Source: TPA_inf: Saccharomyces (lineage: Eukaryota). From it: DNA of 64,000 bases. The translations under genes were made by a program, and so were the position numbers. The notes under the pieces were generated by a model. That model saw nothing but the letters and a program-made list of their open reading frames with translations. It was not told the origin of the DNA and ran no database searches. Positions 1 to 64,000 of the stretch are shown in pieces; positions within the stretch are counted from its first letter, which is position 1; every line of letters begins with the position of its first letter. Where the stretch lies: positions 1 to 64,000 of the forward strand of contig BK006944.2 of NCBI GenBank assembly GCA_000146045.2, read 5' to 3'.

Positions 1-67
1 CACCACACCCACACACCACACCCACACACACACCACACCCACACACCACACCCACACACCACACCCA
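1..67. repeat. Telomeric C1-3A/TG1-3 repeat tract (chromosome end, left telomere orientation)
   Basis: Irregular (CACCCA/CACACA) C1-3A repeats run from base 1 to about 67. This is typical of a yeast left telomere read on the + strand. Confidence 0.9.
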
Positions 68-810
68 CTACTCTAACCCTATTCTAATCCAACCCTGATC
101 AACCTGTCTCCAAACCTACCCTCACATTACCCTACCTCTCCACTCGTTACCCTGCCCCACTCAACCATACCACTCCCACCCACCATCCATCTCTCTACTG
201 TCACCAGCCCACCGTCCACCATAACCGTTACCCTCCCATTACTCATATTTAACCCCACTACCACTTACCCTGCCATTACCCTACCATCCACCATGTCCTA
301 CTCACTGTACTGTTGTTCTACCCTCCATATTGAAACGTTAACAAATAATCGTAAATAATACACATATACTTACCCTACCACTCTAATCCCACCACACATC
401 ACATGCCATACTCACCTTCACTTGTATACTGATATGGTATACGCACACGGATGCTACGTATATACCACTCTCAACTTACCCTACTCTCACATTCCACTCC
501 ATGGCCCAGTCTCACTAAATCAGTACGATGCACTCACATCATTATTCACGGCACTTGCCTCAGCGGTTTATACCCTGTGCAATTTACCCATAAAACCCAC
601 GATTATCCACATTTTAATATCTATATCTCATTCAGCGGCTCCAAATATTGTATAACTGCTCTTAATGCATACATTATACCACTTTTACTCCATATACTAA
701 CCATTCAATTTATACACACTTATTTCAATATACCCACAAAATCACCACTAAAATTACCTAAACATAAAAATATTCTACTCTTCAACAATAATACATAAAC
801 ACACTCAATT
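68..810. repeat. Subtelomeric X element: combinatorial STR repeats (about 68-330) plus core X (about 330-810). No Y' element is present.
   Basis: Degenerate TTAGGG-like blocks (ctaaccct/ taccct / ccaccc) directly abut the telomere tract. A core-X-like AT-rich region with an ARS consensus follows. Boundaries are approximate. Confidence 0.55.
759..769 (-). promoter_or_regulatory. ARS consensus sequence (ACS) match within core X
   Basis: The minus strand reads TTTTATGTTTA, an 11/11 match to WTTTAYRTTTW. A TGACGTCA palindrome lies about 60 bp away at 829-836. Confidence 0.4.
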
Positions 811-1809
811 GCGTATCTATACCACCATGACGTCATTAACGTAAAAGTTCCTTAATATTACCATTGCTTGAACGGATGCCATTTCAAAATATTTCGTACT
901 TACACAGACCATACATTAGAATAATATGCACCTCACTATTGTAACACTCTTTATTCACTAAGTTATAATATAGTAGTGGCTCACACTCATGCGGGTGCTA
1001 TGATACAATGGCATCCTATTTCCATTCCCATATGCTAACCGCAATATCCTAAAAGGATAACTGATGTATCTTTAATCTTGTATGTGACACTACTCATACG
1101 AAGAGACTATATCTGAACAAGACGATACTGTGATAGGTACGTTATTTAATAGGATCTATAACGAAATGTCAAATAATTTTACGGTAATATAACTTATCAG
1201 CGGCGTATACTGAAACGGACGTTACGATATTGTCTCACTTCATCTTACCACCCTCTATCTTATTGTTGATAGAACACTAACCCTTCAGCTTTATTTCTGG
1301 TTACGGTTACACAAAAACTATCGCAACCCAGAAATTTTGATATTTTCAGTGTCAAAAAATGAGGGTCTCTAAATGAGAGTTTGATACCATGACTCCGTAA
1401 CTCGCACTGCCCTGATCTGCAATCTTGTTCTTAGAAGTGACGCATATTCTATACGGCCCGACGCGACGCGCCAAAAAATGAAAAAAGAAGCAGCGACTCA
1501 TTTTTATGGAAGGACAAAGTGCTGCGAAGTCATACGCTTCCAATTTCATTGTTGTTTATTGGACATACTCTGTTAGCTTTATTACCGTCCACGCTTTTTC
1601 TACAATAGTGTAAAATTTCTTTCTATGTTTATCATATTCATAAAATGCTTCACGAACACCGTCATTGATCAAATAGGTTTATAATATTAATATACATTTA
1701 TATAATCTACGGTATTTATATCATCAAAAAAAAAGTAGTTTTTTTATTTTATTTTGTTCGTTAATTTTCAATGTCTATGGAAACCCGTTCGTAAAATTGG
1801 CGTTTGTCT

Positions 1810-2181
1810 CTAATTTGCGATAGTGTAGATACCGTCCTTGGATAGAGCACTGGAGATAGCTGGTCTCAATCTGGTAGAGTACCATGGGACACCAGTGATA
1901 ACTCTGGTGACTTGTTCAGCTGGAATACCAGTCAACATGGTGGTGAAGTCACCATAGTTGAAAACAGCTTCAGCAATTTCAACTGGGTAGGTCTCACTTG
2001 GATGAGCTGCTTGAAACAAGTAGTATTGGGCCAAATGAGCTCTGATATCGGAGACGTAAACACCCAATTCGACCAAGTTAACTCTTTCGTCAGATGGAGA
2101 TAGAGTGGTAGTGGCTGGGGCAGCGGCAACACCAGCAGCGATGGCGGCGACACCAGCAGCGATTGAAGTTAATTTGACCAT
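1810..2181 (-). CDS. PAU16: Seripauperin (PAU/TIR family cell-wall mannoprotein)
   Basis: The 123-aa ORF starts [17 protein letters not shown]...[24 protein letters not shown]...[10 protein letters not shown], the hallmark PAU sequence. It is the first gene after the X element. The PAU16 name comes from recalled chromosome XI order. Confidence 0.85.
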
Positions 2182-2388
2182 TATATTTGTTTTGTTTCTT
2201 AGTGCTGATATAAGCTTAACAGGAAAGAAAGGAATAAAAACATATTCTCAAAGACATACAGTTGAAGCAGCTCTATTTATACCCATGCCTTCATCAGTCA
2301 TCACTACTTAAACGATTCGTTAACAAGTGCTCATTTAGCACCTCACATATCCTCTATATCTCATCTTTCACACAATCTCATTATCACT

Positions 2389-2721
2389 ATGGAGATGCTC
2401 TTGTTTCTGAACGAATCATACATCTTTCATAGACTTCGTATGTGGAGTACTGTTTTATGGCACTCATGTGTATTCGTATGCGTAGAATGTGAGAATGCCA
2501 ATTATAGGGTGCCGAGGTGCCTTATAAAACCCTTTTCTGTGCCTGTGACATTTCCTTTTTCGGTCAAAAAGAATATCCGAATTTTAGATTTGGACCCTCG
2601 TACAGAAGCTTATTGTCTAAGCCCATATTCAGTCTGCTCTAAACGGCTTCCATGCAAGAAATATTTCTATCTCTTGAATTCGTACAACATTAAACGTGTG
2701 TTGGGAGTCGTATACTGTTAG
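2389..2721 (+). CDS. Small hypothetical ORF (dubious, 110 aa)
   Basis: ORF only. It has no recognisable domain and is Cys-rich with low complexity. It matches the position of a dubious ORF next to PAU16. Confidence 0.2.
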   Translation: MEMLLFLNESYIFHRLRMWSTVLWHSCVFVCVECENANYRVPRCLIKPFSVPVTFPFSVKKNIRILDLDPRTEAYCLSPYSVCSKRLPCKKYFYLLNSYNIKRVLGVVYC

Positions 2722-3502
2722 CGTCTGCAAATTCGTGAATTCTCCGCGAATGCCTTGGTGCAATTACGTAATTGTAGCCGCTGAAGGCGGATGGTATTGA
2801 GAGAAGTTGATGTTCAAAGAATCGTGTATGATAAAAATAAAATTGTAACAGTTTATAAATACTAAACTTTACTTGAAAAGTCTTTTAGTCCGAAAATGAA
2901 TGTGGGAATACTAATTACAAGCCTCCCATGGCACTTCTTCATTTCTTTTTGACTACGAACATGGCACTTTTTCAATTAATTATATTTAATAAATATTTCT
3001 TTTTACTTAAATTTTACAAAACCCAAGGTCATTATGGTGATTAAACCACAGTATATATATGTATATGTTGAAGAGGTTTCAATTCGGCCAAAACGACAGT
3101 ACTATATCTGAGTCTGCACTAGACAATATTGAATTTACTTACCAATTAGCATTAATATACCAGAAAAATATCGAATTTCTTTTTCCGGAATAAAATACTT
3201 CTCTTTCAAAATATTCATTTGCAAATTAGAATACATAGGATATTATGATGTGCACCTAAAATATAGAGAAACATACTTAGAACTTACATATCAAACGTTA
3301 TCTTAGTTATTAAAAATGAAAAATAGCTGGGCAGTGACACCTGAAATACCCCAAAAAAAAGAGCAACTATCTAGAAAAGTATGTAGAAGTCCGAAAGGAA
3401 CAGAGGGTGCCACCAATAGCTTTCACAAAGAGTTCCTTTCGTGTTGGCAAAAAAAATGAGTCACTTACTACAGGTTCAATTTTTATAATTCAATTGTTGT
3501 AC

Positions 3503-5620
3503 CTATCTGGAAAAGAAGTCCTCAAAATTACTCCACCCGGAAATAGCTGTATCAAAGAAGGCACTTGGAGAACCTAATATATCATCGATGAAATTTTCCG
3601 AGAAATCTTCTAAAGGTCCCTCTAAATCATTTAGTATAGTTGTTAAACTGTTTTCAGTTGCATCATTTTCGGTTTCAGGCCCTTCATCGATATTTTTCAT
3701 TCCTTTGTTAAAAGCTCTTCTTCCTATTTTTTCCATTGATATAATAATAGAAAAGTAATAGGAGTTTTGCCAAATTTGAGTAAGAGGTTTCAACTTTTCT
3801 TGGTGAATATGATCAAATATGTTTTCCATTTCTTTAAATGCAATTTTCAGTGAAATACACTTATTGTGTGGACCCTCAAAGTCTCCAGGACATATAGAAT
3901 AAGTTAGTGCGGACGAATTTCTCTGAATGAATAATTGGATATCTTTATTTTCCATATACTGTAGAAAAATGGTATAAATTTGAATTAATGCTCTGAAAGC
4001 GTTCACATAAATAAGAAACAACGCATTGTTTAAATGGGGCCATTTTTTGGAGAGGCATAATGACTTAGAAGATAATTTGCTGTTGTCTAATTCAAAATAG
4101 GTCTCAAGGACATTAAAGCACAAATGTAATGAATTTAGTGGAGCCAGGACGCTAAAATTGAATATTCTCGCATCAAAATCTTGATGTGTTAAGGTATAAA
4201 GATTGGATAAACTTCCTATCATATGGAGAGTTGCATGCCATAATTGAAGTTCGGTGAACTCATTACCATTTAAATTAGATGCATTTAAGTAAAAATCCAA
4301 CGGCTTAAACATTTTAATGGTGAACTTTTTTAAGTCCTCGATGATGAGTGGAATGTCAGGCGGTTTCTCACGAGCATGAATTTGTTTCATAATATTTCTC
4401 AGTCTTAATGTTGTTTTATACAGAAGGATGTCCCCTGATGAAGAATAGTTTTCTAGACGTACCTTGTTTACAAAATCGTCGTTGATTCGGACCGGAATTC
4501 CTGTAGAGAGTGAAATTTTAACGTCCGTGAATAGGATCCATAACCACAATCTCTCCAAGTAAGGTATTTCCTCTATTGGATGATTTTTACTCAGATATAA
4601 ACGACGAAGATCTTCATTAAGGCCCATATGGATAGCTGTGTCAATTGTCAGACCATGAATAAATATGCAATGTGACTGATCGCCCCCGTCAAGACCCGCC
4701 ACATTTATGTACAGGTAACGTAAAAATAAAAATTGCACACGCTCAGTATAAAAAACTTTAGCCGAAACAAAAGACGTTAAAACTTTATGGAAGACTTCAA
4801 TAGCCTCTGGCACTTCTTTTGGATGGGATGCTAAGCACATAATGGCTGTCATAACACCCACTTTATAATAATTTTTTTTACTGTCCAGATTAAGGGAAAT
4901 TATTGTGTGCTGACCAGTTTTATGACTTCTTGGGCCTTTAACAAAACAATCTTGCAGATCCCTTAATACTTTTTCTTTATGAACAATTTGGTAACTATCG
5001 TAAAAATCGCTAGCAAAAAAATCAGTTAAATACTCACACAAAACTTCATAATTTGGAAGCGATTCACATAAGTATTCAATAACACTTGGTGAGCCTGAGT
5101 GCGGTGGGGCAGTCTCAATGGAACTAATCTCCGAGAGTGTTGAGTAATGATGCTCTCTTTTCCAGTTGTTACGGCTGAGTTTTAGGACTTGCCATATCTC
5201 CTCTCTGTATTTGGCAAAAGTATCTGTTTGAGTTGCTAATATTGCTCGATACGACGTTGGTCCATAAAGAATGTGCCTATTGTGCTTTGAAGATAAATAT
5301 CTCATGTTGGAAAGAGGGTTTTGTCCTTCGTGAATGTTAGGCTGGGATTGTTTTGTTAGCTGAGATTCAAGCTCTTCAATACGACGAGCCATCTCTAATT
5401 TTGAACATCTCCTGTATTTTTTCCTGAGTTGGTCCTCCATGGCGGAAGTGTTTTCTTTATATTCACATTGCTTTCGATTTCGAGAAGAGCAACTTCCACA
5501 GAACGGTCTTACTCGATCGCACTTGAGCTTTCTTACTCTACAAAAGTGGCACGACTTTGCAGGCTTTCTTCTACTCTGCCTATCTAATTTTTTTTTTTGA
5601 CTAAGTTCCGTATTCTTCAT
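3503..5620 (-). CDS. Zn(II)2Cys6 binuclear cluster transcription factor, uncharacterised (YKL222C-like)
   Basis: The N-terminus carries CHFCRVRKLKCDRVRPFCGSCSSRNRKQCEY, which is the CX2CX6CX5-9CX2CX6-8C Gal4-type motif. A fungal-specific TF middle-homology region follows. 705 aa. Confidence 0.85.
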   Translation of the reverse strand: MKNTELSQKKKLDRQSRRKPAKSCHFCRVRKLKCDRVRPFCGSCSSRNRKQCEYKENTSAMEDQLRKKYRRCSKLEMARRIEELESQLTKQSQPNIHEGQNPLSNMRYLSSKHNRHILYGPTSYRAILATQTDTFAKYREEIWQVLKLSRNNWKREHHYSTLSEISSIETAPPHSGSPSVIEYLCESLPNYEVLCEYLTDFFASDFYDSYQIVHKEKVLRDLQDCFVKGPRSHKTGQHTIISLNLDSKKNYYKVGVMTAIMCLASHPKEVPEAIEVFHKVLTSFVSAKVFYTERVQFLFLRYLYINVAGLDGGDQSHCIFIHGLTIDTAIHMGLNEDLRRLYLSKNHPIEEIPYLERLWLWILFTDVKISLSTGIPVRINDDFVNKVRLENYSSSGDILLYKTTLRLRNIMKQIHAREKPPDIPLIIEDLKKFTIKMFKPLDFYLNASNLNGNEFTELQLWHATLHMIGSLSNLYTLTHQDFDARIFNFSVLAPLNSLHLCFNVLETYFELDNSKLSSKSLCLSKKWPHLNNALFLIYVNAFRALIQIYTIFLQYMENKDIQLFIQRNSSALTYSICPGDFEGPHNKCISLKIAFKEMENIFDHIHQEKLKPLTQIWQNSYYFSIIISMEKIGRRAFNKGMKNIDEGPETENDATENSLTTILNDLEGPLEDFSENFIDDILGSPSAFFDTAISGWSNFEDFFSR

Positions 5621-6100
5621 TTTCTATTGATTATGGAAAGTATATTGCTACAGATTCATTATTTCCAAAGCAACCGTTATTGGTTACTAGTGCTGGACAA
5701 TTGATATGTAATCAGTTGCTATACATCTAGATCAAGTTGCTCTCTTCTTTTGACGTTTCGAATATTTTTTGACTTCAAACTTGAAGTGCACACTCATCTT
5801 TTCAAGGTTTTTTATGATTCTCCGTTTTATGGCTATTCCCGCTTTTAACATAGAGGCGATGCATGGAAGACAATAATTATTTTAAGGTGCTTTTGAGATC
5901 AAGATATTTTTAAGAGTACTCACTATGGGTATGAGATAATAAAATATATTCCGTTTTCTTATTATTTCCATTCTTCAGATTTTTACAGGCTAAACACACA
6001 TATATAAAAATGCCATCGGATATTCAATTCAGTATCCTGCTATTGATATAGAACTATATAACTGATACTAGAATATACTAATTCGTGCACTATTAACCGT

Positions 6101-7528
6101 TTGGCGATGTCCGAAGAACGGCATGAAGATCATCATAGGGATGTTGAAAATAAATTGAATTTAAATGGTAAAGACGATATTAACGGGAATACCTCAATCT
6201 CGATCGAGGTGCCTGATGGAGGATATGGGTGGTTTATTCTTCTTGCTTTTATTCTGTACAACTTTTCTACTTGGGGGGCAAATTCTGGTTATGCTATTTA
6301 TTTAGCGCATTATTTAGAGAATAATACTTTTGCTGGTGGGAGTAAATTAGACTATGCTTCTATAGGTGGGTTAGCATTCAGTTGTGGACTTTTTTTTGCC
6401 CCAGTTATAACATGGCTTTATCATATATTTTCAATTCAATTCATTATAGGCTTAGGGATACTGTTTCAAGGGGCAGCGCTACTGCTTGCAGCTTTTTCTG
6501 TCACACTCTGGGAAATTTATCTCACGCAAGGCGTTTTAATTGGATTCGGTTTAGCATTTATTTTCATACCCAGTGTCACACTCATCCCACTATGGTTCAG
6601 AAATAAAAGATCTTTAGCCTCTGGTATAGGAACTGCTGGAAGCGGGTTAGGTGGTATTGTCTTTAACTTGGGAATGCAAAGTATTCTACAAAAGAGGGGC
6701 GTTAAATGGGCGCTCATTGCTCAGTGCATAATATGCACATCACTTAGCACCATTGCGCTTATGTTGACCAGAACAACACATCAAGGCCTACGTCAACATA
6801 AGAGATCTTACAAATTTGAATTGCTAGATTATGATGTGCTTTCAAATTTCGCGGTCTGGTTACTTTTTGGATTTGTATCATTTGCTATGTTAGGATATGT
6901 TGTCCTTTTGTATTCCTTGTCTGATTTTACCGTTAGTTTAGGTTATACTAGTAAGCAAGGCTCATACGTATCGTGCATGGTGAGTGTCGGCTCTCTGCTG
7001 GGACGACCAATTGTGGGTCACATTGCTGATAAATATGGATCACTAACAGTTGGCATGATATTGCACCTTGTCATGGCCATCCTTTGTTGGGCCATGTGGA
7101 TACCTTGTAAAAATTTGGCCACTGCGATAGCTTTTGGATTATTGGTTGGTTCTATTATGGGAACAATTTGGCCAACAATTGCTTCAATTGTTACACGCAT
7201 TGTTGGTCTTCAAAAGCTTCCTGGTACCTTTGGTAGTACCTGGATTTTTATGGCGGCTTTTGCCTTAGTTGCCCCCATAATCGGTCTGGAACTTCGTTCA
7301 ACTGATACGAATGGAAACGATTATTATCGTACAGCAATATTCGTGGGTTTTGCGTACTTTGGTGTTAGTTTATGCCAATGGCTATTGAGAGGGTTTATAA
7401 TAGCTCGAGATGAGATTGCTGTGCGTGAAGCCTATTCAGCTGACCAAAATGAATTGCATTTAAACGTTAAGTTATCACATATGAGTAAATGTCTTTTTCG
7501 TTATAAACAATTACCTAGGAGAGTCTAA
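6101..7528 (+). CDS. MCH2: Major facilitator superfamily transporter, monocarboxylate-transporter homologue
   Basis: 475 aa with about 12 hydrophobic segments and an MFS/MCT-like architecture. It is transcribed divergently from the Zn-cluster gene. The name comes from chromosome XI gene order. Confidence 0.8.
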   Translation: MAMSEERHEDHHRDVENKLNLNGKDDINGNTSISIEVPDGGYGWFILLAFILYNFSTWGANSGYAIYLAHYLENNTFAGGSKLDYASIGGLAFSCGLFFAPVITWLYHIFSIQFIIGLGILFQGAALLLAAFSVTLWEIYLTQGVLIGFGLAFIFIPSVTLIPLWFRNKRSLASGIGTAGSGLGGIVFNLGMQSILQKRGVKWALIAQCIICTSLSTIALMLTRTTHQGLRQHKRSYKFELLDYDVLSNFAVWLLFGFVSFAMLGYVVLLYSLSDFTVSLGYTSKQGSYVSCMVSVGSLLGRPIVGHIADKYGSLTVGMILHLVMAILCWAMWIPCKNLATAIAFGLLVGSIMGTIWPTIASIVTRIVGLQKLPGTFGSTWIFMAAFALVAPIIGLELRSTDTNGNDYYRTAIFVGFAYFGVSLCQWLLRGFIIARDEIAVREAYSADQNELHLNVKLSHMSKCLFRYKQLPRRV

Positions 7529-9090
7529 AGGTCACTTTTATTTCACACTGTAGATAAGAAGGGGATAGAGTTGCCAGAAAATTTTTTGCTTTATCAGCTT
7601 TTTAGATTTGTCTTCTCGTTTTATAAATAATGATAATTTAGTACAATAATAGATAATAAAAACATTTTTTTTTGCAAATTGAAAGCTTAACTGGTTTTTT
7701 AAAAGAAAATATTAGTGACCTTCTACCGACTAAAATCTTCCACTAAATCCCCAGTAGAAACATAAGATAAGGTTGAAACTTTTTTAGGGCGATTATATTT
7801 TTAGTCCTATACATGTTTGATGGCATACTTTTTAAGGAAGATTTATGAAGCTATGTTCCACATAGGTTTATGTGCTATTGATATATACTATAAATAAAAC
7901 GCTCTACCCAAGAAATGAAACATTTTTTAAACTTTTGTCATCAGCACAAAAATATGCGGATTTACGCGTTTGTCATTCCTATAAACCTTAACCTTAACGC
8001 GAAACCATATTTCGCTACCTAATGTTGGTTCGGTGCATTTTGAGAAAAGGAACTAGGTTCAGATATCATGCATCGAATCTATTATCTTCCAACCGAACTT
8101 TTACAAACGTTTAGACCGAGCGTTATTGACTGAATTAAGAGCAAGTTTTTACACGTGTGACTCTGGCACATTAGAGCTGTTTGAGAATCTAAAGTCTTGC
8201 TGTCTAAGGACCAAAAATAATGTATTTCGAGGTCATAGCTAAGAATCTCATTGTTCTTCAGCACTTGCTAATCACATATCTATTTCTAAGTACAAGATGA
8301 TAGTTAACAACTAATAATGAATAAACCAGGTAAAAAAAAAAAAAGAAAAAGCTGTAAAAGACGACAACGTTGGCGTCGCGAAAATATTAATAGAACCATA
8401 TGTTGGATAATGTAGCCTCTATTATACACTTATCCCGATTACATTGTTTTAGCGACGGTAATCATCTTTTTATCCGGCACTCTGAATCAAACTCTATCTT
8501 TAAGTATCCTATATGCATGAGTTATGTCGATTATATCGAAGACTCGGTGTGTGATATTACTCCACAGTACAAAAACAGGAATACAGAGAAAATTGAAAAG
8601 ATATATGAACGGATGGTATGGTAAATAAAATAACAGCCATTATAAAGCTTGTGGTAAATTTTCCAGGACGGAAGTTAGCTTATGCAGTTTTGTTTATCTT
8701 CCTTGCATCTGTGTATAATACTGAAACACGCAATTAACGTTTCATAAAATTTGCCTGAGGGCCGTATAAAAATTCAGTGACCATTGTTCACACTTTAAAT
8801 ATAGCCAAATTGCCAAGAAAGGGTTTCATTGCAGGTTTATCGAAATATTAACTCTTTAAATACAGGGACTATACAGAGCTAACTTCTTAAGAAAAAAAAC
8901 CATGCGACACACTACGACTTTCACAAATTCCATAAAAGAGATATTTAAGATTTAGATAAAATATCAAAGGACTGCTGTACTCTGCTTCAATTACCTCCTT
9001 ACCATAAAGTTATAGGCAGCTTTCTCCATCGACATACTAAAATTTGGATAGGTATTATTAATGAAATGACTAGTTTTAAGTAAAAAATGA

Positions 9091-11226
9091 TCACCAGCAT
9101 TGATACTCTTCAAAGTACTCAATGGCTTTTGCAGACTTATCTAAAACTATTTTTGCGGTTTCATTCCTCACTTTGTCAACAAAAATAGGAGGTCCACAGC
9201 AAACCACAGATAATGAGCCACTCAATTCAGCCGCTTCATGTAGAAGTTCCTTAACATTTGGTCGCCCGCAATGGAAAACAACACCATCAAAACCAAGTGG
9301 ATTGGCAGACTTTTCTAAAGTAGTTGCCACAACAGTGCCTTTTTCATCAGCCTTCTCATCCTGTTGAGAAATATCTAAACTATCACTAGGGGTTAATGAT
9401 GGGACTTCCATTGTGTTGTAGATGTGAAGCTGTACATTCAGATTTTCTAAACACATCAACTCCGGCTTATAAGCCTCGAGTACGTCGAATCCTCTAACTG
9501 CAATCACTAATTTTACAGATTGTTTTCCAGCAGCCGCTGACGTCTTTCCAAGTTTAATTGCATGTGCAATAGGTCCAGGCAAACCGGTACCTCCAGTGAG
9601 TAACAATACATTATTGTAATTATTGACCGGAGATGAAGAACCATATGGACCTTCTATAGCTAGTCTCATAGATGTCTTACCTCCATTGCGACACACATAC
9701 TTTTTGACAAGTCTTGTTACTCCCTTTTTTTCTTTCAGGATAATAACCAGTTCACCATTCTTGCTTACTGAATCCAAAACAGTAAATGGATGTGACTGCC
9801 AGAAGTACAGTGGATGTAAAAACGAAACGAAAACATATTGCCCAGGTTTGGCCCTCCATGGCCTTGCCGGTTTTTTAACTGTTAAACGAATGAGATCATC
9901 CCCGATTAGTTGTAGGGAAGCTTTGGGGAAACCAAAATAAGAAGCTTTGATAATTCTAATAATCCGGTCAACGATCCAAATCGCAATAGCAGTGTATATC
10001 CACTCAATGCCACTTAAACTAACAACATGCTCCCAACATGCATAAAAGAACATTGCACCAAGGACGATATGAAGAAAAAGAAAGGCTTCATAAAAATACT
10101 TCCTGAATACTGCAAAGGAAAAGAAAACCATTGTGCCAGCTAAACAAAGTGCTGCCACCCCGAATTGCCAATATAATCGGTTTTTACTTGTTGCCCAAGT
10201 TTTATTCGCTACCGTATAACTAGTATATGCAGAGCCATGAATCATAGCATCCAAAAACATCATTCTTCCCAACCATTTGTGAAACATAATGAAGGAAGTA
10301 TATTTAACCCCAGAAATATACTCGAGAAAGTTGTTTCTTCCCGCGAAAAGAACTATTAATGGAAAGTGTGCGAATGCGAGTACACCACTTCTGTCTGCCA
10401 CATATCGAGCAACTTGAACTCTACGAGACTTGAATATTATATTTTCAGGATCGTATTCATAACCGTATGCCAAAAAAACGGTATGAAGCACGAGATATCC
10501 AAGAATAATGATACCCTCTAATCTTGTAGGTAAATATCCTGTGAATATTCTAAAATAAGAGAAATCTGACGCATGTTTGCTTCCAATGGTAGGTAGAGTG
10601 AGGTATCCCCTTACATATCCCACAAGCTTTTGCTTCAATAGAACAGTTTTAAAGGGAGTGTAATTCATGCAATGAAGAACGCCTGCAAAAGCCATGATAG
10701 CGACAAAATAAGCACATATAATGCCACCATATATGTTTCCGACATCTAAGTTAGCATAGAAACCATGCAATGCATGATAGTAGGCTTTTCTTAACTGTGT
10801 ATCCATTTCAACTGGATATGTTAGGTTTGCACTGCCTTTGACATAGGGCGTCATATGCCTCGTTCCGTTGTTTAGAACGTCATAAAACTCAGAATTAGTC
10901 ATGTTCTGAAGAGCATCACTATAACTTGCACAGTTTTTTTTGATGGTACTAAATGTTTTTTCTAAGGTTTTATTCGAATAACCTTTTTCATCCAACGTTT
11001 CATAGATACAATACAGCATTGATTGAAACGCTGGTTCGTAAGAACATACTGGTGATGAACGCTTAGACTTGCTGGTATACTCCCAAGTAACTTTTTGAAA
11101 AATCCTCGTGCAGGCATTAGTGACAAGCAAGGGCACCTTGTTACGAATAACTGTCTTTGCAGGTGATGCTCTTGCTCCTGACAGGCAGAAAAGCAAAATA
11201 GCGCTCAAGATGGACGTCCAATGCAT
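9091..11226 (-). CDS. FRE2: Ferric/cupric reductase (NOX/FRE family transmembrane flavocytochrome)
   Basis: 711 aa with an N-terminal signal peptide and His-containing TM helices for bis-heme. It has an HPFT FAD-binding motif and a GGTGLPG NADPH-binding motif. Candidate Aft1 boxes lie upstream. Confidence 0.85.
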   Translation of the reverse strand: MHWTSILSAILLFCLSGARASPAKTVIRNKVPLLVTNACTRIFQKVTWEYTSKSKRSSPVCSYEPAFQSMLYCIYETLDEKGYSNKTLEKTFSTIKKNCASYSDALQNMTNSEFYDVLNNGTRHMTPYVKGSANLTYPVEMDTQLRKAYYHALHGFYANLDVGNIYGGIICAYFVAIMAFAGVLHCMNYTPFKTVLLKQKLVGYVRGYLTLPTIGSKHASDFSYFRIFTGYLPTRLEGIIILGYLVLHTVFLAYGYEYDPENIIFKSRRVQVARYVADRSGVLAFAHFPLIVLFAGRNNFLEYISGVKYTSFIMFHKWLGRMMFLDAMIHGSAYTSYTVANKTWATSKNRLYWQFGVAALCLAGTMVFFSFAVFRKYFYEAFLFLHIVLGAMFFYACWEHVVSLSGIEWIYTAIAIWIVDRIIRIIKASYFGFPKASLQLIGDDLIRLTVKKPARPWRAKPGQYVFVSFLHPLYFWQSHPFTVLDSVSKNGELVIILKEKKGVTRLVKKYVCRNGGKTSMRLAIEGPYGSSSPVNNYNNVLLLTGGTGLPGPIAHAIKLGKTSAAAGKQSVKLVIAVRGFDVLEAYKPELMCLENLNVQLHIYNTMEVPSLTPSDSLDISQQDEKADEKGTVVATTLEKSANPLGFDGVVFHCGRPNVKELLHEAAELSGSLSVVCCGPPIFVDKVRNETAKIVLDKSAKAIEYFEEYQCW

Positions 11227-11483
11227 TATATTCGTTGGGTTTCATAAGCTTTGGATAAAAAAGACTTTATTACAACTGTAGCAAAAAATCATGTTCATTT
11301 TTTGCGACTTATATATTTAGTGGCAAATTAATGATACCTTGCAATAACCGAATTTAGAGTATGTTGTCCAAGAAAGGAGGGATTTTGTTCATCAGAAAAG
11401 AATTCAGAAAAGCAAGGAAACAGTACTATCGTTTAGAATGTAGAATGATAGGTTGCTTGCTAATTCTATTATGGCACGAATGA

Positions 11484-11491
11484 TACACCCA
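11484..11491 (+). promoter_or_regulatory. Candidate Aft1/Aft2 iron-responsive element (PyPuCACCCPu) in the FRE2 promoter
   Basis: TACACCCA lies about 260 bp upstream of the FRE2 ATG. Confidence 0.45.
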
Positions 11492-11648
11492 TATTTTCAA
11501 CAAAATCAATACCCACTAGCATCATTGAGCCAACTATTTGTCAATGCAACCATTACCGGTACTTCATCCTGATTTAACGAGTCTACTTTTTTATCACGTC
11601 AAAATTTACTTGTTTTCCTGTAAACCCGAAATAAAGGCAAAAAAGACC

Positions 11649-11655
11649 TGGGTGC
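11649..11655 (-). promoter_or_regulatory. Second candidate Aft1 element (TGCACCCA on the minus strand) in the FRE2 promoter
   Basis: GGGTGCA on the + strand reads TGCACCC on the minus strand. It lies about 425 bp upstream of FRE2. Confidence 0.45.
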
Positions 11656-14484
11656 AATTACGAATAAATGTACAATAATCATCCTGTTTGCATAGTAAAC
11701 TTCCAGTTAGAGTCACACAACGCAATGAATTTTGACAGTTTTCTGTGCGATATTCTTTGGTAAACGTAAAGAACAGGCAACTTTTGGTACAATGGATTCT
11801 AGCCCATATGGTTCATTTCTGGTGCATTCGCAAAGTCAGTATTTGTCTAGCTGTGTTTTCTGGCTGAGAGACATTATGATGTTATTCATTGTTATGGATA
11901 TCTCTGTAGCTCATGCTGCTTATTTCTCCCTAAAAAAGTTTTTTCTCTCGAATACATTCTTGACCATTTCATAGTGAAATTCTTGTACTTATTTAAAACC
12001 AAAAATGGAAGTATTCATACATCCCCCTATCAAAAACACTCAATAAGTTTCGAATTATTCGTTCGTCTAAACAGTGTCCAATACTCAAAGGGGTATTCAA
12101 GACGGCACAAAATCAGCATCTTCCCTTATCCGTGTTCCAGAAATACCACGCTAAGGTTTTTCCTCCTACAATCCATAAAATCATTAAGGAGGCAGCTTGA
12201 AAAATCTTGAAATTCAAAAGAGTTATCTTGGGCTAATCGAAATTAACGATAACCAGAGTAGAATATTCAAGATCACAGCTCCACCTTAGTTTCGAGGTTG
12301 CTCTCAATGGTCTAGCTTAGTCATGCTTTTTGTTAAACAAATCTTGCCTTTTCTGATATTCTATAGTGTGGTCCAATCCAGATATTGGCGCATCCTAAAC
12401 CAATTATAGTTCACTTATGAAGGGCAAATGAACACTCTTACCAGTTTCACAAATAATTAGTACTAGCTAGGCGGTCAAACTGACTAGCTTATTATAATAT
12501 TATCGATGTAACATTTTTCCATAGTGAGGGAGGAAAATAAACCTTAAAAAAATATGCAAGGATTCTAGATTTCAGGCTAGTCTTCAACCACTTTGCACTT
12601 CCGGATTAAAGGCTTTTATAGAAAACATCTTGGTTTGGGACTATATTGCTAGGTGAAAATTTCAAAATTGTACAAAAGATCATTCTTGTTTTTTTGCCTC
12701 ATTAGCTGATACAATGCGGAACTACATGGCGCTCTTTTATAAGCATCTACTATGGTACATTCTAAGTATGTGGATCTTGGTTAACACATAGACATTTTTT
12801 AACTTCTTGATATCGGTTCCGCTAAATTTGCTGATTATATTTGTTCACTAGGCCAGATCATAATGCCTGTAATATTGAGTACTTAATATCGATACTTGAT
12901 ATCCGAACAGTAAACGTTTGTCCGTAGTCATCGTGACTGTTGACGTATTAACTGCAAGAAATGATGGAAAAAATTTAGGTATATTTGCAGATGAAAACTC
13001 TAGAACACTGCCGTTGAAGAAAGAATGGCTTCAGCCGTCATGCTGTCTATCTGTTTGTAAACTTTTGGAAGTTTTACATATTTTGCACTATTTTCTTTAG
13101 CACGAGGTATATGTTTCTTTTTCAATAAAAATCGTCCTTTTGAAGAGCCAAGAACACTTTTGATTTGAGTGTATAGGATAATAATATTGCTTCTAGCGCT
13201 TAATGACCATGTTTGTACTTACCTCTCTCCCACCTTGTATAGGCGGATTGGCTATAATAACGCGTTATATGCATCAAAATATGTAGTTCTCTTTCATTTT
13301 AGCAAATTCGTAATACGACTCCAGATAATAATACCAAGTCATTTTTGGGTACCAGTGAGAATTGGGTCTCATAACTGATTGTGAATCTCAATATTACAGT
13401 GATGTGAGGGAAAATACTTAATTAAAAAGGAAAAAAGAAATGTTACTTTTCTATTTTAAATGAAGATTCAGTTTGTTAAACATGGATTTTCCATAGCATT
13501 AGGTTTTTATATTTCCAAATCCATTTTATTTAAACTTTTGAATCATGGGATATAAAGTTACATGCAATAGGAAAAGTTGTCATGAACTCCATTTGAAACT
13601 AAGGAAGAACAGTAACAGAAGTTTTTTGTTATGAATTATTCATGAACTTAGAGCTGCTAATTTGGAGTGGGTCCAAGTCATCATTTTTTTGCGGGGCTAT
13701 GATTACACAATCTGCGCACATAATATAATCGGCTTTGTATCTTTAACATCAAGTAAGACCTTGAAAATTTATTCTATCTTTAGACAATGAACGGAGTTAC
13801 AGAACGATTTTCGTCTTCCCCATTTGATCAAAAACTAACTGAAAATTGCAGTGTTGTAATTTTTGAAACGCCGAACGAAGTTTTCACCAACTTAACAGAA
13901 GCAGAAGACCGTTCTTGAACTAGGCTGCACTGTAGAACGCTGAGCACTTTACCATTCACCACGCTATTTTCAACGGAAAAATCAATAAATCCTTGAATTG
14001 CCTTCATTTAAATGCCAATTACACCTCGTATATCTAAAATTGCTGACATATATTATTTCTTTTTGATACTTCGCTGGGAATCTCACAGAAAGGTGGCTCT
14101 AGAATACAGAAGAACAAAGTACATAGTCCGTAATTGATGTATGAAGTTAATGGGAAAGTACGAATGGTACTGTCCACTCAAGTAATACTTTGAGATTGAA
14201 ATTTGAAGCTTTTTCAAGTAAATACCATAATGATACCAACAATGATACCTACAATTTTAAATATCGTAATTGTTAACTTGATTTTTCATAATCTCATTTA
14301 CCGACTTGCAATACTAAACGGGTACCAGCAGACAATAGAAAACCTTCTCATTTGAAATGAATTCTAATTGTGAAGGCGGAAATGCGTACTTTGAGGAACG
14401 TCTATTGTCGTATAAAAGTTTTACAATTAACTAAGCCAATGTATGATACGCCCGCTTGGCGGCTTTTTCTTTCCGACTATATAA

Positions 14485-15708
14485 ATGCAAATAGTCAGAA
14501 GTTGTAACTCCAATAACAAACCCCTCATACCGTCCTCAAATTGGCATATCGCTATCAGAATGAGAGGCGATGGGGTTAAAGATAGGAGTATAGATGTGTT
14601 ATCCCTCAAACATTTCGAATCCCAGAAAGTTGTTCTGCCTCAAGACCTTTTCATGGATAACTTCACCTGGATGTTTTATGAGTTCTTCAAGTGCTTCACG
14701 TTTCGTACCTGGTTGCTATTATTACTGCTAATGTGGTTGCCAGGTTTTCTTTCGCAGATAAAGTCCATCAATCGGATTTTTCCGTTTAAACTTTGTATTT
14801 TAGTCTCATGCCTAGTGGGGATATTTTTACCCAATATTTATTCATTCTCTCATAAAAGTGTGTTAACGAATCAACTTACTCAGTTCTCCAAAGAAATTGT
14901 TGAACATGCACCAGGTACTGATACTCATGATTGGGAAACAGTTGCGGCAAATCTAAATTCTTACTTCTATGAAAATAAAGCTTGGAATACTGAGTACTTC
15001 TTTTTCAATGCTGCAGAGTGTCAAAAAGCATTCAGAAAAGTTCTTCTCGAACCATTCTCTGTGAAGAAAGATGAATCTTCGAAAATAAAATCATTTGGGG
15101 ATTCTGTCCCCTACATCGAAGAGGCCTTGCAAGTCTATTCCACAGAATTTGACAAAAAGTGGAAGTTGTTCAATACTGAGAAAGTGTGGAGCCCTGATAA
15201 CTTGGAACATGTTCAGCTCCCCAAGAAAACTTATCGTTATAAGTTTACCTGGGTTCTCAAGAGGATTTTCAATCTCTGGCTTTTTCCAGCATTTATTCTG
15301 TTTCTGGCTTGTATCTATGTGTCATGGGATAAGGGCCATCTATTTCGTATCTTGTGTTGTGGGGGAGGTTTTCTCCTTATGGTAAGAGTTTTTCAAAATA
15401 TGAGGCCCTTTTCCATGCACATGGAAGACAAAATGCAGTTCTTGTCAACGATTATAAATGAGCAAGAAAGTGGTGCGAATGGATGGGACGAAATTGCAAA
15501 GAAAATGAACAGGTACTTGTTTGAGAAAAAAGTCTGGACTAGTGAAGAGTTTTTCTTTGATGGGATTGACTGTGAATGGTTTTTTAACCACTTCTTTTAC
15601 CGCCTTCTATCTACAAAGAAACCTATGTTTGATAGACCTCTAAACGTGGAACTATGGCCATACATTAAAGAAGCGCAATTGACCCGCAAACAGGCGCCTC
15701 CCGTGTAG
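14485..15708 (+). CDS. COS9: COS/DUP380 family subtelomeric membrane protein
   Basis: 407 aa. It shows conserved COS-family blocks (HDWETVAANLNSYFYENKAWNTEYFFFNAAECQKAF...) including the internally duplicated DUP motif. The specific paralogue is assigned from its position. Confidence 0.75.
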   Translation: MQIVRSCNSNNKPLIPSSNWHIAIRMRGDGVKDRSIDVLSLKHFESQKVVLPQDLFMDNFTWMFYEFFKCFTFRTWLLLLLLMWLPGFLSQIKSINRIFPFKLCILVSCLVGIFLPNIYSFSHKSVLTNQLTQFSKEIVEHAPGTDTHDWETVAANLNSYFYENKAWNTEYFFFNAAECQKAFRKVLLEPFSVKKDESSKIKSFGDSVPYIEEALQVYSTEFDKKWKLFNTEKVWSPDNLEHVQLPKKTYRYKFTWVLKRIFNLWLFPAFILFLACIYVSWDKGHLFRILCCGGGFLLMVRVFQNMRPFSMHMEDKMQFLSTIINEQESGANGWDEIAKKMNRYLFEKKVWTSEEFFFDGIDCEWFFNHFFYRLLSTKKPMFDRPLNVELWPYIKEAQLTRKQAPPV

Positions 15709-15779
15709 GAACAAGCATGCCTTTTCAATTTATAGATCGTGTAGTTTATTAGATGCGAATAGCCTAAACAAGGTCGCTT

Positions 15780-16300
15780 ATTATTATTATTACAACTATT
15801 CTTTTTCCTATTCCCCTCTGGTTAACAAAAACCAGTATATTAACAGAAATAAATAATAATAACAAAAAAATATGAATATAAGAATAAATTGCAATAAATA
15901 GTAATATTTATAAAATATAAAAAGAAGAAATTTTTATTCTTTTTATATTTTATTATAAAATAGTTCAATTATTTATATTATTTAAATGTTGTAATTTATT
16001 ATTAATAATTATATTTTATCAATATTTATACGATATAAAAATTTAAAAAAATTATAATATAGAAATAATAAATAATAATAATATGATAATAAAATAATAT
16101 ATAAATAAAAATGATAAGATTATATTAATTTATTTAATTTTCAAATTATTAAATAAATAATAACCTAATACTTACTTTTCCTAATATTATTAAAAATGGT
16201 TATTGTCAAACCCATTAACTGATTATATTATAATATTTCAATATTTAATTCACTTAATTTGTTGTTATAATAATTAATGAAATAGAGAAACTATAATCCA
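15780..16300. repeat. Extremely A+T-rich low-complexity block (above about 90% AT over about 500 bp), mitochondrial-spacer-like
   Basis: There is visible base-composition discontinuity against the flanking nuclear DNA. The block contains ACS matches, for example TTTTATATTTT at 15941-15951. Confidence 0.6.
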
Positions 16301-17358
16301 ATTGATTGTGCAACAGTTTGATCTTCCAAATCATAAAAGAATATTGAGTGTTAGTTGGTACTGGTCATAACTATCCATTTTGAACATAACCATGTAACTC
16401 TTTTCCCGTCTACTGTTAATCAAGGGAACATGTTGAAAGTTATATCAATACATGTGTTGAGTATTTCACGCGAATTTATTGCTACAAAAGAGCACTAAGT
16501 AATACATCGTTAATTTCTGCGGTAGAACTGACCTGGTGACCTTGCTTGATGCTTTATTGTTTGTGGGATCTGTCACGTATATCGCCATATTTTTTTCCTA
16601 CGGATATAATGTAAAACACTAATTTATCCTTCAGGGTTGCTCTTTAAAACTCAATTGTTGAATAACTTGGTATTCATATATGTGGCTGCTGCGAATATCT
16701 TGACACATATTATGATTATCAAAAAAAAGTGAAGAACTAAATTTAGGAGGATTTCTACAGTTTTGGTCTTGGTTAGGTAATAATTCCTTAAAATAGAGGC
16801 TTATCCTTTCCTGTGGACCATAAATATCTTCATGCAAGATCTCGATTGATTAGTAATAAGAGCAGACGATATTGTGTGTGGAAAAGAGAATTTTTTCTGC
16901 GTATAAAATAGGACATTATGACAGTTACCTTTAATTGAAGTAGAGATATGTTTTTTCAACTTAGAAGCTATGTCTTTACTGGGTGTAAGCCTAGGAACGC
17001 TCTTCTGTTTTAGTTCAAAATATGCAAAAGAAACTAATATACCAGTAATGCTCATAGTCACAGTCAGAAGTTATATTATTAGTTTGACATAAGCAGTATT
17101 CTTCCCTCTCACACACTATCATTCTGCCAAAAAATTTTCCCACATAAGGGTGTCAGTTCAGTGAAATATAATACTAGTAGAAAAATATGTAGAGTTATCA
17201 GAGTATAAATCAGCTAGAGGCTTTTTTTGCTGAACTCACTTCAAAATCTCAACCATGTTATTAATGTTAAGTCAAATGATATATGCCGTGTGAAAGTAGA
17301 CAACTAAAGCTTTCCAATTCTTCACTATAAAACTGAACTCAAAATTCAAAAGTATACA

Positions 17359-18339
17359 CTAAATCGTTGGGCCATCTTCCTTCCCAGAGATTAAAGTAGC
17401 ATATCTCTTCATGTCTACATTACCTCCACTTAGTATTATGCCTACTTTCTTCCCAACTAGCTCTTCCTTTTTTAGAAGTGCACCTGCAAATCCCAAACAA
17501 GCTGTGGGCTCAACAACCACCTTCATGCGTTCCGCAAGAAAGTGCATGCATTTTACTAGCTCTTGGTCGCTAACCGTTAAAATATCATCGACATTTTCGC
17601 GAATAATGGCAAATGTGTACTCACCGAGGTGTTGTGTTTGAGCGCCATCTGCGATAGTTTTTGGCGTATTGATATGAACAATGGAACCCGATCTGAAGGA
17701 TTGTTGTCCATCGTTACCAGCTTCAGGTTCAACCCCAAAAATTTTGCAGCCTGGAGAAAGGCTTCTAGCGGCAAGTGCAGATCCTGAAAGGAGCCCACCA
17801 CCGCCCAAAGGAACAAATAATGCATCAAGTTGTCCAACCTCTTCTAATAGCTCTTTTGCCGACGTACCTTGCCCTGCAATAACATCAGGATGATCGTAGG
17901 GCGGAATCAATGCAAAACCATGTTCGGCTGCTAGTTGACGCCCAATCTGCTCGCGATCTTCAGTATACCTGTTATACCTTATGATATGTGCTCCGTAACC
18001 GGCTGTAGCAGCAACTTTAAGGGCGGGCGCATCCTCGGGCATAACAATTGTTGCAGGTACATTTAATAGTTTTGCACTAAGAGCAATAGCCTGTGCATGG
18101 TTTCCTGATGAGAAGGCAATTACTCCCTTACTTCTTTTTTCATCACTTAATTTTGAAACAGCATTCATTGCTCCACGAAACTTGAACGCTCCCACTCGTT
18201 GGAAATTCTCACCTTTAAAGTATATTTGTGCTCCAAGTCGATCATTAAGCATTCGTGAAGTGAGAACCGGTGTTTTATTTACATATTCTTTAATTCTGTT
18301 GCTGGCATCCAAAACGTCTCCATAAGTGGGAACAATCAT
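17359..18339 (-). CDS. SRY1: PLP-dependent serine/threonine dehydratase-fold enzyme (3-hydroxyaspartate dehydratase)
   Basis: 326 aa. It has the PLP-lysine motif GAFKFRGA, a Gly-rich loop GGGGL, and a serine-racemase-like fold. Confidence 0.8.
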   Translation of the reverse strand: MIVPTYGDVLDASNRIKEYVNKTPVLTSRMLNDRLGAQIYFKGENFQRVGAFKFRGAMNAVSKLSDEKRSKGVIAFSSGNHAQAIALSAKLLNVPATIVMPEDAPALKVAATAGYGAHIIRYNRYTEDREQIGRQLAAEHGFALIPPYDHPDVIAGQGTSAKELLEEVGQLDALFVPLGGGGLLSGSALAARSLSPGCKIFGVEPEAGNDGQQSFRSGSIVHINTPKTIADGAQTQHLGEYTFAIIRENVDDILTVSDQELVKCMHFLAERMKVVVEPTACLGFAGALLKKEELVGKKVGIILSGGNVDMKRYATLISGKEDGPTI

Positions 18340-21300
18340 TTTTCCAACTCAATGAAAACTAAATATCTCGAACTATATTAATTATTTGTACTTTTTAAGT
18401 TTTTTTTCAATACTCCTTTATTTGAATTTTTGCAGAATGAAAATGTAACTCTTTATATTCCAAAGCTTATCTTTTTCTCACGTACCGTCCTATAGACCCT
18501 GATTTTATGATAAGAGGCTGAATTTACTAATTAGTCATTTTTTTCAGTTTTTTTGTCATAGAAGCCACATTTAAAAGAAGTCAGCCAAGTTACCTGTAAA
18601 TATTAAAACAACCTGCTTAGAATGACTGTTAATTTACAGAATTTACGATAAAAATATAACTTGGCTCTAGGGCGTGATGATAGTGACAAAAAACTCGTCA
18701 AGTAAATGTTGGGAGCTTACTTGCCGTCGTTTTCTAACGCCAAAATACACGAATCATGTTTGGGAAATATAAGTGATTAGAACTTGTCCAAGGATATTGT
18801 CAAACAATAACATACTACAATAATCCTAGATCGTGTATTATTTGCGTATGGATAAATATACCTCAAGCTTTATGAGGCATAGAAAATTCATTAGAGTCAC
18901 TACTTACGTCGCACTCTCGAGGATTGGAATGACGAAATCTTCTTCAGCATTTCACCATTCACCTTTTGAAGCTTCCTATCTCGTTGCTTAAGTAGAATGA
19001 AAGCATAGCAGCCCAAAAGAAAAGCCTCCCTCAGCAAGAATATTAACAAAGAACAATTCATGGACCGTTTCTACTACTTAATATCTCTATCACAACTGTC
19101 AGTCTCAATCAGTACTTAAATGACGCTGCAGAAAAAGATATCATTATTTTTATCATCCCCCTAATAAAATAAGTAATGAATCAATGCCATTAATTCGGGA
19201 ACTAGTCATATACCTAAGGAATCAGGCTTTGATAGCTCTTTAATAATAATATTAGGGCATTTTTGATATGGTAAAAGATTAGATTAGGAAACCCCTTTTG
19301 TAGAGCATCTCACTACAATATCTGCAAAAACGGTCACCTTGCATAGGCAGAACACGCTACCTTTGAGTTAATTCACAGGGGAGAGCCCTTTTTTTTTCTT
19401 AGCAAAAGTGCTTAACAATCTTAATTTCTGGAATGTTTTCGGCGGATTGTTGTATATTGTTTGAATTTGTTCGTTCTAAAAAGTGAGACACCTGCACTTT
19501 CCACGCCAAGAACACTAATACCTTTAAACATGCCAGCGTACTTTAAAATGCCACGAGTCGCCCCGTACCAAACATGCTGGCGATTGTAATTTTTCGCCTT
19601 TTATTGGAATCGAGAATTCGGGCACTGTCCTTTTCTTCGTCATTTCAATGTTATAATCATTTTTATCGCCAAATTTTCTTCAATAAAAGGTCTCTTTTAA
19701 AATATGTTACTATGTTTTTTATTTTTCTATTATTTTTCTATGTGATTTTTCAGACGATTTATTCTTTGTTCGAAGGAGAACAGATGCAACGGTCAAGTTT
19801 TTACTATCCACATGAGGAGCCGTAATATTCTAAAGGCAAAAGCATGTGTGCTTGTAAAAAAAAATCAAAAAAAGTTACTGCTCCAAGCCAGCAAGCTTTC
19901 TCTTTTGCGAAATCTTTAACACGGTTAAAATCAAAGACAATTACTTCATTGACAAGGTCAATGCTAATATTTACGGTCTCCGCACGAAAGACTCTGAAAA
20001 ATGTTAAAATTTATAGTGGCTAATGCTAATTCAAGAATAGTCTCGGGTTGTTTGATCACATTATTTTAATTTTTATTGAGCACTGAATAGGACCCGTATG
20101 TTCCAATCAGTCTATTTCTTGCAACTTAATCTGGTTTGTTTTTAGGGGAGTGGCATTTTTTTTAGGGTTATTCAAATATTCAATTCTGTAATTTGCTTAC
20201 GACAAAAAGAAAAGGAGAGATGAAAAAAGGGCGACGGGTATAATCTATTCAGCCGCCAATGTCCCGACGTATGCCAAAATGTGGTGCCGCGGTAACAGTA
20301 GCATCACACAGAGCATGAGAAAAGCAAGAAAAGTGGAAGTCTGTATGTCACATTTTTATTGAAAATGCTATTTGCTATAAGGTTCGCTATTCAACTGATT
20401 GAACCGAGATAGACAAAATGTTAAACTTTTCATAGAGACGTTATTGTGATAGGGTTTACGCTGAGAATGGTTGAAACATACTTGCTAATAAACCACGTCA
20501 CGTCAAAATATCAGTTTTTCTTTTTTAGTTATTCCCTTCTCACTTTTGACTTGAGATGAGATCGTTACACTTTTATTGAATACGAACGGATCACGATACA
20601 TCCACATATACGAATGTTCGGCCAGACAGGGCATCAGAGTATATACCCTTTTTCCTAAAATGGAAGGGCCCTAGATCGTTGGCATCAGCGGTTACCTAAC
20701 CGAAGTGGATCAAATCAGCGCCTATTTTTCCGTTTAGAACGATTAGATGCCGTCAATATGTATGTGCTTACTGTATCATCCACGTAGTAAAGCTGGGGCG
20801 TAGCATCCCTAGGTTACTTTCTCAATACTGGGGTCCCTGACCAAAGATAAAACATAACCTATTATGGCGTACGAGTCAAAGTTAAACGCTATTTGACTCG
20901 GGCAGCATGCATGACCCGGGGGAATGGAAAACTTCTCATGGCTACCCCAACGAAGCCAGACAAGATCTAGGAGATGTCTCCACCTTCCGAGCTACACTCT
21001 CACATCTCTTACATAGACACTGTGAAGTAAGTGATTGCACACAATCCAAAGAAGCACATCAAATAATATGTAAATATTACCCGTACAAATGGCAAATCAT
21101 GTCCACTTTCCCGTTAGTCATCGGGTGGGCCGGTCCTCGCACTTTCCTTTTGTTTCGGATGTTAATTAATATATAAATGGATCTATAATTTTCAAAAGGT
21201 ATAAACGCACAGTATGAAAAATATTGCAAGAATAATGTGTTTATAAATTATTTTTTTTGCTGGTAGCAAAATCAACTCATTGTCTTCCATTCAGAGTCTA

Positions 21301-21573
21301 ATCGAACGTTATCGCAATGCTTGCACACTTTTAAACAATACGATTTAGTTTAAGTGGATGGACCCCCACGCTTAGTGTTCCACAGGTTTGTCCCCACTGT
21401 TTTTACATTCCACTGTACATTTTTGCAATAGAAGGTCATTGTATGCTACCTTGGGCGGCTAAGAATACCTGTAAAAATTTGGAGAAATTAGATTCGTAAA
21501 GAATGACTCGCAACGACTCCAATGATTTCTTCTTTTCACCCTTTGAACGGCCGATATCCGCGCGGGATCCTGA

Positions 21574-21584
21574 CCCCGCAATTT
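21574..21584 (-). promoter_or_regulatory. Candidate Mig1 GC-box (AT-rich + GCGGGG) in the JEN1 upstream region
   Basis: The minus strand reads AATTGCGGGG. It sits in a GC-rich island about 650 bp upstream of the JEN1 ATG. Confidence 0.3.
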
Positions 21585-22039
21585 ACTCCACTAGACCGGC
21601 GTGTTTCTCTTTTTCCTTTTCCTGGGGTTAGAGCCCAAGAGCTAATAGCCGACAAACGGACTCCAAAAAAAAAAGGAGGCACAGGACAAACGCAGCACCT
21701 GCGTCATTCACGCTGAAGCGGCAGCAAGCATTTTCGATCAGCTCCAATTAAATGAAGACTATTCGCCGTACCGTTCCCAGATGGGTGCGAAAGTCAGTGA
21801 TCGAGGAAGTTATTGAGCGCGCGGCTTGAAACTATTTCTCCATCTCAGAGCCGCCAAGCCTACCATTATTCTCCACCAGGAAGTTAGTTTGTAAGCTTCT
21901 GCACACCATCCGGACGTCCATAATTCTTCACTTAACGGTCTTTTGCCCCCCCTTCTACTATAATGCATTAGAACGTTACCTGGTCATTTGGATGGAGATC
22001 TAAGTAACACTTACTATCTCCTATGGTACTATCCTTTAC

Positions 22040-22040
<1 letters not shown>

Positions 22041-22071
<31 letters not shown>
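22041..22071 (+). repeat. 31-nt homopolymeric poly(dA:dT) tract in the JEN1 promoter
   Basis: There is an uninterrupted A run about 165 bp upstream of the JEN1 ATG. It is a probable nucleosome-excluding element. Confidence 0.9.
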
Positions 22072-22074
<3 letters not shown>

Positions 22075-22233
22075 GCAAAGTGAAGTACCCTCTTGATGTA
22101 TAAATACATTGCACATCATTGTTGAGAAATAGTTTTGGAAGTTGTCTAGTCCTTCTCCCTTAGATCTAAAAGGAAGAAGAGTAACAGTTTCAAAAGTTTT
22201 TCCTCAAAGAGATTAAATACTGCTACTGAAAAT

Positions 22234-24084
22234 ATGTCGTCGTCAATTACAGATGAGAAAATATCTGGTGAACAGCAACAACCTGCTGGCAGAAAACTAT
22301 ACTATAACACAAGTACATTTGCAGAGCCTCCTCTAGTGGACGGAGAAGGTAACCCTATAAATTATGAGCCGGAAGTTTACAACCCGGATCACGAAAAGCT
22401 ATACCATAACCCATCACTGCCTGCACAATCAATTCAGGATACAAGAGATGATGAATTGCTGGAAAGAGTTTATAGCCAGGATCAAGGTGTAGAGTATGAG
22501 GAAGATGAAGAGGATAAGCCAAACCTAAGCGCTGCGTCCATTAAAAGTTATGCTTTAACGAGATTTACGTCCTTACTGCACATCCACGAGTTTTCTTGGG
22601 AGAATGTCAATCCCATACCCGAACTGCGCAAAATGACATGGCAGAATTGGAACTATTTTTTTATGGGTTATTTTGCGTGGTTGTCTGCGGCTTGGGCCTT
22701 CTTTTGCGTTTCAGTATCAGTCGCTCCATTGGCTGAACTATATGACAGACCAACCAAGGACATCACCTGGGGGTTGGGATTGGTGTTATTTGTTCGTTCA
22801 GCAGGTGCTGTCATATTTGGTTTATGGACAGATAAGTCTTCCAGAAAGTGGCCGTACATTACATGTTTGTTCTTATTTGTCATTGCACAACTCTGTACTC
22901 CATGGTGTGACACATACGAGAAATTTCTGGGCGTAAGGTGGATAACCGGTATTGCTATGGGAGGAATTTACGGATGTGCTTCTGCAACAGCGATTGAAGA
23001 TGCACCTGTGAAAGCACGTTCGTTCCTATCAGGTCTATTTTTTTCTGCTTACGCTATGGGGTTCATATTTGCTATCATTTTTTACAGAGCCTTTGGCTAC
23101 TTTAGGGATGATGGCTGGAAAATATTGTTTTGGTTTAGTATTTTTCTACCAATTCTACTAATTTTCTGGAGATTGTTATGGCCTGAAACGAAATACTTCA
23201 CCAAGGTTTTGAAAGCCCGTAAATTAATATTGAGTGACGCAGTGAAAGCTAATGGTGGCGAGCCTCTACCAAAAGCCAACTTTAAACAAAAGATGGTATC
23301 CATGAAGAGAACAGTTCAAAAGTACTGGTTGTTGTTCGCATATTTGGTTGTTTTATTGGTGGGTCCAAATTACTTGACTCATGCTTCTCAAGACTTGTTG
23401 CCAACCATGCTGCGTGCCCAATTAGGCCTATCCAAGGATGCTGTCACTGTCATTGTAGTGGTTACCAACATCGGTGCTATTTGTGGGGGTATGATATTTG
23501 GACAGTTCATGGAAGTTACTGGAAGAAGATTAGGCCTATTGATTGCATGCACAATGGGTGGTTGCTTCACCTACCCTGCATTTATGTTGAGAAGCGAAAA
23601 GGCTATATTAGGTGCCGGTTTCATGTTATATTTTTGTGTCTTTGGTGTCTGGGGTATCCTGCCCATTCACCTTGCAGAGTTGGCCCCTGCTGATGCAAGG
23701 GCTTTGGTTGCCGGTTTATCTTACCAGCTAGGTAATCTAGCTTCTGCAGCGGCTTCCACGATTGAGACACAGTTAGCTGATAGATACCCATTAGAAAGAG
23801 ATGCCTCTGGTGCTGTGATTAAAGAAGATTATGCCAAAGTTATGGCTATCTTGACTGGTTCTGTTTTCATCTTCACATTTGCTTGTGTTTTTGTTGGCCA
23901 TGAGAAATTCCATCGTGATTTGTCCTCTCCTGTTATGAAGAAATATATAAACCAAGTGGAAGAATACGAAGCCGATGGTCTTTCGATTAGTGACATTGTT
24001 GAACAAAAGACGGAATGTGCTTCAGTGAAGATGATTGATTCGAACGTCTCAAAGACATATGAGGAGCATATTGAGACCGTTTAA
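22234..24084 (+). CDS. JEN1: Monocarboxylate (lactate/pyruvate)/H+ symporter, MFS sialate:H+ symporter family
   Basis: 616 aa with 12 TM segments and hydrophilic N- and C-termini. Confidence 0.9.
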   Translation: MSSSITDEKISGEQQQPAGRKLYYNTSTFAEPPLVDGEGNPINYEPEVYNPDHEKLYHNPSLPAQSIQDTRDDELLERVYSQDQGVEYEEDEEDKPNLSAASIKSYALTRFTSLLHIHEFSWENVNPIPELRKMTWQNWNYFFMGYFAWLSAAWAFFCVSVSVAPLAELYDRPTKDITWGLGLVLFVRSAGAVIFGLWTDKSSRKWPYITCLFLFVIAQLCTPWCDTYEKFLGVRWITGIAMGGIYGCASATAIEDAPVKARSFLSGLFFSAYAMGFIFAIIFYRAFGYFRDDGWKILFWFSIFLPILLIFWRLLWPETKYFTKVLKARKLILSDAVKANGGEPLPKANFKQKMVSMKRTVQKYWLLFAYLVVLLVGPNYLTHASQDLLPTMLRAQLGLSKDAVTVIVVVTNIGAICGGMIFGQFMEVTGRRLGLLIACTMGGCFTYPAFMLRSEKAILGAGFMLYFCVFGVWGILPIHLAELAPADARALVAGLSYQLGNLASAAASTIETQLADRYPLERDASGAVIKEDYAKVMAILTGSVFIFTFACVFVGHEKFHRDLSSPVMKKYINQVEEYEADGLSISDIVEQKTECASVKMIDSNVSKTYEEHIETV

Positions 24085-25031
24085 TCACTTTTCATTGCTC
24101 TCTAGGGCGTGTTCGCTTCTCTATGTAACTGCATTTCACATATATTCATATTATAGCCTTTATAACATTACATAAAAGACATGATATACGACATACTTTA
24201 AAGTTAGAATTTTTGTTGTATTAATTTTCTCGAAGGGATTAGAATGTAAGTACATTTAAATAGCGCCGCAAGAAACATAACAGCCGTTAACACTAGCAAG
24301 ATGGTAGATTACTGTGTCTAAGAATTTAAATTGTTTTGCTTGCTTTTGCCACTATAAGACAATAATAGTAATAGAAAAGAAATGTTAGTCGAACAGCAAA
24401 TTGGTAAAAGTGGAAAAAATTATTTCGTTATTCATTTTAGGCCGTTCAGAAATATAGCATTTTGGTTCTTGCACTGAATGGGCCCTGAGGACAGTGTGCG
24501 GCTGGATAGCCATATACTTCGACATTACTTTTCACCTTTGAAGGGGGATGTATGCTTATACACAATCAAAGCTCGGCCTGTGCAGGTTTCACTACATAAG
24601 CTTTTTTACCATAGAAATCTTGCAGAAGGAAGTAAGTATCAAGATATTACGTATCGCATCCATAGAACGATAGCAGAAAAATGCAGTATATGATAACGAT
24701 ATGCTTCACAGCTGCGGCCCATTTGGGGAAAAAAGGAAAAGGAGCATCCTCGATCTTACAGATGTCGCTTTTTCCTCTTGAGGTCATTCCCTAACCTTGG
24801 ATCCAAGTCAATCTGGTATCTTCCCACCCTAAATAGTGTATTCCCCATGTAATAAGATCGGACGATAAACTTCGAAACAATTCTAGCCTTTTTTATTAGA
24901 TATTTACTCTACTTTAGATTTGGTGATTTTACTAAATGTTATCCTTCAGCCACTACAGCCTACTTTTTCTCACTAATATGTTCTTGAAGCCATTTTCTTC
25001 ACCGGGCTTTGCCGAAGGTTATTTCACGATC

Positions 25032-25047
25032 TTCGGCATTCGCCGAA
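25032..25047 (+). promoter_or_regulatory. Ppr1 UAS (TTCGG-N6-CCGAA) in the URA1 promoter
   Basis: TTCGGCATTCGCCGAA is an exact match to the Ppr1 zinc-cluster consensus. It lies about 175 bp upstream of the URA1 ATG. Confidence 0.7.
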
Positions 25048-25214
25048 AATTTTTCAAGATGCCCATCACCAAAAAATAAAAAAAGCTTTATATATGGCAT
25101 GGCATACGCATCGGGAACCGGTATTCTTCTCTTGGATTACACAGTTTGGACTACTAGACGTTTCAAATAGATATACACAATTACTCAAAAAAAAATTGAA
25201 CTTCCGTACCAAAC

Positions 25215-26159
25215 ATGACAGCCAGTTTAACTACCAAGTTCTTGAACAATACCTATGAAAACCCATTTATGAATGCATCCGGTGTTCATTGCATGACTAC
25301 ACAAGAATTAGATGAATTAGCAAACTCTAAAGCTGGCGCATTCATTACAAAGAGTGCTACAACCTTAGAAAGAGAAGGTAACCCTGAACCACGTTACATT
25401 TCTGTCCCTCTAGGCAGTATCAACTCCATGGGTTTACCAAACGAAGGTATCGACTACTATTTGTCCTATGTATTAAACCGTCAAAAGAATTATCCTGATG
25501 CACCTGCTATTTTCTTCTCAGTTGCTGGTATGAGCATTGATGAAAATTTAAATTTGTTGAGGAAAATCCAAGATAGCGAATTCAACGGTATTACCGAGTT
25601 AAACTTGTCTTGTCCTAATGTGCCTGGGAAACCACAAGTTGCTTATGACTTTGACTTGACAAAGGAAACCTTGGAAAAGGTTTTTGCCTTTTTCAAAAAA
25701 CCTCTTGGTGTCAAGTTGCCTCCTTATTTTGATTTTGCCCATTTTGATATCATGGCAAAAATATTGAACGAGTTCCCATTAGCTTATGTCAACTCTATCA
25801 ATAGTATAGGAAATGGTCTTTTCATTGATGTGGAGAAGGAGAGTGTAGTAGTGAAGCCAAAGAATGGTTTCGGGGGTATTGGAGGTGAATATGTTAAGCC
25901 AACCGCGCTCGCCAATGTTCGTGCATTTTACACTCGTTTGAGACCTGAAATCAAAGTTATCGGTACAGGTGGAATTAAGTCCGGTAAGGATGCATTTGAA
26001 CATCTTCTATGTGGTGCCTCTATGCTACAGATTGGTACAGAATTACAAAAAGAGGGCGTCAAGATTTTTGAACGTATCGAAAAAGAATTAAAAGACATAA
26101 TGGAAGCTAAGGGTTATACATCCATAGATCAGTTCCGTGGGAAGTTGAACAGCATTTAA
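25215..26159 (+). CDS. URA1: Dihydroorotate dehydrogenase (class 1A, cytosolic, fumarate-dependent)
   Basis: 314 aa. It has the class-1 DHOD motifs NLSCPN (catalytic Cys) and GTGGI (FMN binding). Confidence 0.9.
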
Positions 26160-26586
26160 TTATCGGAATTTGAAGAACTATGATGGGACAAGTTATGGAA
26201 GAGTGTTAAGATTCGTATGAATATTTTATTATTTTGAAATTGCATAAATCAAGGATAGTTGGTAAATGCTAATTCCTTAATTTTTCGGTGAGTGCATTCG
26301 CAATTGGCATCATACATTAGGGTTCAATGTGCTTTAATAGATGATGATACTAAATACTTATACTTTGAAATAACTTAATCAATGTAAATTATTGTCTTGA
26401 TTCATTTATACTTAAATTTTTATATCTCAACATATGATATATCCTTACATTAAGACTTATTCAAGAAACATTTTTCAACGATAATTATTAGTAGGCTAAA
26501 AATGGCATAGGAACCAGAAAATAATGTTGAAGAAATGAAGCCATCTGTTTAATATTTGGGGAAAAAAGTGAAGAAATTAACGAATA

Positions 26587-26591
<5 letters not shown>

Positions 26592-26623
<32 letters not shown>
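26592..26623. repeat. (AT)16 dinucleotide microsatellite
   Basis: A perfect AT/TA run lies in the URA1-OXP1 intergenic region, where the two 3' ends converge. Confidence 0.9.
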
Positions 26624-26625
<2 letters not shown>

Positions 26626-26826
26626 CACAGGTGATTTTGATGTAGAATGTAGCCTTTTCGAAAGAGTAATTTGGTTTTATCTACAGAGTTCCGAAACATT
26701 GTTAAGTGCCTGTTCTTATATAATTAAACTGTACTTTCTGTAAAAGTCAATTTGTGGCTGGCGCATCCACGGTATACCAATGGTTCCGTGTAATTCGATA
26801 TTGACTAAGAACCAAAAAGAAATGCT

Positions 26827-29800
26827 TTAATCCTTGTATTGTCCAAATCCCCCACCACCAGGGGTTTTAATGATGAATCGATCACCGGGTTGAGCGTAAA
26901 TCGTATTTTTACCGCCGACATTGATTAATGCGCCTGTGCTATGTCTTACCCATAAATTCTCACCTCTACTACCGTCTTGTCCTCCCTTTATACCATGAGG
27001 GCCAATGACACGACGTTCTGATAATATAGATGCTGTTACAGCCTTCCGAAATTGAACATCCCTTACTACGCCATTTCCGCCAGTATATTTACCTTTGCCT
27101 CCTGAACCTCTTCTGATCGAGAACTCTTTCAACAGAACGGGGTATCTCCTTTCAAATACCTCAGTATCTGTCATTCTTGTATTGGTCATATTCGTGTGTA
27201 CAGCGTCTGAGCCATTCCAACCACTTCCTCTCCATGAATCTGCACCAGCCCCCGAGCCGCCACATATGGTTTCATAATATCCAAAGCCTTTGATCTGCTT
27301 ATCGGTTTTGTTACCAGAATTTCCTCCAGTTCCAAATGTAAAGTTGTTACAGTCACCTTGAGAATCTGCCATGACGTTAAATGTTTTTAAGATTACATCT
27401 GTCACTCTTTGGGAAGTTAATACATTGCCTCCGACAACAGCAGCACCGGATCGGGGGCTCAAGAGGGAACCAGCAGGAATTTTTATTGTTAAGGGTTTTA
27501 AACAACCTTGATTTAAAGGAATATCTTCGCCTACTAGACACCGTAGACAATAAAGAATCGCAGAATTAGTAATAGCCTCTGGTGCATTTAAATTACCATA
27601 AACTTGGGGAGAAGTGCCATCGAAATTAAAAATATACTCCTCTTTTTCAGGTCTTATGATAACTTGTAGTTTAATTAAGCTTCCATCATCTAAGCGATCT
27701 TCGCCAGAAAACTTCGTTGTGCCAAAATGTTCAACCATTTTTGCAAGCATTTTTTTTATGGATTCAGATGCATTTGTCTGAATTGCAGCCATGTATTTCA
27801 ATATTGTAGCCAGATCATATTCCTTAGTTAATGACCCAATTAACTGTATCCCTTTTGTGTTAGCTGCGACTTGCGCTTTTAAATCGCTTATGTTATCACT
27901 AAATCTTCTTGAACCTGAGCAGCCTGGGTATTTGCCTGGATCTTCTACGAAAAGCTTGTAAATTAATTCTTCCTGGAAAATTCCCTCTTTGACAACCAAT
28001 TCGGAATAAATTGCGGTTCCTTCTTCGTACAATTCTTTGGAATTTGGAGGCACTGAACCGGGTAGAATACCTCCAATATCTGCATGATGGGCTCTTGAAG
28101 CCACATAAAATATCAATTCGCCAGTTGAAGAGAAAGAAGGAGTTATTACTGTTATGTCTGGTAAATGAGTACCACCAATATCCGGATGGTTTGTGATTAA
28201 AACATCACCAGGCTTTAATTTGCCTTCCCATAACTTCGCCTGTGCTGATATGCAGGTTGACATTGATCCTAAGTGAACAGGTACATGAGGAGCGTTAGCG
28301 ACTAAGTTTCCTTTAGAGTCGAATAGTGCACATGAAAAATCTAATCTCTCTTTGACGTTAGTTGAAACAGAAGTTTTCCTCAATTGAGTACCCATCTGGA
28401 GGGCGATATCCATAAACCTATGACTGAAAATAGACAATAAGATTGGATCTATATCAAGTTCATATCCGCTTTTAGATAATGTCTTCGCAGCCTTTTGGTT
28501 GATCTTGATAAATATATGAGAGTTTAAAATTGTTGCTTGGCTGTTTGGTAAAATAATATTTGTTTGGGTACCGTCAGCCAATATGGCTGGGCCCTCGATA
28601 ATTGTTCCGGCAGGAAGATCATCAATTTTGAAGACCGCAGTGTCGACCCATTTGTTGTCAAAATATGCTTTCTGGGTAAAACTAGCATCCTTTGACACGT
28701 CGGCTTTCTTGAAATGGGAAATTTCAATCAATTGCTCATCAACCGTTTTTTCTTTTCTAACGCCTGATTTCCCAATTGCTCTTATCCTTATATCATCAAT
28801 TATAATTCGTTTGTCATCGAATGAGAATCCGAACTCTTTTTTATGAGCTTCAGAGAACCATTCCCTAAAATTCCATTGGTCATCATATTTTTGTAATATC
28901 ATCAAACTGGTTTCAGTACCTTCATATCTGAGATTTAAATATCTTTCCAAGACTATGTCCTCCCGAGAAAACGACTGAGATAAAAGGTTTTTGATTGAAT
29001 TTTTAGAAAGTTCTAAGAATCTTTTTTTCACTTTCAAGATGGTCTCTGGCTCACCCAAGATAAAAGAGCAAGGCTCTTGGTTTTCTTCAATAACATCTGC
29101 TAAGAAAATGCCATAAGCGGACAAGATAGAAGAATATCTATGAATTAAAACAGTGTCAATGCCCAATGAATCTGCAACCGCTATGGCGTGTTGCCCGCCA
29201 GCCCCGCCAAAGGAAACTAACCGATGCTGAGATACTACATGTCCTTTTGCTTCTGTAATGGCCCTCACAGGTCTTGCCATGCATTCGTTAGCTACTTTGA
29301 TAAATCCATAGGCAACCTCTTCCATGGTTAGATTTGAATTCAGATCCTTATTGATGACATCTGTTAATTCTCTGAATTTCAAAGTAGTGGTTTCTAAGTC
29401 AAGTGATTCATCCTCATTGGGCCCAAAAATTTTGGGGAAGAACTCAGGAACCAAACGTCCTAAAAAGAGGTTGGCGTCTGTAATGGTCAAAGGCCCGCCC
29501 TTTCTGTAGGCTGCAGGGCCTGGATCAGCAGCTGCTGAATCAGGGCCTACTCTGAATAACCCGTTTTTCCATGACAAAATAGAACTTCCTCCAGCAGCAA
29601 CAGTATGGATGTCAAGTTGAGGAGATTGTATGATGATCCCTGCGGTAACAGTTTCAAAAACATGTTCTAACCTCCCATCGCCGTACCTACTGACATCAGT
29701 AGATGTTCCTCCCATGTCAAAGCCTATTAAGGGTATGTTATTATTTTTATCATAGCATGTACTAGAATAACCTATTACGCCACCTGCAGGACCAGATAAA

Positions 29801-30687
29801 ATAGATTTCAAACCGGAAAATTTTCCCCCATCCACTAAACCACCATCAGACTGCATGAATTGAATGTGGGTATCTTCTGCGTGGCTCAAACCTGCAGAAA
29901 TGCTATTCAAGTACTTTTTAATTACCGGAGTAAGGTAGGCATCTGCGACAGAACTGTGAGCCCTCGGTAAAAATTTTATCATTGGAGAGACTTCAGATGA
30001 TAATGAAACATGAGAAAACCCAATCTCCCTGGCAATATTACCAACAATTCGCTCATGGTCTGGAAAAGTGTATGAGTGTAAAAATGCTATCGCAATAGAC
30101 TTGATTCCGCTAGCATAAAGCACTTTCAGAATAGATCTTACGCTTGATTCATCTGGCTTCTTTATGACCCTTACCATTTCGCCACTATTACCTTCCAGGA
30201 TACCTTCTTGTTCATTAGGAGACGATTTGGTAAAATAAGGGTCTTCCGAGAAATCTTCTAAAGTAACTCTCTCATCTATTTCAACTACAGTGTCATATAA
30301 TGGCACTACCTTTTTTATATTTAAGTTGAAGATATCTGGCCTGGTTTGGTCTCCAATCAGCAATGAATCCTTAAAGCCTTTCGTAGTAATGAAGGCACAA
30401 CGTTCACCATTTCTTTCTAGAGCGCAGTTTGTAGCTAGGGTTGTCCCCATTCTTAAACTTCTCACATTAGAGATGTCTAGAGGAATACCGCGAGGAATTG
30501 TCTTGTGTTCAAGCACCTCCAAGAGACGTCTTATGCCTTCAAGGGGAGCATCTGGATAGTTTTTGGGATCCACCGACAAGAGCTTGATGACAGTATCATG
30601 TTCTTGTTTACCTGTACCAATATTCCCCACACAATCAGTGAAAGTTCCACCCTTATCGATGGCAATTCTTATGTTTCCTTTCTGCAT
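26827..30687 (-). CDS. OXP1: ATP-dependent 5-oxoprolinase (hydantoinase A/B fused)
   Basis: About 1286 aa from the ATG at 30687 (MQKGNIRIAIDKGGTFTD...). It has an N-terminal HyuA domain and a C-terminal HyuB domain. The continuous ORF extends 13 codons further to an upstream ATG at 30726. Confidence 0.85.
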   Translation of the reverse strand: MQKGNIRIAIDKGGTFTDCVGNIGTGKQEHDTVIKLLSVDPKNYPDAPLEGIRRLLEVLEHKTIPRGIPLDISNVRSLRMGTTLATNCALERNGERCAFITTKGFKDSLLIGDQTRPDIFNLNIKKVVPLYDTVVEIDERVTLEDFSEDPYFTKSSPNEQEGILEGNSGEMVRVIKKPDESSVRSILKVLYASGIKSIAIAFLHSYTFPDHERIVGNIAREIGFSHVSLSSEVSPMIKFLPRAHSSVADAYLTPVIKKYLNSISAGLSHAEDTHIQFMQSDGGLVDGGKFSGLKSILSGPAGGVIGYSSTCYDKNNNIPLIGFDMGGTSTDVSRYGDGRLEHVFETVTAGIIIQSPQLDIHTVAAGGSSILSWKNGLFRVGPDSAAADPGPAAYRKGGPLTITDANLFLGRLVPEFFPKIFGPNEDESLDLETTTLKFRELTDVINKDLNSNLTMEEVAYGFIKVANECMARPVRAITEAKGHVVSQHRLVSFGGAGGQHAIAVADSLGIDTVLIHRYSSILSAYGIFLADVIEENQEPCSFILGEPETILKVKKRFLELSKNSIKNLLSQSFSREDIVLERYLNLRYEGTETSLMILQKYDDQWNFREWFSEAHKKEFGFSFDDKRIIIDDIRIRAIGKSGVRKEKTVDEQLIEISHFKKADVSKDASFTQKAYFDNKWVDTAVFKIDDLPAGTIIEGPAILADGTQTNIILPNSQATILNSHIFIKINQKAAKTLSKSGYELDIDPILLSIFSHRFMDIALQMGTQLRKTSVSTNVKERLDFSCALFDSKGNLVANAPHVPVHLGSMSTCISAQAKLWEGKLKPGDVLITNHPDIGGTHLPDITVITPSFSSTGELIFYVASRAHHADIGGILPGSVPPNSKELYEEGTAIYSELVVKEGIFQEELIYKLFVEDPGKYPGCSGSRRFSDNISDLKAQVAANTKGIQLIGSLTKEYDLATILKYMAAIQTNASESIKKMLAKMVEHFGTTKFSGEDRLDDGSLIKLQVIIRPEKEEYIFNFDGTSPQVYGNLNAPEAITNSAILYCLRCLVGEDIPLNQGCLKPLTIKIPAGSLLSPRSGAAVVGGNVLTSQRVTDVILKTFNVMADSQGDCNNFTFGTGGNSGNKTDKQIKGFGYYETICGGSGAGADSWRGSGWNGSDAVHTNMTNTRMTDTEVFERRYPVLLKEFSIRRGSGGKGKYTGGNGVVRDVQFRKAVTASILSERRVIGPHGIKGGQDGSRGENLWVRHSTGALINVGGKNTIYAQPGDRFIIKTPGGGGFGQYKD

Positions 30688-31081
30688 TGTATACCAAGAA
30701 GTTATATTTAGGTTTTCAATGCTCAAAATTATTACTGTTTAAGTTCAGTTCTTAGTTTTTGGCATTCTTTCTTCAACACCACGTAACATTTGATCTTATC
30801 TTTCTTTTCAGTGGTAATGTTATGGCGATCGTGCTCAATCGGAAAAGCACCTGAGGCAAACAAAACAATTGTTGAAGTATTCATGCAAATAATACTGAAT
30901 AGAGCGGAGTACGCTTGTTCTTAATTCCAGAGATTGGTAAAGTGTTTATCATTGCTACCCTCTAGAAATAAAAATTAATTATTTAGGTAAAAAGTAGTAC
31001 TGAGGTTTCATATCTGTAGACTGATGGAGTAAAAAAACATTGAAAAGACTATAAAGAAATTATAAGTAGATACACAATTGC

Positions 31082-31693
31082 TTAACCTTTCATGTAAGCA
31101 TCTAATTCAGCGTCAAGAGCTTCGACAGAAGTAGGAGTGTTATTCTTCTCACGGCCCTTGTTCTTTTTGGAGACTCTGTTAGGCTTTTGGCGATAATGGC
31201 TCCCTGGCCTGCCTCTTCCGTGTTCTTGAGCCGTCTGTTTGCGACGGTTGTGGGCATTCATTCTAGAATGCTTTCTCTGTGGTTGGTAAATCTCCACTTC
31301 AATTTTTGCATTATGTAACTCATGTCCATTATAACGCTCGACAATCTTTTCCAAAACTTCTGGGTCTTCAAATTCGTAAATACATGTACGATCCTCTTTA
31401 TTGTCAAAAATTTTCGAAAATATTGGCGAGCCAAACTCTTTAATCATATCATCGAGGGTGTAGTCAGAAACGTCTAGTGGGATTTTGGATATTCTAATTC
31501 TCTTAGGCAAAGGAGGCTCTTCCCTCTCTCTATAAAGGCGATCTTTCGACCTTGATGCAGCATCCGAAGGCGCAAATCCCAGTCTAGGTCCTAATTCATT
31601 TCTTAAATCCCTTCTGCGGTATCTCGTTACCTTATGATTAGATGAGCTGTCTGTGTGACTATTTCCAATAATTTCGTCAAATGCTTTGTCCAT
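31082..31693 (-). CDS. YRA2: REF/ALY-family RNA-binding mRNA export adaptor (Yra1 paralogue)
   Basis: 203 aa with a central RRM (KISKIPLDVSDYTLDDMIKEFG...) and an Arg-rich C-terminus. Confidence 0.8.
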   Translation of the reverse strand: MDKAFDEIIGNSHTDSSSNHKVTRYRRRDLRNELGPRLGFAPSDAASRSKDRLYREREEPPLPKRIRISKIPLDVSDYTLDDMIKEFGSPIFSKIFDNKEDRTCIYEFEDPEVLEKIVERYNGHELHNAKIEVEIYQPQRKHSRMNAHNRRKQTAQEHGRGRPGSHYRQKPNRVSKKNKGREKNNTPTSVEALDAELDAYMKG

Positions 31694-31959
31694 TGCAAAA
31701 TGCAGTATTGAATCGTCTAATGGAAAAGGTACTAGACGCTTATCGTTTCAGTTTTTTAGTCTTTTCCATCTATTTATCAGTCTGTACTCAAAATAACCTT
31801 ATTGTATGTAACCTTTTTCATTTCACGATGATAATTTCTTGCCGAGTTAGACAGAAAATGACCGTGATAGTTTGTCATAATTTTCAATAGGGCAGAAAGA
31901 ATTTTAAAGATTATTTGCTATCTAGACATTATGTGTTTTATATGATTGCTGTAAAAGTA

Positions 31960-34107
31960 TTAGGAGAGATCGTCGAAAATATCCTTAAACCTTGGCACGT
32001 TCCCATAGCTCCTTTTGATGTTTGCAAGCCAAGTTACGGAGTTGGCAAATTGTCTTAATGTAGGTTCAACAGTAGCCAAATTTCCGTAAGCTACGGTTAG
32101 CCTATATGCGGCTTCTTCGCATTCTTGATACTCTTCCAATGGCCCATACTTGGTGTTGATGGCGTCAGCTACGATAGGCAAAAGTTCTAAATCAGAGTTC
32201 CCTTTCGTGACGAGAGCTGAATAGTTGAAAATTAGTGTGGAAACTGCAATAGCCAAATTCTGTGACTGTTTAGCAGATGCCTGAGAAAATTCAGTATCTA
32301 TAGTCTCAAAAATTGATTTATAAACTTGATTTGATTCCAGTAATTTCACACCCCAGTTTTCATTATTGAAGCAATTTACCAAAATACGCACAGTTAACAT
32401 GGTTAGAGTGATATTCTTATTGCCCAAGCCTTCTTCGATGTAATCTTTTATATCTGAAGAATAAGGTAATTTTTTTACAATCAATCGTACTATGTCGTAT
32501 GCAGGAGTCTTAATTTCCCAGTTAGATCTTATAGTGTTAGCAAATGAAAGTAGCAACTCCCAGCTTTCATCTATGTCATGTAGTGCGCCACCAATTTGCG
32601 CCAGAATTTCATCATCAAAGGTCTTCTCATTTGAATTTATTTTTACTATTCCATTGAAAATAGTATCTGGGTTATAATTTTCCATGATAAGATACTGCTT
32701 GACAGGAAGAACCTTCATTACGCTCGTTTTTGAAGGTGATACTGCAGAAGATGATGCATTATCGTTGGGCTGGTCTAGCGATATGCCATTAGTGTTCTTC
32801 AGTATGAACTGTACTACTTGATCCCTATAACTCATTGGCAGTTCATAACGAGCCAAAAAATTGTCGGCTGCTGTATATGGGTTGTCGCTGACATTAATCG
32901 GCAATTTCAAGGGAGGTTTTCCATCTTCAATATCCACATCAAATACGTAGTCATACGTTTTACCCTCGAATTCTATTTTTTTGTCGTTTCCAGTAGCACC
33001 TGCACCGACAACATCACCAACCTTTTTCCATGAAGAATTTGAAAATTGATGAGCTTCTATAGTACCTTGAGGTGATTTGACTACCACAATTTGACCCTCT
33101 TTGCGCCCCGGCGATTGTAAAATTTCATAAGGTGATAGTTTAGACTCATCAAATTCTATTGTCTTGGAACTTATAGTGGATTTTTCCACTTGCGTAGATA
33201 GTTCATTTATTTCATCCTCGGAAGCCCATCTTGACTTCTCTTGCGAAAATATTCTCACAAGATTATCACTACTTCCCACAATAATATCACCATTAGACAT
33301 ACAATCAACGGACCAAATAGAGATGGCAGGAAGTGTAATTACCTGCTTTAACGAACCATTTTCCTTTGACCATATACGGACTGTTCGGTCTTCGCCGCAG
33401 CTTACAATATCTCCATTGGGCAGCAGTTTAATGCAATAAACAAAGCTTTCATGGCCTTCATATGTTCTTAGTACGTCACCTGTATGCATATCAACCAACT
33501 TGATGAGGCCATCGTTTGAACAACTGATAAAATGGCCATCATCCACCACAGCTAAATGTCTTACTACATCATTGTGAATCCCACTGAAAGTTTTGATCAC
33601 TTTATCGTTTTGCCACAGTTTAATCGTCTTATCGGCGGAAGCTGTCAAGAATTTATTTTCTGAGAAGGATACGACTTTGGCATCCCATACAGAGGCATTG
33701 TGTGCTTGCAAATTGTAAACCAACGATCCTTCTTTCCAAACCTTTGCGGTTTTGTCCCAACTACCGCTTATCACAACACCATCTTGGAAGGATAAACTAC
33801 AAACGTTCCCTTGGTGGCCAATCAAGGTATACAAGGGATCCTCTCCTGAGGTGGCAAACAAGGGCACACCGTTGATCATAGTATCCTTACCTCCAAAAAG
33901 CAACAACTCCTTCTCGGAATCATAACACACACTATTTAAAAATCCTTGTCCTGTATAAACTACCGTACCGAGCCATTGGTCATCTTTAGACCACAAGCGA
34001 ACTGTTCCATCCCTCGAAACACTAGCAACCTTTGAATCATCCACAGCTACCACATCCCTGACGTCCTGATCGTGCCCTTTAAGTGTTGCACTCAATTGAT
34101 ATCCCAT
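31960..34107 (-). CDS. DOA1: WD40-repeat ubiquitin-binding Cdc48 cofactor (PFU + PUL domains)
   Basis: 715 aa with N-terminal WD repeats (multiple ...SxSxDxTxRxW motifs), a central PFU domain and a C-terminal PUL armadillo domain. Confidence 0.85.
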   Translation of the reverse strand: MGYQLSATLKGHDQDVRDVVAVDDSKVASVSRDGTVRLWSKDDQWLGTVVYTGQGFLNSVCYDSEKELLLFGGKDTMINGVPLFATSGEDPLYTLIGHQGNVCSLSFQDGVVISGSWDKTAKVWKEGSLVYNLQAHNASVWDAKVVSFSENKFLTASADKTIKLWQNDKVIKTFSGIHNDVVRHLAVVDDGHFISCSNDGLIKLVDMHTGDVLRTYEGHESFVYCIKLLPNGDIVSCGEDRTVRIWSKENGSLKQVITLPAISIWSVDCMSNGDIIVGSSDNLVRIFSQEKSRWASEDEINELSTQVEKSTISSKTIEFDESKLSPYEILQSPGRKEGQIVVVKSPQGTIEAHQFSNSSWKKVGDVVGAGATGNDKKIEFEGKTYDYVFDVDIEDGKPPLKLPINVSDNPYTAADNFLARYELPMSYRDQVVQFILKNTNGISLDQPNDNASSSAVSPSKTSVMKVLPVKQYLIMENYNPDTIFNGIVKINSNEKTFDDEILAQIGGALHDIDESWELLLSFANTIRSNWEIKTPAYDIVRLIVKKLPYSSDIKDYIEEGLGNKNITLTMLTVRILVNCFNNENWGVKLLESNQVYKSIFETIDTEFSQASAKQSQNLAIAVSTLIFNYSALVTKGNSDLELLPIVADAINTKYGPLEEYQECEEAAYRLTVAYGNLATVEPTLRQFANSVTWLANIKRSYGNVPRFKDIFDDLS

Positions 34108-34542
34108 ACTCCAAATCTGCTGCTCTACACCTTACTATCACACATGAATATATATATATAAAATAAGCCAAGACAGTGGCCTTCCCTTATTATCAGCGTA
34201 CTAAAATCTCATATGATTTATTTTTCGTGGTCCTGAACGAGTGTGAAAAATTTTGAAAAACTCGCAAAGGAAATGCCAAGGTCAGCAACTTTCTCGACGT
34301 CCAAGCCTCGCTCCTATTGTTTTAGTAACCTGTAGACCTTCAATATTCAAGAGCTTGCACACGCACGCATTGCTGCACTACTGCTTACCCACACTACAAA
34401 TTTAATTCCAGCTTATTGAAGTTGAAAAGGCAAGGGAAAAATACCACAGGTTTAGATAAGGAAATAGGAGAAAGGATTAGAAACCATATCCCTATAACAG
34501 TAACGATAATATTTATATACACGTATATTTTCTCGTCTAGAT

Positions 34543-36414
34543 ATGACAGGTCCAATAGTGTACGTTCAAAATGCGGACGGTATCTTCTTCAAGCTTGCTG
34601 AGGGCAAAGGAACTAACGATGCTGTTATTCACTTGGCCAATCAAGATCAAGGTGTTCGGGTCCTTGGAGCAGAGGAATTTCCTGTGCAAGGTGAAGTAGT
34701 AAAGATTGCGTCCTTGATGGGGTTCATTAAGCTAAAGTTGAACAGGTATGCCATTATCGCAAATACTGTGGAAGAGACCGGTAGATTCAATGGCCACGTT
34801 TTCTATAGAGTGTTGCAACATTCTATCGTATCTACCAAGTTTAACTCGAGAATCGATTCTGAAGAAGCCGAATATATCAAGCTACTGGAGTTGCATTTGA
34901 AAAATTCCACCTTTTATTTTTCATACACATATGATTTAACAAATTCCTTACAAAGAAATGAAAAGGTTGGTCCTGCAGCCTCCTGGAAAACCGCTGATGA
35001 ACGATTCTTTTGGAACCATTACTTAACTGAAGATTTGAGAAACTTTGCTCATCAAGATCCTAGAATTGACTCCTTTATACAACCTGTTATCTATGGGTAT
35101 GCCAAGACAGTGGACGCCGTTTTGAATGCCACCCCTATCGTTCTTGGTTTGATTACCAGACGTAGTATATTTAGGGCGGGCACAAGATACTTCCGTCGTG
35201 GTGTTGACAAAGACGGTAACGTTGGCAATTTCAATGAAACTGAGCAAATTTTACTCGCTGAGAATCCAGAGAGTGAAAAAATACACGTTTTCTCCTTCTT
35301 ACAGACAAGAGGATCTGTGCCAATATACTGGGCTGAAATCAACAACTTGAAGTACAAGCCAAATCTTGTTCTTGGAGAAAACTCATTAGATGCGACAAAA
35401 AAGCATTTTGACCAGCAAAAGGAGTTATATGGCGACAACTACTTGGTTAACCTAGTCAACCAAAAGGGCCACGAACTACCCGTGAAAGAGGGCTATGAAT
35501 CAGTCGTGCACGCGCTAAACGATCCGAAGATTCACTACGTGTATTTTGACTTCCACCATGAATGTCGTAAGATGCAATGGCATAGAGTGAAATTGTTAAT
35601 TGATCACCTGGAGAAATTAGGTTTATCTAACGAAGATTTCTTCCACAAGGTCATAGACTCTAATGGTAACACCGTTGAAATTGTTAATGAGCAACATTCC
35701 GTTGTAAGAACAAACTGTATGGATTGTTTGGACAGAACAAATGTCGTTCAATCTGTTTTAGCCCAGTGGGTTTTGCAAAAGGAGTTTGAAAGTGCCGATG
35801 TCGTTGCTACTGGAAGCACTTGGGAAGACAACGCTCCATTGTTAACTTCTTACCAAAACTTATGGGCTGATAATGCAGATGCAGTTAGTGTGGCATATTC
35901 GGGCACTGGAGCTTTGAAGACCGATTTCACAAGAACCGGTAAGCGTACACGTCTAGGTGCATTCAACGATTTTTTGAATTCAGCATCACGTTATTACCAG
36001 AACAATTGGACTGATGGTCCAAGACAGGATTCATACGATTTATTCCTTGGTGGATTTAGACCACATACCGCTTCTATCAAGTCGCCATTCCCCGACAGAA
36101 GACCAGTGTATATTCAGCTGATCCCAATGATCATTTGCGCAGCCTTGACCGTTTTAGGTGCTACGATATTTTTTCCTAAAGATAGATTTACCAGCAGTAA
36201 GAATTTGCTGTATTTTGCAGGTGCGTCGATTGTCTTGGCGCTTTCAACCAAATTCATGTTTAAGAACGGTATTCAGTTTGTCAACTGGCCTAAGTTAGTA
36301 GACGTTGGGTTCTTGGTCGTTCATCAAACGCATGATAAAGAACAACAATTCAAAGGTTTGAAATATGCACAGAGTCCTAAATTTTCCAAGCCGGATCCTT
36401 TAAAAAGAGATTAA
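34543..36414 (+). CDS. SAC1: Phosphoinositide 4-phosphatase of ER/Golgi (Sac domain), C-terminal TM anchor
   Basis: 623 aa. The catalytic CX5R(T/S) motif is CMDCLDRTN. It has two C-terminal hydrophobic helices. Confidence 0.9.
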   Translation: MTGPIVYVQNADGIFFKLAEGKGTNDAVIHLANQDQGVRVLGAEEFPVQGEVVKIASLMGFIKLKLNRYAIIANTVEETGRFNGHVFYRVLQHSIVSTKFNSRIDSEEAEYIKLLELHLKNSTFYFSYTYDLTNSLQRNEKVGPAASWKTADERFFWNHYLTEDLRNFAHQDPRIDSFIQPVIYGYAKTVDAVLNATPIVLGLITRRSIFRAGTRYFRRGVDKDGNVGNFNETEQILLAENPESEKIHVFSFLQTRGSVPIYWAEINNLKYKPNLVLGENSLDATKKHFDQQKELYGDNYLVNLVNQKGHELPVKEGYESVVHALNDPKIHYVYFDFHHECRKMQWHRVKLLIDHLEKLGLSNEDFFHKVIDSNGNTVEIVNEQHSVVRTNCMDCLDRTNVVQSVLAQWVLQKEFESADVVATGSTWEDNAPLLTSYQNLWADNADAVSVAYSGTGALKTDFTRTGKRTRLGAFNDFLNSASRYYQNNWTDGPRQDSYDLFLGGFRPHTASIKSPFPDRRPVYIQLIPMIICAALTVLGATIFFPKDRFTSSKNLLYFAGASIVLALSTKFMFKNGIQFVNWPKLVDVGFLVVHQTHDKEQQFKGLKYAQSPKFSKPDPLKRD

Positions 36415-36586
36415 TGAGTTCTATATGTGATAAAATGATGATTATTGTAAATCCAAAACGTAAAACCGAAAATATGATAAAAACGAGAAAAAAAGTAAGT
36501 TAAAAAATAAAAAAATAAAAAAATGAACGCCGGCCCCAGAGGGAAGAACAAGCTATTTATTTTCTTTTTTACTTTATCTTTCATGG

Positions 36587-36587
<1 letters not shown>

Positions 36588-36619
<32 letters not shown>
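36588..36619. repeat. (AT)16 dinucleotide microsatellite
   Basis: A perfect AT/TA run lies in the SAC1-TRP3 convergent 3' intergenic region. Confidence 0.9.
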
Positions 36620-36620
<1 letters not shown>

Positions 36621-36698
36621 TCTATAGGCTACTATACATGAAGGCGTTCGCCCTTACAACGTTAAGTTTTTTTCCCTATTGTACCGTGTAAGTTTCAA

Positions 36699-38153
36699 TT
36701 ATTCGCATAATTCATGAATGAACTTCTTCACATCGGTTGATTTCATTAGGGCTTCACCCACTAAAAATCCATGGACACCTTCTTTTTTGTATTTTTCAGC
36801 ATCGTCCCTGGTGGTAATTCCCGATAGAGCAATTAGAAGAACATCCTTTGGAATAGATTCTACCAAGTTACTGGTGGTATTTAGGTCTACGTTGAATGAA
36901 TGCAGGTCCCTATTATTGACACCTACAACTTTAGCACCAATTTCTAGAGCCCTTTGTAATTCCTCTTTGGAGTTCACCTCAACGAGAGGTTCCATGTTCA
37001 AATCTTTACTGTAGCTGTACAGTTCCTTCAATAAGGGTTGAGATAGCATCTTGACTATAAGAAGGACAGTGTCAGCTCCAGCTAATCTTGCTTCTAGTAT
37101 TTGATACTTGCTGAAAATAAATTCTTTTCTCAAAACACAAGGCCTCTCCTTGGGAGGAAATTTCAAATCTAGGATTTTCCTCACATTTACTAAATCCTGT
37201 AACGAACCGTGAAACCAATGAGGTTCGGTCAATACGGAAATTGCGGATGCACCAGCCTCTGCGTATTTGAGAGCCTGTTCAGCAGCAACAGCTTTTAAAC
37301 AAATGGGTCCCTTCGATGGAGAGGCACGCTTGACTTCAGCAAGAACAACGGCTCTTTTATGGGATGATGACAACACCGTGTAGAAATCCTGTAACGGTGG
37401 GGCAAGACCTAAATCATAGTTAGATTGTAAGTCTTGAAAGGTGAAACCTGGGATTTTAGACTGCTCATTGACGTCTATTTTACGCCGAGCATAGATACGG
37501 TCCAAAATAGAATTTGAAGGAGATGATTTGTTTTCCTCCCAAGTGCCTCCACTGACGTTTAAAATGTTCCTGATCATCAGATGACCTTCCTCGGTCAAGA
37601 TGGATTCCGGATGAAATTGCACACCTTCTACAGTGTACTTCTTGTGTCTTACACCCATGATAATTCCATTTTCGGTACTCGCAGTAACCTTCAAGCAGGA
37701 TGGTAGGGACGATTCTGTCCCGGCCAATGAATGGTATCTTGTCACAGCAATACCTTGCGGCACGTTCTTGAAAATTCCACAGTTGTCGTGAGAGATTGGG
37801 GACGTTTTACCGTGGACAATCTCACCAGCGTAGGCAACTTCACCACCAAATACGTCAAACATGCATTGCTGGCCCATACAGATTCCAAATACAGGAATTT
37901 TCCCAGTAAAGTACCGGATACAGTCTCTTGAAATGCCAGAATCTGTCTTTGGGTGGCCTGGTCCAGGCGAGATAAGCAATGTGTCGGGATTCAAGGCGGC
38001 AATTTCTGGAACTGTAATTGCATCGTTACGGTAGACGCTCACTTTGGCGCCCTCCTGGCACAAGTACTCGTAAACGTTCCAGGTAAAGGAATCGTAGTTG
38101 TCAATTAGAACCACATGCTTATTGATTGGGTTTGTTGCAGCGTGCACAGACAT
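36699..38153 (-). CDS. TRP3: Bifunctional anthranilate synthase component II (glutamine amidotransferase) / indole-3-glycerol-phosphate synthase
   Basis: 484 aa. It has an N-terminal class-I GATase with the catalytic Cys in GICMG and a C-terminal IGPS TIM barrel. Confidence 0.9.
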
Positions 38154-38269
38154 TTTTTTCTTACTTTTATGGCGTTCTATGTAGAACCAAACAGATTTGG
38201 TAATGTGTTAATACTGACCAGCTCCTTGTCGAACTTTTTGCGTACCTTAATATCTGCTATAGATTAGAA

Positions 38270-38276
38270 TGAGTCA
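38270..38276 (-). promoter_or_regulatory. Gcn4 response element (TGAGTCA) in the TRP3 promoter
   Basis: The context ATGAGTCAA lies about 120 bp upstream of the TRP3 ATG. This is consistent with general amino-acid control of TRP genes. Confidence 0.55.
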
Positions 38277-38630
38277 ACGAGCCATTGATGATCATTCAAT
38301 GATTACTACAAGAGGCATTTTCCGTCGTCAGTGATATGAATAGCACGGTGAGGTCCAGAAGAGATAGTAGGAAGTTTAATACTGGCTCAAAGGCATACTT
38401 ATATCGACAAGCTAAGCGCAAATACTACTTTGTGGTACATCATCAGCATTGCTTTCGAGAAAACAGCATTTAAAATCAGCCATTTGCTGCGCTTTCTTTA
38501 AGCCCTAACAGAAAATAGTTCAAAAAGGCCTATAAGAAGCAAAAAAAGTGAAAAATACGAAAAAATACTCCAGCGGAGGAGTATAAAAGGGAGGAAAATA
38601 CAAAATGTAGTTGTGTTGTTACGCATCTCA

Positions 38631-38657
38631 AAGAAGAAAGAAGAAGAAGAAGAAGAG
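38631..38657. repeat. Imperfect (GAA)8-9 trinucleotide repeat in the TRP3/UBA1 divergent intergenic region
   Basis: The repeat aagaagaaagaagaagaagaagaagagg is visible directly. Confidence 0.8.
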
Positions 38658-39162
38658 GACGTCGCACTTGCAAGCAAAAACAGCGACTGGCGCGAGAACA
38701 ACAAACACTAATGCATGTCTCTGTCCAGCAGGAAAAGCGAGCCTTAGTGTTTCTTATTTTCTCGTTCGCCTCACTAGTTTGTAGTAGGGTGGGAGAAACG
38801 ATGGAGTGGATTGTATGATGAGGAACCAGATAGGGACAACAGATTCTCAAGTGACGAGGAACATCTTTTAAAGCCCAGTTTTTAGTAGAGCTTAGGGCGC
38901 CTTTACTGACTATCCACTCCTTGTTAAGCTATGATCTTGTATTCATGTGATTGTAAATAATATTAGAGCTCTTTCTTGAATTGCCATTACGCTTCCATGC
39001 GGCATATTCTCGTGTAGTGTGACAAAAGGTGCGGGTGGCAAATAAAGGTAAAAGAAAATGATCAAAAAGGGCCTTTAAGTAGGATGAGCAACCGCCAATC
39101 GCTGGATATAAGCAAACAAAAAGTAAGATTAGTAGCAAAGCAAAGAACATATAACTATAGCT

Positions 39163-42100
39163 ATGAGCAGCAATAATAGTGGTCTCTCTGCCGCCGGAGA
39201 AATCGATGAAAGTCTTTATTCTCGTCAACTTTATGTGTTGGGTAAGGAAGCAATGTTGAAAATGCAAACCTCCAACGTATTAATTCTCGGCTTGAAGGGG
39301 CTAGGTGTTGAGATAGCGAAGAACGTTGTGTTGGCAGGTGTCAAATCTATGACCGTTTTTGACCCTGAGCCGGTTCAATTGGCAGACTTATCAACCCAAT
39401 TCTTTTTGACCGAAAAGGATATTGGTCAAAAGAGAGGAGATGTGACCAGAGCCAAATTGGCAGAGTTGAACGCATATGTCCCGGTTAATGTGCTGGATTC
39501 CTTAGACGATGTTACCCAATTGAGTCAATTCCAGGTCGTTGTCGCTACGGACACTGTTTCTTTGGAAGATAAGGTGAAAATCAACGAATTTTGCCATTCC
39601 TCCGGTATTAGATTCATTTCCTCGGAGACAAGAGGGCTGTTTGGTAACACCTTCGTAGACCTAGGTGACGAGTTCACAGTGTTGGACCCAACGGGTGAAG
39701 AACCTCGCACTGGTATGGTTTCAGACATCGAGCCCGATGGAACAGTGACCATGCTAGATGATAACAGACACGGGTTGGAAGACGGAAATTTTGTCAGGTT
39801 CTCCGAAGTAGAAGGTCTTGATAAGTTGAATGATGGGACCCTTTTTAAAGTTGAGGTTTTGGGGCCCTTTGCATTCAGAATTGGTTCAGTCAAAGAATAT
39901 GGCGAGTATAAGAAGGGCGGTATCTTCACCGAAGTCAAAGTACCCCGTAAAATCTCATTCAAGTCTTTGAAACAACAACTGTCCAATCCTGAGTTTGTTT
40001 TTTCGGATTTTGCTAAATTTGACAGAGCTGCTCAATTGCATTTGGGATTTCAGGCTTTACATCAGTTTGCCGTTAGACATAATGGTGAACTGCCAAGAAC
40101 AATGAATGACGAAGACGCCAATGAATTAATCAAGTTGGTCACCGATTTGTCCGTTCAGCAACCGGAGGTTCTGGGTGAAGGTGTAGATGTTAATGAAGAT
40201 TTAATCAAAGAGCTTTCCTATCAGGCAAGAGGTGACATACCGGGTGTCGTAGCATTTTTCGGTGGCCTTGTGGCACAAGAAGTGTTAAAAGCATGTTCTG
40301 GTAAATTTACTCCGCTAAAGCAATTTATGTACTTTGATTCCTTGGAATCATTGCCAGATCCTAAAAACTTCCCAAGAAATGAGAAGACTACTCAGCCAGT
40401 AAACTCTCGTTACGATAATCAAATCGCGGTTTTCGGTTTGGATTTTCAGAAAAAGATTGCCAATTCAAAGGTCTTTCTTGTCGGATCTGGTGCCATTGGT
40501 TGTGAGATGTTGAAAAATTGGGCACTTTTGGGGCTTGGTTCTGGCTCCGACGGTTACATCGTTGTTACGGATAACGATTCGATCGAAAAGTCCAACTTAA
40601 ACCGTCAGTTCTTGTTTAGACCAAAGGATGTCGGAAAGAACAAATCTGAAGTAGCGGCAGAGGCCGTTTGTGCTATGAACCCCGATTTGAAGGGCAAGAT
40701 AAATGCTAAAATTGATAAAGTGGGGCCAGAAACTGAGGAAATATTTAATGACTCCTTTTGGGAAAGCCTGGATTTTGTCACCAACGCTCTAGACAATGTC
40801 GACGCAAGAACATACGTAGATCGCCGTTGTGTGTTTTATAGAAAACCACTGTTAGAATCTGGTACCCTAGGTACTAAAGGTAATACTCAAGTCATCATTC
40901 CAAGATTGACTGAATCATACTCTTCTTCTAGAGACCCACCAGAAAAGTCTATCCCATTGTGTACCCTACGTTCTTTCCCAAACAAGATTGATCACACCAT
41001 TGCCTGGGCCAAATCTCTTTTCCAAGGTTACTTCACTGATTCCGCCGAAAACGTTAATATGTACTTGACACAACCGAATTTCGTTGAGCAAACACTAAAG
41101 CAAAGCGGGGATGTCAAGGGAGTTCTAGAATCCATCTCAGATTCTCTATCTAGTAAACCACACAATTTTGAAGATTGTATCAAATGGGCAAGGTTAGAAT
41201 TTGAAAAAAAATTCAACCATGATATCAAGCAGTTACTGTTCAACTTCCCCAAGGATGCCAAGACTTCCAACGGTGAACCATTTTGGTCCGGTGCTAAGCG
41301 TGCTCCAACACCATTAGAGTTTGATATTTACAATAACGATCACTTCCATTTTGTCGTAGCAGGTGCTAGTTTACGCGCTTATAATTATGGTATTAAAAGT
41401 GATGACTCTAATTCTAAACCCAACGTGGACGAGTATAAGTCCGTCATCGATCATATGATAATTCCAGAATTTACTCCAAATGCCAATTTGAAAATTCAAG
41501 TTAATGACGATGATCCGGATCCAAATGCCAACGCGGCTAATGGCTCAGATGAAATTGATCAGCTGGTATCATCCCTACCAGATCCTTCTACTTTGGCTGG
41601 CTTTAAACTGGAGCCTGTAGATTTCGAGAAAGACGATGACACTAATCATCATATTGAATTTATAACGGCTTGTTCTAACTGTAGAGCTCAAAACTACTTC
41701 ATCGAAACTGCTGATCGCCAAAAGACCAAATTCATAGCTGGCCGTATTATTCCTGCCATCGCAACAACCACTTCTTTGGTTACTGGTTTGGTCAATTTGG
41801 AATTATATAAACTGATTGACAACAAGACAGATATTGAGCAATATAAGAATGGCTTTGTTAATTTAGCTTTGCCATTTTTCGGTTTTTCGGAACCAATTGC
41901 TTCACCAAAGGGAGAATATAACAACAAGAAATATGATAAAATTTGGGATAGATTTGATATCAAGGGAGATATTAAATTAAGTGATTTAATTGAACATTTT
42001 GAAAAAGATGAAGGGTTAGAAATAACAATGCTTTCTTATGGCGTTTCTCTTCTTTATGCCTCATTTTTCCCTCCAAAGAAATTGAAAGAAAGACTAAATC

Positions 42101-42237
42101 TACCAATAACTCAATTGGTTAAATTAGTGACTAAGAAAGATATTCCGGCACATGTATCTACAATGATTCTCGAAATTTGCGCAGATGACAAGGAAGGAGA
42201 GGATGTTGAAGTTCCTTTCATTACCATTCATCTATGA
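39163..42237 (+). CDS. UBA1: Ubiquitin-activating enzyme E1
   Basis: 1024 aa. It has two ThiF/MoeB adenylation repeats, including [10 protein letters not shown]. The catalytic cysteine lies in [11 protein letters not shown]-terminal ubiquitin-fold domain is present. Confidence 0.95.
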
Positions 42238-42335
42238 GTAACTAATTAACCAAAATAAAAAAATAAATTAAATATATACATTAAATATGTATATATATAT
42301 GTATGACTTTTGACAACTTTTTCTTTGGTAAAAAC

Positions 42336-42364
<29 letters not shown>
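42336..42364. repeat. (TTA)9-10 trinucleotide microsatellite
   Basis: The repeat sits between the convergent 3' ends of UBA1 and STE6. It generates the spurious poly-Asn ORF at 42281..42526. Confidence 0.9.
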
Positions 42365-42369
<5 letters not shown>

Positions 42370-42422
42370 AGTCTCGAATATTTGAGTATGTTTTAGTTTT
42401 TTGTTTTATATTTTCTTTGGGT

Positions 42423-45400
42423 TTAACTGCTTTGGTTGGAAACAATTTGGAATAATTCCCCGCGATTATTATATAAAGTGTCGAAGTTACCTCGCTCAAC
42501 CACTTTACCATCTTTAAGAACTGCAATCGAGTTACAAGACCTCATCATTTGTTCACTATGCGTTATAACCATTGTTAGTAGAGCAGGTGGACCTTTTTTG
42601 ACGATCTCATTGATGATAGAGGAGCTGACAGAATCCAAGGCTGAAGTACACTCATCTAAAATCAGAATTTTTGATTTTCTCAGAAGTGCTCTGGCTATGC
42701 AAAGCCTTTGCGCTTGTCCACCTGACAGTAAAGTTGTATCAATACGTGTATCCAAGCCCTGAGGTGATGAAATTACAAAGTCATGGATTCCTACGTATTT
42801 TAATGCATCATACATTTCAATTTCAAGTATTTCATCTTGTAAACCATAAGTTAGGTTATCTCTGATGGTTCCATTGAATAATAAAGGTTTTTGCTCAACC
42901 ACTGAAATTTCTTTTCTTAAACTTGTCAAATTCCAGTCATTTACGTCCGTACCGTCTATTTTAATTTTGCCTACTTCACAATTATAAAGTTTTGTTAATA
43001 AAAGCACAAGTGTAGACTTTCCTGTGCCTGATTCACCAATGATACCTAACGTCTGTCCGCAAAACATGTCAAAATTCATGTTTTTGTAAACAAAGGCGGT
43101 AGGTGCAGATGGATAGGCAAATGTCAAATTTTGAATTGAAACGATTGGTTTTTTTTCTTTGCCATGGTAGGTGTGACCAGCTATTCCCACTGTTCTAGCA
43201 TTATTGTTTTCAACCTCTAGGGTATTATGCTTTTCATCAAGAATCCTATAGATCCAACTGGCAGCACGTTGGCCTCTACTTATATCGGGTATCTGACTTA
43301 CTAGGCTAGTGCATGACATAATAGTGAATAATAACAAAGTGAAAGTCGTAAACATTTCCTTTGAGGTGTACTCGTGAATCATAACCAGCTTTAGGCCATA
43401 GTAGTAAATAATAGCTTGGATACACATGACAATCATGTTTGTCATAGATATACCAAATCCTGTGGCAATGGCGCGTTTGGAGGCAATTTGTTGCATTTTT
43501 ATCTTCAAGTCATGGTAGGTCAATTGAAAATGAAATTCAGCTTGTAAGCACTTAATGGTTTTAATGTTAGTGACAATCTGGTACAGGCAGTTTTCTAACT
43601 GAGCAACAGATGTCTTATAATCTGTTTCGCATTTTTGTAAAATGCCTCCATATATTGCTGAAAATATAATTATGAGTGGAAACATCGAAATACAAACCAA
43701 ACTTAACTTCCAGCCCGATACTAACGCCCAAATTAGTCCAATCGTTGATACGGTAACGAAACTAGTCATTGCACTCAAAAATTCAGAGACCAAAGACCTC
43801 AAATCTCGCAAATCATTCAAGACTAGAGCAGAAATTTCAGAAGCCTTGTTGTTTTCACCAGAAAACCAGTCCATATTCTTTCTCGTCAGTTTTTCCATAA
43901 CTTCATTTCTAAGATCCATAACCCAGTATTCACTGCAGCAATCTAATAGGAATCCTTTAGCAAAATTGAAAATACCATCTGCCGCAGCCACACCAAGAAC
44001 AAGAAGCGACCATTTCGCCAAATAATGTGAAGAGCCAGTTTTTCCATCCGTGGATGGGACAATTCCTTCTAGTAAGAAACTGAATGTGTATGAAAAGACG
44101 GGATTTGTGGCGCCTGCGATAAGAGAACATAGCAGTCCCAAGATTAGAATTTTTTTGTATCTTATGCTTTTAATCATTCTTTTGATAATCTGAATAATGC
44201 TCAGAAGTTGTGGCCCTGTTGAACTTTCGGTGTTCTTTTGTTGTTTTAGTGCATACCCAATATTTTCCTCTTCAACTTTAACCCTTCTTGTTCTAACGTT
44301 CGATCTTTTTTGATAGATTGCTTCGTAAAAGGACAACTGATCTGTCTCATCATATCCCAGATTACTTAAGCATGATCCAAGTTTTGGTGTTTCCAATTGA
44401 GAGTTAAAACTTTCCACAGTGTGTATAGATTTTTCTTCAGTCTCTGTATCTACAATAGTTTTCGCATCAGAGTAGTCATTCTGTAGGTGATACCATGTGC
44501 TAAATGTAGTGGTCGGATCGGCTAGAAGTTCAGACTGGGTGCCGCTTTCAACAACTTCACCTTCCTTCATTAAATATAAATAGTCATCAGATTCAATTTG
44601 GCTCAACTCATGCGTCAATATGATTGTAGTCTTTCCTTTCCTCCAATGCCTAATTGCCTTCATCAACAGGTTGCGATGAACAATATCTAGAGCCGATACA
44701 GCTTCGTCTAAGAATAATATTGGAGTATCTCTGATGAATGCACGTGCTATAGCAACTCTTTGTTGTTGCCCGCCACTTAGTGTGACACCCCCAGTCCCAA
44801 TTAATGTTTCCAGTCCATCGGGAAGGTCTAGAATAAATCTATCCAGAAGAGCCATTTGACAGGCATCTTTGATTAAATGTCTATTTTCATTGGTGCTGCA
44901 ATCGGCATTTCTTACCGAATCTGTTGAACCTAAAAGAATATTTTTTCTAAGAGTATCATTAAATAGGGTACAACGCTGTTCTACGACGGTGATATTTTCA
45001 ATTAGCAATTTTTGGTCGATTGTTTGGATATTGTGGCCATTGATAGATATCGATCCATTATAGCCATCGTAGAACCTTAATAATAAGTTGGATAATGTAG
45101 ATTTACCTGAGCCTGATTTTCCTACTATGAAAGTAAATTGTCCTGCAGAGAAATTTAAACTAACGTTCTTTAAAACTGCTTCCGAAGGTCTGCTTGGATA
45201 AGAAAACGAAACATTAGCAAATGTTAGATCACTGGTGGCATAATCTAGTGGAAATTGGTGGGCTACAGTTTTATTTAAAGGATTTCGCTTGGATCCATCT
45301 TTTAATAGAGTCATGATTTTTTCCATAGCCACTCCGCCTTTTTGAAGAACAACTATTTGGTGTAATGTATTATTTAAAGTCGAGCCCAGCATAATGCATG

Positions 45401-46295
45401 AATGGAAGCAAGTGATTACATCGTTAATGTTCAGCTTGCCCTTTTTGATCATTGCGGAACCAAACCAGAATCCCTGTACAAACATAGTCAACGTCAAAAA
45501 TCTCAAGATCCCAGCGTTTGCAGCAACAAAAAAGCAACTCTTGATGAAGAAAGTGTTACAATTTAGTATGATTTCCTTGAATTTTTTCCTTTCTAGACGT
45601 TGTGTACAATATAATCTCACTAATTGAGCGGCATTCATCGACCATGTAAGTAATTGGGCTGCTTTACTCGTTTCAGAATTCTCCTTCTCTGAATATACAT
45701 GAATCATTCTGGAAAACACCACTGCAAAAAATGTGATTATTGGAGAGCTGCAAAGAATAATTAAAGTTAATGACCAAGAATAGTAGAATGACGTCCCCAG
45801 AAGCGCACATATTGCAACTAAATTCTGGAAAGTTATGGCTGATGCCTCTGCGGAGCTTGATCTTAGCTCTTCCACACATCTGTTGATTTGAGTAAAATCT
45901 CCTAACAATTTTTCATTATTGTCGTACCATTCCATTGGCTTTTCCTCCAAATATGCCTCCAATATCTGTGACCGTATTCTAAAGCCTTGTCTCTCGCCGA
46001 TGTGCATCCAACTTGTTAGAGAAAGCCACATTACTGGCACAGAAGCCGCACCAAGTGCCATTACTGCCATTGACCTCTGTACTAGTTGGGAATACAAACC
46101 TTGATGTGACCCATTAGCCACGAAAACTGATAGTAGATCGAACACTCTGCCCGTCAGGATAGAAGTAATTGCCGGCACTAGGCCTGTTGCCACGGTACCT
46201 ATTATCATTATCATTAACAGCCTGTAGTCATTCCGTATGTTCACGTACCTGAAAATGTGATAGTGTTTTGTAGTCTTAAAACTTAAAAAGTTCAT
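42423..46295 (-). CDS. STE6: a-factor pheromone exporter, full-size ABC transporter (TMD-NBD)2
   Basis: About 1290 aa from the ATG at 46295 (MNFLSFKTTKHY...). It has two Walker A motifs (GKSGSGKST and GESGTGKST) and two ABC signatures (LSGGQQQR and LSGGQAQR). The ORF stays open a further 24 codons to an ATG at 46367. Confidence 0.9.
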   Translation of the reverse strand: MNFLSFKTTKHYHIFRYVNIRNDYRLLMIMIIGTVATGLVPAITSILTGRVFDLLSVFVANGSHQGLYSQLVQRSMAVMALGAASVPVMWLSLTSWMHIGERQGFRIRSQILEAYLEEKPMEWYDNNEKLLGDFTQINRCVEELRSSSAEASAITFQNLVAICALLGTSFYYSWSLTLIILCSSPIITFFAVVFSRMIHVYSEKENSETSKAAQLLTWSMNAAQLVRLYCTQRLERKKFKEIILNCNTFFIKSCFFVAANAGILRFLTLTMFVQGFWFGSAMIKKGKLNINDVITCFHSCIMLGSTLNNTLHQIVVLQKGGVAMEKIMTLLKDGSKRNPLNKTVAHQFPLDYATSDLTFANVSFSYPSRPSEAVLKNVSLNFSAGQFTFIVGKSGSGKSTLSNLLLRFYDGYNGSISINGHNIQTIDQKLLIENITVVEQRCTLFNDTLRKNILLGSTDSVRNADCSTNENRHLIKDACQMALLDRFILDLPDGLETLIGTGGVTLSGGQQQRVAIARAFIRDTPILFLDEAVSALDIVHRNLLMKAIRHWRKGKTTIILTHELSQIESDDYLYLMKEGEVVESGTQSELLADPTTTFSTWYHLQNDYSDAKTIVDTETEEKSIHTVESFNSQLETPKLGSCLSNLGYDETDQLSFYEAIYQKRSNVRTRRVKVEEENIGYALKQQKNTESSTGPQLLSIIQIIKRMIKSIRYKKILILGLLCSLIAGATNPVFSYTFSFLLEGIVPSTDGKTGSSHYLAKWSLLVLGVAAADGIFNFAKGFLLDCCSEYWVMDLRNEVMEKLTRKNMDWFSGENNKASEISALVLNDLRDLRSLVSEFLSAMTSFVTVSTIGLIWALVSGWKLSLVCISMFPLIIIFSAIYGGILQKCETDYKTSVAQLENCLYQIVTNIKTIKCLQAEFHFQLTYHDLKIKMQQIASKRAIATGFGISMTNMIVMCIQAIIYYYGLKLVMIHEYTSKEMFTTFTLLLFTIMSCTSLVSQIPDISRGQRAASWIYRILDEKHNTLEVENNNARTVGIAGHTYHGKEKKPIVSIQNLTFAYPSAPTAFVYKNMNFDMFCGQTLGIIGESGTGKSTLVLLLTKLYNCEVGKIKIDGTDVNDWNLTSLRKEISVVEQKPLLFNGTIRDNLTYGLQDEILEIEMYDALKYVGIHDFVISSPQGLDTRIDTTLLSGGQAQRLCIARALLRKSKILILDECTSALDSVSSSIINEIVKKGPPALLTMVITHSEQMMRSCNSIAVLKDGKVVERGNFDTLYNNRGELFQIVSNQSS

Positions 46296-46476
46296 GACGT
46301 AGCTTGTTCTTTGTTTCCTAGTGGAATTTTCAGCGGCACTTGAAAGCTCTCTGTGTGAACGTAACAACGGGAGATAGTTCAGCCATATCCAGGTTTATAA
46401 GCTCTGGTATTTAAATGATGAACGGCAATAATGCAACAGTTTTCATATCTGAAACAATTGTATATGTGCGAAGCAG

Positions 46477-46507
46477 CGTGTAAATTTCCCTATTAGGTAA
46501 TTACATG
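46477..46507 (-). promoter_or_regulatory. alpha2-Mcm1 operator (a-specific gene operator) of STE6
   Basis: The minus strand reads CATGTAATTACCTAATAGGGAAATTTACACG. This is a Mcm1 P-box CC(A/T)6GG (CCTAATAGGG) flanked by the alpha2 half-sites TGTAATTAC and AAATTTACA. It lies about 180-210 bp upstream of the STE6 ATG. Confidence 0.9.
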
Positions 46508-46734
46508 GCAAAAAAAATAAGAAACTATTTTCTTAAAGTACCTTTACCCTTTGTGGAAAACAATAAATTGTATAGTGGCAGAATAGAGAAAAGAAAAAGG
46601 AAAGGAACATATTTGTCAGTGCAAGGACCATCATTGTTTGAAAAAAGAGAGGATATTACTAGTAGGTAATAACAGCTATGTCGCGTTATATATATTATAT
46701 ATAAAAATTAAAAAATAGAAAATAAAATTTCAAA

Positions 46735-46806
46735 TGCCCTCTGTGGGAATTGAACCCACGATCCCCGCATTACGAGTGCGATGCCTTACCACTTGGCCAA
46801 AAGGGC
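46735..46806 (-). tRNA. tRNA-Thr (anticodon CGU), 72 nt, intronless
   Basis: The minus strand reads GCCCTTTTGGCCAAGTGGTAAGGCATCGCACTCGTAATGCGGGGATCGTGGGTTCAATTCCCACAGAGGGCA. The anticodon stem is TCGCA/TGCGG and the loop CTCGTAA gives anticodon CGT. The T-loop is GGTTCAATTCC with a 7-bp acceptor stem. No 3' CCA is encoded. It is probably the single-copy tT(CGU)K (TRT2). Confidence 0.9.
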
Positions 46807-47156
46807 TGAGTAATTTTTATACCTGCTAAATTTGTGGCTCCGCTATACTTTACAGATTTATCTATTTTGAAGATGATACATTTAGCAAAAATGACCTTAA
46901 AAATGAAGCAGGTGCCATTTGCCTATAGCTTGGAAAAGTAGTAATGGTTATTCAAAAAGTTAGCAGCGAGATCTTTTTTCTATCGCGCGTTAAAACGTTT
47001 GAACAGATATATATTATTCAGCCACAACTATCTATATATAATATTTCTTCGATTTTTCGTTTTCTCAAGTTTCGTCTTATTGATTGATCAGAAGTTTACT
47101 GCGCTTTTGGGTAAAGAAGCATTAAACAAAGGAGAGAGAAATATTGCAAGGAAAAA

Positions 47157-47972
47157 ATGGTGAGCTATGGAAGTCATAGTAGTGAGGTTTCGAAAGTTCT
47201 TAAAACGCCGAAGTTTGTGCTTAGGTATGGAAATGTATCCAGCAAACAACGTTTTGCCCTAAAGCGGAAGATAAATTACAAACTACGTGAAAGCAAATAT
47301 CAAGAATACTTGAATGAATACAACACCTTCGTGCTTTACGACTGGGAAAACAGTGGCGCTGGTAGTCTTGTCGATTCTTCCTACAATCTCCCCTCTTTAT
47401 GGAAGGAATTCATAACAGAGGGCATATCTAAAGGAGCAATAAACGACAAACTACCGACAGTCTTTATGAAGAGGAAGTTGACAAACTCAGCGTTGGGTCA
47501 CTGTTTGGGACTTGATTTCCTGACTGATCCGAGCGAGTCAGAACATGAATACAGGTGCATGTTTCAGACAGTTCAGGACATCCCATCTCTCTCGCAACTG
47601 ATCTTATTCAACAGCATGCCAAACGTTCCAGTAAGATTGAAATTGCATACCATTGGTATAAATATAAATTTCGGCTGCAAACGTTCCCTGATAAGCAACG
47701 GTGGTGATCAAGACACTGAAATGAGCGAAGCAGTCTCTTATATCCAGCCTTTATTGGAAGAATCCTCGAGAATGTACCGCAATTTAAACTACTGGAAGCT
47801 GTTAAAAATAGCACGAAATAACAAGAAGGATGAACCGTTGGATCAGAGCACGCGTATCAAGTCGCAAGTTAAGCTTTTACTGAGTCAATTGGCGACGAAC
47901 CGAATTACCTCACCTTCCGTCACGGATCATGGGGGTCACAACTGGCTCATATTCACCAGAAGACGGTTGTAA
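47157..47972 (+). CDS. CBT1: Mitochondrial cytochrome b mRNA processing/stability factor
   Basis: The 271-aa ORF is in the position of CBT1 in chromosome XI order. It has a basic N-terminus consistent with mitochondrial targeting. The assignment is positional, and no diagnostic motif was recognised. Confidence 0.65.
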   Translation: MVSYGSHSSEVSKVLKTPKFVLRYGNVSSKQRFALKRKINYKLRESKYQEYLNEYNTFVLYDWENSGAGSLVDSSYNLPSLWKEFITEGISKGAINDKLPTVFMKRKLTNSALGHCLGLDFLTDPSESEHEYRCMFQTVQDIPSLSQLILFNSMPNVPVRLKLHTIGININFGCKRSLISNGGDQDTEMSEAVSYIQPLLEESSRMYRNLNYWKLLKIARNNKKDEPLDQSTRIKSQVKLLLSQLATNRITSPSVTDHGGHNWLIFTRRRL

Positions 47973-48193
47973 ACGATAAATATGCCATAAAGATCTGCGA
48001 ACTGTACATATCCATATATAATGCGTATTATTTGGTGACTATAGCACTGGCTTCCGCCATCTCACTAAGAACGAAGAGGTATAATAAAGCATTGTGATGT
48101 TAAAGAATGACGATTAACCAGCATTTACAACAACTTCTCTTCAACAGAATAGACAAAACAACAAGCAGTATTCAACAAGCTAGGGCGCCGCAG

Positions 48194-48955
48194 ATGTTAT
48201 TAGATGACCAGCTGAAGTATTGGGTCCTGTTACCTATTTCGATTGTCATGGTTTTGACGGGTGTACTCAAACAGTACATCATGACACTTATAACGGGAAG
48301 CAGTGCAAATGAAGCACAACCAAGGGTAAAGTTAACTGAATGGCAATATCTACAATGGGCACAATTATTGATTGGAAACGGTGGGAACCTGTCTTCCGAT
48401 GCATTTGCTGCGAAGAAGGAATTTCTAGTTAAGGATCTCACTGAGGAAAGGCACCTAGCCAAGGCCAAGCAGCAGGATGGTTCGCAAGCTGGAGAGGTTC
48501 CTAATCCCTTCAACGATCCAAGTATGTCTAATGCTATGATGAACATGGCTAAGGGTAATATGGCCAGTTTCATCCCTCAAACTATTATTATGTGGTGGGT
48601 GAACCATTTTTTTGCTGGATTTATTCTTATGCAACTACCTTTCCCTTTGACTGCCAAATTCAAAGAGATGTTACAGACCGGTATTATCTGTCAGGACCTG
48701 GATGTGAGATGGGTTAGCTCCATTTCATGGTATTTTATTTCTGTGCTCGGGCTAAATCCAGTCTACAACCTGATTGGGTTAAACGATCAGGACATGGGTA
48801 TTCAGGCCGGGATAGGTGGCCCTCAGGGCCCCCAAGGCCCTCCACAATCACAGGTTGACAAAGCAATGCATGCGATGGCTAACGATTTGACTATCATTCA
48901 GCATGAGACTTGTCTTGATAACGTTGAGCAAAGGGTTTTGAAACAGTATATGTAA
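48194..48955 (+). CDS. EMC3: ER membrane protein complex subunit 3 (EMC3/TMCO1-like, Oxa1 superfamily)
   Basis: About 253 aa from MLLDDQLKYWVLLPISIVMVL.... It has 3 TM helices and a coiled-coil loop, giving an Oxa1-like fold. The ORF is open 29 codons upstream to an ATG at 48107. Confidence 0.8.
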   Translation: MLLDDQLKYWVLLPISIVMVLTGVLKQYIMTLITGSSANEAQPRVKLTEWQYLQWAQLLIGNGGNLSSDAFAAKKEFLVKDLTEERHLAKAKQQDGSQAGEVPNPFNDPSMSNAMMNMAKGNMASFIPQTIIMWWVNHFFAGFILMQLPFPLTAKFKEMLQTGIICQDLDVRWVSSISWYFISVLGLNPVYNLIGLNDQDMGIQAGIGGPQGPQGPPQSQVDKAMHAMANDLTIIQHETCLDNVEQRVLKQYM

Positions 48956-49005
48956 GTTCGTGGCTATATATGCACTTGTATAGAAAACAGATATACTTCT
49001 CGGTT

Positions 49006-49809
49006 TCAATTGTATAAATCTACAAATTTATCTCTTGCATCCGCCATTCCGTATGCACCTTGCCATGATATAGGCCTGACAAACTTTACAATTGGTGGCG
49101 CGTTTTTGATAACTTTTTGAGAGATTATCCATTGTAAGAACTGTTGAGAATCTAATGAGTTGTCCCCCTCATTGGCCAAACAACTACAGTACTTAATGCT
49201 GCGGAGGGCTTTAGGCCTCTGCGACGCATTCAGTATTTGGAAAAGTATTTTGAAGATCGGCTGATCAACGGATATCTTGTCTTGGAAACTGGTAGGAGTA
49301 AAATGTAACCAGTTATTGACCATCGACTCTTGATCGTTTAGATGGAGGTTCGATAAAAGCTCAGCTTCATCGTCGAAATAAAACTCTCCGAGCGAATATA
49401 CCTCCTGTGGACGTACAATCACACCATTTTCATCCTCCATTGCATATAGAGAGTCCCAAATGCATATTTCCGATATATTATACTTGCTCAAGAACGGCAA
49501 GATGATCTCTACGATGAAATTATTCAGATAGTTAACGGACACGAGTGGTGTTCGTTGCTGTATGGCAAAAAGTCCTCGCTTCTTATTGTAGAAAACTTCC
49601 AAAGCGCTGCTATACTTCATATCAGCGTCTTTATATAGCGAGTCGCTACCATCCTCTGGTCTGTCTAATGGTCCCACAAATTCCACTAGGTATTTCGAAT
49701 CTAACGCCTCCAAATATTCCCATTCATTTGCTTGTGAATTCAGCAGCCAGTCAATACTCAATTGTGGTATATTCCCTACGCTTACTAATGGCAACACCAG
49801 GCAGCTCAT
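49006..49809 (-). CDS. ADD66: Proteasome assembly chaperone 2 (PAC2/Pba2 family)
   Basis: 267 aa. The assignment rests on length, position and PAC2-like character. Confidence 0.65.
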   Translation of the reverse strand: MSCLVLPLVSVGNIPQLSIDWLLNSQANEWEYLEALDSKYLVEFVGPLDRPEDGSDSLYKDADMKYSSALEVFYNKKRGLFAIQQRTPLVSVNYLNNFIVEIILPFLSKYNISEICIWDSLYAMEDENGVIVRPQEVYSLGEFYFDDEAELLSNLHLNDQESMVNNWLHFTPTSFQDKISVDQPIFKILFQILNASQRPKALRSIKYCSCLANEGDNSLDSQQFLQWIISQKVIKNAPPIVKFVRPISWQGAYGMADARDKFVDLYN

Positions 49810-50050
49810 CGTATGTTCCTTTGGGTTTTGTGCTATTCTTTCCTGAAGTTTTAATTTAATTTCCTTATTTTAGTGTAGGTGGCTTTTTTTTTAGCAGGTT
49901 ACTCATTGTGGGATCATTTTCAGGCTCAAAGCGAAAAATTGAAAAATTAGCTAACAAAAAAAAACTAAAATTTTTTCAAATTCCATCAGTTAGTTTGAGA
50001 AGTTGTCGGTAAGCAACCTATAGAACAAGTGTTTCCAGTCAAATCGAGGA

Positions 50051-53000
50051 ATGCTAGAACGGATTCAGCAGCTGGTAAATGCAGTGAACGATCCACGCTC
50101 AGATGTGGCCACTAAGAGACAAGCCATCGAGCTGCTAAATGGGATTAAATCATCAGAGAATGCATTGGAAATCTTTATATCATTGGTCATCAACGAGAAT
50201 TCAAATGATTTGTTGAAGTTTTACGGACTGTCCACATTGATAGAATTGATGACGGAGGGCGTGAACGCTAATCCAAATGGTTTGAATCTGGTAAAGTTTG
50301 AAATAACCAAATGGCTCAAATTTCAAGTTTTGGGCAATAAGCAAACTAAGCTGCCTGACTTTTTAATGAATAAGATTTCTGAAGTGCTGACTACTTTGTT
50401 TATGTTAATGTACAGTGATTGTAATGGAAACCAGTGGAACAGTTTTTTTGACGATCTGATGAGTCTATTCCAAGTGGATTCGGCTATTTCCAATACGAGC
50501 CCGTCTACCGATGGTAACATTCTTCTAGGTCTTGAATTTTTTAACAAGCTCTGTTTGATGATTAATTCGGAGATTGCTGACCAAAGCTTTATTAGGTCTA
50601 AGGAATCTCAGTTAAAAAATAACAATATAAAAGATTGGATGCGTGATAACGATATCATGAAATTGAGTAATGTGTGGTTTCAGTGTTTAAAACTGGACGA
50701 ACAAATTGTGTCACAATGTCCCGGATTGATCAATTCTACCTTGGATTGTATTGGGAGTTTTATCTCATGGATCGATATTAATTTAATTATTGATGCAAAT
50801 AATTATTATCTGCAATTAATCTATAAATTTTTAAATCTTAAAGAAACCAAAATTTCATGTTATAATTGCATACTGGCCATCATCTCTAAAAAAATGAAAC
50901 CAATGGACAAACTGGCTTTTCTGAATATGATCAATTTGACCAACGAATTGACTTACTATCATCAAGCCATATCAATGAATCCCCAAATTATTACATTTGA
51001 TAATTTAGAAGTCTGGGAAAGTTTGACCAAGTTGATTACTTCCTTTGGCATAGAATTTACTATCATTATTGAACAAGTCAACGATGATCAAAAATTGGAT
51101 ACATTATACAAACAATCGGTCATTTCAAATGTTGATTCCATATTATTGGAGAAAATAATACCAATACTTTTGGAATTTATGAATAATGAGTTTGATTCAA
51201 TAACAGCAAAAACCTTCCCATTCTGGTCAAATTATCTGGCTTTCTTGAAAAAATATAAAGCATCTTCACCAAATTTTGTACCATTGCATAAGGATTTTCT
51301 AGATAATTTCCAACAAATTTGCTTTAAAAGAATGAAGTTTTCAGACGACGAGGTCACACAGGATGATTTTGAGGAATTCAACGAAACCGTAAGATTTAAA
51401 TTAAAAAATTTCCAGGAGATCATCGTGGTAATTGACCCAAGTCTGTTTTTAAATAACATTTCTCAAGAAATTTCAGCAAACCTAATGAATTGTAAAAACG
51501 AAAGCTGGCAAATTTTCGAGCTAACTATTTATCAAATCTTCAATTTAAGTGAATGTACCAAGAACAACTATTTCGGTTTGAACAAGAATGAAATTATGAC
51601 CTCACAACCTTCGCTAACTTTAGTACGATTTTTAAATGAATTGTTAATGATGAAGGATTTCTTATTAGCCATTGATAACGAACAAATCCAAATACTATTC
51701 ATGGAATTAATTGTGAAAAACTACAATTTCATATTTTCAACTAGTGCTAACACAGCAAATGCTACTGATGATGATGAAAAGTATCTATTAATATTGAATA
51801 TTTTCATGAGCTCATTTGCTATGTTCAATAAAAGAGAAAACGTCAGACTAAGGTCATGGTATTTATTTACAAGATTCTTGAAGTTGACAAGAATCAATTT
51901 GAAAAAAATCCTCTTTGCCAACAAAAATTTGGTTAATGAAATAACTAATAAGATAAGTCCTCTACTTCACATAAAAGTAACATCTATCAACGCCCAAGGG
52001 ACGGATGACAATGATACAATTTTTGATAATCAGTTGTACATATTTGAGGGTATTGGGTTTATAATCACATTGAATAATAGCAGTCAGGAGCTCACTGCTG
52101 CCACTGCCAACACCCCCATCGATTACGATATATTGGACCAGATATTAACTCCGCTATTTACACAATTAGAGGGTTGTATTACCCAAGGAGCTTCGCCAGT
52201 TGTGATTCTGGAATGTCATCACATTCTTATGGCTATTGGTACTTTAGCGAGAGGTTTGCACATTGGTCTCGTCCCTGAGAATCAGGTCAACAATATGGTT
52301 GTCAACAAAAAATTAATCAATGACTCTTTAATCCATAAATTCTCTAATATAGCTGAGGTTATATTAGTAACATTCTCTTTTTTCAATAAGTTCGAAAATA
52401 TCCGCGATGCATCTAGGTTTACCTTTGCCAGGTTAATTCCAATTTTAAGTAATAAAATTTTACCATTTATCAATAAATTGATTGAATTGATCTTATCGTC
52501 CACAGATTTAAAATCATGGGAGATGATTGATTTTCTTGGGTTCTTATCTCAACTGATTCATATGTTTCACACGGACACAGACTGTTATCAGCTGTTTAAC
52601 CAGTTACTTACTCCGCTTATCAACAAAGTCCATTCTATTATCGAAGAGATTGATGAACAACACGACCAACAATCAAGCAGTAACAAACCTATAGACACTG
52701 CAGTCACAGCCACCTCCGTAAATAAGAATATCGTGGTCACCGATTCGTATAGAGATAAAATACTATTGAAAAAGGCTTACTGCACATTTTTACAGTCATT
52801 TACTAATAATTCCGTCACTTCGATACTATTGTCAGATATAAACAGAGCAATCCTGCCGGTCATATTAAACGATTTGGTCACCTATACGCCGCAAGAGATC
52901 CAGGAAACATCAATGATGAAAGTGTCACTCAATGTATTGTGCAATTTTATCAAATGTTTTGGGAATGGGACCTGCTTGGATAATGACGACATCAATAAAG

Positions 53001-53353
53001 ATCCCAACCTTAAAATAGATGGTCTCAACGAATACTTCATCATGAAATGTGTCCCAATAATCTTTGAAATTCCGTTCAATCCAATATACAAGTTCAATAT
53101 CAAAGAAGGGAATTTCAAAACAATGGCATATGATTTGGCAAGATTACTGAGGGAGCTATTTATCGTCAGCAGCAACCCCACCACAAATGAGAATGAATGT
53201 GTAAAATATTTAACTCAGATCTACCTTCCACAAATCCAATTACCACAGGAATTGACGATTCAGTTGGTTAATATGTTAACCACAATGGGTCAAAAGCAAT
53301 TCGAAAAATGGTTTGTAGATAATTTCATTTCTGTTTTAAAGCAAGGTCAATAG
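50051..53353 (+). CDS. LOS1: Exportin-t, nuclear tRNA export receptor (importin-beta/HEAT-repeat family)
   Basis: 1100 aa, all-helical HEAT-type protein with an N-terminal importin-beta Ran-binding region. Confidence 0.9.
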   Translation: MLERIQQLVNAVNDPRSDVATKRQAIELLNGIKSSENALEIFISLVINENSNDLLKFYGLSTLIELMTEGVNANPNGLNLVKFEITKWLKFQVLGNKQTKLPDFLMNKISEVLTTLFMLMYSDCNGNQWNSFFDDLMSLFQVDSAISNTSPSTDGNILLGLEFFNKLCLMINSEIADQSFIRSKESQLKNNNIKDWMRDNDIMKLSNVWFQCLKLDEQIVSQCPGLINSTLDCIGSFISWIDINLIIDANNYYLQLIYKFLNLKETKISCYNCILAIISKKMKPMDKLAFLNMINLTNELTYYHQAISMNPQIITFDNLEVWESLTKLITSFGIEFTIIIEQVNDDQKLDTLYKQSVISNVDSILLEKIIPILLEFMNNEFDSITAKTFPFWSNYLAFLKKYKASSPNFVPLHKDFLDNFQQICFKRMKFSDDEVTQDDFEEFNETVRFKLKNFQEIIVVIDPSLFLNNISQEISANLMNCKNESWQIFELTIYQIFNLSECTKNNYFGLNKNEIMTSQPSLTLVRFLNELLMMKDFLLAIDNEQIQILFMELIVKNYNFIFSTSANTANATDDDEKYLLILNIFMSSFAMFNKRENVRLRSWYLFTRFLKLTRINLKKILFANKNLVNEITNKISPLLHIKVTSINAQGTDDNDTIFDNQLYIFEGIGFIITLNNSSQELTAATANTPIDYDILDQILTPLFTQLEGCITQGASPVVILECHHILMAIGTLARGLHIGLVPENQVNNMVVNKKLINDSLIHKFSNIAEVILVTFSFFNKFENIRDASRFTFARLIPILSNKILPFINKLIELILSSTDLKSWEMIDFLGFLSQLIHMFHTDTDCYQLFNQLLTPLINKVHSIIEEIDEQHDQQSSSNKPIDTAVTATSVNKNIVVTDSYRDKILLKKAYCTFLQSFTNNSVTSILLSDINRAILPVILNDLVTYTPQEIQETSMMKVSLNVLCNFIKCFGNGTCLDNDDINKDPNLKIDGLNEYFIMKCVPIIFEIPFNPIYKFNIKEGNFKTMAYDLARLLRELFIVSSNPTTNENECVKYLTQIYLPQIQLPQELTIQLVNMLTTMGQKQFEKWFVDNFISVLKQGQ

Positions 53354-53703
53354 CTTTCAGGCGCAGAAAACCTGAAAATAAAAAAAAAATGCAAAACGAG
53401 AGTAAAAGTTGTAATTATATTTATACTAATATTTAAATTGGTAATATGTAATTAGACTTATCATTCACTTTGGTTTAGCAGCTAGTCATGTAATGGCACT
53501 AAAAGTGCTTCTTTATCTATTATTTATACGTGACATACCATTACTTCTATGTATTACGTAAAGAATGACAAACGTTTAGTTTTTTTAATTTCAAAGAAAT
53601 CGTTGGAAGGTTCAAAAAGGATCAGGTGAGATATTAGAGTATATGAATGTTTCAGTCTCTAAGCTACACAAAGAACTAGCATAGTAGGACTTTAACCCAT
53701 ACA

Positions 53704-55602
53704 ATGGAACTCAACGACCCTTCAATTATATCAAGCAGCCAGTTTTCAGGTGAATTGTCTGACAGCGATACTGCAGCCGCTACTCACAAATCGCAACAAG
53801 CCATCTCAAATTTATTCCAAAAATTAGCCAAAAAGGGCAGAGAAGAGAAGCCAATCGGTAGCGTAGAATCTTCAACTGATAGCTCTAACATTTCTGTTGC
53901 TACGAGCGGTAACAATAAAGAAAGCAATAAAAAAAAAAATAAGAAAACGGCCATGCTAAATTTCAGCAGTTTGACGGACCCTATAACGAACTACAAACCA
54001 ATGGATCTGCAATACAAGACATATGCATACTCCATGAATGAACTTTATCATTTGAAACCATCTTTGGCAAGTGCTTCGTACGAAGAAGACCCACTTATTT
54101 CGGAACTTGTGAGGAGTTTACCCAAAAGAAAGTTTTGGCGATTGCGCATGGGACCTCCAGATCAAAAGCATGCTAATAACCATCATTTTAATGGGAACAA
54201 TGGTGGAGGCAGTTGGAAGGCTGGTTACAAGAATGGGAAAAACGATGAGAGAAGAATGAGTAGAACCAAAAACATGCAGGGAGGCAAACGAAGATCTCAA
54301 CAAGATGATGAAGAAAAAAAGATTGACCAAGAAATGCTGGAGATGGACAAGAATCTTCAATTAGGAGGTGACGTCGGCCATTCAATTGCAGATTTTGAAG
54401 ATTGGAAGGCAAAGATGAAAGAATTAGAATTGAAAAAACTTTCAAAATCTAAAGGAATCAGTAACTCTACCGCAATTGCTCCCAGGGAAAGCGCCTCTCA
54501 TGAAACACCCACCGATTTAAGACCGGTCATTCCAAGGGGCCCTAGTTCAATAACAGATTTTTTGAATTTAAAGAGGCAAGATAAGAAGGAAGAATCTTCA
54601 CAACAAACACCTGGTATTCCTGTTGGACAGCCAAGCCTATCCAAAACCAGTATAGAACAAGTTAACGAATTAGAAACTAATTCAGATTTGGGTAAAAGTT
54701 CATCATCTCGGTTTTCATCATTTTTCAATAAATCTGCCACTTCGTTGCCTTCATTAGATAATAATAATCAAGTGCCATCGTCAAACGTGTCTGTAGTAAA
54801 CAACGATGGCAACAGTACACCTCATCAAAGTGGTTCAAGACTGATGTCGTTTTTCAAAGAATCTAGATCGAGCACTCCAAATGCAGAATCGCAGTTGTTA
54901 TCAGCCTCAGACAAAGATAATGGAAAGATGCAGACTCTTCCGCAATTCCAGCAGCAACCGCAACAAATGCAACCAATGGCATTTACCCAGCATCCTCCTA
55001 ATAACAACGCATTTTTCAATGGGCTATTGAATAAAGGTAAAAGTGAAACTAGTACTCCTCCTCCTCCACCCCCAGGACTAATTGCTCATCAGGGTCCACA
55101 ATTTCCTGTGATGGGTGTACCACCAAATTTTCCACAACGCATGATGCCACCGCCACCAGGTCTCGTTCAATTCCAGAAAGATTCTAAAGATGTAAATAAG
55201 AAGGAAGACAGGCAATTAAGGCAAAATAAAAATCCAAACGGAACAAGAAATAGCAAGGGAAAACAAGAGGAAACAGCAACGCCAGATCTGCCTCAACAGC
55301 AATACATGCCACCACCCCCACCTCCAGGGTTTTTTCCAATGCATCCTAACTTTCCTAACGGCCCAATGCCACCATTACCACAGGGGTTCCCAATCCCACC
55401 AAATGGTATGTTACCGGTAACAGGACAACAGCCACAGCCACCTTATCCAAATATGATGCTACAAGGAAATTTCCCCCCTAATTTCCAGCAAGGTTTTGGT
55501 AGTAACTCCCCTATGCCAATTCCATCTATTATTAATGCCAATGGCAAAAATGTTACAAACCAGTTACCACCAGGATTAAACTCTAAAAAGAATATAAAAT
55601 GA
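53704..55602 (+). CDS. EAP1: eIF4E-associated protein (4E-BP-like translational repressor), low-complexity Pro/Gln/Asn-rich
   Basis: 632 aa. The YxxxxL-phi eIF4E-binding motif is YSMNELY. The C-terminal half is rich in P/Q/N and poly-Pro (PPPPPPG). Confidence 0.85.
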   Translation: MELNDPSIISSSQFSGELSDSDTAAATHKSQQAISNLFQKLAKKGREEKPIGSVESSTDSSNISVATSGNNKESNKKKNKKTAMLNFSSLTDPITNYKPMDLQYKTYAYSMNELYHLKPSLASASYEEDPLISELVRSLPKRKFWRLRMGPPDQKHANNHHFNGNNGGGSWKAGYKNGKNDERRMSRTKNMQGGKRRSQQDDEEKKIDQEMLEMDKNLQLGGDVGHSIADFEDWKAKMKELELKKLSKSKGISNSTAIAPRESASHETPTDLRPVIPRGPSSITDFLNLKRQDKKEESSQQTPGIPVGQPSLSKTSIEQVNELETNSDLGKSSSSRFSSFFNKSATSLPSLDNNNQVPSSNVSVVNNDGNSTPHQSGSRLMSFFKESRSSTPNAESQLLSASDKDNGKMQTLPQFQQQPQQMQPMAFTQHPPNNNAFFNGLLNKGKSETSTPPPPPPGLIAHQGPQFPVMGVPPNFPQRMMPPPPGLVQFQKDSKDVNKKEDRQLRQNKNPNGTRNSKGKQEETATPDLPQQQYMPPPPPPGFFPMHPNFPNGPMPPLPQGFPIPPNGMLPVTGQQPQPPYPNMMLQGNFPPNFQQGFGSNSPMPIPSIINANGKNVTNQLPPGLNSKKNIK

Positions 55603-55934
55603 GATGCGTAACGAGCGAGTACTTGACAGGAAACGACAAAAACACAGTGAACATACTATCTAAAAGCATGTTCTTTTCCTTTTCATTTTTCATCTTTATT
55701 ATCTAGAGTTTGTATATAACATGTATCCTATATTATCTTATCCTATCATCATCACTTAACTTGTTATAATTCTCCCATATACTTATGTTTTCGCCTTTGA
55801 TATTTACTAGTCGAAGGAACTTTTTTCGCAGTTAGTAACGTCACGCTCGGAACTAAACATTAATGAATGAGATGCATTTTTATACAACACTTTTACAGGC
55901 TATATACAACTAAGTGATTTTCAATACATTAAAA

Positions 55935-58900
55935 CTACCAGAATGGACACCAACCGATATAATGTTGGCATAGGTTTTCCACTGATGTGGCTTGTTGGAT
56001 TAGTTTATCCACTTGTTCTGGAACGTCCAAGTCATTAAACCTTCTTATATCGTTCCCCGTTAATTTGTCAGTAATGCGCTTCAATACCAACATGGCCCTT
56101 GCATTTCGAATGGCATTCTTGTGCTCGTTTTCCACCCTTTGAACTTCTTCTTCGGTAATAGCCCCATTACTCAATAGCTCATTGGCATTCATCACGGGAA
56201 GTTGAATGCCCGTTTCTTCCTCAATTTTCTTTGTTGGTAAGTCAAAACCCCAATTGATCAAAGGATCGAAAGCAAAAGCTTCAAGGATTGCCATTAATGA
56301 ACCCTTGTTATCTCTAAGTACCTTCATAACATTCTCACAAGTAATACGGAAGCTACCTTCAATTCCACTCACTTCCATTGCATATGTTAACATTCTAGTT
56401 AATCTAAAAGGTACTTTTTCGGGGAATTTTTCTCTTAATATAGCAGCCTCGAAACAATCACCAAAATCAATATGAATGACTTTCCCAGTGATTCTATCCA
56501 ACATCAAATTACTAGGGTGGCGGTCACCTAACCCCAATATATAACCGGTCATGGACATCACGGCTAGCGATCGAGTGTAAGTAGTTCTACGCTCCAACCA
56601 CGTTTCCGATGACCTACTCTTCAGCCATAACACCTTATAAAGATCTTGTCCCTCCGTATTATTTAGGGCGTAAGTGAAGACTTCTACTTTCTGCAACAAC
56701 GTTAAATTGTCATAATCAGGTGCCATTTGTAACATGACCCAATGCTCAATGTTTAAAGGAATTTTTTTGGCTTCTCTATGCTCCCTAATTAATACATGGA
56801 ACGTGTCACTATTCGGTACCCAACCCAGTAACCCAGACTTCGGAGATAATGGGATTGCTGGATATTGCTGGATATCTAGATGCCTTCTAAAGCACTCAGC
56901 GTCATTTTGCAAAAGCGTGTTAACTAGTCCGAATAATTGCATGACCAAGCTATCCTGTCTAATGTCTTCATGTCCTTTCAACACATACTTATAATCTTTA
57001 CCATCACTACCCTTGATACAAAACTTTCTCGGTCTTTGTTTGGATGAGATTACTGAAAATACTGGCTCGAATTTAGATATTTTAACAATTGGTTTTCCAC
57101 CACTTGCACGGGTCCCGGGGACAGCCAATTCCAAATCATGCGCAGATAGTAGTTTTGGCGACACATGTTGTAGTTCAAGAGTTTGTAATTGTGGCAACTG
57201 TTTACCAATTTTCCTGAAAACATTATAGTAAATGTCCCACGCTTGGTTTAAATTACTAACATCTTTAGATTTTTTGTAATTCATCAGCCATTCGTAAGCG
57301 TCATTCAAGTCCCTACCAAAAGAATTTTGGAACGATATTTCCCTCAAAGTTTCCGGTCCTCTCTTCAGCATTTCGTACAGAGGCTCTAAAGCAGCAAACA
57401 TTTTTTCGGTATTATGTTCTCCAAAAAACTGCCTACTGGCGTCATCCAGACCCTCATACCATTGCTCATGCCAAAGCACCGCCATACGTATCAATTCGTG
57501 GCTGACAAGTTCAGCCTGGTCGACCAAAACTGGACTATGTATTCTCATCTTTTCTATGATGGACAAAGCTGCTTTCTGTCGTGAGAGAGATTCGGATTTA
57601 ATCGCAACCATTAAGGGGTACACTAATGCCTGCGGATGAGCCTTACCTAGATCAGATAATAGGGAGAGTAATGACCTACTAACAATTTGATTGGGTTGAT
57701 GAATTCTAGAAATTAACTGTGGCAACACTTCTAACCATGTGCCTATTTGGATTAGGTTGAAACCCTCGTGCATAGCTTGGGTTGCTTCTGGAATACCACC
57801 AAAAGTAAACCATAAAGTTAATAACCTTAATGCATCTTGAAGAGAGCTTGATTCTGATAAAGAAATGGAATGAAAAAAACCCTTAATTGCTGGAATTACG
57901 TGCCTGTGTATTAAATTAGAAGAGTAATGAACTTCCTTAGCATCAAATGTATTGACGCCGATCATGCCATTATCAAACTCATTAATATCAGTTACCGAGG
58001 AAGCATCACTTCCTTCCTGTTTCTTTTTAGAGACAGATGTTAGCATAGAAATGACTTCAAAATTGGCCAGTGCCCAGTTATGCCACGCTTTGTACCATGT
58101 GTTGTCAAAATGTGTAGCGAGCAAATAGGAGCCTAGGATCGAATCTGGATTGCTCAATCTCCATTTAGGCTGTAAGCAAACTCTCCATTCTCCTTGCTTC
58201 AAGAAACAACGAGCTAAAAGCTTAGTATAATCTTCAACGTGACGAGGGACTCTTTTGCTTTGTTGAGGAACGCTTTGAGCTATCATATTATTTGGATCCA
58301 AACCTAAATCATGAGCCATTCTAGATGTGAAATTAATTAATTGCTTCAAAGCCTCATCTTGCAACCCCGTAGCCCACAAGTACTTCAGTTGTGCATAAAC
58401 AACTGGAGGGGATGCCTTAGCAGTATTAGGATGATCTGGGTCATCTGTTTCTTCAAGCAATGTATTTAAGACTTTTTTAGCTAGCGCCATCCTACCCGAT
58501 TTTCTGCATAAGTTGGCAAACTTAATCCTCACTTGAGCATCCTCCTTTGGCTTTATCACCAATGATCTGACACGCAGAATTCTTTGCCACACATCAATAT
58601 TTTTTTGACAGCCCAGTAATCTGGTATTCCAAGTTTCTCTCATAGTTAGACGTTTATCTGAATTTTGTGGCAACTTCTTATATTTGATGATTTCCTCCAA
58701 CTCTGCTATAATCTGCGCTCTAACAACAACATTATATGCTCTATTGTAGCTTTCATTAACAAGAGCTGACAATTCAGTAACTAGAAGATCCCTTGCATTA
58801 AAGATGTGAACTTCCGCCTTCTTAAAATTATTCCTATGCAAACATAAAATTGCATCATAGAATTCTTTATCTGGAGACTGCGATTTCATGACGCTAGTAT

Positions 58901-61900
58901 ACTGGGCTATTTCATCCCATTGCTCCAAACCCCAGGCAGCGCCGGCAGCCAAAGGCGCCATTGCCTTCTTCACTTCGGGTTTTGCCGTGCCCCACTTTTC
59001 AGATGCCAATTTAGAAAGCTCTTCCCACTCTCCAAGGGCATATAACGATCTTAATTTTCCCATCATCACTTCAACCGAATCTTCTCCTGCTGCCTCCTTC
59101 TCATTATATGCTGCAAGAGCATCCTCCCAACGTTGAAGTTTTTCATACCAAGTTTCCTTCAGCTGCAATTCATTGTGTTGTTGCGCATGCTTCAAAATAC
59201 CAATAGCAGAATCAGTTTGGTGAAGTTGATTATTAATGCTAATCAATGCCTCGATTGTTGAATTTTTCGGCTCTTCTAAGAATTCTACCTCTTTGTAATG
59301 TAGTGCCTTCGCAAAAGCATGACATTTTTGGGCATACTTACCTAATGTATGGATTGGGATAGGCAATGGTTTGTCATCGTGCTCCATAAATTCCACTAAA
59401 TTTAACAACATTTGATAAATCTCGGGTGGGTTTTCAGAGGATGATAAAGCCTTGCATAATGCTTGAATCAAATCCTCTTGGTATGACGTTTGAAGCTCAA
59501 CCCAGCAACTTGAGAATGAAGCATTAAACAATTCTCTCGCCAACGGATAATAAACGCTGACTAAACTCGAACAGGATCGTAGACAAGCTGAAGGTGATTC
59601 CTTTAGAAGCTGAATAGATAGCCTTCTTATCCATTCTTGCCAATCTTCTTTGGTCTTCTGTTGAGAACAATACCATGCATTCTTTAGGATATTTTGGTTT
59701 ACCGGTAATTTCGTTACTTGCATTTCGTCTTCATAATTTTTCCTTTCAGGTACTTCGTTCTCCTTGTCAAATATGATATTTGTTGGCAAGCATTCATTGT
59801 TCAGTAATTTATTAACCAGTTGATCGTACACTGAATGCTGAATCCTATTCCTCAATAACGCCTTGTTAATCACTGGCACAAAGACCACAAAGTCGGTACC
59901 TAGTTGTAAAAGGAGCAAACTTAGCGTATTCATGGTTGCTTTTGTTAGTTCTCTATCCCCATTATTCAAAATTCTTACCAACGCCTGAACAATTCTTGAT
60001 GACATTTCAGAGAGGTTGATATTCTTTGCTAATCTACCCAAAGTTATAATGGAGATTTTCTTTAGACTTCCAGCAGAATACTCAGTCATTCTAACAACGA
60101 TAGGCATAATCAAATGGGAATAGTCTTCTAGATTCGGCCCAAAAGTAACCAAAGATTTTAATATACGAATCGGAACGATCCTTTTATTAGACTGGTCGTT
60201 CTCAAGAATATCAAGGAAAAAGGTTAGAGTCTCGGGAACAAATCTTTTAAACTCACCTTCCAGAGCCTTAGATATCGATTCTATGACAGAAATAATTGTG
60301 ATTTGTAGTTTAATGATCGGGAAAAACTCCCTGATCACACCATAAATTTTCTCGACATGGGGCCTAATATGTTGCTTGACAATTGAGATGAGAGATCCCA
60401 GTTGCTGAAAATAAAAGTCAAGTTGGGACGGCGGGCATGAACGCATGACTAAAATGATACCTGGAATAATTTGATCCAAAAAGGAGACACATCGTAAACC
60501 AAGGTTTTGAAAAATATGCATAATAGCTTGAATAGCAGCCGTGTGATGGATTGACAACGATGGATCATTCAATATCTTCATCAGATTGTGGATAACTACA
60601 GTGGGGTAATATTCATCGTTGGATGGAGATACCCCTTGCATTAGCAATGCGATGTCGATTGAAGGAGCATTTTGCTCTACTGAACTCTTTGAGTTTGATG
60701 TGACTTCTATTTCTCTGTGCTTATATGGATCAAGAGCGCCTAATATACCAATCAAACGAACAGTTCCACGCCTGATATGAGGGTTGTTTTCAGTCTTAAG
60801 AATATTTATCAAAATGCCAAGTAACTCTGGGTAGTCTAGTAAAGGGCCAACAACATAACCAGAGGAAGCAGCCAGCTGTCCTAATGTTGTTAAGGCGGCA
60901 TCTCTTTTAAAAGAGTTTGATTGGTCCTGAAATGTGTTAATGATCAATGGCATCAATTCCTTTAAGTAACGCGTCATTTCTTTTCCTCCAACAACAGATA
61001 GTTCACCCAAAACCTTTAAAGCGGTGGATGCTACGGCAGATGAAGCATCCTGGCATTTAGGAAGAATGACGTCTAGAATAGGATCAATATAAGGTTTCGC
61101 TACTTCATCGCTGGAATTTATCAGCGTACATAATAGAGTTGCACTTTCCTCCTTTTTTTTTGGCATATTTGAGAACTTCAATTGCGTTAATAGTTCCAGT
61201 AAAGTTTTCCTCAAAGAAGGAACTACATAAGCGGGGTTGACAGAACTCAATCTGCCTATTATTTTGATAGCTTCCAATTGAATACCAAAAATCTCATCGT
61301 TCAGCGCCATGAAAAGTAGGCGTAAATTGTCTGGTTGGGCCAATTGAGGATCAAAATTTGACCCCAAATGCTGAAGAATTTCCAATCTAATTTCTGCAAC
61401 CGGATCAGTTATTGCGATCATTAATAGCTTACTTAGCACTTCAGAAACCGAGTGTAAAGCATGAACTGATGTTTGTTTACATATATCGTCTTTGATAAAT
61501 AAATCACACGACGTTAATGCTGCCAATTTTCTGACAGACGAATCCTCATGCTCAATGTAAGAAATGGTTATAAGCCTAACAAACTCCGTCAAGGAATATT
61601 GATGATGAATTAGTTGCAGCATTTTAAAACACTGAATCAAAATTTGGGCATCTGTAATATCGTCATTAGATTCACCAGTTTTTTTCATGAAACTTTGGTT
61701 TCTTGATTTACGAGCCTTTTCAATGGAAAATTGATTATTAAAATCGTATTGGTTTGATTGAATAAATTTTTCACCAGATAAGGATATCGACAGTAAATTT
61801 AGTATCCTCGAATTAACGGTAGATTCCAAAGAGGGTATTTTCTCGTTAAGGATCATTAAAGTCTCCTGCATATGGTCGGACATTGGACAGTTTAACATCA

Positions 61901-63359
61901 AATTAAGAAGATCTTTGTTCAAGTGCTTAGCAAAAGCTGGGCCCAAAGCACAAGCTAATTTACCAATGCAATAAAATAAATCCTTCTCGAATTGTTTTCT
62001 AACTTTGAATTTCGTTCTTAAGCCTTCCCTAATATTATCCAGAATAAGTGTCATATAGGGTGAAATGCTCGAACCAACTTCAAATGCAATATCACCTATA
62101 GAAACTAATATAAAAGGTTTATCCGAATTATTTGCAGCATTCATATCGATGTTCTTCAAATATCTTAAATAATGAACCATTATCCTATCGAGATATTTCT
62201 TTGTGAAAATGGCAGGGTCAAAAGCAGCTAAAAGAGGTAAAATAGCATAAACTTCTCTCCTTATAACATCAAATTTATATTCCTTGTACTTCATAGTAGA
62301 TTTGTAAATATCATCATATTTATCCCTGAGATAAGGTGCTTTCAAGCTGAGTAATTCTCGAAATACCAACAGAGTAGCATGCACTGAATCATTCGTATTG
62401 AGACTTAAGCCATGTGTACAACCTTGAAATAATCTTTGAAACCACTGTTTTCCCAAAGCAGGGTCTCTATCCTGAATAATAGTAAGACATTTACCCAATG
62501 CCACTGCGGCATCTAATCGTATAATTAACTTTGCATCCCTTAATGGCACCCAAATATTGTCTAAGATAGAGTTAACGTAAGGGTATAAAAGATAGGGTGA
62601 ATTGTCTGCTAATGCCTTTATGATTAATAGCGCAGCATGTCTCCTGTATTCCAACTTAGAGCTCGATGAGTTATTATCTGCTGTCAGAGTAAGCCAATCA
62701 ATGCAAGTTCTGACCTCAAATTCGACGAAATCTGATGTTAATGTACCACCTGGCACGGTCAATCTACCTAAGGTGTTAGCCGCTAATCTCATAACTTCAA
62801 TGTCACTGGATGGAATTAAAACACGTAAATAGTTCGCCAGTCTTGAAGTTTGGTTTGGCAGCTCCTCTGTACTCAGGTAGAATGAGATCAGAGTATCAAC
62901 AGCAAGAATACCACCTATCTTCTCACTTGAAGTAAACCCGTGAATAAGTTCAAATATCTTATTGTTTAAACTGTTGCTAAACCTTTGAAATTGCTCAGCA
63001 GATACTTCCCTTGCTAATGAGGTCAAAGTAGTGCTTAATTCATTAGCGCCAGAGGCTCGTTCTTGTGGCACATCGCTTTTAAGTTTATCAAAAATCAAAT
63101 TTAAAGTAGAAAATGTTGTATCTAGTTCTGAATCTACAAAGGATATTTTACCAATATGACCAGCAGAACCAGTGATCACTCTACCAGAGTCATTGGGCCC
63201 ATTGTGATTGGAATCTGTGTTTGAAGTAGTTGACATCTCATCATCGTGGGAGTGCGATTTGTGTGTAAGTTTCTTTCTTGTTCTGTGTTTGCCTTCGGCC
63301 CTTTGTCGTAAAGACAATAAGTTAGGTGGCGTGGTGTATTTGTTAATGTATTTATTCAT
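55935..63359 (-). CDS. TOR2: Target-of-rapamycin PIKK protein kinase (TORC1/TORC2 catalytic subunit)
   Basis: 2474 aa with N-terminal HEAT repeats and a FAT domain. The FRB segment is [33 protein letters not shown], where the Ser is the rapamycin-resistance position. The kinase catalytic loop is [13 protein letters not shown] and the activation segment is HIDFGDCFE. The FATC ending is ...YIGWCPFW. The length matches TOR2 exactly. Confidence 0.95.
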
Positions 63360-63929
63360 TTTTCATATGGGGAAAGTAAAGATCAGAAATCTCTTTGAGA
63401 AAGATAACTATTTGATCTTAATGACTATGCTCTTTATGCACCCGGTATATTTTCCCTTTCTACTGCTCCTAATCTACCTGTAAATAAATACAAGTAAAGC
63501 TCAGTTAAGGAAGTGATTGGTGTCACGATGATAAAAATTGGTCTTTCCTACTGTCATTACATTTCTTCCAATTTTAATTGCTGCCATATATGTCAGTCTC
63601 TATTCAAACATATTCAGTGCTTAAAAAGGAATATCCGGGTAAATATTCTGACATCGCCCAAGAAATATACGATATAACTTAAAGAAAAGAGTTGTAGTAA
63701 GCTAATAGCATTAAGATTAAATGTATGTTTGATTAATTGCAATATCATGATGTTATAGAGTAACGTGGTATAATTACCACGATTCCGTCGAATTGTTTGC
63801 CACTTATCACTGGCGCCAAAATGCAGCAGTATGTAAAAAATGACGGTAATAAATATATAATACAAATGCATAGAGGAAAGGCTATAGAAATGAAGAGATT
63901 CATGAATTTTCAGTCAGGTTCTCCGACTT

Positions 63930-64000
63930 TTAATTGCTGTGCCCCTCCTCCTGCTTCTTTTTTTCCTCTTCTTCGTTCTTCTTCTTTTCTTCCTCTTCCT
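63930..64000 (-). CDS. MNN4: 3' end (C-terminal Lys/Glu-rich repeat and stop) of mannosylphosphate-transfer regulator, partial
   Basis: The minus-strand frame reads ...EEEEKKKNEEEEKKKQEEGHSN* with the stop (TAA) at 63930-63932. This KKKKEEEE-type tail is characteristic of MNN4. The CDS continues beyond the window edge. Confidence 0.6.
   Translation of the reverse strand, partial: EEEEKKKNEEEEKKKQEEGHSN

What the first reader, a model, noticed from the sequence alone, without database searches (positions are those of the whole stretch)
3503..7528. Divergent pair: uncharacterised Zn2Cys6 transcription factor and MCH2 MFS transporter share a 480-bp promoter
The Zn-cluster gene (minus strand, ends 5620) and MCH2 (plus strand, starts 6101) are transcribed divergently from a short shared intergenic region. 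In fungi, pathway-specific Zn2Cys6 regulators are often placed next to, and divergently from, the transporter or catabolic gene they control. GAL4-like, PUT3, PPR1 and the many Aspergillus clusters are examples. Both genes lack an assigned physiological role, so a regulator-target relationship is a testable hypothesis. I did not find a clean CGG-Nx-CCG everted or inverted repeat in 5621..6100, so the prediction rests on gene arrangement only.
Basis: inference. Interest (0 to 1): 0.5.

Follow-up and report, generated by a model that had tools for sequence, protein, structure and literature searches.

The report
Zinc-cluster regulator beside its likely transporter target
Two uncharacterised yeast genes, a DNA-binding regulator (YKL222C) and a membrane transporter (MCH2), are transcribed back to back, and the best-conserved part of their shared promoter matches the regulator's own published binding motif, so it probably controls itself and the transporter, though nobody has tested this.

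Summary
A 705-aa Zn2Cys6 gene (3503-5620, minus) and a 473-aa MFS gene (plus) diverge from one promoter. One correction: MCH2 starts at the conserved ATG 6107, not the TTG at 6101, so the spacer is 486 bp.

- **Conserved arrangement.** The divergent pair is kept in five other Saccharomyces loci on different chromosome ends, and in K. lactis and K. marxianus. It is absent from the Lachancea, Torulaspora and Zygosaccharomyces copies sampled.
- **Motif match.** The published in-vitro motif of Ykl222c is AACGGA(A/G)ATAA. It hits the promoter four times, all on one strand. Shuffles give 0.22 hits, and 0 of 5000 reach four.
- **Conserved footprint.** Two hits, 17 bp apart (5816-5843), form the most conserved block of the promoter. 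Both Kluyveromyces promoters carry an equivalent tandem CGG(A/G)AAT pair, 16-18 bp apart on the same strand.
- **Direct repeats.** This explains why no palindromic CGG-Nx-CCG was found. The closest solved DNA-binding domain is Hap1, which binds direct repeats.

The best reading is a self-regulating local activator of MCH2. No experimental test was found. Yrr1, Yrm1 and Pdr8 share the core motif and remain rivals. This is a new member of a known kind, of moderate interest.

The parts
3503..5620 (-). Coding sequence of the Zn2Cys6 transcription factor (YKL222C, 705 aa)
   Evidence: ORF. Pfam Zn_clus (residues 23-58) and Fungal_trans (200-462). 99% identical to S. cerevisiae proteins. The C-terminal F-rich acidic tail is conserved down to K. 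lactis.
5465..5551 (-). Codons 24-52: the six-cysteine zinc cluster C-X2-C-X6-C-X6-C-X2-C-X7-C. It is followed by a linker and a heptad-rich stretch (residues ~60-91).
   Evidence: Read from the translation. All six cysteines are invariant in alignment A2. Residues 17-91 align to the Hap1 DNA-binding domain, linker and coiled coil (1HWT, E 2.3e-6).
5621..6106 (.). Shared 486-bp divergent promoter
   Evidence: Sequence. Aligned with five other Saccharomyces loci.
5816..5843 (-). Module M1: two direct matches to the Ykl222c in-vitro motif, AGCGGGAATAG (5833-5843, 12.2 bits) and AACGGAGAATC (5816-5826, 10.0 bits). The CGG triplets are 17 bp apart start to start.
   Evidence: The hits rank 3 and 13 of 127,980 positions in the window. 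This is the most conserved 28-nt stretch of the promoter, with 22/28 positions invariant in 5 species against 31% overall. It contains the two longest invariant runs. It is kept with the same spacing in all Saccharomyces loci.
5945..5972 (-). Module M2: a weaker second copy in the same register, AATGGAAATAA (5962-5972, 8.3 bits) and AACGGAATATA (5945-5955, 9.2 bits)
   Evidence: 15/28 positions are invariant. Which half-site carries a true CGG differs between species (S. cerevisiae, S. kudriavzevii, S. eubayanus). M2 matches M1 at 18/28 positions by my own count. The repeat finder did not report it as a repeat.
6001..6008 (+). TATATAAA, the probable TATA box of MCH2, 99-106 bp upstream of the ATG
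   Evidence: Sequence. Third longest invariant run of the promoter alignment (6000-6006). Its function is inferred.
6107..7528 (+). Coding sequence of the MFS transporter MCH2 (473 aa)
   Evidence: MFS_1. Orthologues at 40-86% identity across budding yeasts are named Mch2 or MCT family.

Best explanation
YKL222C encodes a Gal4-type zinc-cluster activator. It probably binds as a dimer to direct repeats of an extended CGG half-site, (A/G)CGG(A/G)(A/G)AT, in the promoter it shares with MCH2. The main site is M1 (5816-5843), about 210 bp from its own ATG and about 280 bp from the MCH2 ATG. A weaker copy, M2, lies about 150 bp upstream of MCH2. From there it would drive both its own transcription (a positive feedback loop) and that of the transporter. 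The trigger is presumably a small molecule that Mch2 carries or exports. The two genes form a self-contained regulator-transporter cassette that is inherited, relocated between chromosome ends and amplified as a unit.

**Shown here:** the gene arrangement, its conservation, and the motif matches with their conservation.

**Taken from the literature:** the in-vitro specificity of Ykl222c and the co-amplification of the two genes.

**Inferred:** binding in vivo, dimer binding to the direct repeat, activation rather than repression, autoregulation, and the existence of a ligand.
For: **1. The domains are those of a DNA-binding regulator and a transporter**.

**2. The divergent pair is conserved.**
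- It has a 450-490 bp spacer in S. kudriavzevii, S. eubayanus and two further Saccharomyces-like loci. It sits on different chromosome ends in these species.
- It also occurs in K. lactis and K. marxianus. There the Zn-cluster neighbour is a full-length homologue: 29-31% identity over 500-626 aa, E 5e-70 and 9e-68.
- PMC2715888 shows the same K. lactis neighbours.

**3. The published motif of Ykl222c hits the promoter.**
- Gordan et al. 2011 (PMC3334620, supplementary file 2) give the protein-binding-microarray matrix, consensus AACGGA(A/G)ATAA.
- Of the 39 best hits in the 64-kb window, 4 lie in the 486-bp promoter, all on the minus strand.
- Dinucleotide-preserving shuffles give 0.22 hits on average, and 0 of 5000 reach 4.

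**4. The two best hits form the most conserved block of the promoter**. The only substitution inside a site core is A/G at the position where the matrix accepts both.

**5. The same architecture appears in unalignable Kluyveromyces promoters.**
- Each carries a tandem CGG(A/G)AAT pair, 16-18 bp apart, plus a third site about 200 bp nearer the transporter, all on the same strand relative to the genes.
- These are 3 of 5 and 3 of 4 such words in the respective loci.
- K. marxianus has AGCGGAAATAA, which scores 15.1 of a possible 15.8 bits.
- The composite CGGRAAT-N9-11-CGGRRAW occurs 10 times in the 305 kb held. Nine of these are in the Zn/MCH2 promoters.

**6. The closest solved DNA-binding domain is Hap1**, which binds direct CGG repeats.

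**7. A C-terminal acidic, phenylalanine-rich tail is conserved**. This fits an activation domain.

**8. The two genes are amplified together** in flor, wine and bioethanol strains.
Against: - **No experiment connects the two genes** in the papers I could search.
- **The motif core is not unique to Ykl222c.** The Yrr1, Yrm1, Pdr8 and Ynr063w matrices share CGGA(A/G)AT and also score the promoter. Yrr1's best hit ranks 3rd in the window.
- **None of the S. cerevisiae sites is a perfect consensus.** One of the four has TGG instead of CGG.
- **The full matrix is not enriched in the K. lactis promoter** (1 hit, P = 0.38). Only the core is.
- **The CGGRAAT and composite patterns were defined after seeing the sites.** Their counts therefore overstate significance. 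Only K. marxianus was examined after the word was fixed.
- **The adjacency is not universal.** MCH2-like genes of L. fermentati, L. thermotolerans, T. globosa and Z. parabailii have no Zn-cluster neighbour, yet they still carry single core sites upstream.
- **Either gene can be lost on its own.** MCH2 has a premature stop in one S. eubayanus assembly while the factor is intact. The factor is split in locus L006.
- **A different role has been suggested for Ykl222c.** It has been reported to co-purify with ribosomes (cited).
Confidence: 0.55

Rival explanations
1. The conserved CGGA(A/G)AT elements are bound by another zinc-cluster factor of the drug or xenobiotic-response group (Yrr1, Yrm1, Pdr8 or similar). 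MCH2 belongs to that regulon, and YKL222C is a neighbour that shares the promoter without controlling MCH2.
For: - The Yrr1, Yrm1 and Pdr8 matrices share the core and score the same sites.
- Gordan et al. report that the Yrr1 motif is most similar to the Yrm1 and Ykl222c motifs.
- MCH2 promoters in species without the neighbouring factor also carry core sites.
- MCH2 is reported as induced by vanillin together with SNQ2, a drug-pump gene.
Against: - All three true-CGG sites in S. cerevisiae have A then A/G before the CGG. That is the flank the Ykl222c matrix prefers.
- Ykl222c gives the most hits: 4 of 39, against 2 for Yrr1 and 1 each for Yrm1 and Pdr8.
- Yrr1 strongly disfavours site 1, because its matrix needs T where the site has A (my reading of the matrix).
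- This rival does not explain why the tandem architecture tracks the presence of the adjacent factor. The composite is found in every pair-bearing locus and in none of the pair-less MCH2 promoters.
- A search for papers naming both Yrr1 and MCH2 found no reported regulation.
Confidence: 0.2
2. There is no regulator-target relationship. The two genes stay together because a compact bidirectional promoter is hard to split and because subtelomeric blocks move as segments. The motif matches are promoter elements for the factor's own gene only (autoregulation), or are chance.
For: - Adjacency of one Zn-cluster gene to one transporter is roughly what chance predicts for a genome with about 55 such factors (my estimate).
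- A ferric reductase gene also travels with the pair in S. cerevisiae and lies near it in K. marxianus. Block inheritance is therefore real.
- Each gene can be lost alone.
- The pair is not conserved in four other genera sampled.
Against: - The arrangement survived the Saccharomyces-Kluyveromyces split, while the other flanking genes largely differ between the loci; only a ferric reductase recurs, and not in K. lactis.
- The promoter sequence is otherwise unalignable between the genera, yet it keeps the same tandem sites in the same orientation.
- Shuffle tests reject chance for the motif density.
- M2 and the third Kluyveromyces site lie nearer the transporter than the factor gene.
Confidence: 0.2
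3. Ykl222c is not primarily a transcription factor but a ribosome-associated or trafficking protein. Its DNA-binding domain is then vestigial or used for something else.
For: - Secondary reports say it co-purifies with ribosomes (cited).
- An overexpression phenotype in endocytic trafficking is cited.
- Overexpression causes morphological defects.
Against: - All six zinc-binding cysteines and the fungal transcription-factor middle domain are intact and conserved.
- The purified domain gave a specific CGG motif on protein-binding microarrays.
- High-throughput co-purification and overexpression phenotypes are weak evidence.
Confidence: 0.05

Closest known systems
PUL4 (YNR063W) - PUL3 (YNR062C), the regulator and transporter of the pulcherrimin gene cluster
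   Same: A previously uncharacterised Zn2Cys6 factor sits next to a transporter gene and is treated as its putative regulator (PMC12342472 abstract). Its in-vitro motif TCGGAGA(A/T) has the same CGGAGA core as Ykl222c.
   Different: PUL4 and PUL3 belong to a four-gene cluster with two biosynthetic enzymes in Kluyveromyces and Metschnikowia, and the transported molecule (iron-bound pulcherrimin) is known. Here no enzyme gene travels consistently with the pair, and the substrate is unknown.
Hap1 (Cyp1), the heme-activated zinc-cluster factor
   Same: It is the closest solved DNA-binding domain by sequence (1HWT, E 2.3e-6). The alignment runs through the zinc cluster, linker and coiled coil. From established knowledge, Hap1 binds direct rather than palindromic CGG repeats as an asymmetric dimer. 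That matches the direct orientation of the sites in M1.
   Different: Hap1 sites have 6 bp between CGG triplets. M1 has 14 bp, and the Kluyveromyces pairs have 13-15 bp. Hap1 is unlinked to its targets and controls a large regulon. Dimer binding of Ykl222c is inferred, not shown.
Yrr1 / Yrm1 / Pdr8, zinc-cluster regulators of drug-efflux transporters
   Same: The in-vitro core CGGA(A/G)AT is nearly identical. From my knowledge of Le Crom et al. 2002 and Hikkel et al. 2003, which I could not re-read here, they activate MFS and ABC transporter genes, and Yrr1 activates its own gene.
   Different: They are unlinked to their targets and control many genes. The 5' flank preference differs in detail.
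MAL loci (MALx3 activator, MALx1 permease, MALx2 maltase)
   Same: From my own knowledge: a subtelomeric cassette containing a Zn2Cys6 activator next to the transporter it induces. The cassette is present at several chromosome ends and is copy-number variable between strains. YKL222C-MCH2 likewise sits on different chromosome ends in different species and is amplified in flor and bioethanol strains.
   Different: In MAL loci the divergent promoter is shared by the permease and the maltase, not by the activator. The inducer (maltose) and pathway are known, and the binding sites differ.

Membership tests
Fungal Zn2Cys6 (Gal4-type) transcription factors | Six-cysteine binuclear cluster CX2CX6CX5-12CX2CX6-8C near the N-terminus | tested here: met
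   Residues 24-52 read C-X2-C-X6-C-X6-C-X2-C-X7-C. Pfam PF00172 scores 27.2 bits against a cutoff of 21. All six cysteines are invariant in alignment A2.
Fungal Zn2Cys6 (Gal4-type) transcription factors | Middle homology region (fungal-specific transcription factor domain) | tested here: met
   PF04082 scores 101 bits over residues 200-462, covering 2-261 of 262 profile positions.
Fungal Zn2Cys6 (Gal4-type) transcription factors | Linker plus coiled-coil dimerisation element after the cluster | tested here: inconclusive
   Residues 17-91 align to the Hap1 cluster, linker and coiled coil, and the stretch LEMARRIEELESQL looks heptad-like. No coiled-coil predictor or dimer model was run.
Fungal Zn2Cys6 (Gal4-type) transcription factors | Sequence-specific binding to CGG-containing DNA | tested here: met
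   Not measured by me. The published protein-binding-microarray matrix Ykl222c_zhu was retrieved from PMC3334620 supplementary file 2.
Fungal Zn2Cys6 (Gal4-type) transcription factors | Occupies promoters and changes transcription in vivo | not testable with these tools
   No binding or expression data were found in the searchable library.
Local regulator-transporter gene pair (as PUL4-PUL3, MAL loci, Aspergillus catabolic clusters) | Regulator and transporter adjacent and divergently transcribed | tested here: met
   3503-5620 (minus) and 6107-7528 (plus), with a 486-bp spacer.
Local regulator-transporter gene pair (as PUL4-PUL3, MAL loci, Aspergillus catabolic clusters) | Adjacency conserved across distant species | tested here: met
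   Kept in five other Saccharomyces loci, K. lactis and K. marxianus. Not kept for the MCH2-like copies sampled in Lachancea (2 species), Torulaspora and Zygosaccharomyces. Conservation is therefore real but not universal.
Local regulator-transporter gene pair (as PUL4-PUL3, MAL loci, Aspergillus catabolic clusters) | The regulator's own recognition motif is present and conserved in the target promoter | tested here: met
   Four matrix hits against 0.22 expected, with 0 of 5000 shuffles reaching that count. The two best lie in the most conserved block. Equivalent tandem sites occur in Kluyveromyces. Caveat: other factors share the core.
Local regulator-transporter gene pair (as PUL4-PUL3, MAL loci, Aspergillus catabolic clusters) | Transporter expression depends on the regulator | not testable with these tools
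   Needs deletion or induction expression data. Datasets exist, such as 'YKL222C constitutively active (cI-VP16)' and 'ykl222c deletion Iyer 2007', both named.
Monocarboxylate-transporter-like MFS proteins (MCT family) | MFS fold and closest relatives annotated as MCT family | tested here: met
   PF07690 scores 79 bits. Homologues are named 'MCT family MFS transporter' or Mch2.
Monocarboxylate-transporter-like MFS proteins (MCT family) | Transports monocarboxylates | not testable with these tools
   The literature quoted says involvement in monocarboxylate transport has not been shown. The substrate is unknown.

The most novel reading that the evidence does not exclude
YKL222C-MCH2 is an ancient, self-contained, autoregulated sensor-transporter cassette. 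It predates the Saccharomyces-Kluyveromyces split. Its factor recognises an unusual direct repeat of extended CGG half-sites with about 14 bp between triplets, with Hap1-like geometry but much wider spacing. The cassette hops between chromosome ends and is amplified as an adaptive unit in flor and bioethanol yeasts. Because regulator and target would rise in copy number together, amplification would raise transporter output more than linearly.
Probability: 0.3. Interest if true: 0.55.

Novelty: new member of a known kind. Interest (0 to 1): 0.4.

Why it matters
- **It gives two uncharacterised genes a concrete hypothesis.** Both are core S. cerevisiae genes without an assigned role. A specific regulator-target link, with named base pairs to mutate, makes their function testable.
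- **It bears on strain adaptation.** The pair is repeatedly co-amplified in flor, wine and Brazilian bioethanol strains. MCH2 has been linked to survival late in fermentation and to vanillin resistance. Knowing what switches it on would help explain those adaptations and could be useful in strain engineering.
- **It would add a binding mode.** Confirmation would add a second example, after Hap1, of a zinc-cluster factor using direct repeats, here with an unusually long spacer.
- **It does not change any general principle.** Regulator-next-to-transporter pairs are well known in fungi.

Tried and rejected
**Searches for more homologues and more contexts**
- A profile search with an alignment of six homologues found nothing beyond the single-sequence search. 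The synteny survey therefore had to go through MCH2 homologues instead. All context look-ups are now used.

**Literature that was not available or held nothing**
- Badis 2008 and Zhu 2009, the original microarray papers, are not held.
- The Hackett 2020 supplements do not mention either gene.
- The 2025 paper on transcription-factor binding versus regulatory targets is not held.
- Wang 2017, on the yrr1 deletant in vanillin, does not mention MCH2 in its main text.

**Motif and repeat checks with weak or negative results**
- The full 11-column matrix is not enriched in the K. lactis promoter. Only the 9-column core is, because the Kluyveromyces sites carry T or G before the CGG.
- The repeat finder does not report M1 and M2 as a repeat family. 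Their 18/28 match is my own in-register count and is weak evidence.
- The Urc2, Tea1, Eds1, Cep3 and Aro80 matrices were tested as alternative binders. They have no good site in the promoter.
- I did not transcribe all 150 curated matrices. An unbiased all-factor scan was therefore not done.

**Other checks**
- The 543-aa gene upstream of the Z. parabailii MCH2-like gene was tested as a possible degenerate homologue of the factor. It shows no similarity.
- Bacterial promoter and terminator scans, RNA family searches and structure prediction were judged irrelevant and not run.

Full report
**What is there**

The window begins with C1-3A telomere repeats, so it is a chromosome end. The first genes are:
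- a seripauperin gene at 1810-2181;
- a 705-aa ORF at 3503-5620 on the minus strand, with a Zn2Cys6 cluster and the fungal transcription-factor middle domain;
- an MFS transporter ORF on the plus strand ending at 7528;
- a ferric reductase at 9091-11226 on the minus strand.

Database hits at 99% identity are S. cerevisiae proteins. One carries locus tag H804_YJM1383K00001, and the MFS relatives are named Mch2p. From my own knowledge this is the left end of chromosome XI, with YKL222C, MCH2/YKL221W and FRE2.

Position 6101 is a TTG. The first ATG is at 6107, and it is conserved in the four aligned Saccharomyces sequences that reach the start (L006 ends before it), while the TTG is not. It gives the 473 aa seen in the S. 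mikatae and S. kudriavzevii proteins. The shared spacer is therefore 5621-6106, 486 bp.

**Is the arrangement more than chance?**

In one genome it is not. By my estimate, with about 55 zinc-cluster genes one or two divergent transporter neighbours are expected. Conservation changes that picture.

The same divergent pair, with a 450-490 bp spacer, is present in:
- a locus 88% identical to S. cerevisiae (L005);
- a locus 78% identical (L006);
- S. kudriavzevii, at the right end of a 902-kb chromosome (L001, L002);
- S. eubayanus, at the start of a 764-kb chromosome (L003).

So the pair has moved between chromosome ends as a unit.

Outside Saccharomyces, K. lactis has an MCH2-like gene diverging from a 655-aa zinc-cluster gene. 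That gene aligns with YKL222C over 626 residues at 29% identity, E 5e-70. A figure legend in PMC2715888 shows the same neighbours. K. marxianus has the same pair near a chromosome end, at 31% identity, E 9e-68. A ferric reductase lies about 5 kb beyond the transporter there.

The MCH2-like copies I sampled in L. fermentati, L. thermotolerans, T. globosa and Z. parabailii have other neighbours. These yeasts have several MCH2 paralogues, so orthology is uncertain.

**The promoter**

That is correct.

Ykl222c has, however, been assayed on protein-binding microarrays. The curated matrix in Gordan et al. 2011 (PMC3334620, supplementary file 2) has the consensus AACGGA(A/G)ATAA, a single extended half-site.

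Scanning the 64-kb window with that matrix gave these results:
- Four of the 39 best positions are in the 486-bp promoter, ranking 3, 13, 26 and 37 of 127,980. All are on the minus strand.
- Dinucleotide-preserving shuffles of the promoter give 0.22 hits on average. None of 5000 reaches four.

The hits pair up in the same 17-bp register:
- M1 is AGCGGGAATAG-CCATAA-AACGGAGAATC (5843 down to 5816).
- M2 is AATGGAAATAA-TAAGAA-AACGGAATATA (5972 down to 5945).

In the alignment of five species, M1 is the most conserved 28-nt stretch of the promoter. It has 22/28 invariant positions against 31% overall, and it holds the two longest invariant runs, CTATTCCCGC and TCCGTTTT. The third longest run is the TATA box at 6000-6006. 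The one substitution inside a core is G to A at the matrix position that accepts both.

M2 is less conserved, and the half-site that carries a true CGG changes between species. M2 matches M1 at 18/28 positions by my count, and the repeat finder does not flag it. I treat it as a secondary element.

**Independent support from Kluyveromyces**

The Kluyveromyces promoters cannot be aligned with the Saccharomyces one. Even so:
- K. lactis has three of its locus's five CGGRAAT words in the 662-bp spacer.
- K. marxianus has three of four in its 607-bp spacer.
- All lie on the same strand relative to the two genes as in S. cerevisiae.
- In each species two words form a tandem pair, 18 and 16 bp apart. 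A third lies about 200 bp nearer the transporter.
- K. marxianus carries AGCGGAAATAA, which scores 15.1 of a possible 15.8 bits.
- Core-matrix hits exceed shuffles, with P = 0.009 for K. lactis and 0.0004 for K. marxianus.

The composite CGGRAAT-N9-11-CGGRRAW occurs ten times in the 305 kb I hold. Nine are in the nine loci that carry the pair, and one is inside a T. globosa coding sequence.

Three caveats apply:
- The word and the composite were defined after I had seen the sites. Only K. marxianus was examined afterwards.
- K. lactis and K. marxianus are sister species.
- The full matrix is not enriched in K. lactis, because its sites have T before the CGG.

**How it most likely works**

Ykl222c has an intact zinc cluster followed by a linker and a heptad-rich stretch. 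By sequence, the closest solved structure is the Hap1 DNA-binding domain, aligned from the cluster through the coiled coil (1HWT, E 2.3e-6). From established knowledge, Hap1 is the textbook zinc-cluster protein that binds direct CGG repeats.

I therefore propose the following:
- A Ykl222c dimer binds the direct repeat in M1, and more weakly M2.
- It activates both its own gene and MCH2.
- The conserved acidic, phenylalanine-rich C-terminus would serve as the activation domain.

Shown here are the arrangement, the motif matches and their conservation. The in-vitro specificity comes from the literature. Binding in vivo, the dimer geometry, activation and autoregulation are all inferred. I put this at 0.55.

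**Rivals**

- *Another factor binds the sites (0.2).* The core CGGA(A/G)AT is shared by Yrr1, Yrm1, Pdr8 and Ynr063w, and their matrices also score the promoter. MCH2 promoters without the adjacent factor still carry single core sites. MCH2 is reported as induced by vanillin alongside SNQ2. So a drug-response factor could be the real binder. Against this, the 5' flanks fit Ykl222c best, Ykl222c gives the most hits, and the tandem architecture tracks the presence of the adjacent factor.
- *No regulatory link (0.2).* The link could be mere block inheritance or autoregulation only.
- *Not a transcription factor (0.05).* A ribosome or trafficking role has been suggested from high-throughput data. 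This sits poorly with a conserved DNA-binding domain that gave a specific in-vitro motif.

**Evidence that cuts the other way**

- No experiment linking the two genes turned up.
- One S. eubayanus assembly has a premature stop in MCH2 with the factor intact.
- Locus L006 has the factor split in two with MCH2 apparently intact.
- So neither gene strictly requires the other to be retained.

**Comparison with what is known**

- The closest analogue is PUL4-PUL3, a zinc-cluster putative regulator next to a transporter. Its motif also has a CGGAGA core.
- The MAL loci are another subtelomeric, copy-variable activator-transporter cassette (my knowledge).
- Yrr1, Yrm1 and Pdr8 share the motif and the habit of controlling transporters, but they are unlinked to their targets.
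- Membership in the Zn2Cys6 family is met on every sequence criterion. The defining functional criterion of a regulator-target pair, dependence of expression, could not be tested.

**Verdict**

The finding is real, the genes are already annotated, and the arrangement is already visible in public annotation. New here is that the factor's own published motif coincides with the best-conserved promoter block. The same tandem, same-strand architecture also recurs in Kluyveromyces. That turns a guess from gene order into a specific, cheap-to-test hypothesis.

It is a new member of a known kind. Interest is moderate (0.4). It is raised somewhat by the repeated co-amplification of the pair in flor, wine and bioethanol yeasts and by the possibly unusual direct-repeat spacing.

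Noticed in passing
window 1-360: C1-3A telomere repeats (GC skew -0.78) are followed by subtelomeric sequence, so the window starts at a chromosome end. The gene pair lies only 3.5-7.5 kb from the telomere, so subtelomeric silencing may affect its expression.
   Followed up: partly
window 9091-11226 (-); L015 12547-13431 (+); L005 2069-4204: A ferric reductase gene lies just beyond MCH2 in S. cerevisiae and in the 88%-identical locus. One also lies about 5 kb beyond the MCH2-like gene in K. marxianus. The literature reports FRE2 amplified together with MCH2 and YKL222C in flor and bioethanol strains. A link to iron is possible but was not examined.
   Followed up: partly
window 6182-6192 (+): A fifth strong match to the Ykl222c matrix, AACGGGAATAC (11.8 bits, rank 5 in the window), lies inside the MCH2 coding sequence 75 bp after the ATG. 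It is on the opposite strand to the promoter sites. Its conservation was not checked.
   Followed up: no
L003 6108-7529 (-); L006 1763-3881; L002 1819-3236: Loss-of-function alleles appear in relatives. MCH2 has an in-frame stop at about codon 250 in one S. eubayanus assembly. The zinc-cluster gene is split into 470 + 219 aa in L006. MCH2 is broken in the older S. kudriavzevii assembly but intact in the newer one, so that last case may be an assembly error.
   Followed up: partly
L004 163-2277 and 4072-5969; L007 5039-13287; L008; L009: Unidentified yeasts from sequencing-run assemblies carry tandem arrays of two or three YKL222C-like zinc-cluster genes (26-35% identity). These have no MFS neighbour, so the family has expanded locally in some lineages.
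   Followed up: no
L011 4735-9132; L017/L018 3101-8967; L013 4619-8371: In Lachancea the MCH2-like gene sits between a nucleoside hydrolase gene and a phosphoribosyltransferase gene, next to DIT1/DIT2-like genes. In T. globosa it diverges from an amidase gene. These neighbours might hint at the transported substrate, but they are not consistent between genera.
   Followed up: no
window 22234-24084 (+): A 616-aa sugar-transporter-family MFS protein lies about 15 kb from MCH2. From my own knowledge it is JEN1, the real lactate/pyruvate permease. MCH2 is only similar to monocarboxylate permeases.
   Followed up: no
window 5658-5667 and 5961-5970: An exact 10-nt direct repeat, ATTATTTCCA, occurs in the promoter. 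Its reverse complement, TGGAAATAAT, looks like the motif with TGG in place of CGG. One copy is part of M2, and the other lies 40 bp from the YKL222C ATG.
   Followed up: no
window 52145-52155 (-), 3536-3546 (+), 13790-13800 (+): Other top matrix hits in the window lie inside coding sequences. One is in the 3' end of YKL222C itself. Another is about 690 bp upstream of a DUP/COS-family gene (14485-15708). They are probably chance matches.
   Followed up: no

What the first reader, a model, noticed from the sequence alone, without database searches (positions are those of the whole stretch)
15780..16300. ~500-bp block of >90% A+T downstream of COS9, resembling mitochondrial spacer DNA (possible NUMT and/or origin)
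The base composition changes abruptly at both edges. The flanking DNA is about 60-65% AT, typical of the yeast nuclear genome, whereas this block is almost pure A/T, with (AATAAT)n, (ATATTA) and TTATTATT-type motifs. Such motifs are characteristic of S. cerevisiae mtDNA intergenic spacers and are very rarely seen in nuclear intergenic DNA. Mitochondrial fragments are known to be captured at double-strand-break repair sites and to be enriched near chromosome ends. The block also contains perfect ACS matches (for example TTTTATATTTT at 15941-15951), so it could alternatively, or additionally, act as a subtelomeric replication origin or DNA-unwinding element. I cannot distinguish these possibilities from sequence alone.
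Basis: partly seen in the sequence, partly recalled or inferred. Interest (0 to 1): 0.6.

Follow-up and report, generated by a model that had tools for sequence, protein, structure and literature searches.

The report
Patchwork mitochondrial DNA insert near COS9
The extremely A+T-rich block downstream of COS9 is a roughly 424-bp patchwork of mitochondrial DNA fragments that entered the nuclear chromosome in the S. cerevisiae lineage, a well-known kind of repair scar, and nothing shows that it acts as a replication origin.

Summary
The window is S. cerevisiae S288C chrXI-left. Positions 15847-16163 are 93.4% A+T, by far the most extreme stretch in the 64 kb; the whole flagged interval 15780-16300 is 87.5% A+T.

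Alignment with S. paradoxus shows nuclear homology stopping at 15851 and resuming at 16276. So 424 bp (90.3% A+T) are specific to S. cerevisiae and replace 106 bp of ordinary DNA. S. kudriavzevii also lacks the block. All 15 S. cerevisiae haplotypes sampled carry it.

I compared the block with a closed tiling of S. cerevisiae mtDNA (about 440 kb from 20 loci). Three pieces match far beyond what composition alone gives:
- 16192-16256 matches the 21S rRNA gene, 63/65 identical with a 47-nt exact run, antisense.
- 15964-16015 matches VAR1, 51/52 identical with a 44-nt exact run, antisense.
- 15855-15931 matches a spacer about 2 kb downstream of COX3, 86% over 79 bp, z of about 6.

About 160 bp (16027-16186) cannot be assigned to any mtDNA region.

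This is a mosaic NUMT of the kind produced when mtDNA fragments are captured during end-joining repair of a double-strand break. The two perfect ACS matches are what the composition predicts (P=0.16), and published ORC/MCM maps show no site here. It is an ordinary member of a known class, so interest is low to moderate.

The parts
14485..15708 (+). COS9 (YKL219W) ORF, 407 aa, DUP/COS family. This is the upstream neighbour; the insert begins 144 bp after its stop codon.
   Evidence: ORF list. The same 407-aa product carries PF00674 DUP in strain loci. The gene name comes from my knowledge of the S288C annotation.
15780..15851 (.). Left shoulder of the flagged block: native nuclear intergenic DNA, 75% A+T, including a (TTA)5 microsatellite at 15778-15792. 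It is not part of the insert.
   Evidence: Local alignment with S. paradoxus runs through to 15851. TRF. Composition.
15852..16275 (.). S. cerevisiae-specific insert, 424 bp, 90.3% A+T: the mosaic NUMT as a whole. It replaces 106 bp of ordinary-composition DNA present in S. paradoxus (L013 10229-10124).
   Evidence: Present in 15 S. cerevisiae haplotypes at 95-99% identity and absent in L013 and L011.
15855..15931 (+). Fragment F1: derived from an A+T-rich mtDNA spacer about 2 kb downstream of COX3 and about 0.5 kb upstream of an ori/rep element. Same orientation as the mitochondrial genes.
   Evidence: 86% identity over 79 bp to L026 12744-12821 (also L024 and L031). Score 77.6 bits against a null of 45.3 +/- 5.6, maximum 60.3. 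Alignment. Ori core GGGGTCCC...GGGACCCC at L031 ~13340-13390.
15932..16026 (-). Fragment F2: antisense piece of the mitochondrial VAR1 gene. The core 15964-16015 is 51/52 identical; looser homology with indels extends to about 15935 and 16026. It matches the VAR1 allele that lacks the GC cluster.
   Evidence: 44-nt exact run against a null maximum of 28. 98.1% over 52 bp to L016 23062-23011, inside VAR1 22831-23997. 82.9% over 105 bp. Alignments.
16027..16186 (.). Unassigned A+T-rich filler, 160 bp, 91.9% A+T. It sits between two proven mtDNA fragments and has mito-like word usage, but no significant match to any sampled mtDNA.
   Evidence: Best hit 54.5 bits against a null of 50.8 +/- 6.6. 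The A/T-word log-likelihood is mito-like, but the test also scored a nuclear microsatellite region as mito-like, so it is weak. Weak approximate tandem repeats.
16187..16263 (-). Fragment F3: antisense piece of the mitochondrial 21S rRNA gene. The core 16192-16256 is 63/65 identical; it extends a few bases on each side if 1-2-nt indels are allowed.
   Evidence: 47-nt exact run. 96.9% over 65 bp to L020 8008-7944 and L022 7998-7934. That position lies inside the Rfam LSU rRNA hit L020 7200-8905.
16276..16300 (.). Right shoulder: native nuclear DNA, 76% A+T, where homology with S. paradoxus resumes.
15912..15922 (-). Perfect 11-bp ACS match (TTTTATATTTT) inside F1.
   Evidence: The count is within the expectation from composition.
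15941..15951 (+). Perfect 11-bp ACS match (TTTTATATTTT) in the left part of F2.
   Evidence: The count is within the expectation from composition.
17359..18339 (-). SRY1 (YKL218C) ORF, the convergent downstream neighbour. It served as the anchor for retrieving syntenic loci from other strains and species.
   Evidence: Identical to NP_012704.1..

Best explanation
The block is a mosaic NUMT (nuclear copy of mitochondrial DNA). In the S. cerevisiae lineage, after its split from S. paradoxus, a chromosome break in the COS9-SRY1 intergenic region was repaired by non-homologous end joining. The repair captured several unrelated fragments of mtDNA as filler: a spacer downstream of COX3, an antisense piece of VAR1, an antisense piece of the 21S rRNA gene, and probably one or more spacer pieces that can no longer be traced. 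About 106 bp of the original nuclear sequence was lost in the process. The extreme A+T content is simply inherited from yeast mtDNA, which is about 83-85% A+T overall and higher in spacers and VAR1. The insert is most likely functionally inert filler. Since insertion it has drifted and has repeatedly suffered internal deletions.

Shown here: mitochondrial origin of three segments, lineage-specific presence, and the junction positions.

Inferred: the break-and-end-joining mechanism (from published experiments), loss of the 106 bp in S. cerevisiae rather than its gain in S. paradoxus, and a mitochondrial origin for the 160-bp unassigned part.
For: 1. Match to mtDNA beyond composition.
- 47-nt and 44-nt exact runs, against a longest exact match of 21-22 nt on average (28 at most) for composition-matched Markov sequences.
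- Under stringent scoring the three hits reach 113, 95.6 and 63.9-77.6 bits, against null maxima of 58-60.
- The 21S hit lies inside an Rfam LSU rRNA match, and the VAR1 hit lies inside the called VAR1 gene.

2. The mtDNA reference was a closed tiling of the circle: COX1, ATP6-COB-ATP9-VAR1, 21S/I-SceI, COX2 and COX3 loci, with overlaps checked and the last overlap 100% identical over 242 bp.

3. Lineage specificity.
- Homology with S. paradoxus CBS432 stops at 15851 and resumes at 16276, within 3 nt of the start of F1 and 12-19 nt of the end of F3.
- S. kudriavzevii has a 906-bp COS-SRY1 intergenic region with no 200-bp stretch below 24.5% GC.
- All 15 S. cerevisiae haplotypes sampled carry the insert.

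4. The three source regions lie far apart on mtDNA and are in mixed orientation, that is, a complex insertion. In yeast, mtDNA fragments of 22-492 bp are captured experimentally at double-strand breaks by NHEJ, and about 12% of such events join two to four fragments (PMC11372161). Resident yeast NUMTs are 22-236 bp and several loci hold multiple insertions (PMC3050842).

5. No other part of the 64-kb window matches mtDNA except plain microsatellites.
Against: - About 160 bp (16027-16186), 38% of the insert, has no significant counterpart in the sampled mtDNAs. It could be an in-situ expansion of low-complexity A+T DNA.
- F1 is only 86% identical to its source.
- Only one S. paradoxus and one S. 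kudriavzevii genome were examined. The S. kudriavzevii intergenic region is not alignable, so 'gain in S. cerevisiae' rests on parsimony.
- The junctions lie in A+T-rich sequence, so microhomology typical of NHEJ could not be scored.
- I could not read the coordinate tables of the published NUMT catalogue.
Confidence: 0.93

Rival explanations
1. The block is, or also acts as, a subtelomeric replication origin or DNA-unwinding element. ORC would bind one of the ACS matches, and the easily melted A+T DNA would help initiation, as reported for some yeast NUMTs.
For: - Two perfect 11-bp ACS matches at 15912-15922 (-) and 15941-15951 (+).
- ACS density is 4.5 per kb in the block against 0.09 per kb in the rest of the window.
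- Chatre & Ricchetti 2011 report that NUMTs are ACS-rich, often support plasmid replication, and that a few behave as late chromosomal origins (PMC3050842).
Against: - The ACS count equals what the composition gives (0.7 expected, P=0.16; with one mismatch 8 observed against 7.5-8.4 expected). There is no perfect 17-bp extended ACS.
- mtDNA in general has 1.5-2 ACS per kb.
- The ORC/MCM2 ChIP-chip list of Xu et al. 2006 has chr XI sites at 25-2744, 7399-9005 and 54723-56958 only, with nothing at 15.8-16.3 kb.
- The element is missing in sister species and is partly deleted in three strains, one deletion removing the + strand ACS. It is therefore dispensable.
Confidence: 0.08
2. The block is only partly mitochondrial. 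Two or three short mtDNA fragments were captured, and the remaining roughly 160-200 bp arose in place by slippage or expansion of A+T-rich low-complexity sequence.
For: - Positions 16027-16186 have no significant mtDNA match.
- TRF reports approximate tandem arrays with periods of 24, 16, 11, 7 and 3 across 16033-16117.
- The block is length-unstable in the population, with three independent deletions.
Against: - The unassigned stretch is flanked on both sides by proven mtDNA fragments, and the whole 424 bp is missing in S. paradoxus.
- The TRF arrays are only 62-82% matched, which is ordinary for 92% A+T sequence.
- Its A/T word usage and low homopolymer content resemble mtDNA (0.11 of bases in homopolymers, against 0.06 for mtDNA and 0.29 for nuclear A/T runs), but that test is weak.
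- mtDNA spacers evolve fast and differ between strains, so losing a traceable source is expected. F1 is already down to 86%.
Confidence: 0.25
3. It is ordinary native A+T-rich intergenic or terminator DNA, and the resemblance to mtDNA is compositional only.
For: Long low-identity alignments (about 70% over about 300 bp) to many mtDNA spacers are no better than those of shuffled sequences (108 bits against a null of 95 +/- 13). Most of the 'similarity' is indeed composition.
Against: - 47-nt and 44-nt exact matches containing G and C, to the 21S rRNA and VAR1 genes.
- Absence from the syntenic site in two sister species.
- No other stretch of the window comes near this composition.
Confidence: 0.01

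Closest known systems
Resident NUMTs of S. cerevisiae (catalogue of Ricchetti, Fairhead & Dujon 1999, as summarised in Chatre & Ricchetti 2011, PMC3050842)
   Same: - Short, non-coding mtDNA fragments lying in an intergenic region.
- High identity to present-day mtDNA.
- Rich in ACS-like motifs.
- Some loci hold several independent fragments (34 NUMTs at 28 loci).
   Different: The composite here is about 424 bp with at least three fragments plus 160 bp that cannot be traced, whereas catalogued single NUMTs are 22-236 bp. I could not verify whether this locus, or its 65-bp 21S piece, is already in the catalogue. The tables are images in PMC3050842, and the 1999 paper is not held.
Experimentally captured mtDNA at HO or I-SceI breaks: NHEJ 'filler' insertions (Yu & Gabriel 1999 and Ricchetti et al. 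1999, from my knowledge; Yu et al. 2024, PMC11372161)
   Same: - Fragment sizes of about 65-95 bp lie within the reported 22-492 bp and above the minimum of about 45 bp.
- Complex events join two to four unrelated mtDNA pieces in mixed orientation.
- Insertion is accompanied by loss of some nuclear sequence at the break.
   Different: This is an evolutionary, fixed event inferred from comparison. The break, the NHEJ dependence and the junction microhomologies are not observable here.
Yeast ARS elements, and NUMTs with ARS activity (Chatre & Ricchetti 2011)
   Same: A+T-rich, with two perfect 11-bp ACS matches.
   Different: No ORC/MCM2 binding in the Xu et al. 2006 maps. The ACS count is explained by composition. 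The element is not conserved and is partly deleted in some strains.

Membership tests
NUMT (nuclear mitochondrial DNA segment) | Sequence similarity to the species' mtDNA that exceeds what base composition alone produces | tested here: met
   - 63/65 (21S rRNA), 51/52 (VAR1) and 86% over 79 bp (spacer downstream of COX3).
- Exact runs of 47 and 44 nt against a null maximum of 28.
- Bit scores of 113, 95.6 and 77.6 against null maxima of 58-60.
- Not met for 16027-16186.
NUMT (nuclear mitochondrial DNA segment) | Physically embedded in a nuclear chromosome and not an assembly artefact | tested here: met
   Contiguous with COS9 and SRY1 in the window and in 15 independent S. cerevisiae chrXI assemblies or haplotypes, including a metagenome scaffold and the synthetic chrXI.
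NUMT (nuclear mitochondrial DNA segment) | Insertion polarity: absent from the orthologous nuclear site in outgroups | tested here: met
   S. paradoxus CBS432 has 106 bp of ordinary DNA between the same flanks, with junctions at 15851 and 16276. The S. kudriavzevii ZP591 COS-SRY1 intergenic region has no A+T block. Only one genome per outgroup was examined.
NUMT (nuclear mitochondrial DNA segment) | Direction of transfer is mitochondrion to nucleus: the source sequence is an integral part of a mitochondrial gene | tested here: met
   The matched pieces are internal parts of the 21S rRNA and VAR1 genes, out of context and antisense in the nucleus.
NUMT (nuclear mitochondrial DNA segment) | NHEJ-type junctions (0-4 bp microhomology, no target-site duplication) | tested here: inconclusive
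   The junctions can be placed only to within a few bases in A+T-rich sequence. No target-site duplication is evident.
ARS / chromosomal replication origin | Match to the 11-bp ACS | tested here: met
   Two perfect matches, but at the frequency expected from composition (P=0.16).
ARS / chromosomal replication origin | ORC and/or MCM binding in vivo | tested here: not met
   No ORC, MCM2 or ORC-MCM2 site between 9.0 and 54.7 kb on chr XI in Xu et al. 2006, additional file 6. Caveats: this is a single ChIP-chip data set, and probes in 93% A+T DNA may perform poorly.
ARS / chromosomal replication origin | ACS-dependent plasmid maintenance, or bubble arcs on 2D gels | not testable with these tools
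   Needs experiments. ARS-seq supplementary tables are not held.

The most novel reading that the evidence does not exclude
The roughly 160-bp unassigned core, together with the GC-cluster-free VAR1 piece, could be a molecular fossil of an ancestral S. cerevisiae mtDNA spacer or allele that no longer exists in sampled mitochondria. The whole insert could also have acquired a nuclear role, for example supplying 3'-end formation signals for COS9, acting as a dormant or late origin, or acting as a fragile A+T-rich site that drives the recurrent deletions seen in strains.
Probability: 0.12. Interest if true: 0.4.

Novelty: new member of a known kind. Interest (0 to 1): 0.27.

Why it matters
It explains the most extreme compositional anomaly in this 64-kb window as a repair scar filled with mtDNA, not as a regulatory or replication element. 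It gives a clean, dated example of a complex multi-fragment NUMT: present in all sampled S. cerevisiae and absent in S. paradoxus and S. kudriavzevii.

In practical terms:
- It is a species-diagnostic marker at chrXI-left.
- It is a possible source of mis-mapped mitochondrial reads from 21S rRNA and VAR1.
- It is a length-unstable site, with three independent deletions found.
- It preserves an old VAR1 allele state that lacks the GC cluster.

It does not change current understanding of NUMT biology.

Tried and rejected
- **Permissive BLAST against mtDNA.** It gave thousands of alignments at about 65% identity, purely from composition. With standard scoring the best long hit, 108 bits, was inside the null. 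Only stringent scoring and exact-match analysis separated real homology from composition.
- **One concatenated mitochondrial protein query.** Searching Cox2+Cox3+Atp6+I-SceI as a single chimera returned none of them. Exact look-up of the individual proteins then worked.
- **Direct look-ups.** The S288C Cox1 protein is not on record as a gene product, so a YJM-strain Cox1 was used instead.
- **Published NUMT coordinates.** The tables in PMC3050842 are images. Ricchetti 1999 is not held. Full-text searches for NUMT with COS9, SRY1 or the YKL names found nothing relevant.
- **ARS-seq supplements of Liachko 2013.** Not held.
- **A/T-word Markov classifier (mito against nuclear) for the unassigned 160 bp.** It gave a mito-like score, but it also scored a nuclear microsatellite region as mito-like, so I treat it as inconclusive.
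- **Other mtDNA 'hits' in the window.** The hits at 26592-26624, 36589-36616 and 42336-42367 are (AT)n and (TTA)n microsatellites, not NUMTs.
- **An ARS named ARS1102.** It appears to lie near 8-9 kb, not at the block. I inferred this from distances quoted in PMC12548912 and the MCM2-only site at 7399-9005.

Full report
**Identity of the window and the observation**

The 326-aa ORF at 17359-18339 (-) is identical to NP_012704.1, SRY1 of S. cerevisiae S288C. The 407-aa ORF at 14485-15708 (+) is a DUP/COS-family protein. From my knowledge of the S288C annotation this is COS9/YKL219W, so the window is the left end of chromosome XI.

The flagged block lies in the 1650-bp convergent intergenic region between these two genes.
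- In 100-bp windows GC falls to 4-11% between about 15850 and 16200, against 30-45% on either side.
- The lowest 300-bp stretch of the whole window is 15864-16163 at 6.7% GC. The next lowest anywhere is 22%.
- As a whole, 15780-16300 is 87.5% A+T. The maximal A+T segment 15847-16163 is 93.4%.

**Comparison with other strains and species**

I used SRY1 as an anchor and fetched the syntenic locus from many assemblies.
- All 15 S. cerevisiae haplotypes examined carry the block at 95-99% identity. They include haplotypes about 3% divergent in the flanks, a metagenome scaffold, and the synthetic chromosome XI.
- Three strains have independent internal deletions: 16017-16236, 16017-16136 and 15942-16008.
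- S. paradoxus CBS432 has the same COS-SRY1 arrangement. Its intergenic DNA aligns with the window on both sides, but nuclear homology stops at 15851 and resumes at 16276. Between these points S. paradoxus has 106 bp of ordinary composition where S. cerevisiae has 424 bp of 90.3% A+T.
- S. kudriavzevii ZP591 has a 906-bp COS-SRY1 intergenic region with no 200-bp stretch below 24.5% GC.

The block is therefore a lineage-specific insertion, or a replacement of the ancestral sequence.

**Getting mitochondrial DNA**

None of the DNA collections on offer holds yeast mtDNA directly. I recalled the S. cerevisiae mitochondrial protein sequences, and all of them turned out to be in the protein collection exactly as recalled. 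I used their ids to fetch mtDNA loci around the following genes:
- COB, covering ATP6-COB-ATP9-VAR1
- COX2
- I-SceI and 21S rRNA
- COX3
- COX1

This gave 20 loci, about 440 kb in total, at 14-18% GC, from several strains. Overlaps between consecutive loci close the circle, and the last overlap is 100% identical over 242 bp.

**Homology against composition**

Permissive or standard BLAST gives long alignments of 65-71% identity to spacers all over the mtDNA. These are no better than those of composition-matched Markov sequences: 108 bits against a null of 95 +/- 13. Most of the apparent resemblance is therefore compositional.

Stringent scoring and exact-match analysis reveal three specific matches.
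- **F3, 16192-16256.** It is 63/65 identical, with a 47-nt exact run containing G and C, to the minus strand of L020 7944-8008. That position lies inside the mitochondrial large-subunit (21S) rRNA gene, shown by the Rfam LSU hit at 7200-8905.
- **F2, 15964-16015.** It is 51/52 identical, with a 44-nt exact run, to the minus strand of VAR1 in L016. Looser homology spans 15929-16028 at 82.9% over 105 bp. Two other strains have a GC cluster inserted in VAR1 exactly where identity stops, so the nuclear copy reflects the allele without the cluster.
- **F1, 15855-15931.** It is 86% identical over 79 bp to an A+T spacer about 2 kb downstream of COX3 and about 0.5 kb upstream of an ori/rep core. The score is 77.6 bits against a null of 45.3 +/- 5.6 with a maximum of 60.3.

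For the exact matches, the null gave a longest run of 21-22 nt on average and 28 at most. For stringent BLAST, the null maximum was 58 bits against observed scores of 113 and 95.6.

The stretch 16027-16186 (160 bp, 91.9% A+T) has no significant match: 54.5 bits against 50.8 +/- 6.6. An A/T-word classifier scores it as mito-like, but the same classifier misjudges a nuclear microsatellite region, so I do not rely on it.

F1 starts 3 nt after the left junction, and F3 ends 12-19 nt before the right junction. The mitochondrial pieces therefore fill the species-specific interval almost exactly.

**Mechanism**

The three sources lie far apart on mtDNA and are in mixed orientation, which makes this a complex insertion.
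- Yeast cells repair chromosomal double-strand breaks by NHEJ with capture of mtDNA fragments of 22-492 bp, with an efficient minimum of about 45 bp.
- About one in eight such events joins two to four fragments (PMC11372161).
- Resident NUMTs of the reference genome are 22-236 bp, and several loci hold multiple pieces (PMC3050842).

The simplest account is a single break in the COS9-SRY1 spacer in the S. cerevisiae lineage, loss of about 106 bp, and ligation of several mtDNA fragments as filler. This step is inferred and was not observed. The A+T richness follows from the source. The 2-3% divergence of the gene-derived pieces, the 14% divergence of the spacer piece, and the presence of the insert in all sampled haplotypes fit an insertion older than the sampled S. 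cerevisiae diversity and younger than the split from S. paradoxus.

**Origin hypothesis**

Two perfect 11-bp ACS matches exist, at 15912-15922 (-) and 15941-15951 (+). Composition-matched sequences of the same length carry 0.7 on average (P=0.16), and one-mismatch matches are exactly as expected. There is no perfect 17-bp extended ACS.

In the ORC/MCM2 ChIP-chip site list of Xu et al. 2006, the only chr XI sites in the first 64 kb are 25-2744, 7399-9005 (MCM2 only) and 54723-56958. The element is absent in sister species and partly deleted in some strains. I therefore rate chromosomal origin function as unlikely. Weak plasmid ARS activity cannot be excluded, given what is reported for other NUMTs.

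**Novelty**

NUMT capture in yeast is textbook, and multi-fragment NUMT loci are already described. I could not read the published coordinate tables, so I cannot say whether this locus, or at least its 65-bp 21S piece, is already listed. It is easy to detect and probably is. Interest is low to moderate.

Noticed in passing
window 17359-18339 (-), SRY1: Apart from Saccharomyces orthologues (S. kudriavzevii 89%, S. paradoxus 93%), the best hits of SRY1 are proteobacterial threo-3-hydroxy-L-aspartate ammonia-lyases at 70-74% identity over the full length. The ORF is 42-51% GC in a region of about 33-38% GC. This looks like a gene acquired horizontally from bacteria. A URA1-type DHO_dh gene lies two genes away in the fetched loci. 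A library search for YKL218C together with horizontal gene transfer found nothing.
   Followed up: partly
L002 (CP135974.1), corresponding to window ~15711 and ~17355: This assembly carries 34-bp loxPsym sites (ATAACTTCGTATAATGTACATTATACGAAGTTAT) just after the COS9 and SRY1 stop codons, with the stop codons recoded. It is therefore a synthetic (Sc2.0) chromosome XI. The design kept the whole NUMT block unchanged.
   Followed up: no
window 15942-16236 (strain loci L007, L010, L035): Three independent internal deletions of the block occur among strains: 16017-16236, 16017-16136 and 15942-16008. Two share the same left breakpoint at 16017. This suggests slippage or microhomology-mediated instability of the A+T-rich insert.
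   Followed up: partly
L014 22824-22780 and L015 ~23032 (VAR1) against window 16007-16026: The VAR1 alleles of two mtDNA strains carry a GC cluster inserted exactly where their identity to the nuclear copy ends. The cluster-free allele (L016) continues to match. The NUMT therefore preserves the cluster-free state of VAR1.
   Followed up: partly
window 42336-42367, 26592-26624, 36589-36616: The other low-GC spots of the window that hit mtDNA are plain microsatellites, (TTA)10 and (AT)n, not NUMTs. A perfect ACS sits at 42404-42414, next to the (TTA)10 tract.
   Followed up: yes
window 7399-9005: Xu et al. 2006 list an MCM2-only site here (peak 8365). From distances quoted in PMC12548912, this is probably the element called ARS1102. 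It is the nearest mapped pre-RC site to the block, about 7 kb away.
   Followed up: no
L006 (BLZQ01000010.1), corresponding to window ~15714-16142: This assembly has a 100-N gap and missing sequence exactly over the A+T block. The region evidently breaks short-read assemblies.
   Followed up: no
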